From Patescibacteria group bacterium (GTDB lineage Bacteria; Patescibacteriota; Patescibacteriia; Magasanikbacterales; GWA2-37-8), in the NCBI GenBank assembly GCA_041649475.1, contig JBAZNA010000001.1:264612-328611 (forward strand): a DNA stretch of 64,000 bases, in the 5' to 3' direction. A program made the translations under genes and the position numbers. Positions within the stretch are counted from its first letter, which is position 1. Each line of letters opens with the position of its first letter. Positions 1-64,000 of the stretch are shown here, piece after piece. The notes below the pieces were generated by a model. It saw only the letters and a list, made by a program, of their open reading frames with translations. It ran no database searches and had not been told where the DNA came from.

Positions 1-1280
1 CGAAAGACAATGGCCGCTTAATCGCCAGCTTGAAATCTTTGCGCGACATGGGAAATACCGTGATTGTGGTTGAGCATGACAGCGCCATGATGCTCGCCGC
101 CGATTATGTGGTTGATGTTGGTCCGGGCGCGGGCATTGAAGGCGGAAAAATAATGGCCAAAGGCACGGTCGCGGAAATTAAAAAATCAAAAAATTCTTTG
201 ACCGGGGCGTATTTGTCCGGCCGGGAGAAAATTGAATGCACCAAAGAAAAAGCCGCGCGCGGTGCGGGCGCCAAAGCGGATAAGAAAAATTTGAAGGCAA
301 TAAAAATCACCGGCGCCAAGGCCTATAATTTAAAAAATATTGATGTTGATCTGCCGTTAGGAAAATTGGTTTGCGTGACCGGTGTTTCCGGCTCGGGCAA
401 ATCAACTTTGGTAATAGATATTTTAGGCAAGGCCCTGGCTAAGAAATTTTATCGCGCCAAAGACGAACCGGGCGCGCACAAAAGCATCTCCGGCACGGAA
501 AATATTGATAAAGTTATTACCATTGACCAGTCGCCAATTGGGCGCACGCCACGATCTAACCCGGCTACCTATACCGGCGTGTTTACTTTAATTCGCGACT
601 TGTTCGCCGATTTGCCGGAAGCGCGCATGCACAGTTATGACGCGGGCAAGTTCAGCTTTAATGTCAAAGGCGGAGGCAGGTGCGAGGCCTGTGCCGGCGA
701 GGGCTATGTGCGCATCCCGATGCAATTTTTGGCCGATGTTTATGTGCAGTGCAGTGAATGCGGCGGTGCGAGATATAATCGCGAGGCGCTGGAAATTCAT
801 TACCGCAATAAAAATATTTCCGATGTTTTGAACATGACCATTGATGAGGCCTATAACTTTTTTAATGACATTCCCAATATTGCCGACAAGTTGAATGTCT
901 TGCGCAAAGTTGGTTTGGGGTATATTCAGTTGGGTCAGCCGGCAACCACACTGTCCGGCGGTGAGGCCCAGCGCGTTAAATTAGCCACTGAACTTTCTCG
1001 TGCTTCCACCGGCAGTACTTTATATATTTTAGACGAGCCGACTACCGGTCTGCATTTTGAAGATATAAAACATTTGCTTCAGGTCTTGAATCAGTTGGTC
1101 GCCAAGGGGAACACTGTTCTTATTATTGAACACAACTTGGATGTCATTAGATGCTCTGATTGGATTATTGATATGGGGCCGGGCGGAGGCCGACACGGGG
1201 GAGTGGTTGTAGCCAAAGGCACGCCGGCGGATGTGATGAAAATTAAGACCAGTTGGACAGGGAAATACCTAAAGGAATAG
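1..1280 (+). CDS. uvrA: Excinuclease ABC subunit A (UvrA), C-terminal part; 5' end lies outside the window
   Basis: Translation from position 3 reads ...[25 protein letters not shown], continuous with the ORF from 30. UvrA C-terminal ABC module is recognisable ([12 protein letters not shown], Zn-finger CEACAGEGY...CSECGG). Confidence 0.9.
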
Positions 1281-1294
1281 AATTAAAAAACAAA

Positions 1295-1396
1295 AAAGAG
1301 GGAGTAGTAATTGTCTTTAAGCGGGTTTGACCGCCACAGCGGTCACCCTGAGCCTCGCGGCGAGGAAAGCGAAAAGATAATTACTACTCCCTCTTT
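1295..1396. terminator. Bidirectional intrinsic terminator between convergent uvrA and rplS. An 18-bp perfect inverted repeat (1295-1312 / 1379-1396) encloses a ~66-nt loop that carries two sub-hairpins (GACCGC-CACA-GCGGTC; CCTCGC-G-GCGAGG). An A-run lies 5' and a T-run 3'
   Basis: Inverted repeat read directly: AAAGAGGGAGTAGTAATT ... AATTACTACTCCCTCTTT. On the minus strand it is followed at once by TTTTTTGTTTTTT. Confidence 0.7.
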
Positions 1397-1408
1397 GATT
1401 ATATATTT

Positions 1409-1741
1409 TTATTTTTTTTCCTTCAAACGTCTCTTAAACATCGGGTCTCTTAAGTAGTTTAATTTCGCTCTGCGGACGTCGTATTGTTTCACGACTTCAA
1501 TCTTGTCAACGACCGGTGAGTGGATTGGGAAGATTTTTTCTACACCCACGCCATTGCTGATTTTTCTGACGGTGATGGTGCCGCCGGCTTCCTGGCCGTG
1601 TTTGGCCGCAATAATCGTACCCTCAAAAACCTGGATACGTTCTTTTTCTTCGCCCTTGGCATTTAATTCTTTGATTTTTTGATGAACCTTTACGACCATG
1701 CCTGGTTTGTAAATGGTTTCGGTCTGTGTGGTTTCGGTCAT
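1409..1741 (-). CDS. rplS: 50S ribosomal protein L19
   Basis: 110 aa. KVHQKI...[11 protein letters not shown]...[17 protein letters not shown] matches bL19. Confidence 0.9.
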
Positions 1742-1777
1742 ATTTAGAAAAACAAGTATTTAATTGGTTGCTTTATC

Positions 1778-2350
1778 CTATACTAATTCAGCTTTTTTGT
1801 CAACAATGAACTTGGCTACCTTATCAACGGTTTCGGAGAGTTCACCTTCTTTATTTACTACTCTAAAATCGTAATTTTTTGATTGTTCCACCTCGTTTTT
1901 GGCCTGTTCAAGCCGTTTGGCAATAATTTTTGGATCGTTTATGCCGCCGCGCCTCTCAATTCTCTCTTTTAAAACTTCCATGCTTTCCGGCATTAAAAAT
2001 ACCGACAAACTGGGGAAGCCGGCCTTATCAATGTTTTCTTTGCCGTGCACCTCAACATTGGTAAAGACAAAATCATATTTTTTTAGAGGTTCTTCAAGAT
2101 TTTTTCGTTCAACCCCGTAATAATTGTCGGAGTAGATGTTGTGTTCAATAAATTTATTTTCATTTAGTCGTTTTTTAAATTCATCCGGGCTGACAAAAAA
2201 ATACTCAATACCGTTTTGTTCGTGCGGCCGGGGCGGACGGGTAGTGGTGGTGGTCAGGCGCACTGAATTGGGAAATTTTTTTATCAGCTCTCTGATAACC
2301 GCATCTTTGCCGCCGCCGGAAGGGGAGGAGATGATTATAAGTTGGCCCAT
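1778..2350 (-). CDS. gmk: Guanylate kinase
   Basis: P-loop SPSGGGK and TTTRPPRP..G.EYFFVS..EF pattern typical of guanylate kinase. Confidence 0.8.
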   Translation of the reverse strand: MGQLIIISSPSGGGKDAVIRELIKKFPNSVRLTTTTTRPPRPHEQNGIEYFFVSPDEFKKRLNENKFIEHNIYSDNYYGVERKNLEEPLKKYDFVFTNVEVHGKENIDKAGFPSLSVFLMPESMEVLKERIERRGGINDPKIIAKRLEQAKNEVEQSKNYDFRVVNKEGELSETVDKVAKFIVDKKAELV

Positions 2351-2359
2351 AAAGTTAAA

Positions 2360-3316
2360 TTATTTTAAAAGTTTTAAAAATTCGCTTAGTTTTTTTGGCA
2401 GGGGTGATTCAAATGATTGTTTTTCATTTTTCAAATCAGTGAATTCCAATTTTACAGAATGTAAAAATAATCGGCCCAGTTTTTCGTCCCAGGTTCGTTT
2501 TTGTTTTTTGTTTAAATACAGCTGGTCGCCGACCACCGGATTGCCATAGGCGAAGAAATGGGCGCGGATTTGGTGCATACGGCCGGTGTGGATTTTTACG
2601 CGCAATAGTGTAAAATTTACAAATCTTTTTTCTATCCAGAATTCAGTTTTAGCTTCTTTAGTATCAGATTCATCAAACGGAACTGCAGCCATACGATCTT
2701 CGGTTCGGGATCTTCTTAAAGGAAAATTTATTTCGCCCCAATCTTTTGCTACTTTGCCATGTACCAACACTGTGTATTCTTTATTTATGGTTCTATCTTT
2801 AAATTGTTTTTTTAGATGTTCAAACATCGGTTGCGTACGGGCAACCACTAATAGGCCGGATGCCTCTTTATCCAATCTATGCGCAATACCCGGACGAATT
2901 GGATCATCGCCAACTTTTTTTACTTCCGGATATTTTTTGATTAGAAATTCAGTGAGCGCGTTTTTTTCTTCAGCCATGGTGGGGTGGGTAAGCATACCGG
3001 TGGGCTTATCAACTACGATGTATTCCGGAGTTGCGGCGATGATTTTTACGGGTTCGAGTTTTTTTGTTGTTTTGCCTGCTTTATTTTGTGATTTTAAATT
3101 TTTTGTAGTTTCGGATTTAGCGATTTCAATTTTATTGCCTTCAATCAATCTGTCTCCCGCTTTTTTGGGCAGTTTTCCGTTTACCGTCACAAAATTTTGT
3201 TCAATTAATTTTTGCACTTGTGACCGGCTCATTTCCAGTTTGGCGGATAAAAAAATGTCGAGGCGGGTGCCTGAAAATTTAGAATCAACTATCACATTAT
3301 TTTTAGGTGAAACCAT
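2360..3316 (-). CDS. RluA-family 23S rRNA pseudouridine synthase (RluD-like) with N-terminal S4 domain
   Basis: S4-like N-terminus (RLD.FL...SRS.VQKLI..G.V.VNG) and catalytic HRLDKEASGLLVVA motif. Confidence 0.85.
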   Translation of the reverse strand: MVSPKNNVIVDSKFSGTRLDIFLSAKLEMSRSQVQKLIEQNFVTVNGKLPKKAGDRLIEGNKIEIAKSETTKNLKSQNKAGKTTKKLEPVKIIAATPEYIVVDKPTGMLTHPTMAEEKNALTEFLIKKYPEVKKVGDDPIRPGIAHRLDKEASGLLVVARTQPMFEHLKKQFKDRTINKEYTVLVHGKVAKDWGEINFPLRRSRTEDRMAAVPFDESDTKEAKTEFWIEKRFVNFTLLRVKIHTGRMHQIRAHFFAYGNPVVGDQLYLNKKQKRTWDEKLGRLFLHSVKLEFTDLKNEKQSFESPLPKKLSEFLKLLK

Positions 3317-3320
3317 AATG

Positions 3321-3394
3321 TGCGCTCGGATGGACTCGGACCATCGACCCCTGCCTTATAAGGGCAGTGCTCTAACCAACTGAGCTACGAGCGC
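3321..3394 (-). tRNA. tRNA with anticodon UAU (Ile, AUA-decoding type). CCA is not encoded and the T-loop has C at position 55
   Basis: Reverse complement folds as a cloverleaf: GCGCTCG-TA-GCTC-AGTTGGTTA-GAGC-A-CTGCC-CTTATAA-GGCAG-GGGTC-GATGG-TCCGAGT-CCATC-CGAGCGC-A. Acceptor, D and anticodon stems are perfect. Confidence 0.75.
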
Positions 3395-3470
3395 GTTTGA
3401 GGTGTTTAAAAACTGCGACTAGTATACCATTTTCCTTTATTTTTTCAAGAGCTGACTGCGTCTTTAAGGG

Positions 3471-4043
3471 TTGCCAAACCAACGCCGAATTGCTAGAATA
3501 CCCGCACCAAATATGTCTGACTTTAATACAAAACTGTTTTTCAAGATAAATAATCTGGTCGGCAAGAATAGATATTTTGATGCCTTTAGCAAGGCCGGAG
3601 CCGAATGGGTGATAGTGACTATGATCGGCTGGTATGTTGCCGCCGACTTTTTATATAATTTGCCCAGCAAACGGCTGACTTTTTGGCCGATTGCGTTTTT
3701 AGGATTGGCCTGGTCAATCGGCTGGCTGATTAATCTGTTTATTGGCATGCTAGTGCGCGAACCGCGGCCGCACGTTATTTATCCGCAGGCCAAATTATTG
3801 TTTCAGCCGCTGATGAGTTGGAAGTCGTTTCCTTCCGACCACACCATGTCCGCTTTTCTCATTTTTTTCATGGCCTTGATTTTTCATCTGCCCGGAGCCT
3901 GGGCGCTACTGGTTATGGCCTTGTGGGTGGCTTGGGGCCGGATTTATGCCGGCGTGCATTATCCGTTTGATATTGTCGGCGGTTTTGGCGTCGCGCTTTT
4001 TATGTCTGCTGTCTCATACTATATATTATTGGCAATCTTTTAG
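3471..4043 (+). CDS. PAP2-family phosphatase (undecaprenyl-diphosphatase / phosphatidic acid phosphatase type 2). The start may be the internal Met at ~3513
   Basis: PAP2 motifs REPRP, FPSDHT and GVHYPFD within a multi-TM protein. Confidence 0.75.
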   Translation: MPNQRRIARIPAPNMSDFNTKLFFKINNLVGKNRYFDAFSKAGAEWVIVTMIGWYVAADFLYNLPSKRLTFWPIAFLGLAWSIGWLINLFIGMLVREPRPHVIYPQAKLLFQPLMSWKSFPSDHTMSAFLIFFMALIFHLPGAWALLVMALWVAWGRIYAGVHYPFDIVGGFGVALFMSAVSYYILLAIF

Positions 4044-4045
4044 AT

Positions 4046-4585
4046 ATGTTGGATAATTGGAAAATTTTAAAAAAAGAAACCGCGTTTAAAAATAAATGGC
4101 GGCAGGTTGATAGGTGGGATATTCAGTTCCCCGACGGATCACAAAAAGATTTTTATTTTACCGTCAGTCCTGATTTTGTATTTGTTATCGCGCTCGCGGC
4201 GGATAAAAATATTGTTTTGATTAATCAATATTTTATCCAGTCCGATGAAAATGTTTTGACCCTGCCTGCCGGATATCTTGATGACGGTGAAACTCCACTC
4301 GCGACAGCCAAACGGGAGCTCTTGGAAGAAACCGGCTACGAAGCGAAAGAATGGATGGAACTGGGGACGCAACATGCGGGTAAATGGACCACCAACAAGG
4401 TTCATTTTGTCCTGGCGTTAGGCGCTTATAAAAAAGGTGAGCAGGATTTGGAGGTTAGTGAGTATATAGAAGTGATTGAAAGGAGCGTGACGGATGTTAA
4501 AGAAATGTTAAGAGCAGGAAAATTTGGTGAAGTTTACGCCGTTGCCGGCTTGTATCTCGCTTTAGATTATCTAAATAAATTATAA
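4046..4585 (+). CDS. NUDIX hydrolase (ADP-ribose pyrophosphatase-like); native low-GC copy
   Basis: Nudix box GYLDDGETPLATAKRELLEETG. Confidence 0.8.
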   Translation: MLDNWKILKKETAFKNKWRQVDRWDIQFPDGSQKDFYFTVSPDFVFVIALAADKNIVLINQYFIQSDENVLTLPAGYLDDGETPLATAKRELLEETGYEAKEWMELGTQHAGKWTTNKVHFVLALGAYKKGEQDLEVSEYIEVIERSVTDVKEMLRAGKFGEVYAVAGLYLALDYLNKL

Positions 4586-4666
4586 AAACATTATATCTTA
4601 TGATATAAACTCATTCATTCGGAAATGAAATTATAAATAATTTCATTTCTCTCATTCATTTCGTTT

Positions 4667-5359
4667 ATGAACGCAATCATTCTTTGCGGCGGTTTGTCCA
4701 CGCGCTTAAAAGACATCACCAAAAGCATTCCGAAAATCTTGCTTGATATAAAAGGCCGGACGGTTTTGGATTGGCAACTGGAGAAATTAAAAAAAGTCGG
4801 GATTAACGAGGTGGTTTTGGCGGCCGGACACCTGTCGGATGTTTTGCAAACCATGGTGGGCGAAGAGCGGCTGGGTGTGAAATTGATCTACGCCATTGAA
4901 CCGGAACGGCTCGGCACCGGCGGCGCCATAAAATATGCCTGGAGTTATACACCGCACCAAGCTGACCCGGTTATTATTTTAAACGGCGACATTCTCACGC
5001 ACATTGATTTGGGCGACATGATCGGCAAATTAAAACCGGAAAGCGAAGGTTTGGTTTTGGGATCAAAAGTTGACGATGCTTTTACCTATGGCACTTTGGA
5101 GTTTGATGCCAAAGATAATCACCTGAAGCAGTTTAAGGAAAAAGCCGGTTTGCATGAACCGGGCTACATCAACGGCGGTTTTTATATTTTCAATAAATCC
5201 GCCAAACAGTATTTTCCCAATCAAAACGCCTTTAGCATTGAATATGACGTTTTTCCGTTTATGAAAGATCTGTTCGTATATCCGTCGGATGAACCGTGGA
5301 TTGACATCGGCGTGCCGGAGCGTCTGGAGTGGGCCAAAAATAATTGGACTCAAAGTTAA
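4667..5359 (+). CDS. Sugar-phosphate nucleotidyltransferase (NTP_transferase family)
   Basis: N-terminal AIILCGGLSTRL...KPIL signature of sugar-1-P nucleotidyltransferases. Confidence 0.7.
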   Translation: MNAIILCGGLSTRLKDITKSIPKILLDIKGRTVLDWQLEKLKKVGINEVVLAAGHLSDVLQTMVGEERLGVKLIYAIEPERLGTGGAIKYAWSYTPHQADPVIILNGDILTHIDLGDMIGKLKPESEGLVLGSKVDDAFTYGTLEFDAKDNHLKQFKEKAGLHEPGYINGGFYIFNKSAKQYFPNQNAFSIEYDVFPFMKDLFVYPSDEPWIDIGVPERLEWAKNNWTQS

Positions 5360-6258
5360 ATATGTCTTTTAATAAAAAAGTCACGGTGATTTCGGTCTTG
5401 ATAATTTTGGGCATGGCCGCCTACGGCGCCCTGCGTGTTTATAATAAATTGCATCCGAAATTTACTCCAATTCCAGCAAAGCCCGAGTTGACTATTACCA
5501 TTATTCCGGGTTGGAATTTAGGCCAGGTTGAGGATTATTTTATCAAGCAGGGCTTGGCCAAGGGTCCGTTTTTGGACAAAATAATGGTGCCGCCGGCAAT
5601 TGAAATTTCACTAAAGCGTTCTTTGCCTGCGGATATCTTGACTGATCCGGATAATCCGCCTTTAAAAGTTTTAAAAGACAAGCCATGGTTTGTCAGTTAT
5701 GAAGGGTATTTGGCGCCGGATACTTACCGGGTTTTTGCGGACGCGTCTATTACCAGCACCCTGATGAAATTAATTAAAGAACGCGATTCGCAATTTACGG
5801 AAAAAATGTATCAGGACACGGATGATTTTTGGCGCCGTGTTTATAATAACAAAATCGAGACGCCTTTGAACGTTCACCAGCTTTTGACCATGGCCAGCAT
5901 AATTGAAAAAGAAGTCAGGGATGGTGCAGACAGGGTGAAAGTGGCGGATATTTTATGGCGCCGATATTTAAAGGGCTGGGCATTGCAGGTTGATTCCAGT
6001 GTGCATTACGCGGTTGATAAGAGTGGCACTGTTTTTACCACTGACAAGGAACGAAGCATTGATTCGCCGTGGAATACCTATAAATATCCGGGCTTGCCGA
6101 CCGGACCGATTTGCAACCCGGGCTTGTCGTCAATTATGTCCGCGCTCTATCCGGAGCCGAATAATTTTTGGTATTTTATGACTGATAAAGACGGGCAGGT
6201 GCATTATGCGAAGACGCTTGATGAACAGAATTATAATGTAAATAAGTATTTGCGCTAG
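5344..6258 (+). CDS. mltG: Endolytic murein transglycosylase MltG (YceG family). The start is possibly at 5362
   Basis: N-terminal TM segment, EGYLAPDTYRV and ASIIEKE motifs, and C-terminal YAKTLDEQNYNV are characteristic of YceG/MltG. Confidence 0.8.
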   Translation: MDSKLNMSFNKKVTVISVLIILGMAAYGALRVYNKLHPKFTPIPAKPELTITIIPGWNLGQVEDYFIKQGLAKGPFLDKIMVPPAIEISLKRSLPADILTDPDNPPLKVLKDKPWFVSYEGYLAPDTYRVFADASITSTLMKLIKERDSQFTEKMYQDTDDFWRRVYNNKIETPLNVHQLLTMASIIEKEVRDGADRVKVADILWRRYLKGWALQVDSSVHYAVDKSGTVFTTDKERSIDSPWNTYKYPGLPTGPICNPGLSSIMSALYPEPNNFWYFMTDKDGQVHYAKTLDEQNYNVNKYLR

Positions 6259-6259
6259 T

Positions 6260-7372
6260 ATGCTCACTTCCACATTTGACTACCAATTACCAAAAGAAGC
6301 GATTGCCCAAGTGCCGGCTGAACCGAGGGATTCTTCCAAGCTGATGGTGGTTGATAGAAAAGATAAAACAACCCAGGATCGGAATTTTTCTGATATTGGC
6401 GAATATCTGGGAACAGGCGATTTGCTGGTTTGGAATAACACCAAGGTCTTTAAAGCGCGTCTGCGCGGACAGATTACGTTGGACGAAGCGGCCGACGGCA
6501 TTGATAAAAAAATCAAATCAACCGATAAAATTTGGAACTCGGCGCCGGTGGAGATTTTTTTAATCAGGCCCACGGAAAACAACAAGGTCTGGAAAGTGCT
6601 GGCCAAGCCGGGGAAAAAATTGCGATTGGGAATGAAGGTTGTTTTCACCGAAGATTTTTTTTGTGAGGTTTTACTGGGGGAAGATGATGGAACTTTTTTA
6701 GTGCAGTTTGATGATGACGACATGGCAGTGCGGGCCAAGGCGAACAAATACGGCGAGGTGCCGACGCCGCCGTATATCAGCGTTGGCATGGGTGATAATC
6801 TGGAAGACAAGTATCAGACCGTTTACGCTTCGCGCGAGGGTTCGGTGGCCGCGCCTACGGCCGGGTTTCATTTTACGCCGGAGTTGATTGAAAAATTGGA
6901 AAAGAAAGGCGTGCAATTTGCCGAGGTGACTTTGCATGTCGGTCTAGGGACATTTTTACCGGTTAAAACCGAAAAAGTTGAAGATCATAAAATGCACAGC
7001 GAGTGGGTGGAGGTGACGGCAAAGAACGTTGATTTGATAAATCAAGCCAAAGCGGAGGGCAGACGAGTGGTGGCGGTTGGAACTACGACCGTGCGGACGC
7101 TGGAAGGAATTGTGATGCTACAAAAAAATATGAGCGGCACGCCGCCGCAGTTAAAACCTTATTCGGGCGATATAAATATTTTTATCACCCCGGGGTTTGA
7201 ATTTAAAGTCGTTGATGTTTTGATTACGAATTTCCATTTGCCGAAGTCAACGTTGCTGATGCTGGTGTCGGCTTTTGTTGGTGATACACAGTTTATATTA
7301 AATTGTTATCAAAAAGCCATAAATTTTGGCTATAGATTTTATAGTTTTGGCGACGCAATGCTGATAAAATAA
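6260..7372 (+). CDS. queA: S-adenosylmethionine:tRNA ribosyltransferase-isomerase
   Basis: FDYQLPKEAIAQ.P..PRDSSKLMVV N-terminus and overall QueA pattern. Confidence 0.85.
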   Translation: MLTSTFDYQLPKEAIAQVPAEPRDSSKLMVVDRKDKTTQDRNFSDIGEYLGTGDLLVWNNTKVFKARLRGQITLDEAADGIDKKIKSTDKIWNSAPVEIFLIRPTENNKVWKVLAKPGKKLRLGMKVVFTEDFFCEVLLGEDDGTFLVQFDDDDMAVRAKANKYGEVPTPPYISVGMGDNLEDKYQTVYASREGSVAAPTAGFHFTPELIEKLEKKGVQFAEVTLHVGLGTFLPVKTEKVEDHKMHSEWVEVTAKNVDLINQAKAEGRRVVAVGTTTVRTLEGIVMLQKNMSGTPPQLKPYSGDINIFITPGFEFKVVDVLITNFHLPKSTLLMLVSAFVGDTQFILNCYQKAINFGYRFYSFGDAMLIK

Positions 7373-7414
7373 ACCAGCGATTTATTTTTAGATTATTAGT
7401 GAGCAAACAAAAAA

Positions 7415-7477
7415 CCACCTGCTCGTTACTTTCCAACCCTATTGAAAAGTATCGAGCATTACAGGTGGTTTTTTTAT
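7415..7477 (+). terminator. queA intrinsic terminator: 7-bp stem CCACCTG/CAGGTGG around a 40-nt loop, then T9
   Basis: AAAAAACCACCTG...CAGGTGGTTTTTTTATT read directly. Confidence 0.65.
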
Positions 7478-7526
7478 TACCTCGCCGCCACACCCCAAAA
7501 TTCGGGTGTGGCGGGAGGATGGACCG

Positions 7527-8060
7527 CTACGGGAACATCGCGTCGTACATCGCGATGACCGTCTCATGGACGCTCTCGGCCACGAGACGCTCGCGATCGT
7601 AGGCCGCGACTCCCAGCTGGACGTCGTATTCGCCCGGATCGAGCTTGATGCTGGCGAGCTCCTCCGGCGTCAACTCGAAGGCGAACTGGAGTGCTGGTTG
7701 GGTGGCCAGTGAGCCCGGCTCGTTGATGTAGTGAAAAACTGCGGCCACCATCTCGAGCCGGTCGGGCGAGACCGCGAGACCAAGCTCCTCGTTCAGCTTG
7801 CGGATGGCCGCGTTCTTGGGGAGCTCATCCTTCCCCGCCCGCCCGCCGAACCACCACGCTCCGCGCCGGGGCTGGCACCGTCGCGTGGCCAGGTAGAAAA
7901 GCTTGGCCGCCTTGTTCACGCCGACGATGTCGACAACGTAGATCGGCATGAGCAACTTGATTGGCTCAAAAAGCTGGTCCGGAATCCGTTCGTACTGGCC
8001 GACACCGGCCCCTTCGTCGATCACTGTTATGACCGGCAGAAACCTAACCTCGACTGTCAT
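7527..8060 (-). CDS. NUDIX hydrolase encoded in a ~60% GC island (foreign composition)
   Basis: Nudix box GGRAGKDELPKNAAIRKLNEELGL. Strong SD AAGGAGGGGG 5 nt upstream of the ATG. GC content is sharply above the flanks. A GC-rich hairpin (7484-7515) follows the stop codon. Confidence 0.8.
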   Translation of the reverse strand: MTVEVRFLPVITVIDEGAGVGQYERIPDQLFEPIKLLMPIYVVDIVGVNKAAKLFYLATRRCQPRRGAWWFGGRAGKDELPKNAAIRKLNEELGLAVSPDRLEMVAAVFHYINEPGSLATQPALQFAFELTPEELASIKLDPGEYDVQLGVAAYDRERLVAESVHETVIAMYDAMFP

Positions 8061-8162
8061 GGCCCCCTCCTTTCTTGGGAGTTGAGGGTTTGGTCCGTTT
8101 TTGGCGAACTGACAATGGTAACATTGCTAAAAGGTTTTGTCAAGATCTATACACTCATAAAT

Positions 8163-8192
8163 AAAAAATCCGAGCTTGCGCCCGGATTTTTT
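8163..8192 (-). terminator. rplK intrinsic terminator (hairpin ATCCGGGC-GCAA-GCTCGGAT followed by T6 on the minus strand)
   Basis: AAAAAATCCGAGCTTGCGCCCGGATTTTTT read directly. Confidence 0.6.
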
Positions 8193-8204
8193 AAATATAT
8201 TTTT

Positions 8205-8630
8205 TTAACCTTCCACCGTCACACCCATATTTCTGGCCGTGCCTTCCACCATCTTCATTGCCGCTTCAACCGTGTGGCAGTTTAAGTCAGGCATTTTCTT
8301 TTCGGCAATCTGACGAACCTGGGCCTTGGTGATTTTGCCAACCTTATCTTGTAACGGCTTGGCCGAACCTTTGGCGATTCCAGCTGCTTTCTTAATCAAT
8401 TCCGGCACCGGCGGGGTTTTCATTATGAAAGTGAAACTTCTGTCTTCATAGATTGAAATAACCACCGGTACTATTTCGCCTTTTTTGTCCTGGGTTTTCT
8501 CGTTAAATTCCTTGCAAAAGCCCTGGATGTTTACGCCGTGCTGGCCCAAAGCCGGACCGATTGGAGGCGCCGGGTTGGCAGCTCCGCCCGGGATCTGCAA
8601 TTTGATCTGTGTGAGTAGTTTTTTAGCCAT
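8205..8630 (-). CDS. rplK: 50S ribosomal protein L11
   Basis: [27 protein letters not shown]... is canonical uL11. Confidence 0.95.
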
Positions 8631-8642
8631 ATATATTATTTA

Positions 8643-9188
8643 TTATATTTTTTTAACTTGCATCGCGTCCAACTCAACCGGGGTTTCGCGTCCGAACATG
8701 GTGATTAACACCTTGATCTTGCCGCGTTCTTCGTCAACATTATTAATTTTTCCTTCAAAATTCTTAAATGGTCCGTCGGTAATGCGCACTGGGTCATTAA
8801 TTTCCAGATCAATTTTGTGTTGGGGTTCGGCCGCACTCATGCGTTTGAGCAAGTTGTCAACTTCGGATTGATCAACCGGAGTAGGGGTGGTGCCGGAACC
8901 GACGAAGCCGGTGACATTGGGGGTATTTCGCACCACATACCAGGAGTCATCGGTTACGACCATCTCCACCAGAATATACCCGGGGAAGATTTTTTCGTCA
9001 ACCGTAGTCCGCTTACCATTTTTTATTTTTATCTTTTTTTCTTTTGGAACCAAAACATTAAAAATTTTATCCTGCATGGCAAATGACTCAATACGCTGTT
9101 CCAAATTGTGTTTTACATTTTCTTCATAGCCGCTGTAGGTGTGAAGCACATACCAGCGCTTGCCGAGGTTTAACGTCTGTTTAGCCAT
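8643..9188 (-). CDS. nusG: Transcription termination/antitermination protein NusG
   Basis: WYVLHTYSGYE...FPGYILVEM... and C-terminal KOW domain (PFKNFEGKI..VDEERGKIKVLI.MFGRETPVEL). Confidence 0.9.
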   Translation of the reverse strand: MAKQTLNLGKRWYVLHTYSGYEENVKHNLEQRIESFAMQDKIFNVLVPKEKKIKIKNGKRTTVDEKIFPGYILVEMVVTDDSWYVVRNTPNVTGFVGSGTTPTPVDQSEVDNLLKRMSAAEPQHKIDLEINDPVRITDGPFKNFEGKINNVDEERGKIKVLITMFGRETPVELDAMQVKKI

Positions 9189-9200
9189 ACATTCTCCTTA

Positions 9201-9389
9201 TTATTTGGTAATTAAAGTTGTTATACCTGAATTAAAAATATAATCCAGCAAACTGAAAAAAACAGCAAAGCCCAAGCTTAAACCGATAACCAAAACACTG
9301 TAGTTAATGGTCTGTTTTTTGGTCGGCCAGCTCACCTTTTTCATTTCATGAAATGAACCGACAAAGTAATTTTTTATTGCCTCTATCAT
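9201..9389 (-). CDS. secE: Preprotein translocase subunit SecE
   Basis: 62-aa single-TM protein (KKVSWPTKKQTINYSVLVIGLSLGFAVFF) immediately upstream of nusG. Confidence 0.8.
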   Translation of the reverse strand: MIEAIKNYFVGSFHEMKKVSWPTKKQTINYSVLVIGLSLGFAVFFSLLDYIFNSGITTLITK

Positions 9390-9414
9390 ATTATGGGTGT
9401 TTAATTTTAGTATT

Positions 9415-9434
9415 TAAAAACGGCCCTGGGCCGT
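9415..9434 (-). terminator. gyrB intrinsic terminator (ACGGCC-CAG-GGCCGT then T5 on the minus strand)
   Basis: Hairpin plus T-run downstream of the gyrB stop. Confidence 0.55.
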
Positions 9435-9482
9435 ATTAATGCTCAAAATATACCACAACCCCTTAAAGTTGTCAAGTTTTGG

Positions 9483-11642
9483 TTAAATATCCAGGTTCTG
9501 CACTTGTTTGGCATGGGTCTGGATGAATTTTTTGCGCGGTTCAACCTCATCGCCCATTAAAATCTCAAACATTTCATTGGCTTTCTCCGCGTCATCAACC
9601 GTCACGCGCTTCATCAACCGGTGAGCCGGATCCATAGTGGTATCCCAAAGCTGTTCGGCATCCATTTCTCCCAAACCTTTGTAGCGCTGGATGTTTACTC
9701 TTACACCGCCGATTTGCAGGGCCTGGACTTCATCACCGCCTTCACCCTCTTCAGACGTGGTCTCACCCTCAACCGGTTCAACTTTCTCAATTTTGGCTTT
9801 GCCCTTTTCTTTTGTCACAGAGGTTTGCAGATCTTTTAAGATTTTTTCCCGATCTTCATCATTAAACGCGTACTGTAAATTTTTTCCATACTTAATGCCG
9901 TAAAGCGGCGGCTGGGCGATCAAAATATGTCCGCCGGTGATTAGAGCGGGGAAGTATCTGTAGAAGAAAGTTAGAAGCAGGGTGCGGATGTGCGAACCAT
10001 CCACATCAGCATCGGTCATAATTATGATTCGGTGATAGCGGAGCTTGGCGATGTCAAACTGTTCGCCGATGTTTGTGCCCAAGGCAATGATTAAAGATTT
10101 TAATTCATTGTTGGTTAAAATTTTGTCCAAGCGGGCGCGTTCAACATTCAAAACTTTTCCGCGCAAGGGCAAGATGGCTTGGTGCTCGCGGTTGCGTCCT
10201 TGTTTGGCGCTGCCGCCGGCCGAGTCGCCCTCAACAATAAACAATTCCGAGTCCTCAGCGTTGCGGCTGCTGCAGTCGGCTAACTTGCCCGGCAGAGTGA
10301 AGCCCTCCAAAGCGCCTTTGCGCAAAATGGTATCGCGGGCGATCTTGGCCGCATTGCGGGCTTTAGCCGCCAACACGCATTTTCCGATAATGGCTTCGGC
10401 GTCTTTTGGATGTTCTTCCAAATAAATCAAGAATTCATCATTCATTATTGTCTCCACCGCGGTTTTAACCTCGGTGTTTCCCAGCTTGGCTTTGGTCTGG
10501 CCTTCAAACTGCGGTTCTTTCACTTTTACGGAAATGATAGTATTTAAACCCTCGCGCACGTCTTCGCCGGTCAGATTCGCATCTTTTTCTTTTAAAATAT
10601 TTTTATTGCGCGCGTAAGTGTTCAAACTGCGGGTGAGAGCGGTTCTAAATCCGGCCACGTGCGTGCCGCCTTCAAGGTTGAATATGTTATTGGTAAAGGC
10701 GAAGAGAGATTCGGTATATTCCTCGCTATACTGTAGGGCGATTTCTACTTTTGTGCCTTCATATTCTTTTTCAACATAAAATATGGTCTCGTTTTTGATT
10801 TCTTTATTTTGGTTCAAGTGGCGGACGTAGGAAGCGATGCCGCCTTCAAAATAAAATTGATAACTTAGGTTCGGGTAATTGATGGAAGTTTTATCAGTTT
10901 CTTTTTCTGCCGGGCTGCGTTTGTCGGCTATGCTGATTCTGATGCCCTTGGACAAATAAGCCATTTGGCGGACATGGTCAACAATTGTTTTCCATTCATA
11001 ATCCAGGGTCTCAAAAATTGTATCATCGGCTTTGAAGGTTATAATGGTACCGCGATCTTTGCAGGTGCCAATCTGGTGAACTTTTTTAATCGGATTGCCG
11101 ATGTGATATTCCTGCACCCAAATTTTGCCGTCGTGGTGAACCTCGGCTTTGGTATAAGAAGATAAAGCGTTTACTACTGACACGCCCACGCCGTGCAAAC
11201 CGCCGGAGACCTTATAACTGTCGGAATCAAATTTTCCGCCGGCATGAAGTTTGGTCATGACGACTTCCAAAGCGCTGACTTTCATCTGCGGATGAATGTC
11301 AACCGGAATGCCGCGGCCGTTATCTTTGACTTCAACTATGTGATCCGGCAAGAGGGTAATGTCAATCTGGTTACAAAATCCGGCCATGGCTTCATCAATG
11401 GAGTTATCAACCACTTCCCAGATAAGATGATGCAAACCAACCGGTCCGGTTGAACCGATATACATGCCCGGCCTACGGCGGACTGCTTCCAATCCTTCGA
11501 GGACAGTAATGTTTTTGGCGCTGTAACCGCCGTCTGGTTTTTTTAATTCTTTTTTAGGAGCCGATTTTGGTGCCGCTTTTTTTGGCGCTGGTGTGGACTT
11601 TTTTTCTTCAATTCTTCCCCTTTGAACTCGTTTAATAGGCAT
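9483..11642 (-). CDS. gyrB: DNA gyrase subunit B
   Basis: GLHHLIWEVVDNSIDEAMAG, GGKFD..SYKVSGGLHGVG, the TOPRIM region (EGDSAGGSAKQGR) and a GyrB C-terminus. A lysine/proline-rich N-terminal extension is present. Confidence 0.95.
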   Translation of the reverse strand: MPIKRVQRGRIEEKKSTPAPKKAAPKSAPKKELKKPDGGYSAKNITVLEGLEAVRRRPGMYIGSTGPVGLHHLIWEVVDNSIDEAMAGFCNQIDITLLPDHIVEVKDNGRGIPVDIHPQMKVSALEVVMTKLHAGGKFDSDSYKVSGGLHGVGVSVVNALSSYTKAEVHHDGKIWVQEYHIGNPIKKVHQIGTCKDRGTIITFKADDTIFETLDYEWKTIVDHVRQMAYLSKGIRISIADKRSPAEKETDKTSINYPNLSYQFYFEGGIASYVRHLNQNKEIKNETIFYVEKEYEGTKVEIALQYSEEYTESLFAFTNNIFNLEGGTHVAGFRTALTRSLNTYARNKNILKEKDANLTGEDVREGLNTIISVKVKEPQFEGQTKAKLGNTEVKTAVETIMNDEFLIYLEEHPKDAEAIIGKCVLAAKARNAAKIARDTILRKGALEGFTLPGKLADCSSRNAEDSELFIVEGDSAGGSAKQGRNREHQAILPLRGKVLNVERARLDKILTNNELKSLIIALGTNIGEQFDIAKLRYHRIIIMTDADVDGSHIRTLLLTFFYRYFPALITGGHILIAQPPLYGIKYGKNLQYAFNDEDREKILKDLQTSVTKEKGKAKIEKVEPVEGETTSEEGEGGDEVQALQIGGVRVNIQRYKGLGEMDAEQLWDTTMDPAHRLMKRVTVDDAEKANEMFEILMGDEVEPRKKFIQTHAKQVQNLDI

Positions 11643-11693
11643 ATTTTGATGGCAGGAAAATAGAATTTAACAGGTATATTTTACCACATATCT

Positions 11694-12668
11694 ATGTGTA
11701 GGGCAAGGGTTTTGTGGTATAATTATTTACGTATGCTCAATCTCTATAACATCAACAATCATAATGGGTCCACAGCCGTGCCCCCGACCAATCAGGCCAA
11801 GAAGAAAGTGAATATTGCCAAATATGAGGATCCGACCAATGAATTTGGCGCCAAGGAATTTATGTATGGCACCTGGTATGTCAAGCACCGGCTGACTTTA
11901 TATAAAACACTGATTGGTTCTCTTATCGGTCTAAGCGCAATTTTTTGGCTTTTCAGTTTATGGAAATGGGGCGTGTATCTTTTGGATTATAATAAAACCC
12001 AGCAACTCCAGCAATCGCTTTCCAGTTCCATAAATTATACCGGCATCCATTCACATTTTTCAGCCCAACCGATTGCCGTTATCAGTTCGCAGGTTTTGCC
12101 GTCCGGGCAGAACAAATACGCGGCCGTGGCGCAAGTCATAAATCCCAACGACCGGTTTTTAGTTTTTTTTGATTATTATTTTGTCGTCAACGGACAAAAT
12201 ACTCCGGTGCAAAAAACTTTCCTGCTTCCGGGTGAAAGCCGGCCCCTGTCTTATCTGGGAGTGGAAAATGCCGGCGGCGTTGATTTGGTTTTGGAAAATA
12301 TCACTTGGCAGAGAATTTCCAGCCACGACGTGGTAAACACCAAAGAATTCCAGGCATACCGCTTGAATTTTACAGTCAGCGATTTTGTTTTCCTAAAGTC
12401 GCTGGCCCAGGAAGGCAACAATGCGGACGCGGTGCAGTTTCAGTTGACAAATAACAGTCCGTATAGTTATGTAAATCCTGACTTCTATGTGGTCTTGTCG
12501 AGCAGTGGCGGAATGGTTGGCATATTGCCTTTGCATTTGGATTCAATTAAATCTCTTGAAACCAAAAGTGTTGACTTGCGCAGTTTGGCGCCAGGACTAT
12601 ATGTCAGCGATATTGCCATATACCCGATAATCAACGTCTACGACAGTTCGGTTTACCTGTCACCATAA
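11694..12668 (+). CDS. Hypothetical membrane-anchored protein (single N-terminal TM). The start may be at 11733
   Basis: ORF with one predicted TM (LIGSLIGLSAIFWLFSLW) and no recognisable domain. Confidence 0.5.
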   Translation: MCRARVLWYNYLRMLNLYNINNHNGSTAVPPTNQAKKKVNIAKYEDPTNEFGAKEFMYGTWYVKHRLTLYKTLIGSLIGLSAIFWLFSLWKWGVYLLDYNKTQQLQQSLSSSINYTGIHSHFSAQPIAVISSQVLPSGQNKYAAVAQVINPNDRFLVFFDYYFVVNGQNTPVQKTFLLPGESRPLSYLGVENAGGVDLVLENITWQRISSHDVVNTKEFQAYRLNFTVSDFVFLKSLAQEGNNADAVQFQLTNNSPYSYVNPDFYVVLSSSGGMVGILPLHLDSIKSLETKSVDLRSLAPGLYVSDIAIYPIINVYDSSVYLSP

Positions 12669-12670
12669 GT

Positions 12671-13765
12671 ATGTTAAACCTGGGCAAGTTTTCCCCGCGC
12701 AGTTTTGACTGGAAACTTTTTGTTTCGGTTCTGCTTTTAATTCTGATCGGGCTCTCTGCAATCTACAGCGTTGATCTTTCCCGCGGTTCCGGTCTGGTTG
12801 ATTTTAAAAAACAATTACTCGCCTTCGGAGTTGGTTTGGTTTTGCTCACACTGGTAAGCATGATCCAATACAAGGTGTGGCAATATTCGGCCAAATGGTT
12901 TTTTTTGGCCGCGCTTTTACTTTTGATTGCAGTTTTATTTTTCGGTTCTACCATCCGCGGCACGCGCGGCTGGTTTGCTTTTACCGGCTTTTCTTTTCAG
13001 CCGGTTGAGGTGGCAAAAATCGGAATTATTTTAATGCTCGCTTATATTATTTCAAAATTCGGACGGCGTTTTGAGCGGCCCCTGTTTTTTTTCGGCACTT
13101 TGGTCATCACTCTGGCGCTGATTTTTTTGGTAATGCTTCAGCCGGATTTGGGCTCGGCGGTTCTCCTGGGCGCGATTTGGTTCGGCCTGATGTGGGCGGT
13201 CGGTAGCCGGCGTCTTTTTTTAATTTTATTGGTGTCGGTAATTATGGCTCTTGGTGTCAGCGGCTGGTTTTTCTTTTTGAAAGATTATCAGAAAGACCGC
13301 ATCACCACTTTTATCAATCCGAGCAGGGATCCGCTCGGATCCGGATACAACATAACTCAATCCACGATTGCCATCGGCGCCGGCAAATTATTTGGCCGCG
13401 GTTTGGGTTTTGGCTCGCAAAGCCAGATGAAATTTTTGCCGGAAGCGCAAACCGACTTCATATTTTCCGTAATCGGCGAGGAACTTGGTTTGGCCGGAGT
13501 GTGTCTGCTCTTGGTTTTATTCGGCATCATTTTTTGGCGGTTGATTGTTTTGATCAGAAGCGCTGAAGATGACTTTGTTTCAGCGGCCGCCACCGGCATT
13601 TTGATATTGTTTTTTGTCCAATTTATAACCAATGTCGCCGCAACCATCGGTCTTTTGCCAATCACCGGCGTCACCTTGCCTTTTGTCAGCTATGGCGGCT
13701 CATCGCTGATTATTAACCTGTTTTTGGTGGGACTACTGGAAAGCATGCAGGTTAAAAAGTATTAA
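12671..13765 (+). CDS. SEDS-family peptidoglycan glycosyltransferase (FtsW/RodA)
   Basis: Ten-TM architecture with conserved QPVE.AK, FLPE..TDFIFSVIGEELG and LP.TG.TLPFVSYGGSS motifs. Confidence 0.9.
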   Translation: MLNLGKFSPRSFDWKLFVSVLLLILIGLSAIYSVDLSRGSGLVDFKKQLLAFGVGLVLLTLVSMIQYKVWQYSAKWFFLAALLLLIAVLFFGSTIRGTRGWFAFTGFSFQPVEVAKIGIILMLAYIISKFGRRFERPLFFFGTLVITLALIFLVMLQPDLGSAVLLGAIWFGLMWAVGSRRLFLILLVSVIMALGVSGWFFFLKDYQKDRITTFINPSRDPLGSGYNITQSTIAIGAGKLFGRGLGFGSQSQMKFLPEAQTDFIFSVIGEELGLAGVCLLLVLFGIIFWRLIVLIRSAEDDFVSAAATGILILFFVQFITNVAATIGLLPITGVTLPFVSYGGSSLIINLFLVGLLESMQVKKY

Positions 13766-13815
13766 TATTGACATTTTTAGCAAAATAATTTAGAATTAGT
13801 GCACTAGCGCAAACT

Positions 13816-14157
13816 ATGCCTCTTAACACAATCGGTCAGGAATCTTGGCGAAAAACCTTAAAATTTATCAGCCAATGCCCGGTTTGCGGCAGGGAGTACA
13901 AAAAAGAATCGGCTAGGCAATTTGCCAACAAAAATAAAGCTCAATTTATCCATCTTGGCTGTGACGGTTGCAAAAGCAATTTTATGGCCGTGATAATGAT
14001 TTTGGGCACAGGCATCAGCACCCTGGGCATGGTCACTGATCTGGGTTTTGAAGATGCCAAGCGGTTGTATGAACAGGCGCCGCTTTCCATTGATGACGTA
14101 ATTGAAGGACATAAAAATATTAAACATAAAGATTTTTTTAATCAACTTTTCGTATGA
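13816..14157 (+). CDS. Hypothetical protein with C4 zinc-ribbon (CPVCG...CDGC) and one hydrophobic segment
   Basis: Motifs read directly; no family assignable. Confidence 0.45.
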   Translation: MPLNTIGQESWRKTLKFISQCPVCGREYKKESARQFANKNKAQFIHLGCDGCKSNFMAVIMILGTGISTLGMVTDLGFEDAKRLYEQAPLSIDDVIEGHKNIKHKDFFNQLFV

Positions 14158-14891
14158 CCTTTAAATTAACTGCAAACGAGAGAACTGAAAAAGGAGAAAA
14201 AGTGAGAAGCAAGACCGTAATTCCGGCCGTGGTTTATGGCGCCGGTTCCGAGTCCGTTTCTTTGGCATTGAACTATGAAGATTTTGCCAAATTATACAAA
14301 GAGGCCGGCGAGGCCAGCTTGGTTGATTTGTCAATCGGTTCAAAAAATGAAGGCAAGGTTTTGATCCACGATATTCAATATGATCCGGTGACAGACAGAA
14401 TCATCCATGTTGATTTGCGCCGCATTGATATGAATAAAGCCATGACCGCCACGGTTGAACTGCGCTTTACCAGCGAGTCGCCGGCTATCAAAGAGCAGGG
14501 TGGTACCTTGGTGCATAACATTGATGAGGTAGAGGTAACCTGTTTGCCGCAAGATTTGGTTTCCCACATTGATGTTGATTTGTCTATTTTGAAAACATTT
14601 GATGACGCGATTAAAGTAAAGGACTTGAATGTGCCGAAGGGCATTACCATCACCAGCCCGCACGCTGAAGACCTGGTTGTCAAAGCGGCTCCGGCTTTGA
14701 CCGAAGAAGAAATCAAGGCCATGGAAGAAGCCGCCAAGCCGGCTGACTTGTCTGCCATTGAAGTATCCGGCAAGAAACCGGAAGAGGGCGAGGAAGGTGA
14801 AGCTGCTGCGGCAGAGGGCGAGGCGGGCAAAGCCGAAGCTGGCAAAGCCGCCCCGGAGTCAGTTGCGAAAGAAGAAAAGAAAAAAGAATAA
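14154..14891 (+). CDS. rplY: 50S ribosomal protein L25 / general stress protein Ctc, with an E/K/A-rich C-terminal tail
   Basis: RTEKGEKVRSKTVIPAVVYG...EDFAKLYKEAGE is the bL25 N-domain. Confidence 0.85.
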   Translation: MTFKLTANERTEKGEKVRSKTVIPAVVYGAGSESVSLALNYEDFAKLYKEAGEASLVDLSIGSKNEGKVLIHDIQYDPVTDRIIHVDLRRIDMNKAMTATVELRFTSESPAIKEQGGTLVHNIDEVEVTCLPQDLVSHIDVDLSILKTFDDAIKVKDLNVPKGITITSPHAEDLVVKAAPALTEEEIKAMEEAAKPADLSAIEVSGKKPEEGEEGEAAAAEGEAGKAEAGKAAPESVAKEEKKKE

Positions 14892-14945
14892 ATATGAAAG
14901 AAAATGGTTGCCTCAAGCGACCATTTTTGATATAATAATTTTACT

Positions 14946-15998
14946 ATGAATAAACAAATGCTTTTTTGGGGATCTTTGGTGGCGACAGTGCTCATCGCGA
15001 TTTCGGTTGGGGTATTTTTTTATTATATCCCTCTGCAAAACGAGGTAGAGGCCGCGTCCCGCGTTGCGGTCGTGTCCAAACCAAAATACATAAACGAGTT
15101 TGACGGTCAAGCTGTGTCTCTTAAAACCGATATTGATCCGCAGGTGATTGCGATTATGATTGATAACCAAACCGACGCGCGGCCGCAACTTGGTTTAGCA
15201 AAAGCAAAAATAGTTTATGAGGTTCCGGTTGAAGGCGAGTTTACCAGATACATGGCGCTGTATGATAACAAACAAAACCTGGCGCAAGTGGGACCGGTGC
15301 GAAGCGCGCGCACCTACTTCCTTGATTGGCTGGGAGAATATGGGCGGGGATTATATATGCATTCCGGCGGATCACCCGATGCCTTAAATCAAATTTTACA
15401 GAGAAATATTTTTGATGCCAACGAATTTTCCTGGGGCAGTTATTATTGGCGTGACGCCGGCAAAAGCGCGCCGCATAATTTATATACAAAAAGTTTGGCC
15501 TGGCAATCGCTTGTTACTTTGTACAGCACCTCAACCGACAAAATGCGGCCGGGTAGCGGTTGGAAATATCTAACCACTATCGGTAAGCCGACATCCGCGC
15601 AAAATGCAGTTAAAATTACTTATGATCCGAGTTATATCGTCAGCTGGCAATATGATGTGAAGGCAATGAGTTATGTGCGGTATATAAACGGAGTACAGTA
15701 TCTGGATGCTGATGGTTCGCAGGTGCGCGCCAGAAATATTTTGGTTCAATATGTTTCAGTTAGTGTTTTAGACAGTGAAGGACGAAAAGGCATAACTACA
15801 ATTGGCACCGGCAAGGGCTATGTGTTGGAAAAAGGCAATGCCATTATTGCTACTTGGAAGAAAAAATCTTTAACTGACCGGACGCGATTTTATACCAGTC
15901 AAGGCAAAGAAGTTACCCTTTTACCGGGAACAACCTGGGTGGAAGTAGTGCCCAGTGACGGGAAAGTTAACCTAACGAGCGGTAAAGTCAAGAATTAA
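14946..15998 (+). CDS. DUF3048-domain (YerB-like) secreted/membrane-anchored protein
   Basis: Signal-anchor followed by ARPQ.GL..A.IVYE.PVEGEFTRYMALY, typical of DUF3048. Confidence 0.6.
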   Translation: MNKQMLFWGSLVATVLIAISVGVFFYYIPLQNEVEAASRVAVVSKPKYINEFDGQAVSLKTDIDPQVIAIMIDNQTDARPQLGLAKAKIVYEVPVEGEFTRYMALYDNKQNLAQVGPVRSARTYFLDWLGEYGRGLYMHSGGSPDALNQILQRNIFDANEFSWGSYYWRDAGKSAPHNLYTKSLAWQSLVTLYSTSTDKMRPGSGWKYLTTIGKPTSAQNAVKITYDPSYIVSWQYDVKAMSYVRYINGVQYLDADGSQVRARNILVQYVSVSVLDSEGRKGITTIGTGKGYVLEKGNAIIATWKKKSLTDRTRFYTSQGKEVTLLPGTTWVEVVPSDGKVNLTSGKVKN

Positions 15999-16786
15999 TT
16001 TTTTATAATCACAGTCCTGTCCAGCCCGGACAGGTCTTTTTTTATCTCAAATTCGGCTTGGGGCAGGTATTTTTTTATAAGTTCCGGAATTTTGTCTGCC
16101 TGGGCCGGGTCAATTTCCAAAAATACAGTAATGTGATTCTTTAGTTGCCGGATTTGTCGTAAAAGGTTTTCATAAATTGCCAGACCGTTTGTGTTGTCTG
16201 CGATTAAAGCGATTTTTGGTTCTTTTTTAATTGAGGGCTCGCGGTTGAATTGTTCCCGGGTAAGGTAGGGGAGATTGGCGGTGATGATTAAGCGATGGGA
16301 TTGATCAAAATCAGGCAGTGATTTAAGCAAATCACTGTGCATGAAGTTTATTTTTACGCCATGTTGAATGGCGTTTATTTTGGCCACGCGCAGGGCTGAT
16401 TTAGAAATATCAATGGCGTAAACCTTGGTGTTTGCCGGCGCAATAGATTTTAAAATTGAAATCGGAATACAGCCGCTGCCGGTACCTACATCAATTAAAA
16501 CCGCTCCGGGATTTTTTCGGCATTTATCAATCGCATTTTCCACCAAGAGTTCCGTCTCCGGCCGGGGGATTAAAACATTTTTATCCACATAAAAATCAAG
16601 ACCGAAAAATTCTTTATGTTTTGTAATCGTTGCCACAGCATAACCCCGGTGATATTTAAATAAAAAATATCTAAATTTTAATCTCTGCCAAAAATTCGGC
16701 TTATATTCCGGATGGGTATATAAAAATTCCCGGTTTTTGAGGGTACTGTGGGCGCGCAGCAAATCAAGATCTAAATTATCTGACAT
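15995..16786 (-). CDS. prmC: Release factor glutamine N5-methyltransferase PrmC/HemK
   Basis: VLIPRPETE, VGTGSGCI and NLPY (NPPY-type) motifs. Lies adjacent to prfA. Confidence 0.85.
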   Translation of the reverse strand: MSDNLDLDLLRAHSTLKNREFLYTHPEYKPNFWQRLKFRYFLFKYHRGYAVATITKHKEFFGLDFYVDKNVLIPRPETELLVENAIDKCRKNPGAVLIDVGTGSGCIPISILKSIAPANTKVYAIDISKSALRVAKINAIQHGVKINFMHSDLLKSLPDFDQSHRLIITANLPYLTREQFNREPSIKKEPKIALIADNTNGLAIYENLLRQIRQLKNHITVFLEIDPAQADKIPELIKKYLPQAEFEIKKDLSGLDRTVIIKN

Positions 16787-18251
16787 ATTTTATTAGCTGA
16801 TCATATTCCAAAAGCCGCGGTTTAAAAACACCCGCCTGTTTCCAGCCGTTTTCTTCAATCGTTTTTTTTAAATTGTCATTTTCTTGGCTGTTATAAAACA
16901 AGTATAAATCAGTATAGTTTTCCAGCCTTGCTTCCTTTACCCATTTTTGCGTTTCGTCTTTCGGAAAAGTATGTATTAAATAATTTTTTGTGATCAAATC
17001 AAAATCCCAGTCGCGTTTTGCGGCGGACGCATCGGGGTAATAGGGGATATCGGGCATTTGGCCGGTGTAATACCTGTCTATATGGTACTTATCGGAAAAG
17101 TGCGTGTATACAACAATTTGTTTTTTATTTTTATTATATTCCTGATTTAAATAAGTGTTGGTTGACCCCCAGTCATTTATTGGCAGTAATTTTGTTAATC
17201 CGACAATACCCGGCAAGCTAAACACAAATATGGCGGTTATTAAAATTAAATTAGAATTAATATAAAGATTTAATAAATAGCCGATGATGATAAAAATAAA
17301 TGGCCAGCTGATTATAAAGAATTTTATATTCCACACATTGAGCATGGTCATTGCCGCAATTGGCAGGACAGCGCTAAAGATTAGCCATTTAAAATTAGGA
17401 TTAACAGCTTTGGCTTGTTTCTGTTTGAAAATAGCTAAGGCCACGGCCAACAAAAACAGCATCATTATGATCAGGCCAAAATACAAGGGTGACGGGCCGG
17501 TGAAAAGCGGCTGTAATGATTGGGCTTTTTCAGCCCACTTGTTACTGATTTGGAAATACCAGGCCTGACCCAGCGAAGGATTTGTGAATTTAAAATAAAA
17601 AGAGGGAACAGCCCAAATGAGCCACAACATAACCGGTATGATCACGGTTTTAATCCAGGAAACGGCTCGGGTTTTTTTAAAAACTAACAAATATAGAAAT
17701 TGACCGAACAAAAGCACGGTCGCGGTCAGGTGAGCGTATAGTAGAAAAACAACTAAAGCCGTAAAAATTATTTTGTTTTTCTTTGCTGCGTTATCTGTTA
17801 AAAATATTTCATAGAAATACATTGAGGCGGCAATGGTCAGGAAGATAAAAATTGAATAAACCCGGGCTGTGTCGGAGATAAAAATATGATAAGAACTGAT
17901 GGCGAGCAGCCCCGCGCCAATCAAGCCGGTTTTGGCATTGAACAATTTTTTGGCGAAAAGATAAATAAAATACACGCTCAATACGCCAAAAATCAAACTC
18001 GGCATTCTGGTCCAGAATTCATTGGCCGGAAAAATGTAAAACCAGAGCTTAAGCAAGAATGTATGAAGCGGGGGATTGGTTTCCCAAATCCAAAATTTGG
18101 TAATGCTAAGAAGCCACGGTTTTTGGCTGTAAACAAAGTTAAACATTTCATCGCTCCAAAAATCACCGTAGCGAAAAAGCGCGGCCAAACGCAGAATAAA
18201 GGCGAGGCAAATAATCAAAATCAGAGTGAGTTTTGTTTTATTAATCTTCAT
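16776..18251 (-). CDS. GT39/GT83-type membrane glycosyltransferase (ArnT/PMT-like). The start is set to the internal Met to avoid an 85-nt overlap with prfA
   Basis: About 11 TM segments plus a C-terminal soluble domain. N-terminal RL.S.LFG..S..Y pattern of the PMT_2 family. Confidence 0.6.
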
Positions 18252-19329
18252 CGTTTTCCGCCGGTTCAAAAGCAAATTTTTCCGGATGATAATCGGCATC
18301 GCGCAGGGCCAAAATAATTTGTTCAAGTTTGCCGTCTAAGATTGTGCCGATGTTGTTCCAGCTCCGGTGAATTCTATGATCCGTGATGCGGTCCTGGGGG
18401 TAATTGTAGGTTCTGATTTTTTCACTGCGATCGCCGCTGCCGATTTGTGAACGTCTTTTTTCAGTCAGTTCTTTTTGTTTTTTCTCCTGTTCCATGGCAA
18501 AGAGGCGGGCGCGCAGAACGGCCATGGCCTTTTCGCGGTTGGCGGTTTGGGAACGCTCATCCTGGCACTGGACAACGGTATTGGTCGGCAGATGCACGAT
18601 GCGCACGGCCGAATAAGTCGTGTTCACGCTTTGACCGCCATGGCCGCCCGCGCAAAAGGTGTCAATGCGCAAATCTTTGGGATCAATTTTTATTTCGGTT
18701 TCCTCAATCTCCGGCAATACCGCCACGGTGGCCGTTGAGGTATGTATCCGGCCGGATTTTTCGGTTTCCGGAACTCGTTGCACACGGTGTACACCCATCT
18801 CGTATTTCAAATCTTTGTAAGCGTTTTTTCCTTTTATGGAAAAAATAACTTCTTTAAAACCGCCGATGCCGATGCGGTTGGCATCAACCAGCTGGGTTTT
18901 CCATTTGTGGTCTTCGGCGTAGCGGCTATACATTCTAAAAAGATTGGCCGCAAAAAGCGCGGATTCATCTCCGCCAACCCCGGCGCGGATTTCAATGATA
19001 ACGTCTTTTTTGTCCATCGGATCTTGCGGCCGGGTTATTTCTTCAAGCTCCGCTTCAATTTGGATTTTTTTGGCCTGCAAATCGGGGAGTTCGGCCGCGG
19101 CCATCTCGCGCAAGCCATCGTCTTTTTCATCGGCTAAAATTAATTCCGTTTCGGCGATGCTTTTTTCCAATCCGTCCAGCTCGTTTATTTTTTCAGCCAC
19201 CGGTTTGTTTTCGGTATATTCTTGGGAAATCTCTTTTATTTTTTTAGGATCATTAAGCACGGCCTGGTCCTGCAAATCGGCTTCAAGTTTTTGAAATTTA
19301 TTTTTTAATTCCGCGTACTTCTTTAACAT
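18241..19329 (-). CDS. prfA: Peptide chain release factor 1
   Basis: GGQ motif ([12 protein letters not shown]) and the PxT-region pattern of RF1. prmC is downstream. Confidence 0.95.
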
Positions 19330-19391
19330 AAGGTATATTTATAAAAAAACAGACCAAATTAATTATAGTCCGTTTTTTCAATTTTATAAAG

Positions 19392-19700
19392 CTAAGCTTT
19401 TTTGGTTGTCTTTTTAGTATCTGCTTTTTTGGCCGCTTTCTTGGCGGTAACCACGGCCTTCTTAACTTTTTTGCCTTTTCTGGCCGCGGCGGCCTTGGTT
19501 TTTTTATCGGCACGTTCCTGGAATTTTTCCACGCGTCTGGCCGTGTCCACAAATTTTTGTTTTCCGGTATAAAAAGGATGGCACTTATCGCAGAGCTCAA
19601 CCCGGATTGCTTTCATTGTACTGCCGGTAGTAAATGTGTTTCCGCAGGCGCAGGTTACGACCGCGTCATTGTGATATTCCGGATGGATGTCTTTTTTCAT
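19392..19700 (-). CDS. rpmE: 50S ribosomal protein L31 with lysine-rich C-terminal extension
   Basis: MKKDIHPEY...CxC..F....[12 protein letters not shown] is canonical bL31, followed by a K/A-rich tail. Confidence 0.9.
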
Positions 19701-19748
19701 AATTTTTTGATTGGATATTGAGTTAATCTTGATTATTTAGCCAAAATG

Positions 19749-19763
19749 TGCTATAATTATAGC
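19749..19763. promoter_or_regulatory. Palindromic extended -10 (TGcTATAAT inside GCTATAATTATAGC) in the divergent rpmE / PP2C intergenic region; a potential bidirectional promoter
   Basis: 14-bp perfect palindrome that reads TATAAT on both strands. Confidence 0.45.
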
Positions 19764-19797
19764 ATAATTTAAATAATTGTCAACTATCTCTAATTAT

Positions 19798-20985
19798 ATG
19801 GGATTTTCAGACAAATTACGCGGTTTTTTCGGTAGTTCAAATCCGGATGCAAGCTCTTCTAAAGGACCCGAAAAGGTAAAAAATCGGGCAGATTTTAAAG
19901 TTGAAAAAACCGGAGAATTTGGCATAGAGTCGCTAGAAACCAATCCCGAACTGGAGCTTTCTCTTGATGTCTCTAAGCCCATATCCAAAGGAAAAGAACA
20001 GGCAGGATGGAGAAATCAAGATCGGGTAAAATCAGATGGCCGGGTAACGGTGTTGTGTGACGGCTTGGGTTCATCAGAGGCCGGTGATGCGGCGGCTGAA
20101 GCCGCTTCCAATAAAATTGCCGAACATTTGAATATGGGGGTGGAAGACAGAAAAAAAGAGCCGGTGATGGGGCGTAAATTATCGGTTTTAAGAGCAATGA
20201 GAATGGCCGATGCTTTGCGGGCCGGTGATGCGGCGGTGGCGCTAAGCAATGCTGTGGAAAATCAAAAATCAAAGACAACTGCCGTTGCTTTTGAAGTGGT
20301 TGTTGACGTTGAGGAAGACGGGACAAAAAATTCAAAATTAATTGTCGGCAGTGTCGGCGATAGCCGGGTGAGTATATTTAGAAAAGGGGAAGGGCTGAAA
20401 CAAATTACCGAAGATGATTCCTATCTCAAAGCTTTATTTGCGGCGCTGCATATTAAAGTTGATATGAACGATAAAGCGATTCAGCATAAAATATTACGTG
20501 AATTTTTAAAAGAAAGTGGAGTACAGATCGGGCAGGCCTTAGATGCGGAATTAAACAAAGCGTGGTCCACCCAAAAGGTTGGCGGGAAAGATGTTCCTTT
20601 GACGGTTGGTGAATCAACAATTGGAAAAGCCAGAACAGGGATTATGGGCAAAGCGTTAGAGGGTACAGGGCATCAGCCCAGCGTTAAGGTGGTTGATTTG
20701 CGCGAAGGAGATATTATTTTAGGATATACCGATGGTTTATCTGACGGTGCTGAAAATAATGAAATCGCGCAAGTGTTGGAAGCGAACAGCGATAAAAGTT
20801 CCGATGAAATTGCGCAACTACTTCTGAAATTAGGCCTGCGTAAACAAGCGGAGGGCGCCAGCAAAAACGATGATGTCAGTATTGAAGTCGTAAAATATCA
20901 AGGCCTAAGCCAAAAGGTGGAAGAACTCTCCGATGAGGATTTAATTGAAGAATTAGACGATAAAGATTTGGAAGAAGTCGCCTAA
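19798..20985 (+). CDS. PP2C-family Ser/Thr protein phosphatase-like protein (ATG start chosen; the ORF track extends to a TTG at 19777)
   Basis: PP2C motifs R.NQD, LCDGLGSSEAG, VGSVGDSR, GYTDGLSD and DDVSIEVV. Confidence 0.75.
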   Translation: MGFSDKLRGFFGSSNPDASSSKGPEKVKNRADFKVEKTGEFGIESLETNPELELSLDVSKPISKGKEQAGWRNQDRVKSDGRVTVLCDGLGSSEAGDAAAEAASNKIAEHLNMGVEDRKKEPVMGRKLSVLRAMRMADALRAGDAAVALSNAVENQKSKTTAVAFEVVVDVEEDGTKNSKLIVGSVGDSRVSIFRKGEGLKQITEDDSYLKALFAALHIKVDMNDKAIQHKILREFLKESGVQIGQALDAELNKAWSTQKVGGKDVPLTVGESTIGKARTGIMGKALEGTGHQPSVKVVDLREGDIILGYTDGLSDGAENNEIAQVLEANSDKSSDEIAQLLLKLGLRKQAEGASKNDDVSIEVVKYQGLSQKVEELSDEDLIEELDDKDLEEVA

Positions 20986-20987
20986 CC

Positions 20988-21016
20988 TTGACTAAAAAAA
21001 CCGTTTAGTATATAAT
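20988..21016 (+). promoter_or_regulatory. Sigma70-type promoter of the rpsB-tsf operon (TTGACT-17-TATAAT), followed by a ~100-nt leader
   Basis: Consensus hexamers with 17-nt spacing read directly. Confidence 0.6.
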
Positions 21017-21120
21017 GCTTTCATAATTTAATCACTCATTCAGCAAACTTTTTCCTCCCTTGAGCCGCTGTCCGCGGACTTCCGGGGTAAGCTGAAGAGG
21101 AAGTAATAAGGAAAATATCT

Positions 21121-21921
21121 ATGGCTAAAATGCCAACATTATTGGAAATGCTGAAGGCCGGAGTTCACTTCGGTCATCAGAAATCACGCTGGCACCCGAA
21201 AATGAAAGATAATATTTTCGGCGTGAGAAACGGCGTACATATAATCAATCTGGAAAAAACCCAGGAGGAGCTGGAAAAAGCTCTGGAATATGTAAAAACT
21301 CTGGCAAGCAAGGGCCAGGTTATTTTATTTGTAGGCACTAAGAGGCAGGCCCGTGAAATAATCAAGCAGGCGGCGGAAAGCTGCGGTATGCCATATTTGG
21401 TGGAGCGTTGGATTGGCGGACTCTTAACCAACTTTGATGAGGTTAAGCGCAGATTAAAAAAATATAATAATCTGAAAGAGCAATTTGCGACCGGTGAAAT
21501 TGAACGCTATACCAAAAAAGAGCAGGTTAATTTGAAAAAACAATTGGAAAAAATGGATAAATATTTGATCGGTTTGGCTAAAATGGAAAAAATGCCGGAT
21601 GCCCTATACATTGCCGACATGCGTACCGAAAAAACTGCTTTGGCTGAAACCCAGAGGACTGAAGTGCCGGTGGTGGCGGTTTGTGACACCAATACTGATC
21701 CGACCAAAGTCAATTATGCTATTCCGGCCAATGACGATGCCGTGAATTCCATTAAGATGATTGCTGATGCGATTGCCGAAGCCGTTAACGAAGGCAAAAC
21801 CAAGTGGGATAAAGATAAAGCCGAACGGACTGCCGCGGCCGTGAAAGAAAAAGAAGAAAAGAAAACTACAGAACCGGCCAAAAAAGAAAGACGGGCGCTT
21901 AAAAAAGAAGAAGCAGTTTAA
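21121..21921 (+). CDS. rpsB: 30S ribosomal protein S2
   Basis: MLKAGVHFGHQ..RW.PKM...IFG.RN..HIINL.KT is canonical uS2. Confidence 0.95.
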   Translation: MAKMPTLLEMLKAGVHFGHQKSRWHPKMKDNIFGVRNGVHIINLEKTQEELEKALEYVKTLASKGQVILFVGTKRQAREIIKQAAESCGMPYLVERWIGGLLTNFDEVKRRLKKYNNLKEQFATGEIERYTKKEQVNLKKQLEKMDKYLIGLAKMEKMPDALYIADMRTEKTALAETQRTEVPVVAVCDTNTDPTKVNYAIPANDDAVNSIKMIADAIAEAVNEGKTKWDKDKAERTAAAVKEKEEKKTTEPAKKERRALKKEEAV

Positions 21922-21948
21922 AATTATAAATTATAACGACTAAGGAGT

Positions 21949-22815
21949 ATGACAAACATTACCGCCACAGATGTGGCAAAACTTCGTTCACAAACCGGCG
22001 CCGGGATGATGGATTGTAAGAAAGCTCTTGAGGAAGCGGGCGGTGATATGGATGTGGCCGCTGATATCCTGCGAAAAAAAGGTATTACCAAAGCCGCCAA
22101 AAGAGCGGACAAAGTGGCGTCTGAAGGTTTGGTATATGGTTTAAGCACCGGAAAGGTTGGTGCTTTGGTTGAGGTTAACAGCGAAACGGATTTTGTGGCC
22201 AATGGAGAAGATTTTATAAATTTCACTAAAGCAGTTACCCAAGCAGTGGTTGATAACAATGTAAACAGTGTTGAAGCGCTTTCTGCTGTAAAACTTCCGT
22301 CAGGCCAGACCGTTTCTGAAACTCTTAACGCTCTGACCTTAAAATTGGGAGAAAAAATGAATATCCGCCGAATCGCCAGATTTGAAGGCGATTTGATTTC
22401 GGTTTATCTGCATGGCACCAAAATCGGGGTGATGGTTGAGCTATCCGGCGGAGATGTGGCTTTAGGATCTGAAATCGCCATGCATATTGCCGCTGCCAAC
22501 CCAAAATACTTAACCAGAAGCGAAGTGCCAACTGAAGTGCTTGATAAAGAAAAAGAAATCTATGCTGAACAACTGCGTCAGCAAGGCAAGCCGGATAATA
22601 TCATTGAAAACATCCTGAAAGGTAAAATGGACAAGTTTTACGGTGAAATTTGTCTGCCGGAACAGCCGTTTATCAAAGATGAAGAAAAGACAATTCAAAA
22701 ATTATTAACTGAAAAAGGCGCAAAGGTTAAAAAATTTGTGCGTTATGAATTAGGCGAGGGGATTGAAAAAATTGCGAAGAATTTTGCTGATGAAGTGGCG
22801 GAGCAGATGGGATAA
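21949..22815 (+). CDS. tsf: Elongation factor Ts
   Basis: VAKLRSQTGAGMMDCKKAL.EAGGDMD.A...LRKKG EF-Ts N-terminus. Confidence 0.95.
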   Translation: MTNITATDVAKLRSQTGAGMMDCKKALEEAGGDMDVAADILRKKGITKAAKRADKVASEGLVYGLSTGKVGALVEVNSETDFVANGEDFINFTKAVTQAVVDNNVNSVEALSAVKLPSGQTVSETLNALTLKLGEKMNIRRIARFEGDLISVYLHGTKIGVMVELSGGDVALGSEIAMHIAAANPKYLTRSEVPTEVLDKEKEIYAEQLRQQGKPDNIIENILKGKMDKFYGEICLPEQPFIKDEEKTIQKLLTEKGAKVKKFVRYELGEGIEKIAKNFADEVAEQMG

Positions 22816-22832
22816 ACCAAAAAAGTTATCCA

Positions 22833-22858
22833 CAGGGCCTTACCGGCCCTGTTTTTTT
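22833..22858 (+). terminator. tsf intrinsic terminator (CAGGGCC-TTACC-GGCCCTG then T7), directly abutting an extended -10 (TGcTATAAT, 22860-22868)
   Basis: Read directly. Confidence 0.7.
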
Positions 22859-22934
22859 GTGCTATAATACTGGCGTCGACTCCGCCAAGGAGTAAAAGTT
22901 TTTTAAAATTTTAATAATTTAATAAAATAAACTT

Positions 22935-24614
22935 ATGAGAATATCATGGTTAAAAAATTTAATACCTGCTTTTTTGTTGGTGGGTGTTTTAGGTTTTTTA
23001 TTTTTTCTAATCAACGGTGCTGTTGCGGCTCCAGTTGCTCCCAGAAGTCCAACCTCAACTGTCGTGTCAGCACAGTCCATTTCTCTTACTTGGAGTACAA
23101 CCACTGCCGATAGTGGACAATATTGGGTTCTACGCAGAGCCACGTCTTCGGTAGGAGTGGGTGGTATAACACACGTAGCCACTTCTTCTACAAGCACAGT
23201 TAGCTATACATTTACGGGATTAGCCACTAACACTTTATATTTTTTAGCCGTAGCTTCCGGTGATACTACAGCCGCCACTTCATCTTACGCCACTTCCAGC
23301 GCGGTTTACACCTGGGCCGCTACCCCGGGCACTCCCACAGTAACCTCTTCGGCTGCTACCTCTTTAACCATTACTATTAATCCGACGAGCAACCCCACAA
23401 CCGCTTCCACTACCTATGTGGTGCATGATGCGGTAGCTCATAAATTTTTACAGGCTGACTCTTCCTGGGGCACGGCCACTACTACTCTTACCTATACTCA
23501 ACTCGGCGGAGCATCAGGCACCACCACCGCTGCCACTGCCAATGCTCACTACACCATCAGTGTAGCGGCGGTCAATGGTGACAGTTCGGCTACCACCAGC
23601 TATAGCACCGCGGCCAGTACATACGTAGTTGTCAGTACTCCCTCATCAGCGGCTGTGACTGCGGCTGCTAATGGCTTTACCTTTTCCTGGACCGGCGATT
23701 CTGGTTCTGAATTTTATGCCGAAGATGAAACCGGCGCTACCAATAGCGGCTGGACCACAGATACGTCTTATGTGGTTAGCGGTGTAAACTGCGGCACTGC
23801 TCACACCTTCAGAGTCAAAGCCAGAAACAGCGATACCACCGAATCCGGCTGGTCTTCTGAAGTTAGCGCTACAACCAACGCTTGTGGTGGCGGTGTTGTA
23901 ACTGGCGGCGGCGGAGGCAGTGGATCTTCAAGCAATATAGCAATACCAAATGTTCCGGTTTCCAATCTAGCTGCGGCTCAAGCCGCGGCCACAGCCGCCG
24001 GCTGTCCGGCTCTTTCTGCCGGTGACATGGTTAAGGTAACCGGCAAAGCAGCCATCTACTCCATAAACAGCAATCTCCAGGTTCTCTATTTCCCTTCTGG
24101 AGATGAATTCAAGAGTTGGAATGTTGACAACAGCTATGGCGGCTACAAATCAGTCAGCCAAACCTGTTTTGATGCCCTGTCTGTCCCGTCAAGCTATCCG
24201 GGCGCTGTCAATTACCGCCCTGGCTCATATATCGTCAAGAGACCGTCTTCTGACCAGTTATACGTGGTAGAACCGGGCAATGCTCTGGCTACAATCAGCG
24301 TTGCTGACGCCAAAGCCCTCTATGGCGACAGCTACAAGGTAATGACTGTAGCTGATCCGTTCTGGCCGCATTACATCAATCGCGGTTCGGCTATCTCCGG
24401 CGCTGCCCATCAAGGCATGTTAATCAGCAAAGACACTAAAACCTGGTATGTTGATGCCGGCAATGTCCTGCGTGAAGTGACTGCTAACGGCATGACTGCC
24501 AATAGATTCAAGACCAACTTTGTCCATACCGTTGCTGATTCGTATTTGACCGGGTTTACGACTGGGTCGCTCATAAATGATGTCCTATCATCTCTAAGCG
24601 ATAGAACCCAATAA
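22935..24614 (+). CDS. Secreted Thr/Ser/Ala-rich cell-surface protein with repeated fibronectin-III-like modules and a globular C-terminal domain
   Basis: N-terminal signal/anchor. Repeats of the type ATS.TSTSLT..W......Y.V....; Thr+Ser+Ala+Gly exceed 50% of residues. A Gly-rich linker (GGGVVTGGGGGSGSS) precedes the C-terminal domain. Confidence 0.6.
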   Translation: MRISWLKNLIPAFLLVGVLGFLFFLINGAVAAPVAPRSPTSTVVSAQSISLTWSTTTADSGQYWVLRRATSSVGVGGITHVATSSTSTVSYTFTGLATNTLYFLAVASGDTTAATSSYATSSAVYTWAATPGTPTVTSSAATSLTITINPTSNPTTASTTYVVHDAVAHKFLQADSSWGTATTTLTYTQLGGASGTTTAATANAHYTISVAAVNGDSSATTSYSTAASTYVVVSTPSSAAVTAAANGFTFSWTGDSGSEFYAEDETGATNSGWTTDTSYVVSGVNCGTAHTFRVKARNSDTTESGWSSEVSATTNACGGGVVTGGGGGSGSSSNIAIPNVPVSNLAAAQAAATAAGCPALSAGDMVKVTGKAAIYSINSNLQVLYFPSGDEFKSWNVDNSYGGYKSVSQTCFDALSVPSSYPGAVNYRPGSYIVKRPSSDQLYVVEPGNALATISVADAKALYGDSYKVMTVADPFWPHYINRGSAISGAAHQGMLISKDTKTWYVDAGNVLREVTANGMTANRFKTNFVHTVADSYLTGFTTGSLINDVLSSLSDRTQ

Positions 24615-24631
24615 AATCAAGACAAACAATT

Positions 24632-24660
24632 ACACCCAGCCATTGCGCTGGGTGTTTTTG
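24632..24660 (+). terminator. Intrinsic terminator (ACACCCAGC-CATTGC-GCTGGGTGT then T5), directly followed by an extended -10 (TGcTATAAT at 24663-24671)
   Basis: Read directly. Same terminator/extended -10 junction architecture as at 22833-22868. Confidence 0.65.
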
Positions 24661-24706
24661 TCTGCTATAATTTCCTTAGGAATTTAAGATTAATCTTCTA
24701 TAATTT

Positions 24707-25015
24707 ATGGACAAAAAATTACTCGGCCGTTCGTTTATTCACGCCCTATTGGCATTTGCCTATATTTTTTGCATTGGTCTGTTCTTTAATCATGCCGAAC
24801 AAATTTTTCCCAGAGAACCGGATATATTGATACCGGTGGTCATGTTATTACTCTTCGTATTATCGGCTGCAATCATGGGTATCCTGATTTTTGGCAAACC
24901 CGTCATGATGTATTTGGATAATCAAAAAAAGGATGCACTGAAACTTCTGGGTTACACGGTTGGTTGGATAGCTTTTTTCCTTTTAGCCGTAATTATATTT
25001 GTTTTCTTATTTTAA
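24707..25015 (+). CDS. Hypothetical small membrane protein (3 TM)
   Basis: Hydrophobic segments only. Confidence 0.45.
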   Translation: MDKKLLGRSFIHALLAFAYIFCIGLFFNHAEQIFPREPDILIPVVMLLLFVLSAAIMGILIFGKPVMMYLDNQKKDALKLLGYTVGWIAFFLLAVIIFVFLF

Positions 25016-25030
25016 TAAATATTCAGTTTT

Positions 25031-26026
25031 ATGAATCTCGCCATCAACGGTTTCGGCCGTATCGGCCGGCAGGCGTTTAAGGTCGCCATTTTGAAAAAAG
25101 GCATCAAAATTGTCGCCATCAACGATTTAACGGACACAAAGACACTGGCGCATCTTTTAAAATATGACACGGCTTATGGTCATTATGATTTGCCGGTCAG
25201 TTTTGATGAGAAAAATTTAATTGTCAAAGGCCAAAAAATTCCGGTGTTGGCGGAAAAAGATCCAACGCAGTTGCCATGGGCAAAAATGAAAGTGGATGTG
25301 GTTTTGGAATGCACAGGCCGGTTTACCAAAAAAGAAGACGCGGAAATGCATATAAAAGCGGGCGCTAAAAAGGTTATTTTAAGCGCGCCGGCCAAGGGCG
25401 GCGGCGTGCCCACTTATGTGCGCGGAGTAAACTGTGCAAAAGTTGGCAAGGAAGCGGCTAAAGTTATTAATAACGCATCCTGTACCACCAATTGCATTGC
25501 GCCGGTGATGGCGGTTTTGCAGGAAACTTTTGGAATTGAAAAGGCGTTTATGAGCACCGTGCACGGTTATACCGCTGACCAGAATTTGCAGGACGGACCG
25601 CACAAAGATTTGCGCCGGGCGCGGGCAGCTGCGGAAAACATCGTGCCGACCACTACAGGCGCAGCCAAAGCCGTAGGCGAGGCCATGCCAACAGTGCAGG
25701 GGATTTTTGACGGGCTGGCTTTTCGCGTGCCAGTTCCGACCTGTTCTTTGTCAGATATTACCGCGGTCTTAAAAAAGAAAGTGACTAAAGAAGAAATAAA
25801 TAAGGCCCTGATTGAGGCCTCCAAAACTGAAAGATTTGCCGGAATTTTAACAACCACCGTTGAGGAGTTGGTTTCTTCAGATTTTGTGGGCAATACCCAT
25901 TCTTCAATTATTGATTTGGGTCTGACCAATGTGGTTGGCGGAAATTTGGTGAAAGTCGTGGCTTGGTATGATAATGAGGCGGGCTATGCGAACCGGTTGG
26001 TGGAAATGGCGGAGTTGTACGCGTAA
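25031..26026 (+). CDS. gap: Glyceraldehyde-3-phosphate dehydrogenase
   Basis: INGFGRIGR Rossmann motif and catalytic ASCTTNCIAPV. Confidence 0.95.
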   Translation: MNLAINGFGRIGRQAFKVAILKKGIKIVAINDLTDTKTLAHLLKYDTAYGHYDLPVSFDEKNLIVKGQKIPVLAEKDPTQLPWAKMKVDVVLECTGRFTKKEDAEMHIKAGAKKVILSAPAKGGGVPTYVRGVNCAKVGKEAAKVINNASCTTNCIAPVMAVLQETFGIEKAFMSTVHGYTADQNLQDGPHKDLRRARAAAENIVPTTTGAAKAVGEAMPTVQGIFDGLAFRVPVPTCSLSDITAVLKKKVTKEEINKALIEASKTERFAGILTTTVEELVSSDFVGNTHSSIIDLGLTNVVGGNLVKVVAWYDNEAGYANRLVEMAELYA

Positions 26027-26035
26027 TTTATAAAT

Positions 26036-27427
26036 ATGAGAATTTTATCAACCGAAACAGTAAAAAAAGTTGGTGAGGAGGTTTTACTATGTGGATGGAT
26101 CAATGCCCGGAGAAACATGGGCAAGATTGTGTTTTTTGATTTGCGCGACCGGAGTGGAATCGTGCAAGTGGTTTGTGTGCCGAGTGAGTTGGATGAGAAA
26201 TCTTTAGAAGACGTGAAAAAAGCGCGAATGGAATATTGTATTGAGATAAAAGGCGTGGTGCAGGAGAGGGGAGAAAAACAAAAAAATCCTGATCTGACCA
26301 CAGGAAACGTAGAGGTGCTGGCTAAGTCGGTTTCTGTTTTAAATGAATCAGAGGCGATGCCATTTGATGTCAGCGCCGACACGAAAGAAGTAAACGAAGA
26401 TCTGCGCATGAAATATCGCTATTTGGATATCAGATCAGAAAGGATGCAGAAAAATTTGCGTTTGCGCGACAAGGTGACAACCTTCTTCAGAAAATACATG
26501 CATGACAACGATTTTGTTGAAGTTGAGACACCTATTCTGATGAAAGGCACACCGGAGGGCTCAAGAGAGTATGTTGTGCCTTCAAGATTACATACTGGAA
26601 AATTTTATGTCCTGCCTCAATCTCCGCAACAATTTAAACAATTGTTAATGGTGGGTGGAATGGAGAGATACTTTCAGATTGCCAGATGTTTTAGGGATGA
26701 AGACCAGCGCGGTGACCGTCAGCCGGAATTTACGCAATTGGATTTTGAAATGTCATTTGTTACCCAGGAAGACATCTTAAAATATACCGAAGCCATGTTT
26801 ATTGAAATGATAAAAAGTGTTACGCCGGAAAAACACATTTCCAAGACGCCATTTCCGCGCTTAACTTATAAGGAATCAATGGATAAATACGGCAGTGATA
26901 AGCCGGATTTAAGAAAAGATAAGAACGATCCAAATGAATTGGCCTTCTGTTGGATTCTGGACTTTCCGATGTTTGAAAAAGATGAAGAAGGGAACATTCA
27001 GGCAATGCACCATCCTTTTTGTTCGGTGAAAGAAGAAGATAAAAAATTATTGGACAAAGATCCAATGAAGGTTCGGGCTGATTCTTATGATTTGGTTTTA
27101 AACGGTTATGAACTTTCAAGCGGCAGTATCAGGATTCATCAGAGAGAATTACAGAAGAAGATTTTTGACATTCTAAAAATCAGTGAAGAGGAACAAAAAA
27201 AGCGTTTTGGGCATATGCTTGAGGCCTTTACCTTTGGCGCGCCTCCGCATGGCGGATTTGCGCCGGGGATTGACAGAATTGTCATGCTTTTAACCAATGA
27301 ACCCAATATCCGCGAAGTTATTGCTTTCCCGAAAACCGGGGATGCCAGAGATCTGATGATGGACGCGCCGTCCGAACTGCCGGAAAAGGCCCTGAAGGAA
27401 GCGCATATAAAAATTGATAAGAAATAG
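26036..27427 (+). CDS. aspS: Aspartyl-tRNA synthetase, bacterial-type catalytic core but lacking the GAD insertion domain (463 aa)
   Basis: FYVLPQSPQQFKQLLMVGGMERYFQIARCFRDEDQRGDRQPEFTQLDFEMSF is class II motif 2 of bacterial AspRS. The sequence runs straight from DKPDLR into WILDFPMF...MHHPF, where E. coli carries a ~130-aa GAD domain. Confidence 0.85.
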   Translation: MRILSTETVKKVGEEVLLCGWINARRNMGKIVFFDLRDRSGIVQVVCVPSELDEKSLEDVKKARMEYCIEIKGVVQERGEKQKNPDLTTGNVEVLAKSVSVLNESEAMPFDVSADTKEVNEDLRMKYRYLDIRSERMQKNLRLRDKVTTFFRKYMHDNDFVEVETPILMKGTPEGSREYVVPSRLHTGKFYVLPQSPQQFKQLLMVGGMERYFQIARCFRDEDQRGDRQPEFTQLDFEMSFVTQEDILKYTEAMFIEMIKSVTPEKHISKTPFPRLTYKESMDKYGSDKPDLRKDKNDPNELAFCWILDFPMFEKDEEGNIQAMHHPFCSVKEEDKKLLDKDPMKVRADSYDLVLNGYELSSGSIRIHQRELQKKIFDILKISEEEQKKRFGHMLEAFTFGAPPHGGFAPGIDRIVMLLTNEPNIREVIAFPKTGDARDLMMDAPSELPEKALKEAHIKIDKK

Positions 27428-27716
27428 TATGGTCTTTTCTTCCCTCCAGCAACACGTAATCAAAATATGTTATGGCAGGGACAAGGTTGACCGAAAAATT
27501 TTTGCTGATTTTTACGGGGGGAAAAACATTAAAGAAACGGCGCGGACAAAAATAATCACGAAGAGTTTGGAACGATTGATTGATAAGGGTTTGCTGGTGG
27601 GCTACGGCGTGCGCACACCGAAAAAATGGTTTATCAAGGAAGTACGCGTCACCAAACAGGGCAAAAAAATTTGGGAAAAGTGGCTAAACAGAAAACAAAG
27701 AAAATTAGCGGTTTAA
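27414..27716 (+). CDS. Hypothetical small basic protein, possible winged-helix DNA-binding protein (start possibly 27429)
   Basis: No confident family; SLERLIDKGLLV-type helix. Confidence 0.35.
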   Translation: MIRNSMVFSSLQQHVIKICYGRDKVDRKIFADFYGGKNIKETARTKIITKSLERLIDKGLLVGYGVRTPKKWFIKEVRVTKQGKKIWEKWLNRKQRKLAV

Positions 27717-27730
27717 ATGTGGTCTAAATT

Positions 27731-28423
27731 ATGCCGGATTTTAAGCTGGAAAAGTTTGAAGGTCCGTTGGACTTTTTGCTTCAGCTCCTGGATGAACAAA
27801 AATTAAATATTTCGGAAATCGCTCTTTCACAGGTGACAGAGCAATTTTTTTCTTATCTGGATAAACTTGAAGAAAACCGATCCGAAGAATTGGCGGATTT
27901 TTTGGTGATTGCCGCCCGCCTTATTTACACCAAGTCCCACCACCTGTTAAATTATTTGTATCCGGAAGAAGAGGAATCCGGCCCCAGTTTGGCGGATCAG
28001 CTCAAGATGTACAAAAAATATATTGAAGCCAGCAAAGATATTAACAGATTATGGTCAGCTGGCAGAATTGCTTATGGCCGCATTGAACCGCCAATTAAGA
28101 TAAAGGAATTTGTTTTGCCGATAAACACGCAGTTAACCAATTTGCATTCGGCCATGACGGCTTTGGTGAGTCGTCTAAAGCCGCTTCAACCTTTGCCACA
28201 GGTGACTATAGATCACACGATCTCAATTAAACAAAAAATAGACAGCATCAGGGAATTGCTCCGAAATACCAAGCAATTTAATTTCAGCGAGATGCTTGCC
28301 GGAGCAAAAAACAAGACGGAAATCATCGCCAATTTTTTGGCCATACTGGAACTGATAAAAGATAAGTTTGTTTTCATAAAACAAGATCAGGCCTTTGCTG
28401 ATTTAATAATCAAAAAAGTGTAG
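27731..28423 (+). CDS. scpA: Segregation and condensation protein A
   Basis: F.GPLDFLLQLLDEQKLNISEIALSQVTEQF ScpA N-terminus; immediately followed by scpB. Confidence 0.85.
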   Translation: MPDFKLEKFEGPLDFLLQLLDEQKLNISEIALSQVTEQFFSYLDKLEENRSEELADFLVIAARLIYTKSHHLLNYLYPEEEESGPSLADQLKMYKKYIEASKDINRLWSAGRIAYGRIEPPIKIKEFVLPINTQLTNLHSAMTALVSRLKPLQPLPQVTIDHTISIKQKIDSIRELLRNTKQFNFSEMLAGAKNKTEIIANFLAILELIKDKFVFIKQDQAFADLIIKKV

Positions 28424-28424
28424 T

Positions 28425-28958
28425 ATGTCTATTTTATCAAAATTGGAATCAATTTTATTTGTGGCGTCAAAACCTCTGGCTCTGAAAAAAATCGCCGCGG
28501 TTTTAGGCGCGAATGAATCGGAAGTAAGTTCGGCGATTGACCAGTTGCGTTTGAAATACAATAATCAAAATTCAGGGATCATTATAATGCAAAACGGCCA
28601 GGAAGTGCAAATGATGGCCAGTCCGGATAATCGTGAAGTCGCCGAGAATTTTATGAAATCCGAAGTGTCAGGTGAGCTTACCCGTCCGCAACTGGAAACT
28701 TTAACCGTTATCTCTTATTGCGGACCGATAACCAAGCCGGAGCTTGAACAAATCAGGGGCGTAAATTGCGGACTTATTTTGCGGAATCTGATGTTGCGGG
28801 GGCTGATAAAAGAAGCCGATAGCGGCTTGAATTTACTGCCGACCTATGAAGCGACGATGGATTATTTAAAGCACTTGGGAATAACCAGCTTAACAGAATT
28901 GCCGGACTATGATAAGCTCCATAATCATCCGTATTTGACGAATGAAGCGATATGTTAG
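28425..28958 (+). CDS. scpB: Segregation and condensation protein B
   Basis: LESILFVASKPL....IA.VL winged-helix tandem typical of ScpB. Confidence 0.85.
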   Translation: MSILSKLESILFVASKPLALKKIAAVLGANESEVSSAIDQLRLKYNNQNSGIIIMQNGQEVQMMASPDNREVAENFMKSEVSGELTRPQLETLTVISYCGPITKPELEQIRGVNCGLILRNLMLRGLIKEADSGLNLLPTYEATMDYLKHLGITSLTELPDYDKLHNHPYLTNEAIC

Positions 28959-29965
28959 AGAAAATACCGGAACCATTTTTTTCTTTTGGAATCATGGTGT
29001 TGGGGATTCTTATTTTGTTTTTGAGCCCGATCTCTTTAACCGTTGGGAAGAGTTATTCTTTTATTCCTTTTCCGGGCAGCGCGCAGAGGGCCAGCGCCGG
29101 AACAAATATAGTTATGGAGAATTTTCCGGCCAGCCGGCCGGCCGTGCCCATACAGAAAGATAAACTCGGTTTTGCCGGATCAAGTACCGCCGCTTCGGCC
29201 ATTGTGGTTGATACCGGCACCAAGACCATTTTGTTTGATAAAAATAAAGACGAGGTCAGGCCGCTGGCCAGCATCTCCAAACTCATGAGCGCGATGGTTT
29301 TATTGGATTTGCCGATCAACTGGAATGTTTCCACGACAAAAATAACCGACGCGGATTATGACGGCAGTGATCACAATGTTAATGTGGGCGAGGAGTACAC
29401 ATTAAATGATTTGTGGCACGTGGCCTTAATCGGTTCTTCAAATACGGCGATCAGGGCTTTAGTGCGCGCCGTTGGGTTTACTACCGATGAGTTCGCGCAA
29501 AAAATGAATGCCAAAGCCAAAGAATTGCGGCTTTTTTCCGCTCATTTTGTTGAGCCCACCGGGCTTTCCAGTCAGAATGTGGCCAATGCTTACGATACGG
29601 CAAAATTATTAATTGATGCCTTGAAGTTTGATAAAATTTATACCACGGTTCAGATCGGACATTATGAGGCCCATCCGTTAAACGGCCAGCCAAAGAAAAT
29701 CTGGACCACTGATTGGCTGCTCACCAATTGGGTGCCGAATGATTTCAAGATGGAAGACATCGCCGGCAAAACAGGATATATTACCGATTCCGGTTATAAT
29801 TTTGCCGTGAATTTAACCAGCAAAAAAAACCATACTATTACGGTTGTGGTGCTTGGTACTGCTTCCAATGAACAGCGGTTCAGCGAGGCCCGCGATTTGG
29901 CCGAATGGACATTCAGCAATTTTGTTTGGCCGGAAGATGATGGGTATAAAACTCCGGCGCAATAG
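28952..29965 (+). CDS. D-alanyl-D-alanine carboxypeptidase (S11 / PBP5-like serine peptidase)
   Basis: SxxK (ASISKLM), SxN (SSN) and KTG motifs in the correct order. Confidence 0.8.
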   Translation: MLEKIPEPFFSFGIMVLGILILFLSPISLTVGKSYSFIPFPGSAQRASAGTNIVMENFPASRPAVPIQKDKLGFAGSSTAASAIVVDTGTKTILFDKNKDEVRPLASISKLMSAMVLLDLPINWNVSTTKITDADYDGSDHNVNVGEEYTLNDLWHVALIGSSNTAIRALVRAVGFTTDEFAQKMNAKAKELRLFSAHFVEPTGLSSQNVANAYDTAKLLIDALKFDKIYTTVQIGHYEAHPLNGQPKKIWTTDWLLTNWVPNDFKMEDIAGKTGYITDSGYNFAVNLTSKKNHTITVVVLGTASNEQRFSEARDLAEWTFSNFVWPEDDGYKTPAQ

Positions 29966-30018
29966 AACTTCTTCTATTTTTGTGGTATACTAAACATCGG
30001 CAACTCTTGCCGATTATT

Positions 30019-31224
30019 ATGCACTTCCATAATATTAAAGATATAAAAGATTTTAAGAACAAAACCGTCCTGGTTCGCGCCGATTTTAACGTCCCTATAA
30101 AAAATGGCCGAATCTTGGATGATTTTAAAATCAAAAAGGGGACTGCGACCATTAAATATCTGTTGAATAAAAAAGCCAAAGTGGTTTTGGTTTCTCATCT
30201 GGGCAGGCCAAGCGGGTATGATAAAAAATTAAGCTTGAAGCCGGTTAAAAACCTGCTGGAAAAATTTTTGCGTAAGAAAATTAAATTCCTGGACGTAAAA
30301 GATTGGAAAAAAGTTCAGGGCGATATCGTTAAGCTGCCCTCCGGCGACGTTACATTACTTGAAAATATTCGTTTTATTAAAGGTGAAGAGGAAAATGATA
30401 AACGAGTGGCCAAAAGGTTGGCCGGTTTAGCGGATATTTTTGTGCTGGACGGGTTTGCGGTGTCGCATCGTGCCGCGGCTTCGGTTTCGGGGGTGGCAAA
30501 ATATTTGCCAGCCTATGCCGGACTTTTATTAACTCAAGAGCTGGACGGTTTGGCAAAAGTTTTAACCCAGCCAAAACATCCGTTGGTGGTGGTGTTGGGC
30601 GGTGCGAAGATGGAAACTAAGATTCCGGTTTTGAAAAATTTATTATCCAAAGCAGACCATATTTTGCTTGGCGGCGGGATTGTCAATACCTATTTATGGG
30701 CCAAGGGTTACAAAATTGGAAGTTCGCTGATTGAGAAAAATTTTAAGCGGGAAGCTAAGAAATATTGTTCAAAACATAAAGTTGTCATGCCGGTTGATGT
30801 GATAGTGGGGAATGCTAAAGGCAAGCAGGCGCGGGCCATAAAAATTGATAAGAAATTTAAAGTTAAAAACGGGCAGGGAATTTATGACATTGGTCCGGAA
30901 ACCATAAAGCTCTTTTCCAAATATATAAAATCAGCCCAGACCTTGGTTTGGAACGGCGCGGTCGGCTATTTTGAACAGCACCCTTATGAATACGGAACTT
31001 ATTCCGTAGCCAGATTAATGGCCGCGCGAGCCAAAGGCAAGGCCTTTGGCGTGTGCGGAGGCGGGGAAACAGTGGAAGTTTTACGAAAGCTTGGTTTAAT
31101 GAGTGGCATTGATCTTGTTTCCACCGGCGGCGGAGCGATGCTTGAATATTTAAGCGGCGAAAAGTTGCCGGGCGTGGAAGTGGTCAAACACAAATTGCAT
31201 TTTTTACATAAGATATTTAATTAA
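30019..31224 (+). CDS. pgk: Phosphoglycerate kinase (start set to the Met preceding the conserved N-terminus; the ORF track begins at 29980)
   Basis: KTVLVRADFNVP, hinge and C-terminal GGGA...LPG motifs. Confidence 0.9.
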   Translation: MHFHNIKDIKDFKNKTVLVRADFNVPIKNGRILDDFKIKKGTATIKYLLNKKAKVVLVSHLGRPSGYDKKLSLKPVKNLLEKFLRKKIKFLDVKDWKKVQGDIVKLPSGDVTLLENIRFIKGEEENDKRVAKRLAGLADIFVLDGFAVSHRAAASVSGVAKYLPAYAGLLLTQELDGLAKVLTQPKHPLVVVLGGAKMETKIPVLKNLLSKADHILLGGGIVNTYLWAKGYKIGSSLIEKNFKREAKKYCSKHKVVMPVDVIVGNAKGKQARAIKIDKKFKVKNGQGIYDIGPETIKLFSKYIKSAQTLVWNGAVGYFEQHPYEYGTYSVARLMAARAKGKAFGVCGGGETVEVLRKLGLMSGIDLVSTGGGAMLEYLSGEKLPGVEVVKHKLHFLHKIFN

Positions 31225-31231
31225 TAAACAT

Positions 31232-32041
31232 ATGCCTAACGGAAAAATCAAGGAGCACGGACCAACGTGTCTGTGCTGTCACGGTGGTTTTATAAAAAAA
31301 ATAATGCTCACCTTAGCCGGCGTGCTTTTGGTCTATGTAATTTTTTATTTCGGCACCATGATCCGAAATAATATAAAACAATTCAATTATATCGGCCAGG
31401 CCGACAGAGCCGAGCGGACGATTACGGTTAATGGTTATGGGAAGGTCACCGGAAATAATGACATAGCCGTTACTACGATCGGCTATTCAAATACCGATAA
31501 AGATGTGGCTAAGGCGCAAACGGATAATAAAAAGGTTATGGATTCGGTCTTTGCGGATTTAAAAAAGATAGGTATTGAAGATAAGGATTTGCAGTCGGAT
31601 TATACTATTTATCCGGAGTATAATTACACGCAGGACAAAGGCCAACAGCTGATAGGGTACAGGGTGACCAATTCTCTAACTGTGAAAATTCGGGATTTGA
31701 AGAAAATCAGCGACGTGCTTAATTTAGCCGGGAAATACGGCGCTAATAATGTGAGCGGTTTAAGTTTTACTATTGATGATCCGGAAAATCTGAAAACAGA
31801 GGCCAGAGACAAAGCGGTTCTTGATGCCAAAGACAAAGCCGGTTATTTGTCTGATACATTGGGCGTCGGGCTAGGCCGGGTGGTGTCATATACTGAATAT
31901 GAGGGTTCATCTATAAGTAGCGACATGTATGCAATGAAGAACTATGCGGGTGCCGAAGGCGGCGGGGCCGCTCCGATTAGCGTTTCCGGCGGCAGCCGGG
32001 ATGTGATTATGAACGTCTCGGTGACTTACGAAATATATTAA
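31232..32041 (+). CDS. SIMPL-domain (DUF541) periplasmic/secreted protein
   Basis: N-terminal TM segment, then the I.V.G.G.V...PD.A and IGY..TNSLTV motif pattern of SIMPL/DUF541 proteins. Confidence 0.6.
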   Translation: MPNGKIKEHGPTCLCCHGGFIKKIMLTLAGVLLVYVIFYFGTMIRNNIKQFNYIGQADRAERTITVNGYGKVTGNNDIAVTTIGYSNTDKDVAKAQTDNKKVMDSVFADLKKIGIEDKDLQSDYTIYPEYNYTQDKGQQLIGYRVTNSLTVKIRDLKKISDVLNLAGKYGANNVSGLSFTIDDPENLKTEARDKAVLDAKDKAGYLSDTLGVGLGRVVSYTEYEGSSISSDMYAMKNYAGAEGGGAAPISVSGGSRDVIMNVSVTYEIY

Positions 32042-32052
32042 AAAGGTTTAAA

Positions 32053-32086
32053 AAGTTCTCCTCTCGCCGAGGGGAACTTTTTTATT
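32053..32086 (+). terminator. Intrinsic terminator after the SIMPL gene (GTTCTCCTC-TCGCC-GAGGGGAAC then T8)
   Basis: Read directly; one mismatch in the stem. Confidence 0.6.
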
Positions 32087-32094
32087 TTTGGCAG

Positions 32095-32123
32095 TTGTTG
32101 GCAGACCGGCGCTGTGGTATAAT
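32095..32123 (+). promoter_or_regulatory. Candidate eno promoter with extended -10 (TGgTATAAT) and a weak -35 (TTGTTG)
   Basis: Read directly 30 nt upstream of the eno ATG. Confidence 0.5.
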
Positions 32124-32152
32124 ATGCGCGCACATATTTAACCTTTTTAGTT

Positions 32153-33400
32153 ATGAAAATAAAACAGATTTTAGCCCGTGAAGTGCTTGATTCACGCGGA
32201 AATCCAACCGTAGAAGCGAAGGTGATTTTGGCAAGCGGAGCTGTCGGTTCGGCCAAAGTGCCTTCCGGCGCTTCAACCGGTTCGCATGAGGCGCTTGAGC
32301 TTCGCGATGGCGGCCAAAGGTATGACGGTAAAGGGGTTTTAAAAGCCGTTAAAAATGTGAACACGATTATTGCCAAAGCAGTGGTGGGCATGGAAGTGGA
32401 AAATATCCAAGCGATTGATCAAAAAATGATAACTGTTGACGGGACAAAAAATAAATCAAAATTAGGTGCGAACGCGATTTTATCCGTTTCACTGGCGGTT
32501 GCGCGGGCCGGAGCCATTGCGTCCAAGATGCCGCTCTATAAATATCTGCGCAAAGTTTATCAGATAAAAGAAAAAGGATTTAGAATGCCGGTTCCGACCA
32601 TGAATATCTTAAATGGCGGTCGGCACGCGGACAATCAACTAAACATCCAGGAGTTCATGATTATACCGCGTCACAGATTACTGCGGGAACGGGTGAGAAT
32701 GGGAGCACAAATTTTTCACGCCCTGCTCGGTTGGTTAAATCAGAGGGACTATGTCACTGCCGTGGGCGATGAAGGCGGATGCGCGCCGGATTTATCAAAC
32801 AATGAAAGGGCCATACAGATTATCATTGAAGCCATTAAGCTGGCCGGTTTCAAACCGGGCAAAGATGTATTTTTGGGGATGGACATTGCCTCTTCGGAAT
32901 TTTATAACCACGGCAAATATTATTTTATCAGTAAAAAACAACCGTGGGATGCCGGGAAAATGATTTCCCTCTTTTCACAATGGGTAAAAAAATATCCGAT
33001 TATTTCCATTGAAGACGGACTGGCTGAAGACGATTGGGCAAACTGGAAACTGCTCACCGCCAAGCTGGGAAAAAATGTGGCGTTGGTCGGGGATGATTTG
33101 TTCGTAACCAACATAACCAGATTGGGTAAAGGTATAAAAGAAAAAGTGGCTAACGCGATTTTGATCAAGTTAAATCAGATCGGCACGTTGTCGGAAACGA
33201 TGGCCGCGATCATGCTGGCCAAGCAAAACCATTATCAAGTCAGCGTCTCGCACCGAAGCGGTGAAACCGCCGATACATTTATTGCCGATTTGGCCGTGGC
33301 CGTCAATGCTGAATTTATTAAAACCGGATCCTTGTCCCGATCGGAACGCGTTGAAAAATATAATCGTTTGATGGAAATAGAAATGGAATTAGGAATTTAA
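32153..33400 (+). CDS. eno: Enolase
   Basis: [14 protein letters not shown]...[16 protein letters not shown] is canonical enolase. Confidence 0.95.
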
Positions 33401-33403
33401 AAT

Positions 33404-34945
33404 ATGTCAAAACAAAAAACAACCTTATTGGTCATTATGGACGGTTGGGGTATCGCCGCTCCCGGCCGCGGCAATCCGGTGACGGCAAAAAATGCCCCGA
33501 ATTATTTTTCCTGGTTGAAAAAATATCCTAACAGCAAGCTTGAAGCCAGCGGTTCGGCGGTCGGTTTGTTTAAAGATGAAGAGGGGAACAGTGAAGCCGG
33601 TCATTTAAATTTGGGGGCCGGCCGCATGGTCAAACAAGACGCTTTATATATTTCCGAAGCCATTGCCGACGGAACGTTTTTCAAAAATAATGCTTTTGAT
33701 CAGGCCCTGCATCATATCAGAAAATACGGGACGGCTATTCATGTGATGGGACTCCTGTCAAACCACAACAGCGCCCATTCCTGTCCGGAGCATTTGTACG
33801 CGCTTTTGGATTTATTCTACAGTGAAGGCATAAAACAAGTTTATCTTCATCTTTTCACGGATGGCCGCGATTCCGGCCAACATGATGCTCCCAATCATCT
33901 TAAAAAATTAGAGAAACATTTTCATGGCACAGAACAGATCGCCACTATTATGGGCAGGTTCTATGCTATGGACAGAAACAAAGATTGGGATAGAACCAAA
34001 AAGGCCTATGAGGCAATGATACTGGGCAAGGGCTGTGTGGCCGGTAGCGCCGAAGAAGCCATAGCCCAATCATATAACAAAGGCGACACAGACGAATTTG
34101 TCTGTCCGACGGTTATAGTCAAACATAATCAGCCGACGGCCACTATTAAAGATAACGACGCAATTTTCTTTTTTAATCTGCGCAGTGATCGGGCGCGGGA
34201 ACTGACCAAGGCCTTTGTCCAGCCGAATTTTAAAGAATTGAATCCGGGATCTTTTACCAGAACAAAGTATCCAAAAAATACCAGATTTGTGGCTATGGCC
34301 GATTTTGGGCCTGATTTGCCCGGCGTTCTCACCGCCTTCCCGAGCCGGGATGTTCCCAATAGTTTGGTACAGATGTTATGCCCGCGTCCGCAGCTGTATA
34401 TTGCCGAATCGGAGAAATTCGCTCATATAACCTATTTCTTTAACGGCGGTTATGCCCAGCATTTTTGTGAGGAAAATTGGGTAAAGATAGAATCGCCGGA
34501 AGTTAAAAATTATGCCGAAAAACCGGAAATGAGCGCTAAAAAAGTCGCGGATTATGTTATCGGCGCTCTTGAGTCGCATAAGTATGAATTTATTGCCGTT
34601 AATTTTGCCAATCCCGATATGGTTGGTCATACCGGAAATTTTGCGGCCGGAGAAATTGCAGTAAACACGGTTGACCGCGAGGTGGCAAGAGTGATAAAGT
34701 CCTTGGAGAAAAATGGCGGCGCCGGAATTATTACCGCCGATCACGGCAATATTGAAGGAATGATAAATTTAAAGACCGGTGAAATAGATACCGAGCACTC
34801 CACCAATCCGGTGCCGTTTATCTTGATAAACACACCGGCTCCGCGTAAATTACCGGCAGGCAAGCTCGCCAATGTGGCTCCGACGTTATTAAAACTTATG
34901 GGTATAGGTAAACCGGAAGAGATGACTGCCAAGAGTTTAATTTAA
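33404..34945 (+). CDS. gpmI: 2,3-bisphosphoglycerate-independent phosphoglycerate mutase, copy 1
   Basis: IMDGWG, GNSEAGHLNLGAGR (catalytic Ser), NPDMVGHTG and ADHGN metal-ligand motifs. Confidence 0.9.
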   Translation: MSKQKTTLLVIMDGWGIAAPGRGNPVTAKNAPNYFSWLKKYPNSKLEASGSAVGLFKDEEGNSEAGHLNLGAGRMVKQDALYISEAIADGTFFKNNAFDQALHHIRKYGTAIHVMGLLSNHNSAHSCPEHLYALLDLFYSEGIKQVYLHLFTDGRDSGQHDAPNHLKKLEKHFHGTEQIATIMGRFYAMDRNKDWDRTKKAYEAMILGKGCVAGSAEEAIAQSYNKGDTDEFVCPTVIVKHNQPTATIKDNDAIFFFNLRSDRARELTKAFVQPNFKELNPGSFTRTKYPKNTRFVAMADFGPDLPGVLTAFPSRDVPNSLVQMLCPRPQLYIAESEKFAHITYFFNGGYAQHFCEENWVKIESPEVKNYAEKPEMSAKKVADYVIGALESHKYEFIAVNFANPDMVGHTGNFAAGEIAVNTVDREVARVIKSLEKNGGAGIITADHGNIEGMINLKTGEIDTEHSTNPVPFILINTPAPRKLPAGKLANVAPTLLKLMGIGKPEEMTAKSLI

Positions 34946-34953
34946 CAATATAT

Positions 34954-36528
34954 ATGTCCTACAAACCGGTGGTATTAGTGATAATGGACGGCTGGGGGAT
35001 TGCTCCTGATAGCGCCGGCAATGCGGTCACCAGAGCGCAAACGCCCAATTTCAAAAGATTCCTAAAGGATTATCCGACCATGACCATTTATGCCGCGGGC
35101 AACGAGGTCGGTCTTTTGTTCGGCGAAATGGGCAATTCTGAAGTGGGGCATTTGAATATCGGCGCCGGCCGGGTCTATTACCAAACCTGTCCGAGAATCA
35201 ACAAAGAAATTGCCGAAGGAAATTTCTTTAAGAACGAGGCGTTTTTAAACGCGATTAACAAAGCCAAAAAAAATAAGACAAAATTGCACTTGATTGGCCT
35301 GGTCAGTTCCGGAAATGTGCATTCAAGCAGTGATCATTTATATGCCTTGCTTGATCTCTGCAAGCGGCAAAAATTTCAAAATGTTTTTATTCATGTTATT
35401 TTAGACGGCCGGGATTGCTTGTATAATTCCGGCAAGGACTGCGTGTCTGCATTGATCGGCAAGATGAAGGAATATAAAGTCGGCACCATTGCTTCTCTTT
35501 CCGGAAGGTATTACGCGATGGACAGAGATAACCGCTGGGACAGATGCGAAAAGGCGTATAAGGCCATGGCCGAAGGCGTGTCAGAGCGCAGCGGTGATGA
35601 TCCGATTAAAATGATTGAGGAGGCCTACAGTCAAAATAATTTTGATGAAGAATTTATCCCCGGAGTTATTACCAAAAATGGCCAGCCGGTGACCACAATA
35701 GACGAAGGCGACGCGGCTATATTTTTCAATTTTAGACCTGACCGGGCCAGAGAACTGACCCAGGCCTTTGTTTTGCCCAGTTTTAATAAGTTTGCCAAAA
35801 AACCTATCAAAGATTTATATTTTGTGACCATGTCCGAGTATGAAAAAGATCTGCCGGCTGTGGCGGCTTATACGCCGGTGGTGGTGCACAATTGTTTGGC
35901 CGAAGTGATAAGCAAAGCGGGGTTAAAGCAATTTCATATTGCCGAAACCGAAAAATACGCGCACGTAACCTTTTTTTTAAACGGCACCATTGAAGAGCCG
36001 TTTCCGGGCGAAGACAGATTTTTGGTTCCGTCGCCGAAAGTGGCCTCTTATGATTTAAAACCGGAGATGTCGGCCGCCGAGGTTTTAAAGGAATTAGGCA
36101 AAGCCATTGACAGCGAAAAATATGATTTTATTATTGTTAATTTCGCCAATCCGGATATGGTGGGCCATACCGGCGTTTTGAAGGCAGGTATCAGATCCTG
36201 CGAAGTGACGGATAAGTGCATCGGCGATTTGGTTGACCATGTGTTGTCTCATAGCGGCGTGGCTGTTATCACGGCCGATCATGGCAATGTTGAAGAAATG
36301 ATAAATTTGCAAACCGGTGAAATAGATAAAGAACACTCAACCAATCCGGTGCCGCTCATTATTGTGGGCAAAGATTTTTTGGGTTCTGCCGGGCCGGCCG
36401 GCGATGCTCCGGAAGGGGATTTGAGTTTAACTCATCCGGTCGGCGTTTTGGCTGATGTGGCTCCGACCATTTTGAAATTAATGGGAGTGGAGCAGCCGCC
36501 GGAAATGACCGGCCAGCCGCTTATTTAA
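34954..36528 (+). CDS. gpmI: 2,3-bisphosphoglycerate-independent phosphoglycerate mutase, copy 2 (tandem paralog)
   Basis: IMDGWG, GNSEVGHLNIGAGR, NPDMVGHTG and ADHGN are all intact; sequence is divergent from copy 1. Confidence 0.9.
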   Translation: MSYKPVVLVIMDGWGIAPDSAGNAVTRAQTPNFKRFLKDYPTMTIYAAGNEVGLLFGEMGNSEVGHLNIGAGRVYYQTCPRINKEIAEGNFFKNEAFLNAINKAKKNKTKLHLIGLVSSGNVHSSSDHLYALLDLCKRQKFQNVFIHVILDGRDCLYNSGKDCVSALIGKMKEYKVGTIASLSGRYYAMDRDNRWDRCEKAYKAMAEGVSERSGDDPIKMIEEAYSQNNFDEEFIPGVITKNGQPVTTIDEGDAAIFFNFRPDRARELTQAFVLPSFNKFAKKPIKDLYFVTMSEYEKDLPAVAAYTPVVVHNCLAEVISKAGLKQFHIAETEKYAHVTFFLNGTIEEPFPGEDRFLVPSPKVASYDLKPEMSAAEVLKELGKAIDSEKYDFIIVNFANPDMVGHTGVLKAGIRSCEVTDKCIGDLVDHVLSHSGVAVITADHGNVEEMINLQTGEIDKEHSTNPVPLIIVGKDFLGSAGPAGDAPEGDLSLTHPVGVLADVAPTILKLMGVEQPPEMTGQPLI

Positions 36529-36534
36529 CCGGCC

Positions 36535-37680
36535 TTATTTAGCCGACAGTGTTTTCTTTATATATTCTATAACCTCCGCTTCAAGTTCTTTCAATTTTTT
36601 ACCGGTCTCTTGAAAAGAGGCGTTTTTTTTGTTGCCTTCAGGATGGAAGGGCGAGAGCAGAAGCTTGGCGTCATGCTGTCTGTCACAATACAAAAATCCC
36701 TGCACCAGATCGGCTGTCTGCGGATTTTCATAGAGAAGCAAAACTACCTTGGCTTCCGGAGAATTACTAATCAGTTCATCAATCAGTCCGTGCAGTTCTT
36801 CAATGCCGGCTCCGGATCTGGTAAAATCTTCGCGAGTAAGCGATGTCCAAACCAGTCCCAGACCGGGATCGTTTTCCATATGAATGAGCGCCTGTCCCCA
36901 AATTTTTAGTGAAGCAATGGTTTTTGTCCGGTAAAGATTTTGGACTATTTTTTCCCTGTCTGCCCCCAGGTTCATCAGCTGGCTGGCCACATTTAAAGTT
37001 AAAGGCGTAACATTGCTGGCTTTAAAGCTTTGGGTTTGGCTGATCATACCGGTTAGTAGTGCATTGGCAATATCTTCATCAATAAACGCCTCGCCCAATT
37101 GGGACATTGTTTTAAAAATTATTTCCGAGGTTGAGGTGGCGGTTAGATCAACATAGTTTATCTGGCCGTAGTGTTCATTGCTCGGGTGATTGTCAAAATT
37201 TACAATCGGTATCCGATAAAAAAGGTCGGTGTTGCTGAAGAAAACATTGCCCAGGGAGTCCAGGTCTTGAGCGTTTACGGTTATAATCAAATCGTATTTA
37301 AAATTTGACTGGGCGGTGCGCAGTTCGTTTTTGGTGATTATTCCTTGTTTGGGAGTGAGATAAATGGAAAGCCAGTTGTCTTTGATGTCATAGCTTAAAG
37401 TGTCTATTTTTATATTAGACACATCAACCTTAATCATGAATTTTTGCAGATGAGAAATTTCGGACGAAATACCGGCGATGTCTTTGAGGAACTTCAAATT
37501 TTTCGGTTCGCGGAAATTATCACAGACAACATCCACCTGTTTATGCTGTTTTTCCAGAAATTTTTTCCAAGCCAAAGACCCGCAGATGGCGTCTGTGTTT
37601 TGCGCGGAATTAAACACCAATAAGATGTGTTTGCTGTTTTCAATCAGTTGGTGCAGTTGTTGGATCTCATTTAATGCCAT
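36535..37680 (-). CDS. DHH/DHHA1-family phosphoesterase paralog with substituted catalytic motifs (probable pseudo-enzyme)
   Basis: Overall NrnA-like layout, but motif I reads NTDAICGS (vs NPDGDAIGS), DHH reads FDNHP (vs IDHHP) and GGGH reads EGNKKNA. Compare the intact copy at 56743-57711. Confidence 0.6.
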   Translation of the reverse strand: MALNEIQQLHQLIENSKHILLVFNSAQNTDAICGSLAWKKFLEKQHKQVDVVCDNFREPKNLKFLKDIAGISSEISHLQKFMIKVDVSNIKIDTLSYDIKDNWLSIYLTPKQGIITKNELRTAQSNFKYDLIITVNAQDLDSLGNVFFSNTDLFYRIPIVNFDNHPSNEHYGQINYVDLTATSTSEIIFKTMSQLGEAFIDEDIANALLTGMISQTQSFKASNVTPLTLNVASQLMNLGADREKIVQNLYRTKTIASLKIWGQALIHMENDPGLGLVWTSLTREDFTRSGAGIEELHGLIDELISNSPEAKVVLLLYENPQTADLVQGFLYCDRQHDAKLLLSPFHPEGNKKNASFQETGKKLKELEAEVIEYIKKTLSAK

Positions 37681-37820
37681 AATTTAGCCAAAAACTTGGA
37701 ACATCCCATTTTATCAATCTTTCCAAACCTTGTCAACAACCGGGTTGACTGATGCGTATTTGATTTTTTGGCCTAGATTTAGTAAAATATTAGCAGTTTG
37801 CTTAATTAGATACCTATATA

Positions 37821-39020
37821 TTGTTTATGAAAATTGATACCAGCCCGGAAAAAATCAACGAATTGCTTAGTCGGGGGGTGGAAAACGTATTTCCAACCAA
37901 AGAGTTTTTGGAAAAAGAGTTAAAATCAGGAAAACAGCTAACACTATACACGGGTTATGATCCAACCGCGCCGACTTTACATATCGGGCATGGCATAACT
38001 ATGTTAAAACTGCGCCAGTTTCAAGAGTTGGGGCATAAGGTGATTATGCTGATAGGTGATTTTACCGGCATGATCGGCGACCCGACCGACAAGACATCTG
38101 CCAGGCAAAAATTGACCCGCGAACAGGTTTTAGAAAATTGTAAGAGTTATAAAAAACAGGCCTCTGCGATTTTGGACTTTGCCGGGAAGAATCCGGTGGA
38201 AGTAAAATACAACAGCAAGTGGCTGGCAAAATTAAATTTTGAGGACTTGATTGAATTGGCTTCTCATTTCACCGTTCAGAGAATGCTGGAAAGAGATATG
38301 TTTGAAAAGAGGATGCAGGAAGAAAAACCAATTTACATGCATGAGTTTTTTTATCCGTTAATGCAAGGTTATGATTCGGTGGCTATGGACGTTGATGGAG
38401 AAGTGGGTGGAAACGATCAGACCTTTAACATGCTGGCCGGGCGTGATTTAATGAAAGATTTAAAAAATAAAGAAAAATTTGTTTTAACAACCAGATTGCT
38501 TACTGATGCCGGCGGCAAGAAAATGGGTAAGAGCGAAGGTAATATGGTGGCATTGTCAGATGGGCCAGAAGATATGTTTGGAAAAGTGATGAGTTGGAGC
38601 GATGAAATGATTGGACCGGGATTTGAATTGTGCACACGCGTGCCCATGGATGAAGTTGATGATATGAAAAAAGATATGAAATCCGGCGCCAATCCGCGTG
38701 ATTTCAAGATGCGTTTGGCCTATGAAGTTGTCAGAACATTTTTGGGAGATAAATATGCCAAGCAGGGCGAGGAGCATTTTCAAAAGGTCTTTCAGGAGAA
38801 AAGCAAACCGGAAGATATACTGGAAATAAAACCGAGCGCCGCCGATATTATAACTGTTTTGGTGGAAGCAAAAATTTGCAAAAGTAAATCAGAGGCACGG
38901 CAGGTTATTGCCCAGGGCGGGGTGAAAATAAACGATCAGAAGGTTGCGGCGATTGACATCAAAGTAAAATCAGGCGACGTGGTGCAAAAGGGCAGCCGGT
39001 TTTTTGTGAAAATAAAATAG
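37821..39020 (+). CDS. tyrS: Tyrosyl-tRNA synthetase
   Basis: HIGH (LHIGHG) and KMSKS (KMGKS) motifs; C-terminal S4 domain. Confidence 0.95.
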   Translation: MFMKIDTSPEKINELLSRGVENVFPTKEFLEKELKSGKQLTLYTGYDPTAPTLHIGHGITMLKLRQFQELGHKVIMLIGDFTGMIGDPTDKTSARQKLTREQVLENCKSYKKQASAILDFAGKNPVEVKYNSKWLAKLNFEDLIELASHFTVQRMLERDMFEKRMQEEKPIYMHEFFYPLMQGYDSVAMDVDGEVGGNDQTFNMLAGRDLMKDLKNKEKFVLTTRLLTDAGGKKMGKSEGNMVALSDGPEDMFGKVMSWSDEMIGPGFELCTRVPMDEVDDMKKDMKSGANPRDFKMRLAYEVVRTFLGDKYAKQGEEHFQKVFQEKSKPEDILEIKPSAADIITVLVEAKICKSKSEARQVIAQGGVKINDQKVAAIDIKVKSGDVVQKGSRFFVKIK

Positions 39021-39021
39021 T

Positions 39022-40716
39022 ATGTGTAAATTGAAAGAGGAAGTGGCAAATTTGTTGCGCGACATAGGCGTGGAAGGCGAAATTGATATTATCACTCCAC
39101 CTGATCCGGAAATGGGGGATTTGGGTTTTGCCACTTTCGGTTTGGCCAAACAGCAGAAAAAAAATCCTTATGATGTAACACTTGAGCTTAAGTCAGCAAT
39201 TGAGGAGAAGGGAATGCCTAATGGTATTGAAGGTATTGCGGCGGTAGGCCCGTATTTGAATTTTTATTTTAAAACCGGCGGTTTGGCCAAATGTGTTATT
39301 GAAGAAATAAAAGTTCGGGGCAAAGATTTTGGCAAATCACAGACAAAACAAAAAGAAAAAGTGATGATTGAATATTCCCAGCCGAATACGCATAAGGAAT
39401 TTCATATTGGCCACTTAAGGAATGTATGTATTGGTTCATCTTTGGTCAATATCTTTCGCGCCAGCGGCTATAAAATTTTGAGCGCGAATTATGTCGGTGA
39501 TGTGGGCGCGCATGTGGCCAAGTGCCTTTGGTATATAAAAAAGTTTAACAAAGAAATTCCAAAAGAGAATAAAGGAAAATGGCTGGGCCAGATGTATACC
39601 GAAGCCAGTCGGGTGTTGGAGGATAAACCGGAATTGAAACCGGAGGTGCAAGAAGTGCAGGCCAAACTGGAGAGCGGCGATAAGGACTGGGTAAAATTTT
39701 GGCAAGAAACCAAAAAATGGAGTTTGGAAGAGTTTAAAAGAATTTATGATTTATTGGGAGTAAATTTTGATGTTTGGTTTTATGAAAGCGAAGTGGAAAA
39801 ACCGGGCAAAGACATGGTTGATGAGTTACTAAAAAAAGGCGTGGCCCAAACCGGGGAAGGCGGGGCGGTTATTGTTGATTTAAATAAATACGGGCTTGAT
39901 ATATTTTTGATTTTAAAATCAGATGGGACGTCACTCTACGCTACCAAAGATCTGGCCTTGGCCAAAAAGAAATTTCATGAATATAAAATTGATAAAAACA
40001 TCATGGTGGTTGACAGCCGGCAGGAATTTTATTTCAAGCAATTATTCCAAACTTTGGCATTGGCCGGCTGGAAAAAAGATCTACAATATATCGGTTATGA
40101 ATTTGTGAAGCTGCCGGAAGGCGCCATGGCCAGCCGTACCGGCAATGTAGTTTTGTTTGACGATCTATATAATGATGTTTTTGCCACGGAAGTAGAAGAG
40201 GTAAAAACACGCCACGCGGATTGGAGCGCGAAAAATATTGAAGAGGCAGCGCGCGTACTAGCTTTGGGCGCTTTGAAATTTGACATGCTTAAGCATCCAG
40301 TTGATAAGGTTATCATTTTTAACAAAAAAGAGGCCCTGGCTTTTGAGGGTTATACCGGCCCGTATGTTTTATATGTTGTGGCTAGGATAAATTCACTCTT
40401 AAAAAAATCTAAAAATAAAATAAAGAAGGTTGATTTTGAGTTGTTAAAAGAATCGGAAGAAAAACAGCTTTTGTTGTTGATGTCTCAATTTGAAGAAATA
40501 ATTATAAAATCTTTAGAAAATTATAATCCTTCTGTGATAATAAAGTATTGTTTTGATTTGGCAAAACAATACAATGACTTCTATACCCAGCATAGCGTGC
40601 TAAGCGCCCAGACCCCGGAACTAATTAATGCGCGTTTGGCCATATCTGCCTGCGTAAAGCAGGTTTTGGAAAACGCACTGGGACTGCTGGGCATTGACAC
40701 AGTGCCCGAAATGTAG
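39022..40716 (+). CDS. argS: Arginyl-tRNA synthetase
   Basis: HIGHLRN motif, Arg-anticodon-binding C-terminal domain, and the N-terminal add-on domain. Confidence 0.95.
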   Translation: MCKLKEEVANLLRDIGVEGEIDIITPPDPEMGDLGFATFGLAKQQKKNPYDVTLELKSAIEEKGMPNGIEGIAAVGPYLNFYFKTGGLAKCVIEEIKVRGKDFGKSQTKQKEKVMIEYSQPNTHKEFHIGHLRNVCIGSSLVNIFRASGYKILSANYVGDVGAHVAKCLWYIKKFNKEIPKENKGKWLGQMYTEASRVLEDKPELKPEVQEVQAKLESGDKDWVKFWQETKKWSLEEFKRIYDLLGVNFDVWFYESEVEKPGKDMVDELLKKGVAQTGEGGAVIVDLNKYGLDIFLILKSDGTSLYATKDLALAKKKFHEYKIDKNIMVVDSRQEFYFKQLFQTLALAGWKKDLQYIGYEFVKLPEGAMASRTGNVVLFDDLYNDVFATEVEEVKTRHADWSAKNIEEAARVLALGALKFDMLKHPVDKVIIFNKKEALAFEGYTGPYVLYVVARINSLLKKSKNKIKKVDFELLKESEEKQLLLLMSQFEEIIIKSLENYNPSVIIKYCFDLAKQYNDFYTQHSVLSAQTPELINARLAISACVKQVLENALGLLGIDTVPEM

Positions 40717-40751
40717 TATAATCAATTGTTCGTTCTTTGATAAATTTATTT

Positions 40752-40804
40752 GAAATTGCCCGATTTTTGTATACAAAATTTGTAGATAAAAACAGGGCAA
40801 TTTC
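40752..40804 (+). promoter_or_regulatory. Nested palindrome immediately upstream of the high-GC methyltransferase RBS: 10-bp IR GAAATTGCCC / GGGCAATTTC enclosing the palindrome TTTTGTATACAAAA
   Basis: Read directly; function unknown (operator, hairpin or insertion boundary). Confidence 0.4.
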
Positions 40805-40831
40805 GCCCAAAAACCTTGAAGGAGGCACGAC

Positions 40832-41740
40832 ATGTCCAATTCTCGCAGTGGTCCAGCTCTTAGCGAACAGGTGGAGGCGTTGGGGAGGTTGCCGGTGGAT
40901 TTCGCGGAGGTGGACTGTCTGCCTCCCGAGATCAAGAAGCTCATCGCTGATCCAGTCACGTGGAGTGACCCCCGGGTGCGGGGGTACACCACCACGAAAT
41001 CCACGATCGCCCACATCCTCGCCGAGAACCCGGCTTCGGATCGGATGCTCCAGATTGTCTACCCGGACACCAACGGTTCGCCCTTGGTCAACGGTTTGGA
41101 CAGGTTCTTGAGCCGGTCGCTCTCGGGCCAGGCGCTTCGTGATCGTCTGGACTTCTGTTCGGACTGGCTGGCGGACAACTTCGCCCGTCGCGGCAAGCGC
41201 ATCATTGACCTTGGCGGCGGCTCCGGTTCGTACGCGTTCAGGGTCTTTCGTGTCCACGGTTTGATTCCCGCAAAGTTTGTGTGGGACATTTTGGACCTTG
41301 ACCTTGAGGCCCTCAATGTCGCCCGGATGCGGGCGCATGACACCGGCCTGGACGGCGTCATCCAGGTCCGCCAGGGTAACTTCAAGCACGACAGCGCCAT
41401 TCTGCCCGAGAAGGCCGACTACGCTGTTCTCATTGGAGTTCTCTGCGGCATGGACAAGGACACTGCTAGGGACGTGCTCTGCCGTGCCAAGGATCACCTC
41501 AAGCCCGGCGGTGAGATGCTCGCCGCGACCCTCCTGCAGAAGGCCTTTGATGAAGACCCTCGCACCTTCCGCATCCTCTGCAACGTCGGCGGCTGGCAAC
41601 TCCGCCCCAAGACGCCGGAGCAGGTTGCTGAAATCTTCCAGCTTGCCGGTTGGGAGATCATCGGCGATATGATGTCCGAGCGTCCCGACACCAAAGTCGG
41701 CGGCGGTCAGTACGCCATCGTGCACGCCCGCGCCCTCTAG
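40832..41740 (+). CDS. Class I SAM-dependent methyltransferase encoded in a ~62% GC island (foreign composition)
   Basis: Motif I IIDLGGGSGSYA. Strong SD AAGGAGGCACGACATG. Own GC-rich terminator at 41767-41807. No DPPY/NPPY motif, so more likely a small-molecule or RNA methyltransferase than a DNA methyltransferase. Confidence 0.75.
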   Translation: MSNSRSGPALSEQVEALGRLPVDFAEVDCLPPEIKKLIADPVTWSDPRVRGYTTTKSTIAHILAENPASDRMLQIVYPDTNGSPLVNGLDRFLSRSLSGQALRDRLDFCSDWLADNFARRGKRIIDLGGGSGSYAFRVFRVHGLIPAKFVWDILDLDLEALNVARMRAHDTGLDGVIQVRQGNFKHDSAILPEKADYAVLIGVLCGMDKDTARDVLCRAKDHLKPGGEMLAATLLQKAFDEDPRTFRILCNVGGWQLRPKTPEQVAEIFQLAGWEIIGDMMSERPDTKVGGGQYAIVHARAL

Positions 41741-41766
41741 CGCGGTCCTGCCGAAACACCCTCATG

Positions 41767-41807
41767 CCCGTGCCTGTTCTCTCCGAGAGCAGTCACGGGT
41801 TTTTTTT
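41767..41807 (+). terminator. GC-rich intrinsic terminator of the methyltransferase island (CCCGTG...CACGGG then T8)
   Basis: Read directly. Confidence 0.6.
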
Positions 41808-41859
41808 ATTTTATTTTTATGGTAAAATATATCAAACGCAATCGGAATCATCTTCAACT

Positions 41860-43464
41860 ATGGAGGTCTCATACACATATTTTGCCTTTTCAGCTGTCTT
41901 TAATGCTTTTGTCAGCACTTTTTTGGGTTTCTTGATTTTGTTTAAAGACAGAAAAAACAAGATATACAGAAATTTGGCCTGGTTCAGTTTTGGCGTGGCC
42001 CTATGGTCTTACGCGTATATCCTGTGGCCATTGGCGCCTAACCGCGAACTGACTTTGTTGTCTTTCCAACTCCTTCACATCCCGGCTTGCTTTGTGTCTA
42101 TCTTCTATCTTCATTTCGTCGTTAACTGGCTGGGCATATATAAAAAACAAAGATTGATAATTTGGCTGGGATACATCATTTCCTTCTTTTTTGCCTGTAC
42201 TACTTTTACGACGGATTTTATCGCCGGCATGGTGCCTAAGTTCGGTATGCGCTATTGGGCGGTGCCTGGGCCATTGTATGATTATTATTTGGTAATGTTT
42301 TTTGGCTTCACGCTTTACGCCACTTATCTTTTGATTAGGCACTACTCTAAAGAAACCGAAATCAAAAAGAAACAAATTGCCCTAATGCTGGTCGGCATCG
42401 TTTTATCTTTTATCGGCGGCTCAACCAATTATTATCTTTGGTATGAGGTGAATATTCCACCTTACGGAAACATCCTGGCTTCCTCGTTTGTTATTTTTAC
42501 CGTTTATGCCATTATCCGTTATAAACTTCTTAACATAAAACTCATTGCCACTGAAGGCGCGCTTCTGATAATGAACACTTTATTGTTGTTCAGGTTTTTG
42601 ACTTCAAGGGATACGACTGAATTGATTGTCAATCTTTTAATCATGATTGGTTCTTTGGTCCTTTCTTTTATCTTGATTTCAAGCGTAAAAAAAGAAATAA
42701 AACGCCGTGAGGAAGTAACTGTTTTGGCGCGTTCGCTTGAAGCCGCCAACGCCCAACTGAAAGAATTGGATCAGCAAAAAACCGAATTTTTATCCATCGC
42801 CTCCCACCAACTGCGGACGCCGCTTTCCATCGCCAAAGGGTATATAGAATTGATTAAGGATGGGGCCTATGGAAAGGCGGGGCCGGAAATGGTTAAAGTT
42901 TTGGATAAAATGGATACCAGCAATGAACACTTGGTAAAACTGGTTGACGAGTTTTTAGACATCACTCATATTGAACAGGGGCAGATAAAATATGATTTCG
43001 CGGAAAAAAATATCTGCGAGATCACCGATGATGTTATCCATGAGCTGGCGGAAAAAGCAACACAGCAAGGATTGAAAATAAGCTGGGCTTGTCCCCGGGA
43101 AAGAAAAAATATTTTTTGTGATGGCGAAAAAATTCGTCACGTGGTATTAAATTTCATTGATAATGCCATTAAGTATAGCGACAAGGGTGTGGTGGCGATT
43201 ACTTTAAAGAATGAAAATAAGGGAGTGGCCTTCAGAGTAAAAGATAACGGATTGGGTTTTGATAAAGCGGATGAAGCCGGATTTTTTCAAAAATTTTATC
43301 GCGGGAATAATGTTAAGGGCGTAAGTATTAACGGTACCGGGCTTGGTCTTTTTGTTTGCCGTAAATTTATAGAAGCCCATAAGGGCAAGGTTTGGGCCCA
43401 TAGCGACGGCTTGGGCAAGGGCAGTGAGTTTGGTTTTTGGATACCGTCAACCCAAAATTCATGA
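41860..43464 (+). CDS. Sensor histidine kinase with a multi-pass N-terminal membrane sensor domain (HisKA + HATPase_c); start set to the Met after the island terminator
   Basis: H-box SIASHQLRTPL, N/G1/G2 boxes (NFIDNAIKYS, DNGLGF, GTGLGL), 6-7 TM segments at the N-terminus. No response regulator is adjacent. The ORF track start at 41650 overlaps the island and has implausible composition. Confidence 0.8.
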   Translation: MEVSYTYFAFSAVFNAFVSTFLGFLILFKDRKNKIYRNLAWFSFGVALWSYAYILWPLAPNRELTLLSFQLLHIPACFVSIFYLHFVVNWLGIYKKQRLIIWLGYIISFFFACTTFTTDFIAGMVPKFGMRYWAVPGPLYDYYLVMFFGFTLYATYLLIRHYSKETEIKKKQIALMLVGIVLSFIGGSTNYYLWYEVNIPPYGNILASSFVIFTVYAIIRYKLLNIKLIATEGALLIMNTLLLFRFLTSRDTTELIVNLLIMIGSLVLSFILISSVKKEIKRREEVTVLARSLEAANAQLKELDQQKTEFLSIASHQLRTPLSIAKGYIELIKDGAYGKAGPEMVKVLDKMDTSNEHLVKLVDEFLDITHIEQGQIKYDFAEKNICEITDDVIHELAEKATQQGLKISWACPRERKNIFCDGEKIRHVVLNFIDNAIKYSDKGVVAITLKNENKGVAFRVKDNGLGFDKADEAGFFQKFYRGNNVKGVSINGTGLGLFVCRKFIEAHKGKVWAHSDGLGKGSEFGFWIPSTQNS

Positions 43465-43522
43465 TTGTCAATTTTTTTTAAATAGTGTAATATATACTTG
43501 TTAAAAATTAAGCCAATACCAT

Positions 43523-43996
43523 ATGATATTTCAAAAATCATCCCCTAAAAATATTGTTGAGGAAGAACTGGAAATAGTTGAATTTTCTCCGCAAACCACT
43601 TCCGATGAAGTGGAAACGGTTGTTGGTCCGTCCGTAAATGTTGAGGGTGATTTTGCCTCGGAAGGCAATATCGTGGTAAAGGGCACGGTTTCCGGCAGTG
43701 TTTATACCAGCAAGCACCTGACGGTTGAGATTGGCGCCAAAATTGTCGCCAATGTTAGAGCCGGCAGCGCTACGATCGCCGGTGAAGTAAAGGGCAACAT
43801 GAAGATAAAGGAATCGCTGGAACTCACATCCACTTCAAAAGTTTTAGGTGATGTTGATGTCAGGACATTGACGGTTGAATCCGGCGCCCTGCTTTACGGA
43901 AAAATCACCATGCCCGGAATGGACGCGAGCGACAAACCGTCACGGAATAAATCGGTTAAAAGGGTGACAGAGGAACAGATGACCACGCTTGAATAG
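43523..43996 (+). CDS. Bactofilin (polymer-forming cytoskeletal protein)
   Basis: Repetitive beta-helical G.V.G...V.G.V pattern (GNIVVKGTVSGSVYTSKHLTVEIGAKIVANVRAGSATIAGEVKGNMKI) typical of the bactofilin/DUF583 domain. Confidence 0.75.
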   Translation: MIFQKSSPKNIVEEELEIVEFSPQTTSDEVETVVGPSVNVEGDFASEGNIVVKGTVSGSVYTSKHLTVEIGAKIVANVRAGSATIAGEVKGNMKIKESLELTSTSKVLGDVDVRTLTVESGALLYGKITMPGMDASDKPSRNKSVKRVTEEQMTTLE

Positions 43997-44008
43997 AGGA
44001 GTTGGAAT

Positions 44009-44785
44009 TTGGATATATTTATGTATGTTTATCTCTACGACAATCTTTTGCGCCAGAAAAATTTTACTTCCACCATTAAGGCAATTGAGGTTAGATTGAC
44101 CGATTACGGGATTGCCGGAAAAATTTTGCGTCTCAACAATTATATTGACACCAAGCCGATAATTGAGGATGAAATCAAGAAAGGCGCCAAAACCATAGTT
44201 ATTGTCGGCAATGATTCAACCTTCGGCCAGGTGTTGTCGCGCAGCGCCACCTGTGGCTGTACATTTGGTTTTCTGCCCGTCGGGCCGGATAATTCCATTG
44301 CCGAGGTCTTGGGCATCCCGGAAGGGGTGGAGGCCTGTGATGTGTTGTCAAAACGTCGCCGTGAATTTTTGGATGTCGGCTGGATGAACAGCAGATACTT
44401 TGTTTCCCAGCTTCACATTATGCCGGGAAAATTACAAGTGGTTTATGATGAGCGCTTTAAGGTTACGGCCGCTGACAAAATGGAAGTTATTGTTTGTAAC
44501 TTACAGCCGTTTTTTTGGAAAAAAGACAAGAAAGACCGGGAGCGCCGCGTGGTGCATCCGCAGGACGGAAAATTAGAGGCGTTTCTGCGGCCTTTGACAA
44601 AAAACAAGTGGTGGGGGTATAAATATGAAGACCCCAGCATTTTTCCGTTTGAAGAGATGATGATTTCCAGCCGCGAACCGTTTACGGTTGAGGCAGACGG
44701 CAAAATCTCAAAGGAAGTTAAAGTAAAAATAAAATTGGCCCACAGCAAGATAGATATGATTGTGGGGAGGAATAGGAAGTTTTAA
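44009..44785 (+). CDS. Diacylglycerol-kinase-catalytic-domain (YegS/BmrU-like) lipid kinase family protein, divergent
   Basis: IVIVGNDSTFGQVL corresponds to the GGDGT loop; FGFLPVGPDNSIAEVLGIP corresponds to the LG.LP.GT.NDFAR.LGIP segment. Confidence 0.55.
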   Translation: MDIFMYVYLYDNLLRQKNFTSTIKAIEVRLTDYGIAGKILRLNNYIDTKPIIEDEIKKGAKTIVIVGNDSTFGQVLSRSATCGCTFGFLPVGPDNSIAEVLGIPEGVEACDVLSKRRREFLDVGWMNSRYFVSQLHIMPGKLQVVYDERFKVTAADKMEVIVCNLQPFFWKKDKKDRERRVVHPQDGKLEAFLRPLTKNKWWGYKYEDPSIFPFEEMMISSREPFTVEADGKISKEVKVKIKLAHSKIDMIVGRNRKF

Positions 44786-44802
44786 ATATAAAAAGGAGGG
44801 GT

Positions 44803-45495
44803 ATGAAAAGAGGAGGAAGGAAACCCTTGGGAAGGGTTAAAATTAAGTGGTCTTCTAATTTTGCGTATGCAATTGGGCTTATTGCGACTGATGGATGCTT
44901 ATCAAAAGATGGTAGGCATGTAGTTTTTGTTTCAAAGGATTTAGAGCAGATAGAAAATTATCAGAGAACTTTAGGTATTTCATGTTCCATAGGGCGGAAA
45001 AGCCGGGGAGGCGAAAGTGAAAGAAAATATTTTGTTCTTCAGTTCGGGGATGTCCTTTTCTATAAATTTTTATTATCAGTAGGTCTTACTCCTGCCAAAT
45101 CGAAAATTATTGGTGAGCTTGAAATACCAGATGAATATTTTTTCGATTTTCTGCGTGGACATTTGGATGGAGACGGGACGTTTTATTCGTATTGGGATCC
45201 GCGTTGGCATTCCAGTTTTATGTTTTATACTGTTTTTCTTTCAGCGAGCAAGAAACATATTGATTGGATATCCTCTAAATTATACCAATTTTTGGAAATC
45301 AAGGGGCACATAGTGAATAATAACGACTTAATTTACAGTTTGAAATTTGCCAAAAATGAATCTTTAAAATTATTGCCAAAATTGTATTATTCTGATAAAA
45401 TAATTTATCTGTCCAGGAAATATAATAAGATACAAAAAGCTCTGCATATTGAAAACAAGCACAATAATGAGTCAAAAAATGCCCGGGTGCTGTAA
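44803..45495 (+). mobile_element. Free-standing double-motif LAGLIDADG homing endonuclease gene; its stop codon lies inside the downstream tRNA-Leu
   Basis: Two LAGLIDADG motifs, YAIGLIATDGCLSKDG and FLRGHLDGDGTF, about 100 aa apart. No intron or intein context is visible. Confidence 0.7.
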
Positions 45496-45564
45496 CCGGT
45501 AGCCAGCTTGGTTTGAGGTACCAAGGTCCTAACGGACGTGGAGGTTCAATTCCTCTCCCGGGCA
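45481..45564 (+). tRNA. tRNA-Leu (anticodon GAG), class II with long variable arm; CCA not encoded
   Basis: GCCCGGG-TG-CTG-TAACCGGTAGC-CAG-C-TTGGT-TTGAGGT-ACCAA-GGTCCTAACGGACGT-GGAGG-TTCAATT-CCTCT-CCCGGGC-A. The variable arm closely resembles that of E. coli tRNA-Leu. Confidence 0.85.
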
Positions 45565-45613
45565 CAATTTACTTTGCTAAAAAGTGAACTTCATAGTAAA
45601 ATATAGGGGATAT

Positions 45614-45856
45614 ATGCGTTACTTTATCGGAATAGTCATGGTCGCGGCAGGGGTGTTTTTGGTTTTAAAAACTGAATGGTTTATTCAGAATTTTGGCACT
45701 AATGCTTGGGCCGAAGAAAAATTCGGTACAGGCGGCGGCACCAGAATGGTGTATAAATTCGTGGGAATTATTTTAATATTTTTTGGTTTTTTGGCGATAA
45801 CCAATTTATACCAGGGATTTTTAGCCGGCACAGTCGGCAAAATATTTGTCCGCTAA
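45614..45856 (+). CDS. Hypothetical small membrane protein (2 TM)
   Basis: Hydrophobic segments only; the start is uncertain. Confidence 0.4.
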   Translation: MRYFIGIVMVAAGVFLVLKTEWFIQNFGTNAWAEEKFGTGGGTRMVYKFVGIILIFFGFLAITNLYQGFLAGTVGKIFVR

Positions 45857-45863
45857 TAAATAT

Positions 45864-46415
45864 ATGACCCATTCAGGCACAGCTTTAATTGATCCATATA
45901 AAATTTTTGCGAAAATTGATTTGGGCCCGGGTATGCGGGTGGCGGATTTGGGCTGCGGTCGCACCGGTCATTTTGTTTTTGCGGCCTCACAGGTTATCGG
46001 CGATAAAGGAATTGTTTACGCGGTTGATGTGATTAAAAATGTTTTGGAAAGCGTCAAGAGCATGGCTAAAACCGAGGGTTGTGATAATGTGCGAACCGTG
46101 TGGTCTGACATTGAGTTGATTGGTAAAACGCCAATACCGGATAACAGTTTGGATGCTTGTTTTTTTATTAATGTTTTGTCCCAGGTTAAAGATAAGGTGT
46201 CGGCCCTGGGGGAGGCGACACGCATGCTCCATCGTGACGGATTTTTAATTGTGGTGGACTGGGTAAAAAAATTGGGCGGCTTGGGGCCAACACCTGAATT
46301 AATGCTGCCGGCGGAAAAATTAACTGGTTTGGGCGCGGAGAAAAATTTAAAACCAATTGACAAATCCATGGCCGGGGACTATCATTACGCTGTAATTTTT
46401 CAAAAAACCGTATGA
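45864..46415 (+). CDS. Class I SAM-dependent methyltransferase (native low-GC; start possibly 45846)
   Basis: Motif I VADLGCGRTG and motif II IVYAVD. Confidence 0.7.
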   Translation: MTHSGTALIDPYKIFAKIDLGPGMRVADLGCGRTGHFVFAASQVIGDKGIVYAVDVIKNVLESVKSMAKTEGCDNVRTVWSDIELIGKTPIPDNSLDACFFINVLSQVKDKVSALGEATRMLHRDGFLIVVDWVKKLGGLGPTPELMLPAEKLTGLGAEKNLKPIDKSMAGDYHYAVIFQKTV

Positions 46416-46816
46416 ACATAAAAAATTTATTTGATTTATACTATTGGTTTAGGGAGCCGTATACCGCTACGGGCCTGACTCTCTGGCTTTTGGTCGGCGG
46501 CTTTCTGTTTTTGATCGTAACCGGCCTGATTATACAAATAATCGCGCAATATATTAAAAATAAGACCAGCAAGGTTGTTTTAAAGAAAATCAGTACCCTG
46601 GAAATGACAATGGGCTTTCTTGGTTTGCTTTGGATGTTTTTCAGGCAGGAAAGAGTGGCGTTTTTGGCCTGGAGATTTTGGCTGCTAATTTTTGCCGCGG
46701 TTTCGGTCTGGTGGATATATAGAATTATTTGGTATGCGGTCAAGCGCGCGCCGGAGATAAAAGCCGAGCAGGAGAAGAAAGAAAGAATTGAAAAATATTT
46801 GCCCGGTCGCGGTTAG
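46412..46816 (+). CDS. Hypothetical membrane protein (3 TM)
   Basis: Hydrophobic segments only. Confidence 0.4.
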   Translation: MNIKNLFDLYYWFREPYTATGLTLWLLVGGFLFLIVTGLIIQIIAQYIKNKTSKVVLKKISTLEMTMGFLGLLWMFFRQERVAFLAWRFWLLIFAAVSVWWIYRIIWYAVKRAPEIKAEQEKKERIEKYLPGRG

Positions 46817-46826
46817 ATTATAAACT

Positions 46827-47183
46827 ATGACAAGGAGGGGGAAAAATTTGGGTGACTTCGGAGAAGCCCGGGCCTGCGATTTTTTAATCAGGCACGGGTT
46901 TGCAATTATAGAAAGAAATTATCACACGACAGTTGGTGAAATAGATATCATCGCCGAGAAGGGCGGTGATTATTATTTTATTGAAGTGAAAACGCGCCGG
47001 AATTTTAATCTGGCCAGTGATGAGGCAATAACTTTCTCTAAACGCAAACGACTGAATAAAACCGTCAAGATATATTGCTATCGGAAAAATATCGCCGGTG
47101 GTTCAATTATTTTAGCCGGCGTAATTATCGCGGCTGATGCGGCGCGGAAAAAATTGAAATTCCGATTTTGCGTGTTTAGTTGA
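46827..47183 (+). CDS. YraN-family (UPF0102) predicted endonuclease
   Basis: GE.A...L...GF.I.ERN.....GEIDIIA......FIEVK.R pattern of UPF0102. Confidence 0.7.
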   Translation: MTRRGKNLGDFGEARACDFLIRHGFAIIERNYHTTVGEIDIIAEKGGDYYFIEVKTRRNFNLASDEAITFSKRKRLNKTVKIYCYRKNIAGGSIILAGVIIAADAARKKLKFRFCVFS

Positions 47184-47208
47184 CATTTTGTGAAATTTTT
47201 AGTATAAT
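47180..47208 (+). promoter_or_regulatory. Consensus sigma70 promoter upstream of ndk (TTGACA-17-TATAAT)
   Basis: Perfect hexamers and spacing. This implies the true ndk start is the Met at 47239, not 47209. Confidence 0.65.
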
Positions 47209-47238
47209 ATGGCCAACTTTATTCATAATATTTTTAAT

Positions 47239-47844
47239 ATGGCGGTTCATCCATCTAAAGAAAAAACATTTGTTATCATCAAACCGGACGGAGTCCAGCG
47301 CGCTTTGGTTGGCGAGATAATTCAGCGTTTAGAAAAAGTCGGTTTGAAAATTATTGCTTTAAAGATGGTGCTTCCAACCGAAGATCAGTGCTGGACGCAT
47401 TACAACAAAGACGATGCCTGGTTTAAGCAAAAAGGGGAGAGGACGATTGAAAACAGAAAAGCGATGAAAATGAAGGTTGATAAATCAGCTCTTGAATACG
47501 GCAAAGATATTGTCCGCGCTTTGGTTAAATTTATGACTGCCGGTCCGGTGGTGGCTATGGTTTTATCCGGCAATCAGGCGGTAGGGATTGTTAAAAAATT
47601 AGTTGGCGGCACCGAACCGCTGACATCCGATGTGGGAACCATCAGAGGTGATTTGACTTTGGATTCTTATGAACTTTCCAGTTTGGATGAACGGGCCGTG
47701 CGCAATTTGATTCATTGTTCGGATAAACCGGAAGAAGCCGAGAGGGAAATTGACATTTGGTTTAAACCGGAGGAATTGATTGGTTATAGGCAGATTCAGG
47801 AAGAGATTTTGTATGATGTAAACCTGGATGGAATTCTAGAGTAA
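47239..47844 (+). CDS. ndk: Nucleoside diphosphate kinase with a ~60-aa internal insertion
   Basis: EKTFVIIKPDGVQR... and the C-terminal NLIHCSD..EEAEREIDIWF (active-site His) are present. A non-canonical segment lies between (QCWTHYNKDDAWFKQKGERTIENRKAMKMKVDKSALEYGKD). Confidence 0.8.
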   Translation: MAVHPSKEKTFVIIKPDGVQRALVGEIIQRLEKVGLKIIALKMVLPTEDQCWTHYNKDDAWFKQKGERTIENRKAMKMKVDKSALEYGKDIVRALVKFMTAGPVVAMVLSGNQAVGIVKKLVGGTEPLTSDVGTIRGDLTLDSYELSSLDERAVRNLIHCSDKPEEAEREIDIWFKPEELIGYRQIQEEILYDVNLDGILE

Positions 47845-47949
47845 CTAAATATAAAAGATAGTTTCTTCTCTCTTTAGTTTTAATTGATTTAGCTCAAAAT
47901 CAGGTGTATAATATCCCCATCTTAAGCAATTTTTTTGTATTCCTAAAAT

Positions 47950-48954
47950 ATGCCTAAAAAACAAATCATCGCTGTCCTCGGAGCCGGAAACATGGGCACA
48001 TCCATCGCCAATGTAATCGCTCAAAATGGGTATAGTGTAAATCTTTGGAACTATGAAGGCGACCCGGAACCCTTAAAGCAAATTGCCCAATTCGGCGAGA
48101 ATAAAAAATATCTGGCCGGCATAAAGTTATCAAAAAATATTAAACCGGTTTTTGATTTGGCCAAAGCTCTCAAAACCGCCAATATTGTCTTTTTTGTCGT
48201 GCCCAGTTCATTTGTGGCTGATCTTGCCAAACGAACGGTCAAACATTTAACAAAAGAAACTATTTGTGTTGACGCCTCCAAAGGTATGGATGAAAAGTCC
48301 CTGGAAATCATCCCCAATATTATCAGCGCCAGCTTGCCCAAGCATTTAAAAAACAAAGTGGCCACCATTTCCGGACCGGCGATTGCTATTGATATGGTCA
48401 AAGGCGGTTTTACAGCCATGAATATCGCTTCAAAAAATTTTAAATCAATTACAGCCGTCAAAAAAGTAATGGAAAATAAAAATCTGAAATTGATCCCAAC
48501 CAACGATATTATCGGGGTTGAAGTTACGGGTTCGTTTAAAAATGTTTACGCCATTGCCATGGGCTTGTGTGACGGGTTTGGATATTCGATGAACACCAAA
48601 GCCGCCCTTTTGGTTATCGCTTTAAAAGAAATCAGCGTATTGGTTAAAAAAATGGGCGGAGAGTCCCATACGGTTTATGATCTGGCCGGCCTGGGTGATT
48701 TGGTCGGCACTGGTCTTTGCGCCACCAGCCGCAACCGGCGTTTCGGCGAACTGGTTGCCCAGGGTCTTACCAAAAATGAAGCAGTAGCCAAAGTCGGCCA
48801 AACAGTTGAAGGTATAAAGGCCAGCCAGACGCTTTATAAACTCAATAAAAGATATAAGATAAAATCTCCGTTTGCGGAAATGGTCTACAAAATAGTTTCC
48901 GGCGTTGCTTCGCCCAAATCTGCTTTGGAAAAATTTTTACAAAATATCAAATAA
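47950..48954 (+). CDS. gpsA: NAD(P)H-dependent glycerol-3-phosphate dehydrogenase
   Basis: IAVLGAGNMGTSIA Rossmann motif and the GpsA C-terminal domain pattern (G...NRRFG..L..G). Confidence 0.9.
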   Translation: MPKKQIIAVLGAGNMGTSIANVIAQNGYSVNLWNYEGDPEPLKQIAQFGENKKYLAGIKLSKNIKPVFDLAKALKTANIVFFVVPSSFVADLAKRTVKHLTKETICVDASKGMDEKSLEIIPNIISASLPKHLKNKVATISGPAIAIDMVKGGFTAMNIASKNFKSITAVKKVMENKNLKLIPTNDIIGVEVTGSFKNVYAIAMGLCDGFGYSMNTKAALLVIALKEISVLVKKMGGESHTVYDLAGLGDLVGTGLCATSRNRRFGELVAQGLTKNEAVAKVGQTVEGIKASQTLYKLNKRYKIKSPFAEMVYKIVSGVASPKSALEKFLQNIK

Positions 48955-48958
48955 TTAA

Positions 48959-50680
48959 ATGCGAGCCAAGACGGAAGACAAATCATTACGCGTAATTTCG
49001 GTACTTTTTTTAGTAATCGCCATAGGTGTGGCGGTCCGGCTTTTTGTTTTGCAAATTGTTGAATACCAATATTACTCAACCCTGGCCTTAAACAGCCACG
49101 AAATTTATAAACAGCTTTTTCCAACCAGAGGCAATATTTATATTCAGGATACGCGCAATCATACCGAATATCCTTTAGCCATTAATCGACCGTATTATTT
49201 ATTATACGCCGTACCCAGGGATATATTAGCGGGAGAAATTAGTTCCACCACTAATTTTTTGGCGAATTTGTTACAGCTCCCGCCGGAGAAAAAAATCGTT
49301 ATTCAGGAAAAATTATCCAAATCCAATGATTTGTATGAAACGCTTGCCCGGAAGGTATCGGATGAAAATATTGATAAAATCAGCAGCGCCAACATCAAAG
49401 GAATAAATTACTCCAGCCAACAGTTCAGGTATTATCCGGAGCAAAATTTGGCGGCCAATGTGGTTGGTTTTGTCGGGTCTGATGTTGCCGGTAATTTAGT
49501 CGGCAATTATGGGATTGAAGGTTTTTGGGAAAAAGAATTGGCCGGTAAAAGCGGTTTTCTGTCCGGCGAGCAAGGCGCGCTCGGCAGTTGGATATCTTTG
49601 GCCGGGCGCACCATTCACCATGCGCAGGACGGGGATAGTTTGCTTTTGACTATAGATCGCACTTTGGAGTATAAGTCCTGTGAGAGGTTGCGACAGGGGT
49701 TTGAAGAATATAAGGCGAAAAGCGCGACGTTGATTATTATGGAGCCGTCAACCGGCGCGATTCTAAGCATGTGCAGTTTGCCGGATTTTGACCCGAATAA
49801 TTACGGGCAAGCGACTGATCTGGCCGCGTATAACAATACGGCTGTTTTCACTCCTTATGAGCCCGGTTCGGTTTTTAAACCAATCGCCATGGCCGCGGCG
49901 CTGGATTTGGGAGTGGTTAGCCCGGATACAACCTATGTGGATACCGGAGAGAGGATTATAGATGATTATAAAATTCATAACGCCTTGAATAAAAAATACG
50001 GGCTCGCGACCATGACCAATGTGCTTGAAAATTCTATAAATACCGGTATGATTTTTGTGGAAGAAAAATTGGGCCGTGAAAATTTTAAAAATTACGTGGA
50101 AAAATTTGGTTTTGGCAAAGAAACCGGCATAGAGCTGGACACGGAAACAAGCGGTGACATTTCCTCTTTCAGTAAGAGAGCGGCTATCTATTACGCCAAC
50201 GGCGCTTTTGGCCAAGGGTTTACTGCCACTCCGCTTCAGCTGGTGACCGCTTACGCGGCTTTAGCTAACAATGGTAAATTGCCGAAGCCATACATCGTTT
50301 CGCAAATCAGGCACGCTGACGGCCAAGTGGAAAAAACCGAGCCGCGGATAGTGGAGAATGTGATCTCGCCGCGCGCCGACCAATTAATAACCGGTATGCT
50401 CACTTCGGTAGTTGAAAAGACCTATAAAAATGTGGCCAAAATCCCCGGATATTATATCGCCGCCAAAACCGGCACGGCGCAAATCGCCCAGGGCGGAAAA
50501 TATTCCGAAGCTACAAATCATACTTTTATCGGGTATTTTCCGGCGGATAATCCGAAGTTTGTGATGGTGGTAAAGTATGAAGCGCCGGACCGGCTTTGGG
50601 CCGAACAAACAGCGGCGCCGGTCTTTAAAGACATTGCTAAATTTGCCTTGGACTATTATGGCATTCCTGCCAACAGATAA
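48959..50680 (+). CDS. Class B penicillin-binding protein (PBP2/FtsI-type transpeptidase)
   Basis: N-terminal TM segment, dimerisation domain, SxxK (GSVFKP), SxN (ENSINTG) and KTGT (AKTGTAQ). Confidence 0.85.
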   Translation: MRAKTEDKSLRVISVLFLVIAIGVAVRLFVLQIVEYQYYSTLALNSHEIYKQLFPTRGNIYIQDTRNHTEYPLAINRPYYLLYAVPRDILAGEISSTTNFLANLLQLPPEKKIVIQEKLSKSNDLYETLARKVSDENIDKISSANIKGINYSSQQFRYYPEQNLAANVVGFVGSDVAGNLVGNYGIEGFWEKELAGKSGFLSGEQGALGSWISLAGRTIHHAQDGDSLLLTIDRTLEYKSCERLRQGFEEYKAKSATLIIMEPSTGAILSMCSLPDFDPNNYGQATDLAAYNNTAVFTPYEPGSVFKPIAMAAALDLGVVSPDTTYVDTGERIIDDYKIHNALNKKYGLATMTNVLENSINTGMIFVEEKLGRENFKNYVEKFGFGKETGIELDTETSGDISSFSKRAAIYYANGAFGQGFTATPLQLVTAYAALANNGKLPKPYIVSQIRHADGQVEKTEPRIVENVISPRADQLITGMLTSVVEKTYKNVAKIPGYYIAAKTGTAQIAQGGKYSEATNHTFIGYFPADNPKFVMVVKYEAPDRLWAEQTAAPVFKDIAKFALDYYGIPANR

Positions 50681-50700
50681 ATTAATTTTTTAAATAATAT

Positions 50701-51996
50701 ATGCTTAAATCAATTGTAATCTATTTCCTACGGGCGATTTCCAAAAAGATTTTGAAAAAATATAAACCGGATGTGGTCGGTATCACCGGTTCGGTGGGCA
50801 AAACCTCGGCCAAAGAGGCGGTCGCCGCCGTGCTTTCCAGCCAATTTTCCGTGCGCCGGAGCGTAAAGAATTATAACAACGAAATTGGTTTGCCCCTCTC
50901 CATCATCGGCGCGAACGAATCAGCCGGAAAATCCGTGCCGGGGTGGCTGGCTATTATTTTTAAAGGTTTGAAGTTATTATTTTCCAGGGATAAAAATTAT
51001 CCGGAAATTTTGGTTTTGGAAATGGGAGCCGACAAGCCGGGCGACATTGAATATCTGGTTGATATCGCGCCCTGCAAGGTGGGCGTGCTGACTTTTATTT
51101 CTCACGCGCACACTGAATTTTTTAAGACCATAAAAAAGATCGCCCAGGAAAAAAGAATTATAATTTCGCATCTGCGGCAGGATGGTTTTGCGGTTTTAAA
51201 TTATGACAGCGAACTGGTGATGCAAAATGCCGGCGCGACTAAGGCGGAGGTTGTCACCTATGGTTTTAGAGAAGGCGCGGATTTGCGCGCCACCGAAATA
51301 AATGTCATTAAGGACGACGCGAGCGCCTGGCCGACGGGTCTGAATTTTAAAATAGTATACAAAGGAAACGTGGTGCCGGTATATTTGCCGGGAGCCATTG
51401 CTAAGCCCCTGATATCAGCGGCTTTGGCCGGACTGGCGGTTGGCAATGTGTTTGGGATTAATTTGGTGGAAGGCGCCCAGGCCTTGGGTTCGCTTGAACC
51501 GCTCTCGGGTCACATGCGTCTGATACCGGGTATAAAAAATACTTTAATTATAGATGACACCTATAATTCCAGCCCGGAAGCCGTCAAATCAGCGCTGGAT
51601 GCATTGTCTCAAATAAGCGTCAAAGAAGGCAACAAGCGCTTTGTGGCTTTGGGAGATATGCTTGAACTTGGGTCTGAAACCGAGAACGCGCATCGTGAAA
51701 TCGGTTTTAAGGTGGCTGAATTGGGCATAAATTATTTAATTACCATAGGCGAGGCGGCCAAGCATATTGCCGCCGCGGCCCGCGAAGCCGGCATAAACGG
51801 AGATCAGATCGCCAGTTTTGATAACAGCGCGGCCGCCGGTAAATTTTTGCAGGAAAAATTGGCAAGCGGAGATGTGGTTTTAATCAAGGGCTCGCAAAGC
51901 ATCAGGATGGAAAAAATGGTCAAAGAGGTTATGGCCGAGCCGTTATTGGCTGAAAAACTTTTGGTGCGCCAGGGCAAGGAGTGGCAGAATAAATAA
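50701..51996 (+). CDS. murF: UDP-N-acetylmuramoyl-tripeptide--D-alanyl-D-alanine ligase
   Basis: ITGSVGKTS P-loop and Mur ligase central and C-terminal domains. Confidence 0.85.
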   Translation: MLKSIVIYFLRAISKKILKKYKPDVVGITGSVGKTSAKEAVAAVLSSQFSVRRSVKNYNNEIGLPLSIIGANESAGKSVPGWLAIIFKGLKLLFSRDKNYPEILVLEMGADKPGDIEYLVDIAPCKVGVLTFISHAHTEFFKTIKKIAQEKRIIISHLRQDGFAVLNYDSELVMQNAGATKAEVVTYGFREGADLRATEINVIKDDASAWPTGLNFKIVYKGNVVPVYLPGAIAKPLISAALAGLAVGNVFGINLVEGAQALGSLEPLSGHMRLIPGIKNTLIIDDTYNSSPEAVKSALDALSQISVKEGNKRFVALGDMLELGSETENAHREIGFKVAELGINYLITIGEAAKHIAAAAREAGINGDQIASFDNSAAAGKFLQEKLASGDVVLIKGSQSIRMEKMVKEVMAEPLLAEKLLVRQGKEWQNK

Positions 51997-52008
51997 TCAA
52001 ATAGCGAT

Positions 52009-52821
52009 ATGCCGGAGTTGCCGGAAGTGGAAACAATCAGAAGGGGACTGGCGAAGAGTGTTTTGCATAAAAGCATTTCCGGTGTTATGGTGATAAACAG
52101 CCAGCCGATTCGCGGCAACAAAAATACTTTTGCCAATACTTTGAAAAATCAAAAGATAGAAGATATTGGCCGAATCGGCAAACTGTTGATTTTTAAATTA
52201 TCCGGTGGGAAGTATTTGCTGATTCATTTGAAAATGACCGGCCAGCTGATATATGGAAAAGATCTGCCCACAAAATATACCCGGGTAATCTGGAATTTCA
52301 AAGATAAGTCCAAGTTGTATTTTAACGACATGAGAAAGTTCGGATATTTGGAAATTGTTGATCAAAAAACTAAAGACAAGATCGTGAGTAAATACGGCAT
52401 AGAGCCGCTCGCAAAAAATTTCACCTTGCCGAATTTTAAAATAGCCATTGATAAAAGAAAAGCGCCGATTAAAGCCGTACTGCTTAATCAACAGCTGATC
52501 GCCGGCATCGGCAATATCTATGCCGATGAAATTTGTTTTGCAGCCGAGGTAATGCCCAGCCGGCCGGTGCACAAACTCCGTGAAGAAGAAATAAAAAAAT
52601 TATACAAAAGCGCTCAAAAAATTATAAAGGAAGCCATTCTCCACGGCGGAACCACCTTTAAAGATTATGTAAACGCCCACGGCGCCAAAGGGACCCATAC
52701 GGACTATTTGCAGGTTTATAAACGCGCCGGAGAAAAATGCTTGCGTTGCCGGAAGGGAATTGTTACAGTAAAAAGAGTCGGGGGCAGAGGAACGCATTTT
52801 TGCCCGGTTTGTCAGAAGTAG
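52009..52821 (+). CDS. mutM: Formamidopyrimidine-DNA glycosylase
   Basis: N-terminal MPELPEVE (catalytic Pro2/Glu3), H2TH region, and C-terminal zinc finger CLRC...CPVCQ. Confidence 0.9.
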   Translation: MPELPEVETIRRGLAKSVLHKSISGVMVINSQPIRGNKNTFANTLKNQKIEDIGRIGKLLIFKLSGGKYLLIHLKMTGQLIYGKDLPTKYTRVIWNFKDKSKLYFNDMRKFGYLEIVDQKTKDKIVSKYGIEPLAKNFTLPNFKIAIDKRKAPIKAVLLNQQLIAGIGNIYADEICFAAEVMPSRPVHKLREEEIKKLYKSAQKIIKEAILHGGTTFKDYVNAHGAKGTHTDYLQVYKRAGEKCLRCRKGIVTVKRVGGRGTHFCPVCQK

Positions 52822-52847
52822 CTTATTAATTTAACCGCACATAATAT

Positions 52848-53432
52848 ATGATGAAATTTGAACTACCAAAATTAGAATATTCGTTTGACGCGTTAGAGCC
52901 GTTTATTGACGCCAAAACCATGGAAATACATTATTCCAAGCACCACCAGGCCTATTTGGATAAGTTTAACGCCGTGCTTGCTAAGTATCCGGATTTAAAT
53001 TACGAATCGGCCGAAGCCATACTTAAAGACCTGACAAATTTGCCGGTCGGCGAGGAAGACAAAAAAATAATTAAAAATTTCGGCGGCGGATATGTAAACC
53101 ACAGTTTGTATTGGAAAATAATGGCTCCGAAAAAAGAAATTGACCAAAAGCTGATCGCTGATATAGAAACGGATTTTGGCGGAGTGGAAAATTTTAAAGC
53201 CGAATTCAGCAAAATTTCAACCGCTCATTTTGGCAGCGGCTGGGCGTGGCTTGTCAGAAGCGGAGACAATAAACTCAAAATATACTCATTGCCAAACCAG
53301 GATTCGCCGCTCTCTTTAGGAGACGAACCGATAGCGACCATAGATCTGTGGGAGCATGCTTACTACTTAAAATATCAGAACCGCCGAGCAGAGTATATTG
53401 AAAATTGGTGGAATGTGCTAAAATTAATGTAG
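52848..53432 (+). CDS. Fe/Mn superoxide dismutase
   Basis: LP.L.Y...LEP.I...TMEIHYSKHHQ.Y and C-terminal D.WEHAYY metal-ligand motifs. Confidence 0.9.
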   Translation: MMKFELPKLEYSFDALEPFIDAKTMEIHYSKHHQAYLDKFNAVLAKYPDLNYESAEAILKDLTNLPVGEEDKKIIKNFGGGYVNHSLYWKIMAPKKEIDQKLIADIETDFGGVENFKAEFSKISTAHFGSGWAWLVRSGDNKLKIYSLPNQDSPLSLGDEPIATIDLWEHAYYLKYQNRRAEYIENWWNVLKLM

Positions 53433-53453
53433 GCAGTTATTAAAAAGCCGTCT

Positions 53454-53897
53454 ATGAATGAGAAGGCCAAAAAATTTGTGCTACCTCTTGATTTGAACGA
53501 ACCAAGTGATTTTGATATTCTGTCGTCTTTGCAGTCGGCCAAAGCCGTTTTTGAGGAGCGTCAGTTTGAAGGACAATTAAGCGTTGATGTGGCGCAAACA
53601 GCCGAAGAGCTGGTGGTTCTGGCCACGATGGCCGGCACGGCTCCGGATAAAATTGAACTGCATCTCAACAACGACCTTTTAACCATCAGAGGCGAACGCA
53701 CCCCGCCTTTGGATTTGGATGCCGAGTATTTTTATAAAGAATGTTTCTGGGGAAAGTTTTCACGCACAATCGTTTTGCCGGTGGAGGTGAAAGCCGATTC
53801 GGTGCAAGCCCAATATAAAAATGGAGTTTTAATAATCAGGTTGCCGAAGGCGGCTGCCGGCAAAAGTGAGATTCCGATAATGGTGATTGACGAATAA
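53454..53897 (+). CDS. Hsp20/alpha-crystallin-family small heat-shock protein
   Basis: Alpha-crystallin domain pattern (L.I.GER......F.R...LP..V.....A.Y.NGVL.I.LPK). Confidence 0.8.
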   Translation: MNEKAKKFVLPLDLNEPSDFDILSSLQSAKAVFEERQFEGQLSVDVAQTAEELVVLATMAGTAPDKIELHLNNDLLTIRGERTPPLDLDAEYFYKECFWGKFSRTIVLPVEVKADSVQAQYKNGVLIIRLPKAAAGKSEIPIMVIDE

Positions 53898-53899
53898 GT

Positions 53900-55807
53900 A
53901 TGTTCGTACAAGATATATTTGCGAAGAAATGGTTTAAATATAGTTTGATTTCCCTGGGGGCTGTTTTGGTTTTAGCCGTCCTGTTTTTTGGTTTCGCTTT
54001 TTGCTATAACCAATTTTATCAAGACAAAATTTATCCGAGTGTCTATGTTGGCAGTTATTCTTTGGGCGGAATGACCAGACAGGAAGCCAGGGATTTTGTT
54101 GAAAATTTTAATAACAGAATTGCCAGAGAGGGCGTGGGCTTTACTTATCAATCTGCCGACGGCCCCAAACAATTACAGCTTAATACCGTATCCGCCGATG
54201 ACAGTTCAGTGGAACTTGTACGCATAGACGGCGAGGGCGTGGTGGCCGCGGCTATGAGCCAGGGCCGGGGCGGATCGTTTTTAAATAATTTTTTTGGACC
54301 GGTAATAATCAAATTGTTTTCGCCGCGGGTTATTAGCGCCAAAGTAACAATTGAACAAAAGTTTAAAGATATTTTAAACAGCGCGCTTACAGAGATCAGC
54401 GATAAGCCGCATAATGCCAACATCAAAATAACATCAACGTTGCCGACGGTAAAATACGAGGTCATTCCCGAAAGTAACGGCATGGTTTTTAACTACAACA
54501 AAGCCGTCGCGGATATTACCGGCAGTTTATCCCGGCTGACATTAGTTCCGATTGCGCTGACTAAGGAAGAATTTAAGCCGAATATTTTAACCGCCGATGT
54601 GGCTTCGATTTTGCCGAAAATTGACAGTGTGATCGGTTATGGGGATTTGAATTTAAATTATGTTGATTCACAGACAAAAGAATTGAAAAGTTGGAATGTA
54701 ACGCCGGATGTATTTGCGCGCTGGATTGAGGTGAGCAAGGATGAAAACGGCAACAATGTATTTGCTTTAAATAAAGAGACCGTGGAAACCTACCTGGAAA
54801 CACTGCGTCCTTTCATTGACACTCCGGCCCAAAATGCCAAATTTGTGGTTCAAAATGATAAAGTGCAGGAATTTCAGGCCAGTCAAAGCGGCGTTACTTT
54901 AAATGCCGAAAAAACTTATAATGATTTAAATACGGTTTTTGAAGATCGCAATTATGGGTCGTCGGAGTTGGTTAAGACGATTACCGTTTCAACTGACATG
55001 GCTGATCCGGATGTGCAGATTGCGGATGTTAATAATTTAGGCATATCAGATGTGATTGGGGTTGGCATTTCTACATTCAAAGACAGTCACACCAATAGGA
55101 TCAAAAATATTGCCAATGCTGTAAAACGACTAAACGGCACCCTGATAAAACCGGGAGAAGTTTTTTCCGCAAATAAATATGCCGGACCCTACACCAGAGA
55201 AAACGGATTCTTGCCGGAGCAAGTGATAAAAGGGGATAAGATATTGCCGGAGGTTGGCGGCGGCATGTGCCAGATCGGCACCACTCTGTTTAGAATGGCC
55301 ATGAACTCGGGAATGCAGATTACGGAAAGAAGAAATCATTCTTTGGTGGTTTCCTATTATGCTGATCCGGTAAACGGCAACCCGGGTACGGACGCAACTT
55401 TGTATGATCCGGATTTGGATTTGAAATTTATAAATGACACCGGAAATTATTTGTTGTTGTCAACTGATATTAATTATACCAAACAGCAGCTCACCTTTAC
55501 CCTGTGGGGTAAAAGCGACGGTCGCAAGGGCTGGTATACGCATCCGATTGTCAGCCGATGGATTTCCGCCGGCGAACCGAGAATAATAACCGTCACGGAC
55601 GGCAGTTTGAAACCGGGCCAAGAGTCATGCCAGGGCGCGTTTAGAGGCGCAGTGGCCAGTTTCACTTATAGCCGCATTACTTCCAGCAGTGAAAAAATTG
55701 ATCGGGTATTTGAAAGTTATTACCGGCCTTTGCCGAAGATTTGTCTGGTTGGAGCCGAGCCGGATGTTAATACAAACACCCCCGGCGTAGCGCCAGGGGT
55801 GTTATAA
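53900..55807 (+). CDS. VanW-family protein (N-terminal TM, C-terminal VanW domain)
   Basis: C-terminal GGGMCQIGTTLFRMAMNSGMQITERRNHS... is the VanW signature. Confidence 0.75.
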   Translation: MFVQDIFAKKWFKYSLISLGAVLVLAVLFFGFAFCYNQFYQDKIYPSVYVGSYSLGGMTRQEARDFVENFNNRIAREGVGFTYQSADGPKQLQLNTVSADDSSVELVRIDGEGVVAAAMSQGRGGSFLNNFFGPVIIKLFSPRVISAKVTIEQKFKDILNSALTEISDKPHNANIKITSTLPTVKYEVIPESNGMVFNYNKAVADITGSLSRLTLVPIALTKEEFKPNILTADVASILPKIDSVIGYGDLNLNYVDSQTKELKSWNVTPDVFARWIEVSKDENGNNVFALNKETVETYLETLRPFIDTPAQNAKFVVQNDKVQEFQASQSGVTLNAEKTYNDLNTVFEDRNYGSSELVKTITVSTDMADPDVQIADVNNLGISDVIGVGISTFKDSHTNRIKNIANAVKRLNGTLIKPGEVFSANKYAGPYTRENGFLPEQVIKGDKILPEVGGGMCQIGTTLFRMAMNSGMQITERRNHSLVVSYYADPVNGNPGTDATLYDPDLDLKFINDTGNYLLLSTDINYTKQQLTFTLWGKSDGRKGWYTHPIVSRWISAGEPRIITVTDGSLKPGQESCQGAFRGAVASFTYSRITSSSEKIDRVFESYYRPLPKICLVGAEPDVNTNTPGVAPGVL

Positions 55808-56062
55808 ATAGTTTGGGGGAGAATACCCCCCCTTAAAACCGCACCCAAGAAGATGTGTAACGGTAGCGAACGAGCCGAAGCCGGTTAACACCCCATTACA
55901 CACCTCCATGCTTGTCGTGGATACGGGATAATACTTACTTTTAAATCTAGCGCTGTCTGGTAAATTAAGCATTATTCCACATCCGGACAAGTCATAAGGA
56001 TCTGTTTCTGCATTAATACTGACAATTTAAGGTACGACTATTGATTCTAAAAGTAACTTCGT

Positions 56063-56091
56063 ATAATAACATACTAAATGGGTTTTGTCAA
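56063..56091 (-). promoter_or_regulatory. Candidate sigma70 promoter on the minus strand (TTGACA-17-TATTAT) downstream of the clpP terminator, pointing into a ~240-nt gene-free region
   Basis: Hexamers and spacing read directly; no CDS follows. Confidence 0.45.
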
Positions 56092-56102
56092 GGTCTGCCA
56101 AT

Positions 56103-56130
56103 AAAAATAGCCGTTTAAACGGCTATTTTT
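56103..56130. terminator. Bidirectional terminator between VanW (+) and clpP (-): palindrome ATAGCCGTTTAAACGGCTAT flanked by A5 / T5
   Basis: Read directly. Confidence 0.7.
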
Positions 56131-56146
56131 AGCTTGTTTTAGCCAA

Positions 56147-56746
56147 TTATTCAATAACCTTGTCAATTAAGCCGTAAGTGAGCGCTTCTTTTGAATCCAT
56201 AAAATAGTCCCGATCCGTGTCTTTTTCAATTTGGGTAAGGTTTTTGCCGGTATGTTTCGCCAAAATCTCATTTAGACGTTCTTTAATACGCAAAATTCTT
56301 TCGGCCCGGATCTTGATATCGCTGGCCTGTCCTTCCATGCCGCCCATAACCTGATGGATCATTATTTCCGAATTGGGCAAAGCTAATCTTTTGCCCTTGG
56401 CGCCGGCGGCTAAGAGAACCGCGGCCATGCTCGCGGCCATACCGATACAGATGGTGCTCACATCCGGTTTAATATATTGCATGGTGTCATAAATGGCCAT
56501 GCCGGCAGTGACTGACCCGCCCGGTGAATTGATATATAACTTGATATCCTTATCACTGCTTTGGTTTTCCAGAAACAAAAGCTGGGCGATTATCAGGTTG
56601 GCCACATTATCGTCTACCATTGTGCCCAAAAAGACGATTCGGTCTTGGAGCAGACGGGAGTAGATGTCAAAGGCGCGCTCGCCGTAGGAGGTCTTTTCAA
56701 TGACCGTGGGAATTAAAAACTGTGATCTAAGTTCATTGTCTTTCAT
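56147..56746 (-). CDS. clpP: ATP-dependent Clp protease proteolytic subunit
   Basis: Catalytic Ser in GMAASMAA, His and Asp in conserved context. Confidence 0.95.
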
Positions 56747-57711
56747 ATAAGATTAGTTATTTTTATTAAAACACTTTCAATTGTTCCGTCGGTGGTGAAT
56801 CCGGCCGCTTTTTTGTGTCCGCCGCCGCCCATTTTTTTGGCCAGCAGGGAAACATCCGTGTCATCGCTGGTTGTCCGCAAACTACCTTTGATTTTACCAT
56901 CCATTGTTTCTTTAATCAACAAAGATATTTTCGTGCCGTAGAGCTTGTTTAAGAAATTAGCAATGCCATCGGCCTCAATTTCGCTGATGCCATACTCCAG
57001 GGTGTCTTTTTTGGTCAGATAAGTATAAACCAAATCCAGTCCGTCTTTTTTGGTCAGGCGATCCAAGACCACGCCCCACAGTTTTAAAGTGTTAATGCTT
57101 TTGTTGCGGATGATATAACTGTGAATTAAATTTAAATTCGCGCCCAAACGCAAGAGCTGGCTGGCCGCTATCAGTGATGACTCGGTTGTGGCCGGGTTGG
57201 AAAAATTATCAGTGTCGTTTACCAGGCCGGTTAAAAGAGATGTGGCCATGTCGCGGTTGATTTTGGCGCCGATAATTTTAAAAAAATCATAAAGGATTTC
57301 CGTGGTTGCGGCCGCCTGCGCGTTTAGCATATTTATATGCCCGTATTTTTCGTTAGTCGGGTGATGGTCTATATTTATAATCGTTGCCGCCAGCCGGGGG
57401 ATAATATCGGCCACGCCGGCATATCTCAAATCGCCGGCATCCATTATAATAATCGTATCCGCCTCGGTCAGCATATCTTTATTTTGTGAAATCAGGTCGG
57501 TGTGGTTTAGAAATTTTAATCTTTCCGGCACTTCCGTATCGCAAAATATCCGCGGTGTTTTTTTTAAAGCAAGCAAATACTGCGCCATGGCCGTCACCGA
57601 GCCAATCGCATCGCCATCGGGGTTTTGATGGGTAACCAAGGCGATTTTATTCGCCTTTTTCAAATGCTTGTCTATTTGTACGGCAGTTCCATTCATAGTA
57701 TTGTTGAACAA
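56743..57711 (-). CDS. nrnA: NrnA-type DHH/DHHA1 phosphoesterase (oligoribonuclease / pAp phosphatase)
   Basis: Intact motifs [16 protein letters not shown] and GGGH. Confidence 0.85.
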
Positions 57712-57737
57712 ATCATTATATCTTTATTATTTACCCC

Positions 57738-57765
57738 TGTCAAGATATATGGTATAATCTTGACA
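57738..57765 (+). promoter_or_regulatory. smc promoter region: extended -10 TGgTATAAT embedded in a perfect 9-bp inverted repeat TGTCAAGAT-N10-ATCTTGACA (candidate operator)
   Basis: Read directly 5-30 nt upstream of the smc ATG. Confidence 0.5.
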
Positions 57766-57769
57766 AGTT

Positions 57770-60700
57770 ATGTATCTAAAACGTTTGGAAATAAGGGGGT
57801 TCAAATCCTTTGCCGAAAAGACGGTTTTGGAATTTTTGCCGTATAAGAATAATAGGAATAGCGTTACTGTTATTGTCGGTCCGAACGGCTCCGGCAAATC
57901 AAATATTTCCGACGCGGTGAGATGGGTGATGGGCGAACAAAGCTTGAAAAATTTGCGGGGAAAGAAAAATGAGGACGTAATTTTTAGCGGTTCCGAGACC
58001 AAAGGCCAGCTCGGCGCGGCCGAAGTGACCATGACTTTGGATAACGGCGACGGCCGGCTGCTTTCAGATTATCCGGAAATCATCATTACCCGCCGTTTGT
58101 ACCGGTCCGGCGAAGCCGAATATCTGGTCAATAATAATGCGGCGCGTTTGATAGACATTCATCTGCTTTTGGCCAAAGCCCAGTTTGCCCAGCATTCATA
58201 CAGCGTGGTTGGCCAGGGTATGATTGATAAACTGCTCACGGTCGGGCCGGTGGAAAGAAAAGATTTTTTGGATGAGGCGTCCGGTATAAAAGAATTTCAA
58301 ATCAAACAGCACCAGGCCGAACTCAAGCTGACGCGCACGACCGAAAATGTGGCGCAGGCGGAGCGGCTGATGCAGGAGGTTGAACCGCGTTTGAAAATTT
58401 TATCCAAACAGGTTAAAAAATTGGAAAAACGGCAGGAGGTGGAACTGAAACTGCGCGAGATGCAGGAGAAATATTATGCTTCAATATATTTGACCAATAA
58501 AAACGAGCTGGACGGCTTGGTTGAAAAATTAAATCTGGTTGAAAATTCATACCGCGGCGCTTTTAAGGAATTGGAGGATATTCAGAATGAATTGGCTGTT
58601 TTGGCCCGCGCTTCCGGCAGAGGGGACGCGTTTAATGAATTGCAATCCAAATTTCAGGTTTTAGCCAAAGAAAAAAATGATCTGGAACGCCAGCTGGCCA
58701 TAAAAGACGGGCAGACGCACGCGCAATATAACGCGGCCGGAAAACAAAATGTCAGTTGGACGCAAAATAAGATTGCCGAATTAAAACTTCAGCACGATTC
58801 TTTATCCGGGCAGATGGCGGCCACGGCAACGGAAATAAACGATGCCAATCGCTTGGTTCTGGAGCAGAAAAATTTGCTGGATCAGATTACCAAAGAAAAA
58901 ACTGAAAAGCAAATAAAAATTTCGGATTTGGAAAGACAGGTAATGCAGGATCAATCAGAACAGCACTACCGGCAGTTTACCGGACTTCTCGCCGTGCAGG
59001 CGGTTTTGGAAAACAAGGATAAATTCGGCAAGGTTTACGGATTAATTTCCGAGCTGGGTGACAGTGAAGAAAAATTTCGCACCGCCCTTGAGGCCGCGGC
59101 CGGATCATATTTGTCGGCAATCGTGGTTGAAAGCGATGACGTGGCCGGACGCGCAATAGAATTTTTGCATACAAACCGGTTGGGGGTTGCGACTTTTTTA
59201 CCTTTAAATAAAATAGTGCCGAAGGGTAGTGAAAATATTCATAATCTTTTGTCCCAACCGGGCGTCTGCGGGCTGGCTTCGGAATTAATAAGATTTGAAC
59301 CCAAACTTAGCAATATTTTTTCTTTTGTTTTTGGCCAGACCATCGTGGTGGAAGATTTGGCGGCGGCCAAACGTATCGGCATCGGTTCGGCGCGGATGGT
59401 AACGCTTTCCGGCGATGTGATTGAGAAAACCGGCGTGATGAAAGGCGGTTATCGCCAGGCCAAAAAAGCCGGACTGGGATTTTCCAGAAAATTATTATTA
59501 AGCCCGGATAAGTTTATTGAGTATCAATCGCAGATCAACGCCGGCCGTGAAGAGATTGCCGGATTGGAGACGAAATACGAAAAAGCCAAGACCCAGCTTT
59601 TTGTTTTTGAAACCAAGAGCCAGTCGGCCCATGCCAAATTTGAGGTCTTAAATTCGGAATTGAAAAATCTCGCGCAAGAAGTGGCCGGACTGGAACAGGA
59701 ATTATCGCTGTTTAATGCCGATCCCAAACAATATGATAAGATATTGGCGCAGCTCTTGGTTGAGAAAGACGCGCTGTCAGTGCAAATAAAAGCCAAGGAA
59801 GACACCTTAAATAAATTATCTGAAAAAATAGACAATTTTAATAAAGAGGAAGAAGACAAGAAGCAGAGAGTTTTTGCTTTGCAGGATCAAATGCAAAAAA
59901 AGCAGAACAAACTAAATGAAATTTTATCGGCGCGCAATGATTTGAAAATTGAAATTGCCAAACTGGAGACCAAACAGGATGCCATCGGCGAAGAAGTGCG
60001 CGCGGAAATGAATGCGGCGATTGAAGCAGTGGTGGAGAGAAAGCCGCCGACAGTTGAAGCGGAAAAAATTATTGAGACGGCCAATGAAATTCAAAAATTA
60101 AAATATCAATTGAGTTTGATCGGTGGAATTGACGCGGAAGTTGTGGAGGAGCATCAGCAGACCAAAGAAAAGTATGATTTTTTATCCGGCCAGATTGAGG
60201 ATTTGCACAGTGCCATGACAGATTTGGATAAAATGATTGTGGAACTGGATGAGGTCATGAAAAAGAAGCGGGCCGCGGCTTTTAAAAAAATCAGAAAAGA
60301 ATTTGATCGCTATGTGAAAATACTGTTCGGCGGCGGCAACGCGGATATGACTGAAATTTACGGTGAGCCGGAAAGCGAGGCAGATGAAGATTTGGCCGGC
60401 GCCGAAGGCGAGCTCCCAGAAGAAAAAGTTGTGAGCAAACGAAAAGAAAAAATATTAACCGGTATAGATATTTCCATAAACCCGCCGGGCAAAAAAATAA
60501 AACATATCAATACGCTTTCCGGCGGCGAACGCACCCTGGCCTCAATTGCTTTGATCTGTGCGGTCTTAAATTACAATCCGTCTCCGTTTGTGGTTCTAGA
60601 CGAAGTTGAAGCGGCGTTAGATGAGACCAATACCAGGCGTTTTGTCCAGATTTTATCCGAACTGTCCGAGCATTCTCAATTTATTATCATCACCCATAAC

Positions 60701-60835
60701 CGGGTGACCATGCACAGCGCCGATGCCCTTTATGGCGTGGTTATGGGTGGGGATGGCATATCTAAGTTACTTAGCGTAAAAATGGAAGAGGTAGGGGTCG
60801 CCCGAGGCGACCAAAGTATTGACAAAGCGGTTTAG
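57770..60835 (+). CDS. smc: Chromosome partition protein SMC
   Basis: N-terminal Walker A (GPNGSGKSN), long coiled coils, hinge, C-terminal signature LSGGE and Walker B (VLDEVEAALD). Confidence 0.9.
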   Translation: MYLKRLEIRGFKSFAEKTVLEFLPYKNNRNSVTVIVGPNGSGKSNISDAVRWVMGEQSLKNLRGKKNEDVIFSGSETKGQLGAAEVTMTLDNGDGRLLSDYPEIIITRRLYRSGEAEYLVNNNAARLIDIHLLLAKAQFAQHSYSVVGQGMIDKLLTVGPVERKDFLDEASGIKEFQIKQHQAELKLTRTTENVAQAERLMQEVEPRLKILSKQVKKLEKRQEVELKLREMQEKYYASIYLTNKNELDGLVEKLNLVENSYRGAFKELEDIQNELAVLARASGRGDAFNELQSKFQVLAKEKNDLERQLAIKDGQTHAQYNAAGKQNVSWTQNKIAELKLQHDSLSGQMAATATEINDANRLVLEQKNLLDQITKEKTEKQIKISDLERQVMQDQSEQHYRQFTGLLAVQAVLENKDKFGKVYGLISELGDSEEKFRTALEAAAGSYLSAIVVESDDVAGRAIEFLHTNRLGVATFLPLNKIVPKGSENIHNLLSQPGVCGLASELIRFEPKLSNIFSFVFGQTIVVEDLAAAKRIGIGSARMVTLSGDVIEKTGVMKGGYRQAKKAGLGFSRKLLLSPDKFIEYQSQINAGREEIAGLETKYEKAKTQLFVFETKSQSAHAKFEVLNSELKNLAQEVAGLEQELSLFNADPKQYDKILAQLLVEKDALSVQIKAKEDTLNKLSEKIDNFNKEEEDKKQRVFALQDQMQKKQNKLNEILSARNDLKIEIAKLETKQDAIGEEVRAEMNAAIEAVVERKPPTVEAEKIIETANEIQKLKYQLSLIGGIDAEVVEEHQQTKEKYDFLSGQIEDLHSAMTDLDKMIVELDEVMKKKRAAAFKKIRKEFDRYVKILFGGGNADMTEIYGEPESEADEDLAGAEGELPEEKVVSKRKEKILTGIDISINPPGKKIKHINTLSGGERTLASIALICAVLNYNPSPFVVLDEVEAALDETNTRRFVQILSELSEHSQFIIITHNRVTMHSADALYGVVMGGDGISKLLSVKMEEVGVARGDQSIDKAV

Positions 60836-60888
60836 ACGTAGTATATTAACCGCGCTCTCAAAACTGTCACAGGATTAAATAATATATT

Positions 60889-61356
60889 ATGTTAACTATC
60901 AGATTACAAAGATTGGGCAAGAAAAATTATCCGACCTATCGTTTTATAATTTCCGAAAAGACCCGCGATACCCAGGGCACGTTTTTAGAAACTCTAGGAA
61001 ATTTTGATCCGCATAAAAAAGAAACCGGATTGGTGCTGGATGCGGAGAGAGTTAAGTATTGGCTGGGCAAGGGCGCACAAACATCAAATACTGTCCATAA
61101 CATATTGATGAAAGCCGGAATTATAACCGACGGCAAGAAAATGAAATCGGTTTATATTTCCAAGACCCGCGCGGTTAAACTGGTTGAAAAGAAAAAAGTA
61201 GTAGCAGAGCCGAAGGCGGCCGCGGAACCGAAGATGGAAGTGAAACCGGAACCTGCAGCAGAAGTTCAACCGGAAGCGCCGGTCGCACCGGAAACTCCGG
61301 TAGTTCCGGAAACTCCGACCACACCAACTGAACCACAAACAGCAGAACCAAAATAG
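60889..61356 (+). CDS. rpsP: 30S ribosomal protein S16 with Pro/Glu/Ala-rich C-terminal extension
   Basis: MLTIRLQRLGKKN.P.YR.. is the canonical bS16 N-terminus. Confidence 0.9.
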   Translation: MLTIRLQRLGKKNYPTYRFIISEKTRDTQGTFLETLGNFDPHKKETGLVLDAERVKYWLGKGAQTSNTVHNILMKAGIITDGKKMKSVYISKTRAVKLVEKKKVVAEPKAAAEPKMEVKPEPAAEVQPEAPVAPETPVVPETPTTPTEPQTAEPK

Positions 61357-61392
61357 GTCGATGGGCTGCTTTAAAAATTAAGATTTTGAAGA

Positions 61393-61731
61393 TTGAATAT
61401 GGAAGCTGATCAACAGTACGTGGAGACAATCGTGAAAGCGATTGTCAATCATCCTGAGGATGTGAAAACCACACGCATTATTGATGAGCGAGGAGTACTT
61501 ATCACCCTGGATATCAATCCGGCTGATATGGGTTATGTCATTGGCCGACAAGGCCAGACCGCCCGCTCCATCCGCACCCTGCTCAAGATTGTTGGCGCCA
61601 AGCACAATGCCCGCGTTAACCTGAAAATCAATGAGCCGGCCGGTGGCAGAGCCCCTCGCATGAATCACGATGATCATGATCATAGTCATGATGTGGTGGA
61701 CACAAGTGCAGTGGATAACCTGAACATCTAA
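61393..61731 (+). CDS. KH-domain RNA-binding protein (YlqC/UPF0109-like), with a His/Asp-rich C-terminal tail
   Basis: GxxG KH motif in VIGRQGQTARSIRTLL. Conserved position immediately downstream of rpsP. Confidence 0.7.
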   Translation: MNMEADQQYVETIVKAIVNHPEDVKTTRIIDERGVLITLDINPADMGYVIGRQGQTARSIRTLLKIVGAKHNARVNLKINEPAGGRAPRMNHDDHDHSHDVVDTSAVDNLNI

Positions 61732-61747
61732 AAGTTTCAAAATAAGA

Positions 61748-61771
61748 TCGGCCGCCTAAAGCGGCCGGTTT
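61748..61771 (+). terminator. Intrinsic terminator after the KH gene (CGGCCGC-CTAAA-GCGGCCG then T4)
   Basis: Read directly. Confidence 0.6.
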
Positions 61772-61868
61772 TAATTTGTAAGATAATTTTTATAAAAAAA
61801 TATGCGCTCCGTCTTTGTCTCGTGTGAGATTTGGACGAAGCGCGTGTCGTGCCTCCTTGTGGCTACTG

Positions 61869-62450
61869 CTAGACCCTGTGAGCGTAGGCCTTGATGGCTT
61901 TGGGGATGATCCCCGTGCGGTGCGGCTCCACGGTGTTTTCGGGCAACTGGTCCACCGGGTACCAGTCGTGCCTTTCGTCTTCGCGCGGAGAACCGTCGCA
62001 GTGGACGAGGTAGATCCTGGAGACGCCGGAGCCGCGGATCTCGCCTTTCTTCCAGTCCACGTATTCGCCGATGTACCGGAAGGAGATGATCGGAGTGCCA
62101 AACTCCCGCTCAAGGCGGTTGGCCACATCACGTTCGGTCTCGCCCGGCCGGAAGGCCGACCCGGGCGCATGCCACTCGAGCGGGTAGACCTCATCCGCCG
62201 CGCGCTTGCGCAGATAGATTTCGATCTTGGTGGTGGAGGGGTTGACCCGGAGTGCCACACCCTCAAAGAACATATTCCACGAGAGCCGGGCGATCGCGTT
62301 GTAGAGGTTGGTGCCGTAGGGCTTGTACGGATCGAGTCCGTTGAGCACATCCGCGGCGAATTCCCTGTATTCCTTGCTATCTGGGCCGAGACCCGCAAGC
62401 AGTTTGAGGGCTTCCTCAAGGATGCGCTTTGCATAACCCTTGTCCAACAT
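61869..62450 (-). CDS. Hypothetical protein in a ~60% GC island; possible divergent Nudix-fold protein
   Basis: Strong SD GGAGGA upstream and GC far above the flanks. The segment APGSAFRPGETERDVANRLEREFG loosely resembles a Nudix box (G.E......A.REL.EE.G) but is one residue short; low confidence in the family call. Confidence 0.55.
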   Translation of the reverse strand: MLDKGYAKRILEEALKLLAGLGPDSKEYREFAADVLNGLDPYKPYGTNLYNAIARLSWNMFFEGVALRVNPSTTKIEIYLRKRAADEVYPLEWHAPGSAFRPGETERDVANRLEREFGTPIISFRYIGEYVDWKKGEIRGSGVSRIYLVHCDGSPREDERHDWYPVDQLPENTVEPHRTGIIPKAIKAYAHRV

Positions 62451-62574
62451 CGTGTCCTCCTTGTCCCTTTTCTGAATAGGGAACCGTATAGTTTAATACA
62501 AAATACTTGAGATGTCAAGAATACTTAGTTTAATCATAATTGATTTTTTTATCTAAAAAATATATACTTACTGC

Positions 62575-63231
62575 ATGAAATTTGATATACTCACAATTTT
62601 TCCGGAAGTGGTTGATTGCTATGGTCAAGCCAGTATTCTTGGCCGTGCCCAGAAAAAGAAATTGATAAAGGTGACTGCGCATAATTTTAGAGATTATACT
62701 TTGGATAAGCACGGTCACGTTGATGATCGACCGTTTGGCGGCGGGCCGGGCATGATTTTGCAAATCCAGCCAATTTATGATTGTTTAAAAAAAATTAAGG
62801 CGCGCAAAAAAACTAAGGGGCAGAAAATTATTATTTTAGATCCGGCCGGTAAAAAATTTGATCAAAAAATGGCAGAGAAATTCTCAAAGTTAAATAGATT
62901 AATTTTGATTGCCGGCAGGTATGAGGGTTTTGATGCCAGGATTTATAAACTGGCTGATGAGCGTGTGTCAGTGGGGGATTATGTTTTAGCCGGAGGGGAG
63001 CTGGCGGCGCTTACAGTGGTTGAGGCGGTGGCGAGATTAATTCCCGGAGTTTTAGGAAATGAAAATTCTTTAAAAGAAGAGACATTTAATAAGAGCGCGA
63101 AAGCGGAAATCCAAAAAGAATACCCTCAATACACCCGGCCGGAAAATTTTAAGGGACAGAAAGTGCCGAAGGTTTTACTTTCCGGTGATCATAAGAAGAT
63201 TGAAGATTGGCGAAAGAAAAATTCTATTTAA
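62575..63231 (+). CDS. trmD: tRNA (guanine37-N1)-methyltransferase
   Basis: MKFDILTIFPE... and the SPOUT-knot motifs (GRYEGFD, VSVGDYVL.GGEL). Confidence 0.9.
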   Translation: MKFDILTIFPEVVDCYGQASILGRAQKKKLIKVTAHNFRDYTLDKHGHVDDRPFGGGPGMILQIQPIYDCLKKIKARKKTKGQKIIILDPAGKKFDQKMAEKFSKLNRLILIAGRYEGFDARIYKLADERVSVGDYVLAGGELAALTVVEAVARLIPGVLGNENSLKEETFNKSAKAEIQKEYPQYTRPENFKGQKVPKVLLSGDHKKIEDWRKKNSI

Positions 63232-63454
63232 CTTCCCAGACCTTTCCGCAGGTGCATCGATGACTTCCATTTTCTCCAAAAATTGTAATGTTGTGCTTAT
63301 GCTTTTCATCATCCGGAAAACTTAATTCATGCTCCCTTGCCTTTTGGGCGACTTCCGCCTGGTTTTCACAAAGTTCCGGTTGTTCCATATCTTTAACTTC
63401 TATTTTACCGGATTCCTCCAAAATTTCTTCAATTGGATTGCCTTCTTCACTCAT
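63224..63454 (-). CDS. Hypothetical small acidic protein with C-terminal H..C.C zinc-ribbon-like motif
   Basis: ORF only; convergent with trmD. Confidence 0.3.
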   Translation of the reverse strand: MSEEGNPIEEILEESGKIEVKDMEQPELCENQAEVAQKAREHELSFPDDEKHKHNITIFGENGSHRCTCGKVWEVK

Positions 63455-63567
63455 AATTATTGATTAGAAAATAATGGACTTATTGTATAGATTTTTAGCT
63501 ATTCTGTCAATTAAAATTTCATAATAATTTTATCCCCAAATCATCCCCAGGGCTAAAATTAGCCCTC

Positions 63568-63596
63568 TTGACAGTTTTTCCCTCTCATGATAGTAT
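63568..63596 (+). promoter_or_regulatory. Candidate rRNA operon promoter (TTGACA-17-TAGTAT) ~320 nt upstream of the 16S 5' end, preceded by hairpin GGGCTAAAATTAGCCC
   Basis: Read directly. Confidence 0.5.
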
Positions 63597-63914
63597 TTTG
63601 AGTGCGCTAATGATTAACCTCAAACACCGCAAACAAAGCACCTCATACAATTCGTTAATCTTCTAAGTCCCGAAAGGGATACTGGAAAGAGAAAAGAGCA
63701 ACTCCAAATTGGGTTTCTCTTTTTTCTTTCTCGCAAAGGCCGCCTAGAGGTGGCACAAGAAAGAAAGTGAACCTTGACAACACAAACGTGACAAAGACCA
63801 TATTAAAGTCTATTCAAACCAAACGGTTAGGCGCGATTCGTCGCGCCGTACCAAACAGTAACAGTAATAAATCCAAACAAACTCGTTCATATGAACGAGA
63901 TCAACTCTTTTTTA

Positions 63915-64000
63915 AGAGTTTGATCCTAGCTCAGGATGAACGCTGGCGGCGTGTTTAAGGCATGCAAGTCGGGGGACGGCCTTGTAGCAATACGAGGTAC
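63915..64000 (+). rRNA. 16S ribosomal RNA, 5' end (continues beyond the window)
   Basis: AGAGTTTGATCCTAGCTCAGGATGAACGCTGGCGGCGTG matches the universal 16S 5' end and the 27F primer site. Confidence 0.9.

Follow-up and report, generated by a model that had tools for sequence, protein, structure and literature searches.

A GC-Rich Nudix Hydrolase Gene, Probably Acquired Horizontally, in the rplK-queA Spacer of a Magasanikbacteria Genome

Introduction

In the 64,000-nucleotide stretch of Patescibacteria DNA analyzed here (GCA_041649475.1, JBAZNA010000001.1:264612-328611; hereafter the window), rplK is followed by a GC-rich Nudix hydrolase gene instead of by rplA. What does this gene encode, how did it come to lie beside core genes, and did it take the place of rplA? 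The source genome belongs to the Magasanikbacteria (CPR). An initial annotation, made from the sequence alone, had described three GC-rich islands in the window; the Nudix gene is island 1, and the other two are referred to below as islands 2 and 3.

Organization and Composition of the Locus

The features of the locus, with the other genes of the window that are discussed here, are listed in Table 1. The initial annotation had reported a high-GC Nudix gene after rplK with a GC-rich Shine-Dalgarno (SD) site and a GC-rich hairpin of its own, an intact secE-nusG-rplK run, and a separate, native low-GC Nudix gene. All of these were recovered in our analysis. Along the minus strand, rplK is followed by a terminator, an AT-rich promoter leader, the SD site, the island-1 ORF, the GC-rich hairpin, and a second terminator-like hairpin. 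Given this layout, the segment from the SD site to the hairpin is almost exactly the extent of the GC-rich DNA. The step in GC content is abrupt, about 20 percentage points across about 600 bp.

Table 1. Features of the island-1 locus and other genes of the window, with coordinates counted from the first nucleotide of the window.
Feature	Coordinates	Strand	Basis and remarks
Native low-GC Nudix gene (NudE-like)	4046-4585	plus	Pfam 54 bits; closest NCBIfam model NudE, 87 bits, below cut-off
queA	6260-7372	plus	Pfam Queuosine_synth, 417 bits; convergent with rplK; other flank of the insertion site
Long hairpin between A-run and T-run (AAAAAACCACCTG ... CAGGTGGTTTTTT)	7409-7474		Inverted repeat I2
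GC-rich hairpin directly 3' of the stop codon, without U-tract	7480-7518	minus	Folding and inverted repeat I3
Island-1 ORF	7527-8060	minus	177 aa; Nudix hydrolase of a GDP-mannose-mannosyl-hydrolase-like family
SD site AAGGAGGGGG	8063-8072	minus	Read from the sequence; 2 nt 5' of the ATG (8058-8060)
Sigma-70-like promoter (predicted), TTGACA-17-TACCAT, TG before the -10 box	8115-8143	minus	Consensus scan, 10/12 matches; AT-rich leader
Native-type bidirectional terminator directly 3' of rplK	8157-8198		Flanked by A-run and T-run
rplK (ribosomal protein L11)	8205-8630	minus	Pfam Ribosomal_L11_N and Ribosomal_L11; last gene of the secE-nusG-rplK run
nusG	8643-9188	minus	Intact
secE	9201-9389	minus	Intact
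Island 2, SAM-dependent methyltransferase gene	40832-41740	plus	Pfam match; GC-rich, SD-led; island at about 40.8-41.8 kb
Island 3, ORF of 193 aa, divergent Nudix-like	61869-62450	minus	Between a KH-domain gene and trmD; island at about 61.8-62.5 kb

For the hairpin that closes island 1, the folding energy is -32.5 kcal/mol (z = -5.3), a value that no shuffled sequence out of 200 reached. The longer hairpin that abuts the end of queA is more stable still (-39.1 kcal/mol, z = -7.9) and looks like a native bidirectional terminator serving both queA and the island transcript. The terminator next to rplK (-21.3 kcal/mol, z = -6.3) has the architecture of the lone terminator found in related genomes with an empty site (see below). 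The sigma-70-like site is a consensus match only, and its function as a promoter is presumed.

The composition of island 1 sets it apart from the rest of the window. The ORF has a GC content of 63% (GC1/2/3 = 0.67/0.38/0.82), while the 58 native ORFs average 0.437 ± 0.034 in GC (maximum 0.50) and 0.474 ± 0.054 in GC3 (maximum 0.56); its GC3 is thus more than six standard deviations above the native genes. The initial annotation had proposed a comparison of codon adaptation, and this gave a consistent picture. The CAI-like index, calculated against native codon usage, is 0.52 for island 1 and 0.70 ± 0.023 (minimum 0.64) for the native genes, a difference of about eight standard deviations, and the RSCU values of island 1 and the native genes are uncorrelated (r = 0.06). 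The protein is correspondingly rich in Gly, Ala, Arg, and Pro (fraction 0.31, versus 0.22 in native proteins) and poor in Phe, Tyr, Met, Ile, Asn, and Lys (0.23 versus 0.32). A repeat search at the locus found no target-site duplication or convincing direct repeats flanking the island, and no integrase, transposase, or tRNA gene lies adjacent to it, the nearest tRNA being at 3321-3394.

Family, Fold, and Likely Substrate of the Island-1 Protein

The canonical Nudix box reads G-x5-E-x7-R-E-U-x-E-E-x-G-U. In the island-1 protein we found G73-x5-E79-x7-R87-K88-L-N-E91-E92-L-G94-L95, with a single deviation, a Lys in place of the Glu of the 'RE' pair. The initial annotation was therefore correct in calling this a Nudix gene, but its box is near-canonical rather than canonical. 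Residues 42-134 match Pfam NUDIX (PF00293) with 29.9 bits, against a gathering cut-off of 21.1. The AlphaFold2 model (pLDDT 93, pTM 0.87) has the alpha/beta/alpha Nudix fold. A Foldseek search of the PDB with this model returned 310 chains at E ≤ 1e-3; the matches listed are Nudix proteins, and the best eight are all GDP-mannose mannosyl hydrolase (GDPMH). Similarly, the family profile matched the E. coli enzyme (1RYA) with E = 1.6e-11, the next solved Nudix structure being at 8.5e-7.

Relatives of the protein are few. When 5.8 billion clusters were searched by word index, the protein matched nothing but itself, and only four relatives came in addition from a family-profile search. With HMMER, 1.84 billion representatives were searched exhaustively; 373 of them reached E ≤ 1e-3, and 73 reached E ≤ 1e-10. 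Among 15 billion proteins, none is closer than P0002, at 46% identity, and no relatives turned up in a metagenome scan that used P0002 aligned with the island-1 protein. Members of the family are rare, mostly about 180 aa long, and encoded on short metagenomic contigs; fusions to cupin, GNAT, or Dabb domains occur in a few. In an alignment of 32 family sequences, L57, R60, G72, G73, L140, E144, and Y145 are invariant, and all seven are present in the island-1 protein.

The gene neighborhoods of two homologues point to sugar metabolism. In a glycosyltransferase cluster, a distant homologue, P0153, is flanked on both sides by epimerase/dehydratase genes (Pfam Epimerase and GDP_Man_Dehyd), with a mannose-1-phosphate guanylyltransferase-type gene at a distance of one gene. 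The closest homologue, P0002, adjoins GT2, DegT, and epimerase genes. No GDP-sugar pathway accompanies the island-1 gene within the window, where it stands alone between rplK and queA. The sole candidate sugar-nucleotide neighbor in the window is an NTP_transferase gene about 2 kb from the island.

On the combined Pfam, profile, fold, residue, NCBIfam, and gene-context evidence (the residue and NCBIfam comparisons are given in the last section), we file the protein in the Nudix superfamily and relate it to GDPMH. Judged from its sequence, it is a member of a rare, uncharacterized family of proteins of about 180 aa, which resembles GDPMH and falls outside the equivalog family of that enzyme. 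By analogy, its substrate is probably a GDP-sugar or another NDP-sugar.

The rplK/queA Junction in Related Genomes

Species-representative genomes were scanned with the NusG sequence of the window, which led to a set of 80 loci with 80-91% NusG identity, mostly labelled as Magasanikbacteria or deriving from mislabelled MAGs. Of the 80 loci, 51, representing 51 species, keep gyrB-secE-nusG-rplK in this order with convergent queA-yceG after it. For 22 of these 51, the rplK-queA spacer measures only 39-130 bp and is essentially an empty site with one bidirectional terminator; this lone terminator was seen directly in twelve printed spacers. The spacers of the other 29 hold 177-2683 bp of varied cargo, comprising a Vut_1 transporter, a DNA alkylation repair enzyme, PP2C, EamA, an ECF sigma factor, and unknowns.

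No homologue of the island-1 protein was detected by tblastn in the 80 related loci, and none is found at the rplK/queA junction (0/51). The initial annotation had raised the prospect that sister genomes carry the same islands. For island 1, none of the 51 related species in which both flanking genes are kept has the gene at this site.

SD Usage, Islands 2 and 3, and the Origin of Island 1

The translation signals of the islands are also unusual for this lineage. The motif AAGGAGG precedes the genes of all three islands but only 1 of the 58 native ORFs, most of which lack any SD core. Core genes of the relatives are nearly devoid of upstream SD cores as well; the counts are 0/78 loci for rplK, 0/48 for secE, 1/49 for queA, 0/15 for gyrB, and 13/79 for nusG. 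A preprint reports that the anti-SD motif has been lost in many Parcubacteria.

From these sequence comparisons, we consider it likely that island 1 was acquired horizontally, in this lineage specifically, as one intact and probably functional gene. This reading is favored because the gene is absent from the 51 comparable sites, no orthologue above 46% identity was found, its translation signals look foreign, and its composition is atypical. Atypical composition alone, however, is no proof of recent arrival, as the GC-rich and conserved methyltransferase gene of island 2 makes clear.

The main competing explanation, which we regard as unlikely on balance, is that island 1 is an old Magasanikbacteria resident, or a gene exchanged among Patescibacteria, whose GC-rich and SD-led character has been kept by selection or by repeated exchange. 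If this were so, the composition of island 1 would neither date its arrival nor indicate a recent foreign origin. One argument comes from island 2. The methyltransferase has 64 homologues, many of them 57-72% identical, and its gene order is kept in L092, L094, L098, and the contig carrying homologue P0161. In all four of these retrieved contexts, the orthologue lies directly upstream of the same HisKA_7TM kinase gene; orthologues in this position are 58-72% identical to the island-2 protein. The full argS-methyltransferase-kinase-bactofilin-DAGK order is found on the P0161 contig only, and L092 has the kinase-bactofilin-DAGK part. Between the window and L092 the methyltransferases are 63.6% identical, a value close to those of the neighboring kinase (70.5%), DAGK (63.9%), and bactofilin (59%). 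On these identities the divergence of the island-2 gene tracks that of its neighbors, and it is not a strain-specific insertion. The claim of three foreign single-gene insertions was hence overstated. All three islands exist and island 1 does look foreign, but the gene order of island 2 is conserved in relatives.

The island-2 gene is nevertheless GC-rich. Its GC3 is 0.78 in the window, 0.64 in L092, and 0.51 in L094, where the neighboring genes are at about 0.47, 0.33, and 0.36, respectively, and its closest homologues have the same Gly/Ala/Arg/Pro-rich make-up. The gene order is thus kept across species with about 36-40% protein divergence, with a GC3 0.15-0.31 above the genome. At such divergence, neutral drift to host composition should have erased the contrast, and its persistence might reflect either selection or continual replacement from a GC-rich donor pool. 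The same character is seen in P0002, the closest homologue of island 1, which is itself GC-rich (GC 0.56; GC3 0.71, versus 0.25-0.35 for the other genes of its contig) in a contig of 0.35-0.40 GC. The island-3 homologues, which are 67% and 49% identical and lie in different gene contexts, are likewise GC-richer than their neighbors and SD-led, and the codon usages of the three islands are mutually correlated (r = 0.66-0.82). An old or exchanged origin would also agree with a survey that attributes about 83% of the transfers into Patescibacteria to other Patescibacteria and proposes uptake by competence pili (PMC12455944). Against it stand the absence of the island-1 gene from every one of the 51 junctions and the lack of any orthologue above 46% identity, whereas the methyltransferase has many at 60-72%. 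Moreover, the methyltransferase orthologue on an Uhrbacteria contig is fully adjusted (GC3 0.30), so GC-richness is not universal even for that gene.

Two of the islands had been said to encode Nudix-type folds, and this holds for island 1; for island 3, the Pfam NUDIX match of 17.0 bits is below the cut-off of 21.1, and the single-sequence AlphaFold model has a pLDDT of only 41. Its terminator hairpin is conserved in L096. The 14-mer AAGGAGGCACGACA is present at the island-2 ribosome-binding site and just 3' of the island-3 stop codon, and two copies were seen in 0/100 shuffles. We considered whether islands 3 and 2 could have been neighbors in a donor operon, and this idea was downgraded, the homologue contexts never showing both side by side. 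The similarity extending beyond the 14-mer turned out to be the terminator of island 3 itself, the one conserved in L096.

Additional GC-rich genes occur in the related genomes. Across 1.27 Mb of related loci there are about 20 more GC-rich ORFs, most of them singletons. The rplK/queA spacers of L003 (up to 76% GC) and L022 also contain GC-rich DNA; counting the window, such DNA has entered this junction on at least three separate occasions. The GC-rich islands are not explained by known RNA families, a scan of the window and eight related loci having found only tRNAs and the start of a 16S gene. One could generalize that single-gene units of this type, GC-rich, SD-led, and hairpin-terminated, form a recurrent class in the SD-poor Magasanikbacteria and are selected or replenished. 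We put this forward tentatively and think it would probably not hold as a whole.

The rplA Question and a Role Tied to Translation

The location of island 1 directly 3' of secE-nusG-rplK, on the same strand, invites the idea that the Nudix gene replaced rplA, or that it has a role linked to the ribosomal or translation operon, such as that of an RNA pyrophosphohydrolase or a decapping enzyme; RppH and NudC structures are indeed among the lower-ranked fold matches. We find this very unlikely. Searches with E. coli L1 and then with L1 from two of the loci gave no match in the 64-kb window or in the 51 loci of its subclade. Among the related loci, rplA was found in only 13, all of a sister subclade without the queA junction, where it lies 1.5-4 kb downstream of rplK behind one to five unrelated genes. 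Queries with E. coli L10 and L7/L12, which are weak evidence, had no match in the window or the loci. From the order kept in the 51 loci and the arrangement in these 13, the rplK-rplA link was broken early in this group and the junction without rplA is ancestral to the subclade of 51 species. Loss of L1 is on record for a large group of Parcubacteria (PMC5220378; bioRxiv 10.1101/2022.01.07.475337).

The position of rplA, which the initial annotation had assigned to island 1, was therefore no longer there to be occupied. Island 1 landed in a pre-existing and recurrently used rplK/queA spacer, and the L1 gene was not displaced. In addition, a terminator separates rplK from island 1, which has a promoter-like site of its own; the top sequence and structure matches are to GDPMH, not to RppH or NudC, and the homologues are found in sugar clusters, not in translation operons. 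A tempting but wrong tie between island 1 and the loss of L1 in CPR bacteria is thereby removed, the rplA-less junction being old and shared by at least 51 species.

Defense and Assembly Alternatives

An anti-phage defense or counter-defense function, in which the Nudix enzyme would deplete nucleotides or signaling molecules, is highly improbable. It could be suggested by a weak PADLOC match to PDC-S07 (E = 2.5e-4, 18.7 bits), confined to the Nudix box, by the match of the island-2 methyltransferase to PADLOC mad2 (9.7e-16 over the methyltransferase domain), and by an insertion site that varies between species. However, these matches span generic domains only, and the PHROGs match is to a generic MutT/Nudix family. 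There are no partner defense genes nearby, and no relatives appeared in phage or viral collections: tblastn against plasmids and phages found none for the island-1 protein, and scans of viral contigs found none for any of the three island proteins.

Finally, the chance that island 1 is an assembly chimera or a binning contaminant from a GC-rich organism, the misassembly that the initial annotation had allowed for and that the abrupt GC step might suggest, is negligible, because a 4421-bp contig (nusG-rplK-Nudix-queA-yceG-NTP_transferase) from an independent Logan assembly of run SRR8542065 is 100% identical to window positions 4625-9045 and spans both island-1 junctions; moreover, the GC-rich stretch starts at the SD site and ends at the hairpin, within an intergenic spacer with an AT-rich promoter leader and between two native-type terminators, and the same GC contrast recurs in unrelated contigs. 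Misassembly, displacement of rplA, a translation-tied role, and a defense role are each poorly supported.

Discussion

Returning to horizontal acquisition, the reading we prefer, the events can be pictured as follows. A self-contained unit would have been inserted into the short spacer between the convergent rplK and queA genes of a Magasanikbacteria genome, where it now lies between two native-type bidirectional terminators. The unit comprises an ORF of 177 aa with a strong SD site, preceded by an AT-rich leader that contains a sigma-70-like promoter and followed by a GC-rich hairpin. Expression from the predicted promoter is our inference, as are the direction of the transfer and its timing. 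A bacterium that is richer in GC and uses SD sites is the probable donor; it may have been another member of the Patescibacteria. No donor lineage could be named from the searched collections, in which nothing exceeds 46% identity and the 46% relative is on a metagenomic contig. The product may hydrolyze a GDP-sugar or related NDP-sugar, and in this way could trim or recycle the sugar-nucleotide pool used for cell-envelope glycans.

Island 1 is in itself an ordinary gene acquisition, since both the Nudix superfamily and single-gene transfer into CPR genomes were already known. It does bring to light a rare Nudix family that is related to GDPMH and may act on the sugar nucleotides of the cell envelope. 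What deserves further study is the wider pattern of GC-rich, SD-led genes. Were it to hold, the selection route might involve, for example, structured mRNAs that depend on an SD site in an otherwise SD-independent translation system, and the replacement route a GC-rich donor pool such as a host or GC-rich CPR relatives. Genes of this kind, which recur and in one case persist across species, could mark gene flow, and possibly host identity, in the Patescibacteria.

Comparison with Known Systems

Among solved Nudix enzymes, E. coli GDPMH (Gmm/NudD/WcaH; 1RYA, 2GT2, 2I8T) is the best match to the island-1 protein both in sequence, by about 10^4-fold over the others, and in structure (Foldseek ranks 1-8). 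This enzyme converts a GDP-sugar to GDP and the free sugar, by attack at C1 of the sugar. The Nudix box of both proteins starts with GGR-x2-KDE and is without the Glu of the 'RE' pair. The GDP-binding and metal-binding residues of GDPMH, D22, R37, R52, R65, and E70, align with D44, R60, R74, R87, and E92 of the island-1 protein, positions that vary little or not at all among the 32 aligned family sequences. A neighborhood of GDP-sugar pathway genes is also common to E. coli GDPMH and the island-1 homologues (P0153).

Several differences separate the two. Identity is only 22-26%, and on the NCBIfam GDPMH model (NF011963) the island-1 protein scores 19.6 bits, far below the cut-off of 146. At the N terminus, the island-1 family is longer by about 20 residues; at the C terminus, it has a conserved helix that ends in YD..FP. 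The 'EE' pair of the box is present as two Glu residues in the island-1 protein and as Ala-Glu in GDPMH. The alignments stop or diverge around the catalytic base of GDPMH, His124, and around Tyr103. In what would be the His124 region, the island-1 family has an invariant L-D-P-x-E-Y motif (L140..E144-Y145) and no conserved His.

The native Nudix gene of the window resembles NudE-type ADP-sugar pyrophosphatases and shares with the island-1 gene the superfamily and a similar length. Unlike island 1, it has native composition and has homologues at the same position in relatives. Since the hhalign overlap between it and the island-1 family covers only 26 residues of the Nudix box, it was ruled out as a paralogue of the island-1 gene.

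Lastly, island 1 can be set beside the single-gene acquisitions described in Patescibacteria (PMC12455944), with which it shares a lone transferred gene, a streamlined CPR genome, and no mobile-element genes nearby. It differs from them in that the unit is delimited to the base, from SD site to hairpin, at a recurrently used junction of core genes, and it stands out since the recipient lineage hardly uses SD sites. If the gene was indeed acquired, the locus offers a base-by-base record of how one foreign gene came to sit in a terminator spacer, with core genes on either side, of a streamlined, episymbiont-type genome.

The rplK/queA junction and rplA in related loci

The spacer between the convergent rplK and queA genes, which holds the Nudix gene of island 1 in the window, contains GC-rich DNA other than island 1 in two relatives (L003 and L022), and Pfam and Rfam gave no matches for the junction DNA of either. 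In a sister subclade (loci L025, L032, L039, L052, L065, L069, L070, L072, L074, L075, L077, L078 and L081), rplA is kept 1.5-4 kb 3' of rplK, with 1-5 variable, unrelated genes in the interval. E. coli L10 and L7/L12 queries gave no match downstream in these loci, which is a weak result.

Features located in the window and in related loci
Feature	Locus	Position (strand)	Properties
GC-rich DNA, rplK/queA junction	L003	12700-13370	up to 76% GC
ORF inside this stretch	L003	12703-13197	GC3 0.88
GC-rich DNA, rplK/queA junction	L022	11250-11800	~60% GC
GC-rich homologous ORFs	L032; L043	845-1420; 1781-2353	190 aa; 41% identical
Fibronectin type III domain protein	window	22935-24614 (+)	559 aa; GC2 0.58, unusual
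Inverted repeat GAAATTGCCC ... GGGCAATTTC	window	40752-40761 / 40795-40804	loop 33 nt
Island-2 methyltransferase	window	40832-41740 (+)	
Its counterparts	L092; L094; L098	4364-5236; 6001-6894; 763-1656	
LAGLIDADG-like gene	window	44803-45495 (+)	230 aa; free-standing; GC 0.34, GC3 0.32 (low)
16S rRNA gene, start only	window	63908-64000 (+)	continues past window end; 3' end with the anti-SD lies outside

Shine-Dalgarno (SD) use and GC-rich genes

Across the 80 Magasanikbacteria loci (L003-L082), SD sites are scarcely used: GGAG or GAGG lies upstream of rplK in 0/78, secE in 0/48, queA in 1/49, gyrB in 0/15 and nusG in 13/79 loci. By rough gene calls, SD cores are commoner on GC-rich ORFs (9/42 vs 52/1310). 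The homologous ORFs of L032 and L043 are strongly GC-rich: their GC3 is ~0.8, whereas the loci themselves have a GC of 0.40 and 0.46, respectively. Both are preceded by CAAGGAGGTGC. Among the non-island ORFs of the window, a full AAGGAGG is found only at the LAGLIDADG-like gene. This gene follows the DAGK gene and may be a mobile gene of the homing-endonuclease type. The fibronectin type III protein gene explains the moderate GC enrichment at 23.2-24.4 kb.

The island-2 methyltransferase has an SD that its neighbours lack, and its GC3 exceeds that of the genome by 0.15-0.31 in three of the four genomes. A HisKA_7TM kinase lies directly downstream in the window, L092, L094 and L098, and in related genomes the neighbouring genes diverge in step with the methyltransferase.

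Sequence elements around islands 2 and 3

Codon usage is most alike between islands 2 and 3 (r = 0.82). The exact 14-mer AAGGAGGCACGACA occurs twice in the window, and two copies were obtained in 0/100 shuffles. The copy at 40819-40832 (+) is the ribosome-binding site of island 2; the other, at 61845-61858 (-), lies between the stop codon and the terminator of island 3. The inverted repeat, in the interval from argS to the island-2 SD, is similar to the long-loop hairpin at 7409-7474 adjoining island 1.

What the first reader, a model, noticed from the sequence alone, without database searches (positions are those of the whole stretch)
40752..41812. High-GC single-gene island encoding a SAM methyltransferase, inserted after argS
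GC content jumps from ~40% to ~62% for one gene. The gene carries a strong SD (AAGGAGGCACGACATG), its own GC-rich terminator, and a nested palindrome at the left boundary (GAAATTGCCC...TTTTGTATACAAAA...GGGCAATTTC). The native-looking sensor kinase gene resumes immediately after. The minus-strand overlapping ORF 40625-41725 is a typical high-GC artefact. The picture fits a recent horizontal acquisition or a cassette insertion from a high-GC donor.
Basis: seen in the sequence. Interest (0 to 1): 0.6.

Follow-up and report, generated by a model that had tools for sequence, protein, structure and literature searches.

The report
Persistently GC-rich gene slot beside kinase
A methyltransferase gene that looks freshly imported because of its high GC content is actually an old, conserved neighbour of a sensor kinase in these tiny bacteria, and it sits in a slot where almost any single gene stays GC-rich, so something still unidentified is actively maintaining that composition.

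Summary
In detail: ORF 40832-41740(+) has 61.6% GC and GC3 0.78, against 44% for the window. The "recent island" reading fails. Orthologues at 35-72% identity lie directly upstream of the same HisKA_7TM kinase in about 24 Patescibacteria loci, and 21 of 25 distinct loci are GC-richer than their flanks. Four-fold sites are near saturation, yet GC3 stays high. Passive decay from one import would need an ancestral GC3 above 1, so the GC is maintained.

The gene occupies a variable slot. In sister lineages five other single-gene occupants (four or five families) sit in the same frame, often after a MazF-type toxin module, and all are GC-rich. The "boundary palindrome" is a conserved 5' leader hairpin, and the antisense ORF is an artefact.

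Slot transcripts are more folded than synonymous shuffles (mean z -2.8, versus about -0.7 in 83 controls). I favour RNA-level selection for AU-poor, structured transcripts. A link to MazF is only suggestive: no motif is avoided, and no toxin homologue was found on the window's genome.

The cause of GC maintenance remains unresolved.

The parts
40694..40722 (+). Promoter of the methyltransferase unit: TTGACA-17-TATAAT, a 12/12 match to consensus, overlapping the argS stop codon (TAG 40714-40716).
   Evidence: Near-consensus promoters sit at the equivalent place in L029 (10/12) and L003 (11/12 with TG). Function is inferred from consensus only.
40751..40805 (+). Long hairpin in the 5' leader. 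It has 22 pairs, AT-rich arms and an ACAAAAUUUGU-like apex.
   Evidence: Comparable hairpins of 22-31 bp with different arm sequences occur in L029, L030, L037, L003, L032, L033 and L042, and upstream of other cargo genes in L095 and L100. One is present in L003, where the upstream gene is divergent.
40819..40825 (+). Shine-Dalgarno sequence AAGGAGG.
   Evidence: Read directly from the sequence. The exact 14-mer AAGGAGGCACGACA (40819-40832) recurs at 61845-61858(-); the 13-mer search is and the 14-mer alignment.
40832..41740 (+). CDS of a 302-aa class I SAM-dependent methyltransferase. GC 0.62, GC3 0.78, A3 0.03. This is the GC-rich cargo of the slot.
41766..41807 (+). GC-rich terminator hairpin (41766-41800) followed by a T8 run.
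   Evidence: -27.7 kcal/mol, z = -4.8. Orthologues carry one or two long GC-rich 3' hairpins followed by a T-run.
41818..41828 (+). Extended -10 promoter element TATGGTAAAAT of the downstream kinase gene.
   Evidence: Conserved as TATG(G/C/A/T)TA(A/T)AAT in nearly all loci, whatever the cargo gene. Function is inferred.
41860..43464 (+). HisKA_7TM sensor histidine kinase, the constant partner of the slot. Its composition is host-like (GC 0.41).
   Evidence: PF16927, PF00512, PF02518. Adjacency is shown.
7527..8060 (-). Second GC-rich single-gene unit: a NUDIX hydrolase of 177 aa. GC 0.63, GC3 0.82, A3 0.08. It has a TTGACA -35 element, a strong SD and a GC-rich 3' hairpin.
   Evidence: It is an orphan, matching only itself among 5.8 billion protein clusters.
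61869..62450 (-). Third GC-rich single-gene unit: a NUDIX-like protein of 193 aa. GC 0.61, GC3 0.80, A3 0.08. It lies antisense within the rpsP-KH-trmD region.
   Evidence: The Pfam match is weak (E = 0.006, below the gathering score).
61823..61858 (-). Copy of the methyltransferase gene's RBS and first codons (AAGGAGGCACGACA ... GTCCAAATCTCACA) in the 3' region of NUDIX_B.
   Evidence: An exact second copy of the 13-mer is expected about 0.002 times by chance (my arithmetic). Its meaning is unresolved.

Best explanation
The gene is the resident cargo of a conserved single-gene slot immediately upstream of a 7TM sensor histidine kinase in a clade of Patescibacteria.

It is an autonomous transcription unit. 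It has a consensus promoter, a leader of about 100 nt with a 22-bp hairpin, a strong SD, a GC-rich CDS and a GC-rich hairpin terminator. It encodes a class I SAM methyltransferase of the small-molecule type.

Its high GC is not a trace of recent import. It is a maintained state, shared by orthologues that co-diverged with the kinase past synonymous saturation, and by other single genes occupying the same slot in sister lineages.

The most likely maintaining force is selection at the RNA level for an AU-poor, stably folded transcript. One possible reason is survival of AU-directed, single-strand-specific endoribonucleases, such as the MazF-type toxin encoded directly upstream in many related loci.

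What is shown: the synteny, the conserved anomaly, the saturation, the variable slot and the excess folding.
What is inferred: selection as the cause, the RNase rationale, and the functional link between a lipid-type small-molecule enzyme and the kinase.

Confidence by tier: about 0.85 for an old, conserved slot with maintained GC; about 0.45 for RNA-level selection; about 0.2 for the MazF link.
For: Synteny and conserved anomaly:
- In every Patescibacteria-type locus with downstream sequence, the methyltransferase lies 80-190 bp upstream of a HisKA_7TM kinase orthologue.
- 21 of 25 distinct loci exceed their 3-kb flanks by 0.085 or more in GC, up to +0.29.

The excess is not explained by amino acids alone:
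- Expected GC under host codon usage is 0.51, observed 0.62. GC3 is 0.78 against an expected 0.51.
- Every two-fold codon family is inverted relative to the host.

The GC is maintained:
- Third-base identity at four-fold sites of conserved residues is near random expectation (W-L030 0.40 vs 0.34), as it is for the kinase, yet most site pairs stay G/C on both sides.
- Passive amelioration from one import would need an ancestral GC3 of 0.95-1.99.
- Methyltransferase and kinase distances correlate (Mantel r = 0.65, p = 2e-4) and the trees share their main clades.

The anomaly belongs to the slot:
- Five other single-gene occupants (KASIII-like, a 379-aa protein, CER1-like_C, a 447-aa NAD-binding protein that is a distant homologue of the CER1-like one, and a 362-aa methyltransferase) have GC 0.56-0.60, GC3 0.61-0.74 and A3 0.08-0.15. 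Their flanks are mostly 0.31-0.41 GC, with the range running from 0.27 to 0.48 for bactofilin.
- They share the leader motif and hairpin and the kinase promoter.
- GC elevation is confined to about -30 nt through stop +60 nt, with spacers of 0.2-0.3 GC on both sides.

Excess folding:
- Against synonymous shuffles, the methyltransferase family has mean z = -2.84 (22 of 22 negative). The other cargoes range from -2.9 to -7.3.
- Controls: adjacent kinases -0.79 (paired Wilcoxon p = 7.6e-6), 26 GC-matched genes from GC-rich genomes -0.60, and 39 window genes -0.73 with SD 0.86.

Toxin association and precedent:
- An RHH/small ORF/PemK-MazF trio (PF02452, E = 8e-14 to 6e-9) lies directly upstream of the cargo in 8 methyltransferase loci and in all six independently sampled toxin contexts.
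- MazF-type toxins cut only single-stranded RNA, and sites within secondary structure are protected (PMC5408214).
Against: - The window gene's own folding excess is modest. Its z of -2.1 to -2.6 falls in the lowest 3% of window genes. The two NUDIX genes give only -2.0 and -1.35.
- There is no conserved fold in the CDS. The RNAalifold covariation term is +5.2, which is unfavourable.
- No k-mer is avoided beyond codon composition, and ACA is enriched in the loci of the window's clade that lack the toxin (W, L029, L003).
- No single codon family or tRNA stands out.
- The window has no toxin homologue in its 64 kb. None of 106 toxin homologues lies on a 963,177-bp contig. Yet the window's GC3 is among the highest.
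- The amino-acid composition is also GC-shifted (R/(R+K) 0.65 vs 0.29). A mutational or conversion bias would explain this at least as naturally as selection.
- The structured 5' leader is itself AT-rich.
- Some tree incongruence exists. L005 has a methyltransferase near the window's clade but a long-type kinase, and it shows no GC3 excess.
- Selection strong enough to hold hundreds of synonymous sites is demanding.
Confidence: 0.5

Rival explanations
1. Recurrent replacement. The slot is an integration or recombination hot spot that is repeatedly refilled with genes from GC-rich donors, for example the partner organisms of these putative episymbionts. Each occupant is then young enough to remain GC-rich.
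For: - Cargo identity varies between lineages within an otherwise constant frame.
- Nucleotide homology between L100 and L102 ends exactly at the MazF stop codon. It resumes only about 840 nt into the kinase gene.
- The neighbouring argS is also anomalously divergent (58% in L029, where tyrS is 87%; 39% vs 88%).
- Distant homologues of three cargo families co-occur in a cluster in a non-CPR bacterium. A FadL/TodX outer-membrane gene accompanies the methyltransferase in one subclade and in a diderm locus.
- GC-rich genes within one genome share similar GC3.
- A fragment of the methyltransferase 5' end lies next to NUDIX_B.
Against: - Within the methyltransferase family the gene co-diverges with the kinase. 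Its synonymous saturation matches that of the kinase.
- No homologue in a GC-rich context exceeds about 42% identity in searches of 5.8 billion clusters and 1.84 billion representatives. There are no viral relatives.
- The non-CPR homologues are less GC-rich (GC3 0.56-0.59) than the window gene (0.78).
- Promoter, leader and SD are host-type and conserved across different cargoes.
Confidence: 0.2
2. A local neutral bias. GC-biased gene conversion, or another mutational process confined to these units, drives both synonymous and non-synonymous sites toward G/C.
For: - GC1, GC2 and the R/K ratio are shifted as well as GC3.
- The 3' UTR is also GC-rich.
- The slot is evidently recombinogenic.
- The codon shift is general, not codon-specific.
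Against: - GC falls from about 0.7 to 0.1-0.3 within 30-60 nt at both ends. The adjacent toxin and kinase genes, where recombination tracts would have to end, are host-like.
- The leader inside the same unit is AT-rich.
- Excess folding over synonymous shuffles is not predicted by a composition-only process.
- The four-gene operon occupying the same slot in L104 is not GC-rich.
Confidence: 0.12
3. Codon-based translational control. The gene uses G/C-ending codons so that its translation depends on, or is independent of, particular tRNAs. One example would be continued translation after a toxin inactivates tRNAs that read A-ending codons.
For: - Codon preference is inverted in every two-fold family (AAG 0.85 vs 0.24, TAC 1.0 vs 0.24). 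A3 is 0.03-0.15 in all cargoes.
- There is a precedent. MazF-mt9 cleaves tRNA-Lys(UUU) and shifts synthesis toward AAA-poor proteins (PMC6620280).
- A MazF-type toxin is adjacent in many related loci.
Against: - No codon family stands out. T-ending codons are avoided as strongly as A-ending ones (TTT -2.7, TAT -2.3, AAA -2.2 log-odds).
- Non-coding 3' hairpins and amino-acid composition are also GC-shifted.
- The window genome appears to lack the toxin.
- Highly expressed genes in the window (enolase, GAPDH, rpsB, tsf) have GC3 of only 0.40-0.52.
Confidence: 0.1
4. One reading: a recent single-gene horizontal acquisition or cassette insertion from a high-GC donor after argS. An assembly chimera is the related alternative.
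For: - Composition is atypical at all three codon positions, with a codon usage typical of a 60-65% GC organism.
- Boundaries are sharp.
Against: - The position is orthologous in about 24 loci, with 35-72% identity and saturated synonymous sites.
- There is no donor, no target-site duplication and no mobility gene within 10 kb either side.
- The junctions are identical in independent assemblies.
Confidence: 0.04

Closest known systems
Compositional genomic islands and the amelioration model (Lawrence and Ochman 1997, as cited in PMC12455944)
   Same: A sharply bounded gene with atypical GC, GC3 and codon usage inside an AT-richer genome. The cargo families probably have a foreign origin in the distant past.
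   Different: The gene is conserved at an orthologous position and co-diverges with its neighbour. It shows no amelioration despite synonymous saturation. There are no mobility genes or target-site duplications. The anomaly follows the slot, not one gene family.
Integron gene cassettes in sedentary chromosomal integrons, which are often accompanied by toxin-antitoxin cassettes
   Same: A single-ORF variable cargo bracketed by hairpin-forming palindromes whose structure is conserved while the sequence is not. A toxin-antitoxin module lies adjacent.
   Different: There is no integrase within 10 kb on either side. The cargo has its own consensus promoter. There is one fixed slot, not an array. 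The hairpins lack the GTTRRRY/RYYYAAC core sites. The cargo is inherited vertically over long periods.
Toxin-escape gene expression: ACA-less transcripts translated in MazF-expressing cells, and MazF-mt9/tRNA-Lys codon-dependent proteome reprogramming (PMC5408214, PMC6620280, PMC7033543)
   Same: A PemK/MazF toxin lies directly upstream of the cargo in many related loci. The cargo transcripts are AU-poor, strongly folded and use the opposite codon set to the rest of the genome.
   Different: The toxin's specificity is unknown. No avoided motif or single codon was found. The window genome seems to lack the toxin. Nothing has been tested experimentally.
Class I SAM-dependent small-molecule methyltransferases: Pfam Methyltransf_23/31/25, the catalytic domain of O-methyltransferase family 2 (DnrK, MmcR, PhzM), and PDB 3ocj
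   Same: The Rossmann fold, the DLGGGSG motif I, Pfam scores above gathering, and Foldseek probability 1.0.
   Different: Sequence identity to any solved structure is only 13-25%. The N-terminal 110 residues form a helical cap of their own, without the family-2 dimerisation domain. The substrate is unknown. The core family is essentially restricted to Patescibacteria, at about 17 clusters at 50% identity.

Membership tests
Class I SAM-dependent methyltransferase | Seven-stranded Rossmann-like fold | tested here: met
   The AlphaFold2 model has pLDDT 95.9 and pTM 0.92. Foldseek against the PDB gives probability 1.0 to DnrK, MmcR, PhzM, TleD and 3ocj.
Class I SAM-dependent methyltransferase | Glycine-rich motif I (D/ExGxGxG) and family HMM scores above the curated thresholds | tested here: met
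   D126-L-G128-G-G130-S-G is present, with D126 and G128 invariant in 62 sequences. PF13489 scores 39.4 bits against a cutoff of 27, PF13847 33.6 against 27, and PF00891 34 against 22.3.
Class I SAM-dependent methyltransferase | SAM binding and methyl transfer to a defined substrate | not testable with these tools
   Needs biochemistry. Context (FadL/TodX, KASIII-like and reductase-like alternatives, a DAGK-type lipid kinase) only suggests a hydrophobic small molecule.
O-methyltransferase family 2 (PF00891; DnrK-like) | N-terminal dimerisation domain (PF08100) preceding the catalytic domain | tested here: not met
   There is no PF08100 hit at E up to 1. Structural matches cover mainly the Rossmann domain, with TM 0.44-0.54.
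Methyltransf_20 (PF12147) / PDB 3ocj-like | Match to the PF12147 model | tested here: not met
   The window protein has no PF12147 hit at E up to 1. Only distant members carry weak precomputed hits. 3ocj is the best full-length structural match, but TM is only 0.63.
Recently acquired genomic island | Atypical base composition and codon usage | tested here: met
Recently acquired genomic island | Absent from the orthologous position in related genomes (patchy presence) | tested here: not met
   The gene is present upstream of the same kinase in about 24 loci, down to 35% identity.
Recently acquired genomic island | Mobility hallmarks at the borders: integrase or transposase, tRNA target, direct repeats | tested here: not met
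   None within 10 kb on either side by Pfam context. No flanking direct repeats. The nearest tRNA is 3.7 kb away.
Recently acquired genomic island | Close homologue in a compositionally matching donor | tested here: not met
   The closest relatives (72% identity or less) are all in AT-rich Patescibacteria contexts. Non-CPR homologues are 42% identical or less and are less GC-rich.
Integron gene cassette | IntI integrase and attI nearby; promoterless ORF followed by an attC with conserved core sites | tested here: not met
   There is no recombinase within 10 kb on either side. The ORF has its own 12/12 consensus promoter. The hairpin ends (GAAATTGCCC/GGGCAATTTC and GCCCGTG/CACGGGT) lack GTTRRRY, as read from the sequence.
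Toxin-escape (MazF-resistant) transcript | A cognate MazF-type toxin encoded in the same genome or locus | tested here: inconclusive
   Met in 8 orthologous methyltransferase loci and 6 other-cargo loci. Not met in the window: none in 64 kb, and no toxin homologue lies on a 963,177-bp contig.
Toxin-escape (MazF-resistant) transcript | Depletion of the toxin's recognition motif | tested here: inconclusive
   The motif is unknown. No 3- or 4-mer is depleted beyond |z| of about 4 against synonymous shuffles. ACA is enriched in the W/L029/L003 group.
Toxin-escape (MazF-resistant) transcript | Potential sites sequestered in secondary structure, or an AU-poor transcript | tested here: met
   Cargo mean z is -2.8, against about -0.7 in 83 control genes. 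A3 is 0.03-0.15. This is a correlation only.

The most novel reading that the evidence does not exclude
These Patescibacteria may keep a small class of stand-alone genes in a hard-wired 'RNase-proof' state: GC-rich, AU-poor, heavily folded and capped by hairpins. The class would include whichever lipid-type or small-molecule enzyme occupies the slot beside the 7TM kinase. Their transcripts would then survive, or be the only ones translated, when an AU-directed single-strand endoribonuclease such as the neighbouring MazF-type toxin is active. On this reading the composition is a regulatory code, not a mark of ancestry.
Probability: 0.2. Interest if true: 0.85.

Novelty: new variant of a known kind. 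Interest (0 to 1): 0.6.

Why it matters
First, this is a clean counter-example to the routine inference that atypical GC means recent horizontal transfer. A gene can stay compositionally foreign through complete synonymous turnover, so composition-based island callers would misdate it.

Second, it exposes a previously undescribed locus architecture in Patescibacteria. A variable single-enzyme slot, often preceded by a MazEF-like module, is coupled to a fast-evolving 7TM sensor kinase. This gives a concrete entry point to signalling in organisms that cannot yet be cultured alone.

Third, if the maintained GC reflects selection for RNase-resistant or selectively translated transcripts, it would be a natural analogue of engineered toxin-proof expression. 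It would also be a new way in which toxin-antitoxin systems shape genomes. All three points can be tested with existing metagenomes, metatranscriptomes and simple in vitro cleavage assays.

Tried and rejected
- Antisense gene: the 366-aa minus-strand ORF is in exact antisense register and is interrupted in most orthologues.
- Ordinary translational selection: housekeeping and highly expressed genes in the window have GC3 of 0.40-0.52. That ORF list wrongly hid two GC-rich NUDIX genes behind longer spurious ORFs. This was corrected.
- A discrete conserved RNA in the CDS: the RNAalifold covariation term is unfavourable. Rfam has no match in the unit.
- ACA or other motif avoidance: nothing convincing.
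- Escape from a single-tRNA toxin: the codon shift is general.
- Phage or viral reservoir: none.
- Recombination signal from strain pairs: the only close pairs are 99.9% identical and uninformative.
- Known defence system: PADLOC gives only generic domain hits.
- Target-site duplications: none.
- Palindrome as a repeated element: there is no such family in the window.
- Outgroup taxonomy through cluster names: no names are held.
- Donor search for NUDIX_A: it is an orphan.
- FadL-like gene in the window's clade: absent there. It occurs only in one subclade and in one non-CPR locus.
- Literature search for a described precedent for a persistently GC-rich gene in an AT-rich genome: none found.
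- The afdb50 fold library was unavailable.
Full report
**1.
ORF 40832-41740(+) encodes 302 aa. Its GC is 61.6% and its GC3 is 0.78. The window mean is 44.0%, with an SD of 3.7% for 900-bp windows, so this is the highest value in the window. The flanks are 32-44%. The following features are all present as described:
- the SD AAGGAGG at 40819-40825;
- the palindrome GAAATTGCCC...GGGCAATTTC at 40752-40804;
- a GC-rich terminator hairpin at 41766-41800 followed by T8;
- a HisKA_7TM kinase at 41860-43464.

**2. It is not a chimera.**
The exact protein lies on a 963,177-bp contig that NCBI labels a Patescibacteria group MAG. An ENA MEGAHIT contig of 90 kb and a Logan contig of 11 kb are 100% identical to the window across both junctions. 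About 25 further contigs from other samples show the same kind of junction.

**3. The protein is a class I SAM methyltransferase.**
- It scores above the Pfam gathering thresholds for Methyltransf_23, Methyltransf_31, Methyltransf_25 and the O-methyltransferase catalytic domain. Motif I is DLGGGSG.
- The AlphaFold2 model is confident (pLDDT 95.9). Its closest solved folds are small-molecule O-, C- and N-methyltransferases such as DnrK, MmcR, PhzM and TleD. The best full-length match is 3ocj, with TM 0.63.
- It lacks the family-2 dimerisation domain and does not match PF12147.
- The core family is small, at about 17 representative clusters scoring above 200 bits. It then grades into a wider set of methyltransferases of about 300 aa.

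**4. Both the position and the GC anomaly are conserved.**
- Homologues of 35-72% identity lie 80-190 bp upstream of an orthologous HisKA_7TM kinase in every Patescibacteria-type locus with downstream sequence. Bactofilin and a DAGK-type lipid kinase usually follow.
- The upstream neighbour varies: argS, a flavokinase/EamA gene, a FadL-like gene or a toxin module.
- In 21 of 25 distinct loci the gene is GC-richer than its 3-kb flanks by 0.085-0.29. Examples are L030 at 0.63 vs 0.35 and L037 at 0.65 vs 0.37.
- Among the Patescibacteria loci, the Uhrbacteria-type locus L005 and the short contig L040 show almost no excess (+0.04 and +0.03).
- Two loci without the kinase, L044 and L047, also show little or none (-0.06 and +0.04) and lie in non-CPR contexts. 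L044 has a FadL/TodX outer-membrane protein and LolD. L047 has LysR, TctABC and CoA-transferases.

**5. The excess is only partly due to amino-acid composition.**
- Given the protein sequence and host codon usage, the expected GC is 0.51 and the expected GC3 is 0.51. The observed values are 0.62 and 0.78. In L030 GC3 is 0.81 against an expected 0.33.
- Every two-fold codon family is inverted relative to the host: AAG 0.85 vs 0.24, TAC 1.00 vs 0.24, TTC 0.73 vs 0.19. R/(R+K) is 0.65 vs 0.29, and third-position A is 0.03.

**6. The GC-richness is maintained, not left over.**
- At four-fold sites of conserved residues, third-base identity between orthologues barely exceeds the composition-based expectation. 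W-L030 gives 0.40 vs 0.34 and W-L029 gives 0.50 vs 0.36. The kinase behaves the same way. Even so, most methyltransferase site pairs remain G/C on both sides.
- I converted these figures into retained fractions. Passive decay toward host GC3 from one ancestral import would require an ancestral GC3 of 0.95-1.99, which is impossible in 13 of 14 cases.
- Methyltransferase and kinase distance matrices correlate (Mantel r = 0.65, p = 2e-4), and neighbour-joining trees share the main clades. A few incongruences remain, such as L005.
- No viral relative exists. No homologue in a GC-rich context exceeds about 42% identity.

**7. The unit is an autonomous transcription unit.**
- A 12/12 consensus promoter, TTGACA-17-TATAAT, lies at 40694-40722 and overlaps the argS stop. 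L003 has an 11/12 promoter with TG and L029 a 10/12 promoter at the equivalent distance.
- The palindrome therefore lies in a transcribed leader of about 100 nt. It folds as a 22-bp hairpin.
- Orthologues carry 22-31-bp hairpins at the same place, with different arm sequences and a similar apex. Leader z-scores run from -3.5 to -9.3.
- The hairpin is present in L003, where the upstream gene is divergent. It is also present upstream of other cargo genes in L095 and L100. It therefore belongs to the slot and is not an insertion scar or an argS terminator.
- There are no flanking direct repeats and no mobility genes within 10 kb either side.
- GC elevation runs only from about -30 nt to about +60 nt past the stop. 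The spacers on either side have 0.2-0.3 GC.
- Downstream, one or two long GC-rich hairpins and a T-run are followed by a conserved extended -10 element (TATGGTAAAAT) for the kinase.
- The 366-aa antisense ORF is an exact-register artefact and is interrupted in most orthologues.

**8. The gene occupies a variable slot.**
- In eight methyltransferase loci (L011, L030, L032, L033, L037, L038, L042, L048), AT-rich small ORFs lie directly upstream. They are an RHH-like protein, an unknown protein of about 88 aa, and a PemK/MazF toxin (PF02452, E = 8e-14 to 6e-9). L032 lacks the 88-aa ORF, and L037 is cut off by the contig end and shows only the toxin.
- Six toxin homologues chosen without reference to the methyltransferase all sit in the same frame...tyrS-argS-...-RHH-MazF-X-HisKA_7TM kinase, with valS upstream and bactofilin-DAGK downstream wherever the locus extends far enough. 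X differs between them:
  - a KASIII-like protein;
  - a 379-aa protein;
  - a CER1-like_C reductase-like protein;
  - a 447-aa NAD-binding protein, which is a distant homologue of the CER1-like one (24% identity);
  - a different methyltransferase of 362 aa;
  - in L104, a four-gene operon.
- All five single-gene occupants are GC-rich. GC is 0.56-0.60, GC3 0.61-0.74 and A3 0.08-0.15. Their flanks are mostly 0.31-0.41 GC, with a full range of 0.27 to 0.48 (bactofilin).
- The translationally coupled operon in L104 is not GC-rich, at 0.39-0.43.
- Between L100 and L102, nucleotide homology stops exactly at the MazF stop codon and resumes about 840 nt into the kinase gene. Protein identities are tyrS 88%, DAGK 91%, bactofilin 80% and MazF 74%, but kinase 57%, argS 39% and cargo 24%.
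- Three cargo families have homologues in one regulated cluster of the non-CPR bacterium in L047/L108. A FadL/TodX gene accompanies the methyltransferase in one subclade.
- From this I infer, without proof, that the cargo enzymes act on a common type of hydrophobic small molecule related to what the kinase senses.

**9. The transcripts are unusually folded.**
- I compared the mean MFE of 150-nt windows with 40 synonymous-codon shuffles per gene. All 22 methyltransferase sequences tested were more folded than their shuffles (mean z = -2.84). The window gene gave -2.1 to -2.6 in repeated runs.
- The other cargoes gave -2.9 to -7.3.
- Controls gave much weaker values:
  - adjacent kinases -0.79 (paired Wilcoxon p = 7.6e-6);
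  - 26 GC-matched genes from GC-rich genomes -0.60, minimum -2.2;
  - 39 window genes -0.73, SD 0.86, minimum -2.2.
- RNAalifold finds no conserved fold in the CDS, so the structure is generic and lineage-specific.

**10. The MazF idea was tested and remains only suggestive.**
- Published work shows that these toxins cut only single-stranded RNA, and that sites inside secondary structure are protected. ACA-less mRNAs are translated in MazF-expressing cells. MazF-mt9 reprograms the proteome through AAA codons (PMC5408214, PMC6620280).
- Here, no k-mer is depleted beyond what codon composition predicts.
- The codon shift is a general avoidance of AU-rich triplets, with no single family standing out.
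- The window has no toxin homologue. None of 106 toxin homologues lies on a contig of the window genome's length.
- PADLOC gives only generic domain hits.

**11. The window holds two more units of the same kind.**
- They are NUDIX genes at 7527-8060(-) and 61869-62450(-). GC is 0.63 and 0.61, GC3 0.82 and 0.80, and A3 0.08 in both.
- Each has a TTGACA -35 element, a strong SD and GC-rich sequence after its stop codon. NUDIX_A has a clear GC-rich 3' hairpin followed by a second hairpin and T-run, the same architecture as the methyltransferase orthologues.
- NUDIX_A has no homologue other than itself.
- An exact copy of AAGGAGGCACGACA, followed by a near-copy of the methyltransferase's first codons, lies just after NUDIX_B's stop.
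- Sporadic GC-rich genes also occur in other loci. GC3 of such genes is similar within a genome and differs between genomes.
It suggests a genome-wide class of genes.

**12. Verdict.**
- Shown: an old, conserved, variable cargo slot beside a 7TM kinase. Its single-gene occupants stay GC-rich and strongly folded through complete synonymous turnover.
- Inferred as most likely (about 0.45): RNA-level selection for AU-poor, stable transcripts.
- Still open: recurrent replacement from unsampled GC-rich donors (about 0.2), a local conversion or mutational bias (about 0.12), and codon-based translational control (about 0.1).
- Effectively excluded: recent single-gene import or an assembly chimera.

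**13. Limits.**
- Trees are neighbour-joining on short proteins.
- Host codon usage comes from a few flanking genes per locus.
- Taxon labels are those of the MAG depositors.
- Promoters and terminators are consensus predictions.
- Only 64 kb of the window genome was available to me.
- No expression or polymorphism data were available.

Noticed in passing
window 7527-8060(-) and 61869-62450(-): Two further GC-rich single-gene units, both NUDIX-type, with the same composition as the methyltransferase (GC3 0.80-0.82). Each has a TTGACA -35 element, a strong SD and GC-rich 3' sequence. NUDIX_B lies antisense inside the rpsP-KH-trmD region. NUDIX_A has no homologue in 5.8 billion protein clusters.
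   Followed up: partly
window 61823-61858(-): An exact copy of the methyltransferase RBS 14-mer AAGGAGGCACGACA, followed by a near-copy of its first codons, sits just after the NUDIX_B stop. This hints at past recombination between GC-rich units.
   Followed up: partly
window 39022-40716(+); L029, L100 vs L102: argS is far more divergent between close relatives than its neighbours. It is 58% identical between the window and L029, where tyrS is 87%. It is 39% between L100 and L102, where tyrS is 88%. This suggests replacement by a xenologue or two argS types next to the variable slot.
   Followed up: no
window 44803-45495(+) and 45481-45565(+): A free-standing AT-rich LAGLIDADG-type ORF (GC 0.34) abuts a tRNA-Leu(GAG) gene. 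It is absent from the otherwise syntenic P0005 locus, where DAGK is followed directly by the 81-aa gene. It is probably a homing-endonuclease insertion.
   Followed up: no
L006/L090 6826-7986, L007 6584-7768, L008 183-1352, L046 6097-7290(-), L093 3141-4304: FadL/TodX-family outer-membrane beta-barrel genes (PF03349) sit next to the methyltransferase in contigs labelled Patescibacteria. This is unexpected for bacteria thought to lack an outer membrane. These genes are also mildly GC-elevated.
   Followed up: partly
L104 6409-11311 (also L105): In one lineage the slot holds a four-gene operon (ELFV-dehydrogenase-like, a 509-aa unknown, ThiF and nitroreductase-like) that is reminiscent of an azole-peptide (TOMM-type) modification cluster. 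It is translationally coupled to both MazF and the kinase and is not GC-rich.
   Followed up: no
window 33404-34945(+) and 34954-36528(+): Two tandem paralogues of cofactor-independent phosphoglycerate mutase (Metalloenzyme/iPGM_N) that share an 89-nt stretch at 86.5% identity.
   Followed up: no
L033 1082-1345, L030 2100-2366, L042 6535-6831: A conserved protein of about 88 aa with no family match lies between the RHH-like gene and the MazF-type toxin, making a three-gene toxin module.
   Followed up: no
window 3320-3394(-): A tRNA-Ile with anticodon UAU, which would read AUA directly. The SSU rRNA gene starts at 63908.
   Followed up: no
window 18447-19294(+): A stretch of about 850 nt containing only ORFs with non-coding-like codon-position GC (GC2 0.54-0.63) and no Rfam match at the gathering threshold. 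It may be an unrecognised RNA gene or a degraded gene.
   Followed up: no

Follow-up and report, generated by a model that had tools for sequence, protein, structure and literature searches.

The tRNA-Leu(GAG) gene on the analysed stretch of Patescibacteria DNA (64,000 nucleotides, here called the window) is overlapped by an open reading frame (ORF) whose motifs, profile match and predicted fold identify its product as a LAGLIDADG homing endonuclease of the monomeric two-motif type, for which cleavage activity is predicted. The explanation we prefer, with a probability of roughly 0.7 on comparative sequence grounds, is that this is a free-standing homing endonuclease gene (HEG) targeting the tRNA-Leu gene, the tRNA having been rebuilt by partial duplication. 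The features of the locus are listed in Table 1.

Table 1. Features of the endonuclease locus, in window coordinates.
Feature	Position	Strand	Evidence
Upstream flanking gene, DAGK_cat-like, 258 aa	44009..44785	+	Pfam
Spacer, 17 nt, with Shine-Dalgarno AAGGAGG; left junction of the insertion, without pseudo-tRNA or promoter motif	44786..44802	+	Sequence
LAGLIDADG homing endonuclease gene, free-standing, intact, 230 aa, monomeric two-motif type	44803..45495	+	ORF list, Pfam, PDB, Foldseek
LAGLIDADG motif 1, AIGLIATDG, residues 23-31, catalytic Asp30	44869..44895	+	Alignment; GLIATDG aligned to GLIAADG of I-Tsp061I
LAGLIDADG motif 2, LRGHLDGDG, residues 117-125, catalytic Asp124	45151..45177	+	Alignment; LDGDG aligned to IDGDG of I-Tsp061I
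Possible internal promoter, weak: TTGCCA-17-TAAAAT preceded by TG, some 80 nt 5' of the tRNA	45373..45401	+	Promoter scan, consensus match only
Overlap, 15 nt: four last sense codons and TAA, coinciding with tRNA positions 1-15	45481..45495	+	Read off the sequence
tRNA-Leu(GAG), intact, class II, long variable arm; conserved partner and presumed target	45481..45565	+	ARAGORN; Rfam tRNA, 41 bits, full length

Regarding the protein, the ORF begins with ATG, 17 nt past the stop of the upstream gene and with AAGGAGG ahead of it; an alternative start, the TTG at codon 9, was chosen by one gene caller, and an exact look-up of the 230-aa protein returned no match, the database form being the 222-aa protein with the TTG start (P0001). 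The Pfam profile LAGLIDADG_3 (PF14528) matched at 25.7 bits (cut-off 22.5) and was the only Pfam domain detected, with no helix-turn-helix or further domain, and no NCBIfam model matched the protein. The best match in a sequence search of the PDB was I-Tsp061I (2dch; E = 1.5e-4), in an alignment that includes both motifs and pairs both catalytic acidic residues with those of that enzyme. Both motifs are intact, as had been described from the DNA sequence, and D30/G31, R118, G119, D122, G123 and D124/G125, including the Asp-Gly pair of each motif, are invariant across 29 aligned homologues. The AlphaFold2 model (pLDDT 86.6, pTM 0.85) has the pseudo-symmetric alpha-beta-beta-alpha-beta-beta-alpha arrangement twice per chain, and a Foldseek search with it returned LAGLIDADG proteins for all of the top 50 matches, I-Tsp061I being first (E = 1e-11) and WhiA and the bI3 maturase being among the structural neighbours. 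The C-terminal tail is variable in the family and is modelled with low confidence. Truncation or frameshift was not seen in the Logan public assembly SRR8542065, which matches 6,669 nt of the window (41827-48495) at 100% identity and has the ORF equally intact, in a sample that may be the identical one.

Regarding the genomic setting, the preliminary description of the gene as free-standing, without intron, intein or rRNA context, was upheld by the Rfam and Pfam searches, and the tRNA is indeed uninterrupted, being recovered by ARAGORN and by a full-length Rfam match; its anticodon stem, TTGGT/ACCAA, is unusual. Rfam detected no group I or group II intron or other RNA family near the ORF, and no intron family in 13 related loci that carry the pseudo 5' half of the tRNA described below. 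An intron-encoded HEG was ruled out, the tRNA being uninterrupted and intron families being absent from the window and from these 13 loci; an intein was ruled out since start codon and Shine-Dalgarno sequence belong to the ORF itself and LAGLIDADG_3 is its sole domain, and a protein of only 230 aa leaves no space for Hint blocks. The window also includes the first 93 nt of a 16S gene.

The family to which the window protein belongs comprises 3450 homologous proteins of about 215-230 aa and is encoded by at least 557 Patescibacteria species genomes among the 600 pattern matches listed (GTDB contigs, one genome per species), with a mean pairwise identity of 0.60. The family is old and widespread, and a recent mobilisation of the window copy, as initially considered, is not needed to account for it. 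Synteny was compared with 80 genome loci, which were chosen as best matches and are for that reason skewed toward intact copies. A tRNA-Leu(GAG) gene on the same strand was present directly 3' of the HEG in 78 of the 81 loci (with anticodon AAG in one of them), and at the three exceptions the contig stops less than 100 nt past the gene. Upstream of the HEG, RluD-rplS was detected in 59 of 81 loci, the histidine kinase-bactofilin-DAGK-like context in the window and five others, and further contexts exist; the adjacency to tRNA-Leu(GAG) holds whatever gene stands upstream. Sister clades of the family adjoin tRNA-Leu(CAG) (three loci) and tRNA-Phe. Phe, Gly, Val and Ile tRNAs are adjoined by a further ORF family, which is unrelated. 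The LAGLIDADG proteins detected in a scan of viral contigs were all distant relatives, with identities of 31% or less, so that no phage vector is indicated.

Alleles without the HEG were found in related genomes and in the same gene contexts. An unbiased set of 118 tRNA-Leu(GAG) genes, retrieved with a pattern for the tRNA only, contained 43 sites at which rplS is followed directly by the tRNA (gap of 4-307 nt) and 20 occupied sites, the HEG being missing at 43 of the 59 rplS-linked sites. Two further empty alleles, L087 (32-nt spacer) and L198 (spacer of about 150 nt), have the DAGK-like context of the window and bring the comparison to 45 empty versus 20 occupied sites. Relatives with L19 proteins 86-90% identical are mixed, L070 and L071 being occupied and L113, L086 and L183 empty. 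Contigs frequently end shortly past the tRNA, which hints that occupied and empty alleles may coexist within single populations. Decaying copies were detected as well: L139 is cut down to the C-terminal ~95 aa, L166 is frameshifted, L200 has a remnant of 52 aa, and L054, which shares the DAGK-like context of the window, has a nonsense codon in the HEG. None of the 43 empty rplS-tRNA spacers contains a footprint of a pseudo-half, so nothing points to imprecise loss as the origin of the empty sites. Since relatives lacking the HEG have an empty site, the tRNA gene appears to be a landing pad, and the suggestion that the tRNA-Leu gene or its flank serves as target site is strongly backed by the linkage in 78 of 81 loci together with the HEG-less alleles.

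Of 101 occupied loci, about 74 have a pseudo 5' half of tRNA-Leu immediately 5' of the HEG; the initial statement that there are no tRNA halves thus holds for the window, where motif searches over the 64 kb found no such remnant, but not for the family. The pseudo-half has the consensus aaTTGGtAtACGCTAttaccTTGAGgt, followed by TATAAT at once or 17 nt on, stops at the anticodon arm (loop or stem) and lies about 10-40 nt from the HEG start codon. Its acceptor 5' strand is retained in L042, L022 and L104, and in most loci a terminator T-tract stands in that place. The anticodon of the pseudo-half agrees with that of the downstream tRNA, GAG in the family of the window and CAG in the sister clade, where TTCAG occupies the anticodon position in each of the three CAG-linked loci. 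The motif is retained in L054, in the same context as the window. Comparison of L071 with L113 showed the pseudo-half to be closer to the family consensus than to the host's own tRNA, which suggests that it now moves with the cassette. The pseudo-half doubles as the predicted promoter of the cassette, and such use does not fully explain how strongly it is conserved.

The conserved pseudo-half upstream points to an element born by insertion into a tRNA gene, the window lineage having later lost the remnant. According to the mechanism that we propose, the enzyme would recognise about 20 bp in the region of the anticodon arm of the tRNA-Leu(GAG) gene and cleave HEG-less alleles, after which repair, with an occupied allele as template, would copy the cassette over. 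The original insertion would have taken place at about tRNA positions 38-44 and may have been viable only because the duplicated 5' part rebuilt an intact tRNA downstream, a duplication that would substitute for the intron or intein by which such insertions are usually rendered harmless; the displaced 5' half may persist because it provides the promoter, and perhaps an operator, of the cassette. One difficulty is that a duplicated 5' half is awkward for homing by double-strand breaks, since the intact copy could offer the broken end another partner for pairing. In the window lineage, with the pseudo-half gone, the HEG would be transcribed from the upstream operon, to which the 17-nt gap and strong Shine-Dalgarno sequence would connect it, and the tRNA would most likely derive from the same transcript. 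The preliminary description had considered coupling of HEG expression to the tRNA promoter region; this was not borne out, and the tRNA is more probably made off a transcript running through the HEG. A promoter belonging to the tRNA in the 3' end of the ORF is doubtful, with one weak consensus match pointing to it; promoter-like matches are common in this AT-rich region of the window (21 found versus 10 expected).

Empty and occupied tRNAs differ mostly in the anticodon stem. In the unbiased set, the stem CTACC/GGTAG was present in 20 of 43 empty alleles and 2 of 20 occupied ones (Fisher p = 0.005, kinship ignored), and overall in 22 of 45 empty versus 11 of 97 occupied alleles (kinship again ignored); the consensus of the empty alleles, TGGTAGACGCgCTACCTTGAGGT, is a close match to the pseudo-half. 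The shift of the anticodon stem in occupied alleles suggests nuclease pressure, and occupied genomes might be shielded by the changed base pairs of the regenerated tRNA. As a counterpoint, those 11 of 97 occupied alleles retain the presumed sensitive stem, and the regenerated tRNA is a full copy of the presumed target. The anticodon arms of L070 (occupied) and L086 (empty) are identical.

Regarding alternative explanations, we regard it as unlikely that an inactive or barely active HEG is kept as a passive hitch-hiker since the tRNA uses its promoter and transcript, with the polymorphism of sites due to ordinary recombination and loss. The cassette is the predicted promoter source at most loci, the gap between ORF and tRNA is too small for a separate tRNA promoter, and imprecise deletion of a cassette that provides the promoter would silence an essential tRNA; Patescibacteria may in addition swap DNA by transformation, with recombination through the conserved rplS and tRNA flanks. 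A mere spacer would, however, not be expected to be under purifying selection, as indicated for the intact HEG copies by dN/dS values of 0.08-0.2 (about 0.1), or to have invariant catalytic residues, and the isoacceptor-specific sister clades at tRNA-Leu(CAG) and tRNA-Phe point to active retargeting; the anticodon-stem shift suggests nuclease pressure.

The same dN/dS of about 0.1 would also be consistent with a domesticated protein that is vertically inherited and needed by the cell for a role at tRNA-Leu(GAG), where it might chaperone RNA in the manner of a maturase or regulate the rplS-tRNA transcript, and the fixed place by the tRNA with almost no spacer, implying co-transcription, as well as the structural similarity to WhiA and the bI3 maturase, agree with such a role. 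Across the same genomes the HEG has a higher mean identity (0.60) than L19 (0.50) or RluD (0.45), and distances of the HEG correlate positively with those of host genes (Mantel p = 0.001). The flat HEG identity of about 0.6, above that of L19 and RluD across distant hosts, could reflect long vertical persistence and a rigid core. In a comparison meant to show which tRNA half moves with the HEG, distances of the HEG or of L19 were not correlated with those of the D-arm, variable arm or T-arm of the tRNA (|rho| <= 0.12), segments that are too short for this purpose. Strict vertical inheritance or domestication, as read from the 60% plateau and the conserved synteny, was nevertheless rejected in view of the sites without HEG, the decayed copies and the dS values. 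The correlation between HEG and host distances (Mantel r = 0.30-0.46) is weaker than that between the two host genes (0.62), HEG identity being to this extent decoupled from host distance. The HEG of L001 and L006 has a dS of 0.9 and, together with the tRNA, 78% DNA identity, whereas the host proteins are 44% (L19) and 52% (RluD) identical with saturated dS, which by sequence comparison makes at least this pair a clear case of apparent horizontal transfer of the HEG between distant hosts; in L011/L024 and L031/L077, conversely, the HEG is more divergent than the host genes though the hosts are closely related. A gene needed by the cell would further not be expected to be missing from 43 of 59 rplS-linked sites, from two sites in the context of the window and from close relatives of carriers, or to be tolerated in degenerate form. 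LAGLIDADG proteins known to be domesticated, WhiA and many maturases among them, have lost the catalytic Asp residues, both of which are invariant here, and the protein has gained no extra domain. Domestication, which the preliminary description had offered as one possibility, is thus improbable, with the HEG missing at roughly two in three comparable sites, degenerate copies present and its phylogeny decoupled from that of the host.

Most improbable of all is that the family is the relic of an intron-borne HEG, with the pseudo-half as the old 5' exon of an intron, group I or other, that interrupted the tRNA-Leu anticodon loop, and the ribozyme decayed. The end of the pseudo-half at the anticodon loop or stem corresponds to the classical site of group I introns in bacterial tRNA genes, as in tRNA-Leu(UAA) and in tRNA-fMet with its intron encoding I-Ssp6803I, and the nearest solved structure is an archaeal intron-encoded enzyme. 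Rfam, however, detected no intron family in the window or the 13 pseudo-half loci. The pseudo-half is about 10-40 nt from the start codon and the stop codon no more than 16 nt from the tRNA (non-coding flanks of the gene in related loci are no longer than about 40 nt), so that a ribozyme core would not fit beside the ORF; the tRNA that follows is complete and no mere 3' exon, and the T-tract that replaces the acceptor 5' strand in most loci means that a spliced tRNA could not form.

Homing endonucleases in conserved genes normally shelter in self-splicing introns or inteins. HEGs of fungal mitochondrial rps3 and atp6, which insert in a gene and carry a copy that replaces the gene end they displace, and some integrative elements, which rebuild the tRNA gene they enter, are like the window family in that a partial duplication of the target leaves an intact gene and a pseudo-fragment; they differ in involving the 3' ends of protein genes or, mediated by integrases, of tRNA genes, whereas the present family has a tRNA 5' part beside a LAGLIDADG gene. 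The window protein resembles I-Tsp061I, I-DmoI and their kin in fold, size (about 200-230 aa), two motifs per chain and aligned catalytic acidic residues, at an identity of ~20%, but those enzymes are archaeal and located inside rRNA introns, and the window enzyme is bacterial, free-standing and located at a tRNA gene. Within the CPR, LAGLIDADG genes have been described in insertion sequences and group I introns of 16S and 23S rRNA genes (Tsurumaki et al., 2024; PMC11270868), in a study that nowhere mentions tRNA genes. Those genes belong to the same radiation and superfamily and likewise aim at highly conserved RNA genes; they lie within the rRNA gene and are removed from the RNA, whereas the tRNA of the window family has no intervening sequence, because the duplication would regenerate it. 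I-Ssp6803I, encoded by the group I intron of the Synechocystis tRNA-fMet gene (PMC1995217), is likewise bacterial with its home and target at the anticodon region of a tRNA, but is an intron-encoded PD-(D/E)XK enzyme with the tRNA restored by splicing and not, as would be the case for the LAGLIDADG family without intron, at the DNA level. SegB of phage T4 and other free-standing Seg/Mob endonucleases carry out 'intronless homing' (PMC2330249). SegB shares with the window family a free-standing position at tRNA genes, spread with flanking sequence into HEG-less relatives and a carrier presumed to be protected by differences in the target; it is a GIY-YIG enzyme of a phage genome without pseudo-tRNA remnant or overlap between ORF and tRNA. 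The window family, being LAGLIDADG, acts like T4 Seg-type elements, yet is no member of the Seg family. No description of a tRNA-linked, intron-less LAGLIDADG family with a duplicated tRNA 5' part was found in the searchable literature.

A very large family, with thousands of proteins in hundreds of species, would thus represent a different solution, with no intron, duplication of the tRNA 5' part and the pseudo-half as promoter. A broader picture can be offered tentatively, and we consider it rather doubtful as a whole: intron-less HEG cassettes may occupy essential tRNA genes throughout the phylum (Leu(GAG), with sister clades at Leu(CAG) and Phe, and an unrelated ORF family at Phe, Gly, Val and Ile), made harmless by 5' duplication as a third route beside introns and inteins, with the pseudo-half recruited as promoter, and perhaps also as an operator to which the enzyme binds, the anticodon stem diversifying across the radiation under nuclease pressure with compensatory changes, and a stop codon within the tRNA perhaps tying dosage to RNase P. 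If the proposed target is right, the family would provide natural meganucleases specific for tRNA genes, the switches from GAG to CAG and Phe being material for the study of retargeting, as well as a marker of horizontal DNA exchange in uncultivated ultra-small bacteria, and a selfish element would be shaping the sequence of an essential tRNA.

Regarding the overlap between ORF and tRNA, the extent of 15 nt given in the preliminary description was exact, the ORF ending with AAT GCC CGG GTG CTG TAA. Among 77 loci, the stop codon lies 0-16 nt from the tRNA in 52, the ORF overlaps the tRNA by 13-36 nt in 22, and read-through occurs in 3; the stop codon falls within the tRNA in 25 of the 77 relatives, nine of which have the -15 register of the window, and the 15-nt overlap is not special within the family. 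The overlap is probably a tolerated by-product of tight packing, given a C-terminal tail that varies between homologues and is modelled with low confidence. Processing of the shared transcript by RNase P would yield HEG mRNAs without a stop codon, which may hold the enzyme level down. For genome annotation, the family explains the LAGLIDADG ORFs that are called into tRNA genes in Patescibacteria genomes.

The sequence comparisons agree with a free-standing homing endonuclease cassette that has the tRNA-Leu(GAG) gene as its home and probable target; the window copy is an intact, probably active member without the remnant tRNA-Leu 5' fragment (pseudo-half) that lies upstream of most relatives. 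The homing endonuclease gene (HEG) of the window, preceded by AAGGAGG, starts 17 nt past the stop codon of a DAGK_cat-like gene, and its running into an intact tRNA, as reported in the preliminary description, is real, with tRNA positions 1-15 being read as GCC CGG GTG CTG TAA; a Logan assembly is identical to the window across 6.7 kb. The Pfam LAGLIDADG_3 match exceeds the curated cut-off, and the closest protein by sequence is the archaeal intron enzyme I-Tsp061I, with which both motifs, already described as intact, align, D30-G31 and D124-G125 being invariant in an alignment with 28 homologues. The AlphaFold2 model (pLDDT 86.6) has a duplicated alpha-beta-beta-alpha-beta-beta-alpha layout for which archaeal intron LAGLIDADGs are the fold comparators, and a PDB structure search with it returned LAGLIDADG proteins only (top hit I-Tsp061I, E = 1e-11); the C-terminal tail is variable in the alignment and poorly modelled. 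Searches near the HEG detected neither an intron or intein nor any further RNA family, and no tRNA half turned up within the window, in agreement with the first description. The whole-window Rfam scan at the gathering threshold omitted the tRNA, which scored 41 bits (cut-off 29) in a small-region scan; the omission is a filter effect, relevant to class II tRNAs.

Coordinates of features in the window and in related loci (L handles, each with its own coordinates)
Feature	Locus	Position	Strand	Remarks
LAGLIDADG endonuclease ORF	window	44803-45495	+	230 aa; ORF list, Pfam LAGLIDADG_3
tRNA-Leu(GAG)	window	45481-45565		intact; ARAGORN and Rfam tRNA model (full length)
rplS	window	1409-1741	-	elsewhere in the window than the HEG, terminator after it
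Long perfect hairpin terminator	window	1300-1395	-	after rplS; AGAGGGAGTAGTAATT...AATTACTACTCCCTCT, then T-run
uvrA-like gene	window	30-1280		convergent with rplS
16S rRNA gene (bacterial)	window	from 63908		runs past window end (64000)
CAG-linked endonuclease	L070	2095-2823	-	
CAG-linked endonuclease	L203	2378-3154		
CAG-linked endonuclease	L208	1668-2363		
LAGLIDADG relative	L119	9629-10330		46% identical to window protein
tRNA-Phe(GAA)	L119	10324-10396		overrun by LAGLIDADG relative
tRNA-Leu with anticodon AAG	L006	3463-3548		after HEG
rplS-tRNA spacer	L160	1540 (rplS stop) to 3169 (tRNA-Leu(GAG))		locus reoriented, tRNA on +
Second ORF family	L008	6038-6706		
Second ORF family	L014	6210-6872		
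Second ORF family	L037	7196-7867		
Second ORF family	L045	6600-7298		
Second ORF family, further member	L050	2342-3025		
Second ORF family, further member	L052	254-967		
Second ORF family, further member	L073	3098-3508		

Regarding family size, a protein search gave 3450 homologues of similar length, all from Patescibacteria and with an identity plateau at 58-66%, several of which have the translated tRNA acceptor stem as their C-terminus (...ARVL or ...ARVS). At least 557 loci came from a scan in which each GTDB species was represented by one genome, and 80 of them were fetched; with the window included, a same-strand tRNA-Leu(GAG) follows the HEG in 78/81 loci, one having the anticodon AAG (unusual for leucine in a bacterium), and in the three exceptions the contig ends <100 nt from the HEG. 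Of the 77 relatives with a tRNA, 52 have a gap of 0-16 nt between stop codon and tRNA, in 22 the stop codon falls 13-36 nt inside the tRNA (nine in the window's -15 register), and in three the ORF reads through it, so that overlap is common and evidently tolerated. The commonest gene order is RluD-rplS(L19)-HEG-tRNA-Leu, with L19 upstream in 59/81 loci; the order histidine kinase-bactofilin-DAGK-like-HEG-tRNA is found in the window and five other loci, and further contexts exist. In the window genome tRNA-Leu is not next after rplS, which the hairpin terminator separates from the uvrA-like gene. Genes downstream of the pair vary, the tRNA being the sole constant partner of the HEG. About 20 of the 80 genome contigs end <=250 nt past the pair (L001, L003, L004, L005, L009, L012, L013, L022, L026, L034, L035, L038, L040, L050, L052, L053, L055, L062, L063, L072), which may reflect strain-level heterogeneity at the locus.

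A metagenome scan with a tRNA-only pattern (anticodon loop, T-arm, acceptor 3' strand) yielded 120 loci, with a tRNA called in 118: rplS is followed directly by tRNA-Leu(GAG) in 43 (gap 4-307 nt, in many cases just 4-13 nt), the HEG is present in 20, 33 have other contexts, 20 have too little upstream sequence and two have other inserts. In L160, unrelated ORFs (337 aa, 174 aa) fill the 1.6-kb spacer instead of the HEG. HEG-less alleles were also sought, and found, in the window's own bactofilin/DAGK-like context (L087 and L198, tRNA present), and close relatives show mixed states, L070 and L071 being occupied and L113, L086 and L183 empty although their L19 proteins are 86-90% identical. Degenerate copies include one reduced to the C-terminal ~95 aa (L139), one frameshifted after motif 1 (L166), a 52-aa remnant (L200) and one with a CAG-to-TAG nonsense codon (L054).

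Where empty and occupied tRNAs differ, the changes concentrate on both anticodon-stem strands, and so does the extra diversity of the occupied ones. In the unbiased set the arm CTACC-TTGAGGT-GGTAG occurs in 20/43 empty vs 2/20 occupied alleles (Fisher p = 0.005, kinship ignored), and overall in 22/45 vs 11/97; the empty L087 and L198 have the CTACC/GGTAG stem and the window tRNA has TTGGT/ACCAA. This fits, as a hint, an enzyme that would recognise anticodon-arm DNA, with compensatory stem changes that would protect carriers, and exceptions exist. The tRNA-Leu gene as target, one part of the earlier interpretation, is supported by comparative loci and empty alleles; another part, domestication of the LAGLIDADG protein, is less well supported.

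The dN/dS of intact copies (0.08-0.2) indicates purifying selection. HEG identity is 0.53-0.67 regardless of host distance and correlates with that of L19 at r = 0.30 and of RluD at r = 0.46 (L19 vs RluD, r = 0.62). In the related hosts L011/L024 and L031/L077 the HEGs are more diverged than host genes, and for L001/L006, a pair of distant hosts, DNA identity across HEG and tRNA is 78% (dS 0.9, unsaturated) with L19 only 44% and RluD 52% identical, indicating horizontal transfer. Passive hitch-hiking, too, is less well supported. A scan of viral contigs gave no close HEG relatives.

Regarding the pseudo-half, a conserved motif aaTTGGtAtACGCTAttaccTTGAGgt, corresponding to the tRNA-Leu D-loop through anticodon loop, lies 10-130 nt upstream of the HEG start codon in ~74/101 occupied loci and closely matches the empty-allele consensus TGGTAGACGCgCTACCTTGAGGT; L042, L022 and L104 also keep the acceptor 5' strand. 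It is nearer to the family consensus than to the host's own tRNA and so now travels with the cassette. The rplS terminator T-tract precedes it, and TATAAT follows either directly or 17 nt past TTGAG, the spacing of tRNA promoters in empty sites (TTGAAA-N17-TATAAT), by which the pseudo-half is predicted to double as cassette promoter. The founding insertion would have struck the tRNA gene itself, close to its anticodon arm, with a duplicated 5' part of that gene making it viable. A decayed intron is less well supported, as a ribozyme was neither detectable nor accommodated in 13 loci with a pseudo-half. The motif has been lost from the window, L033 and L003 and is kept in L054, which shares the window's context; transcripts reading through from the upstream operon probably account for expression of the window HEG.

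Endonucleases of a sister clade, with 44% identity to the window protein, adjoin tRNA-Leu(CAG). At each of the three independent loci (the L070 paralogue, L203-205, L208/209) the pseudo-half has TTCAG in place of TTGAG, which shows the targeted tRNA to be the source of the motif. In L203 the CAG site is occupied and the GAG site after rplS empty; in L119, with its tRNA-Phe-linked relative, the rplS-tRNA-Leu(GAG) site is empty. The literature search found no paper on this tRNA-linked LAGLIDADG family; known comparators are the LAGLIDADGs of CPR rRNA introns, described with no mention of tRNA (PMC11270868), I-Ssp6803I, which resides in a tRNA-fMet intron (PMC1995217), and T4 SegB, whose neighbours are phage tRNA genes (PMC2330249). 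ORFs of a second family, unrelated to the first (~220 aa, motif LYWGEGGK, weak HTH_3 match only), stop between -20 and +37 nt relative to the 5' end of tRNA genes for other amino acids (Phe-GAA, Gly-GCC, Val-GAC, Ile-TAT), and ending an ORF at the start of a tRNA gene may be a widespread habit among these genomes.
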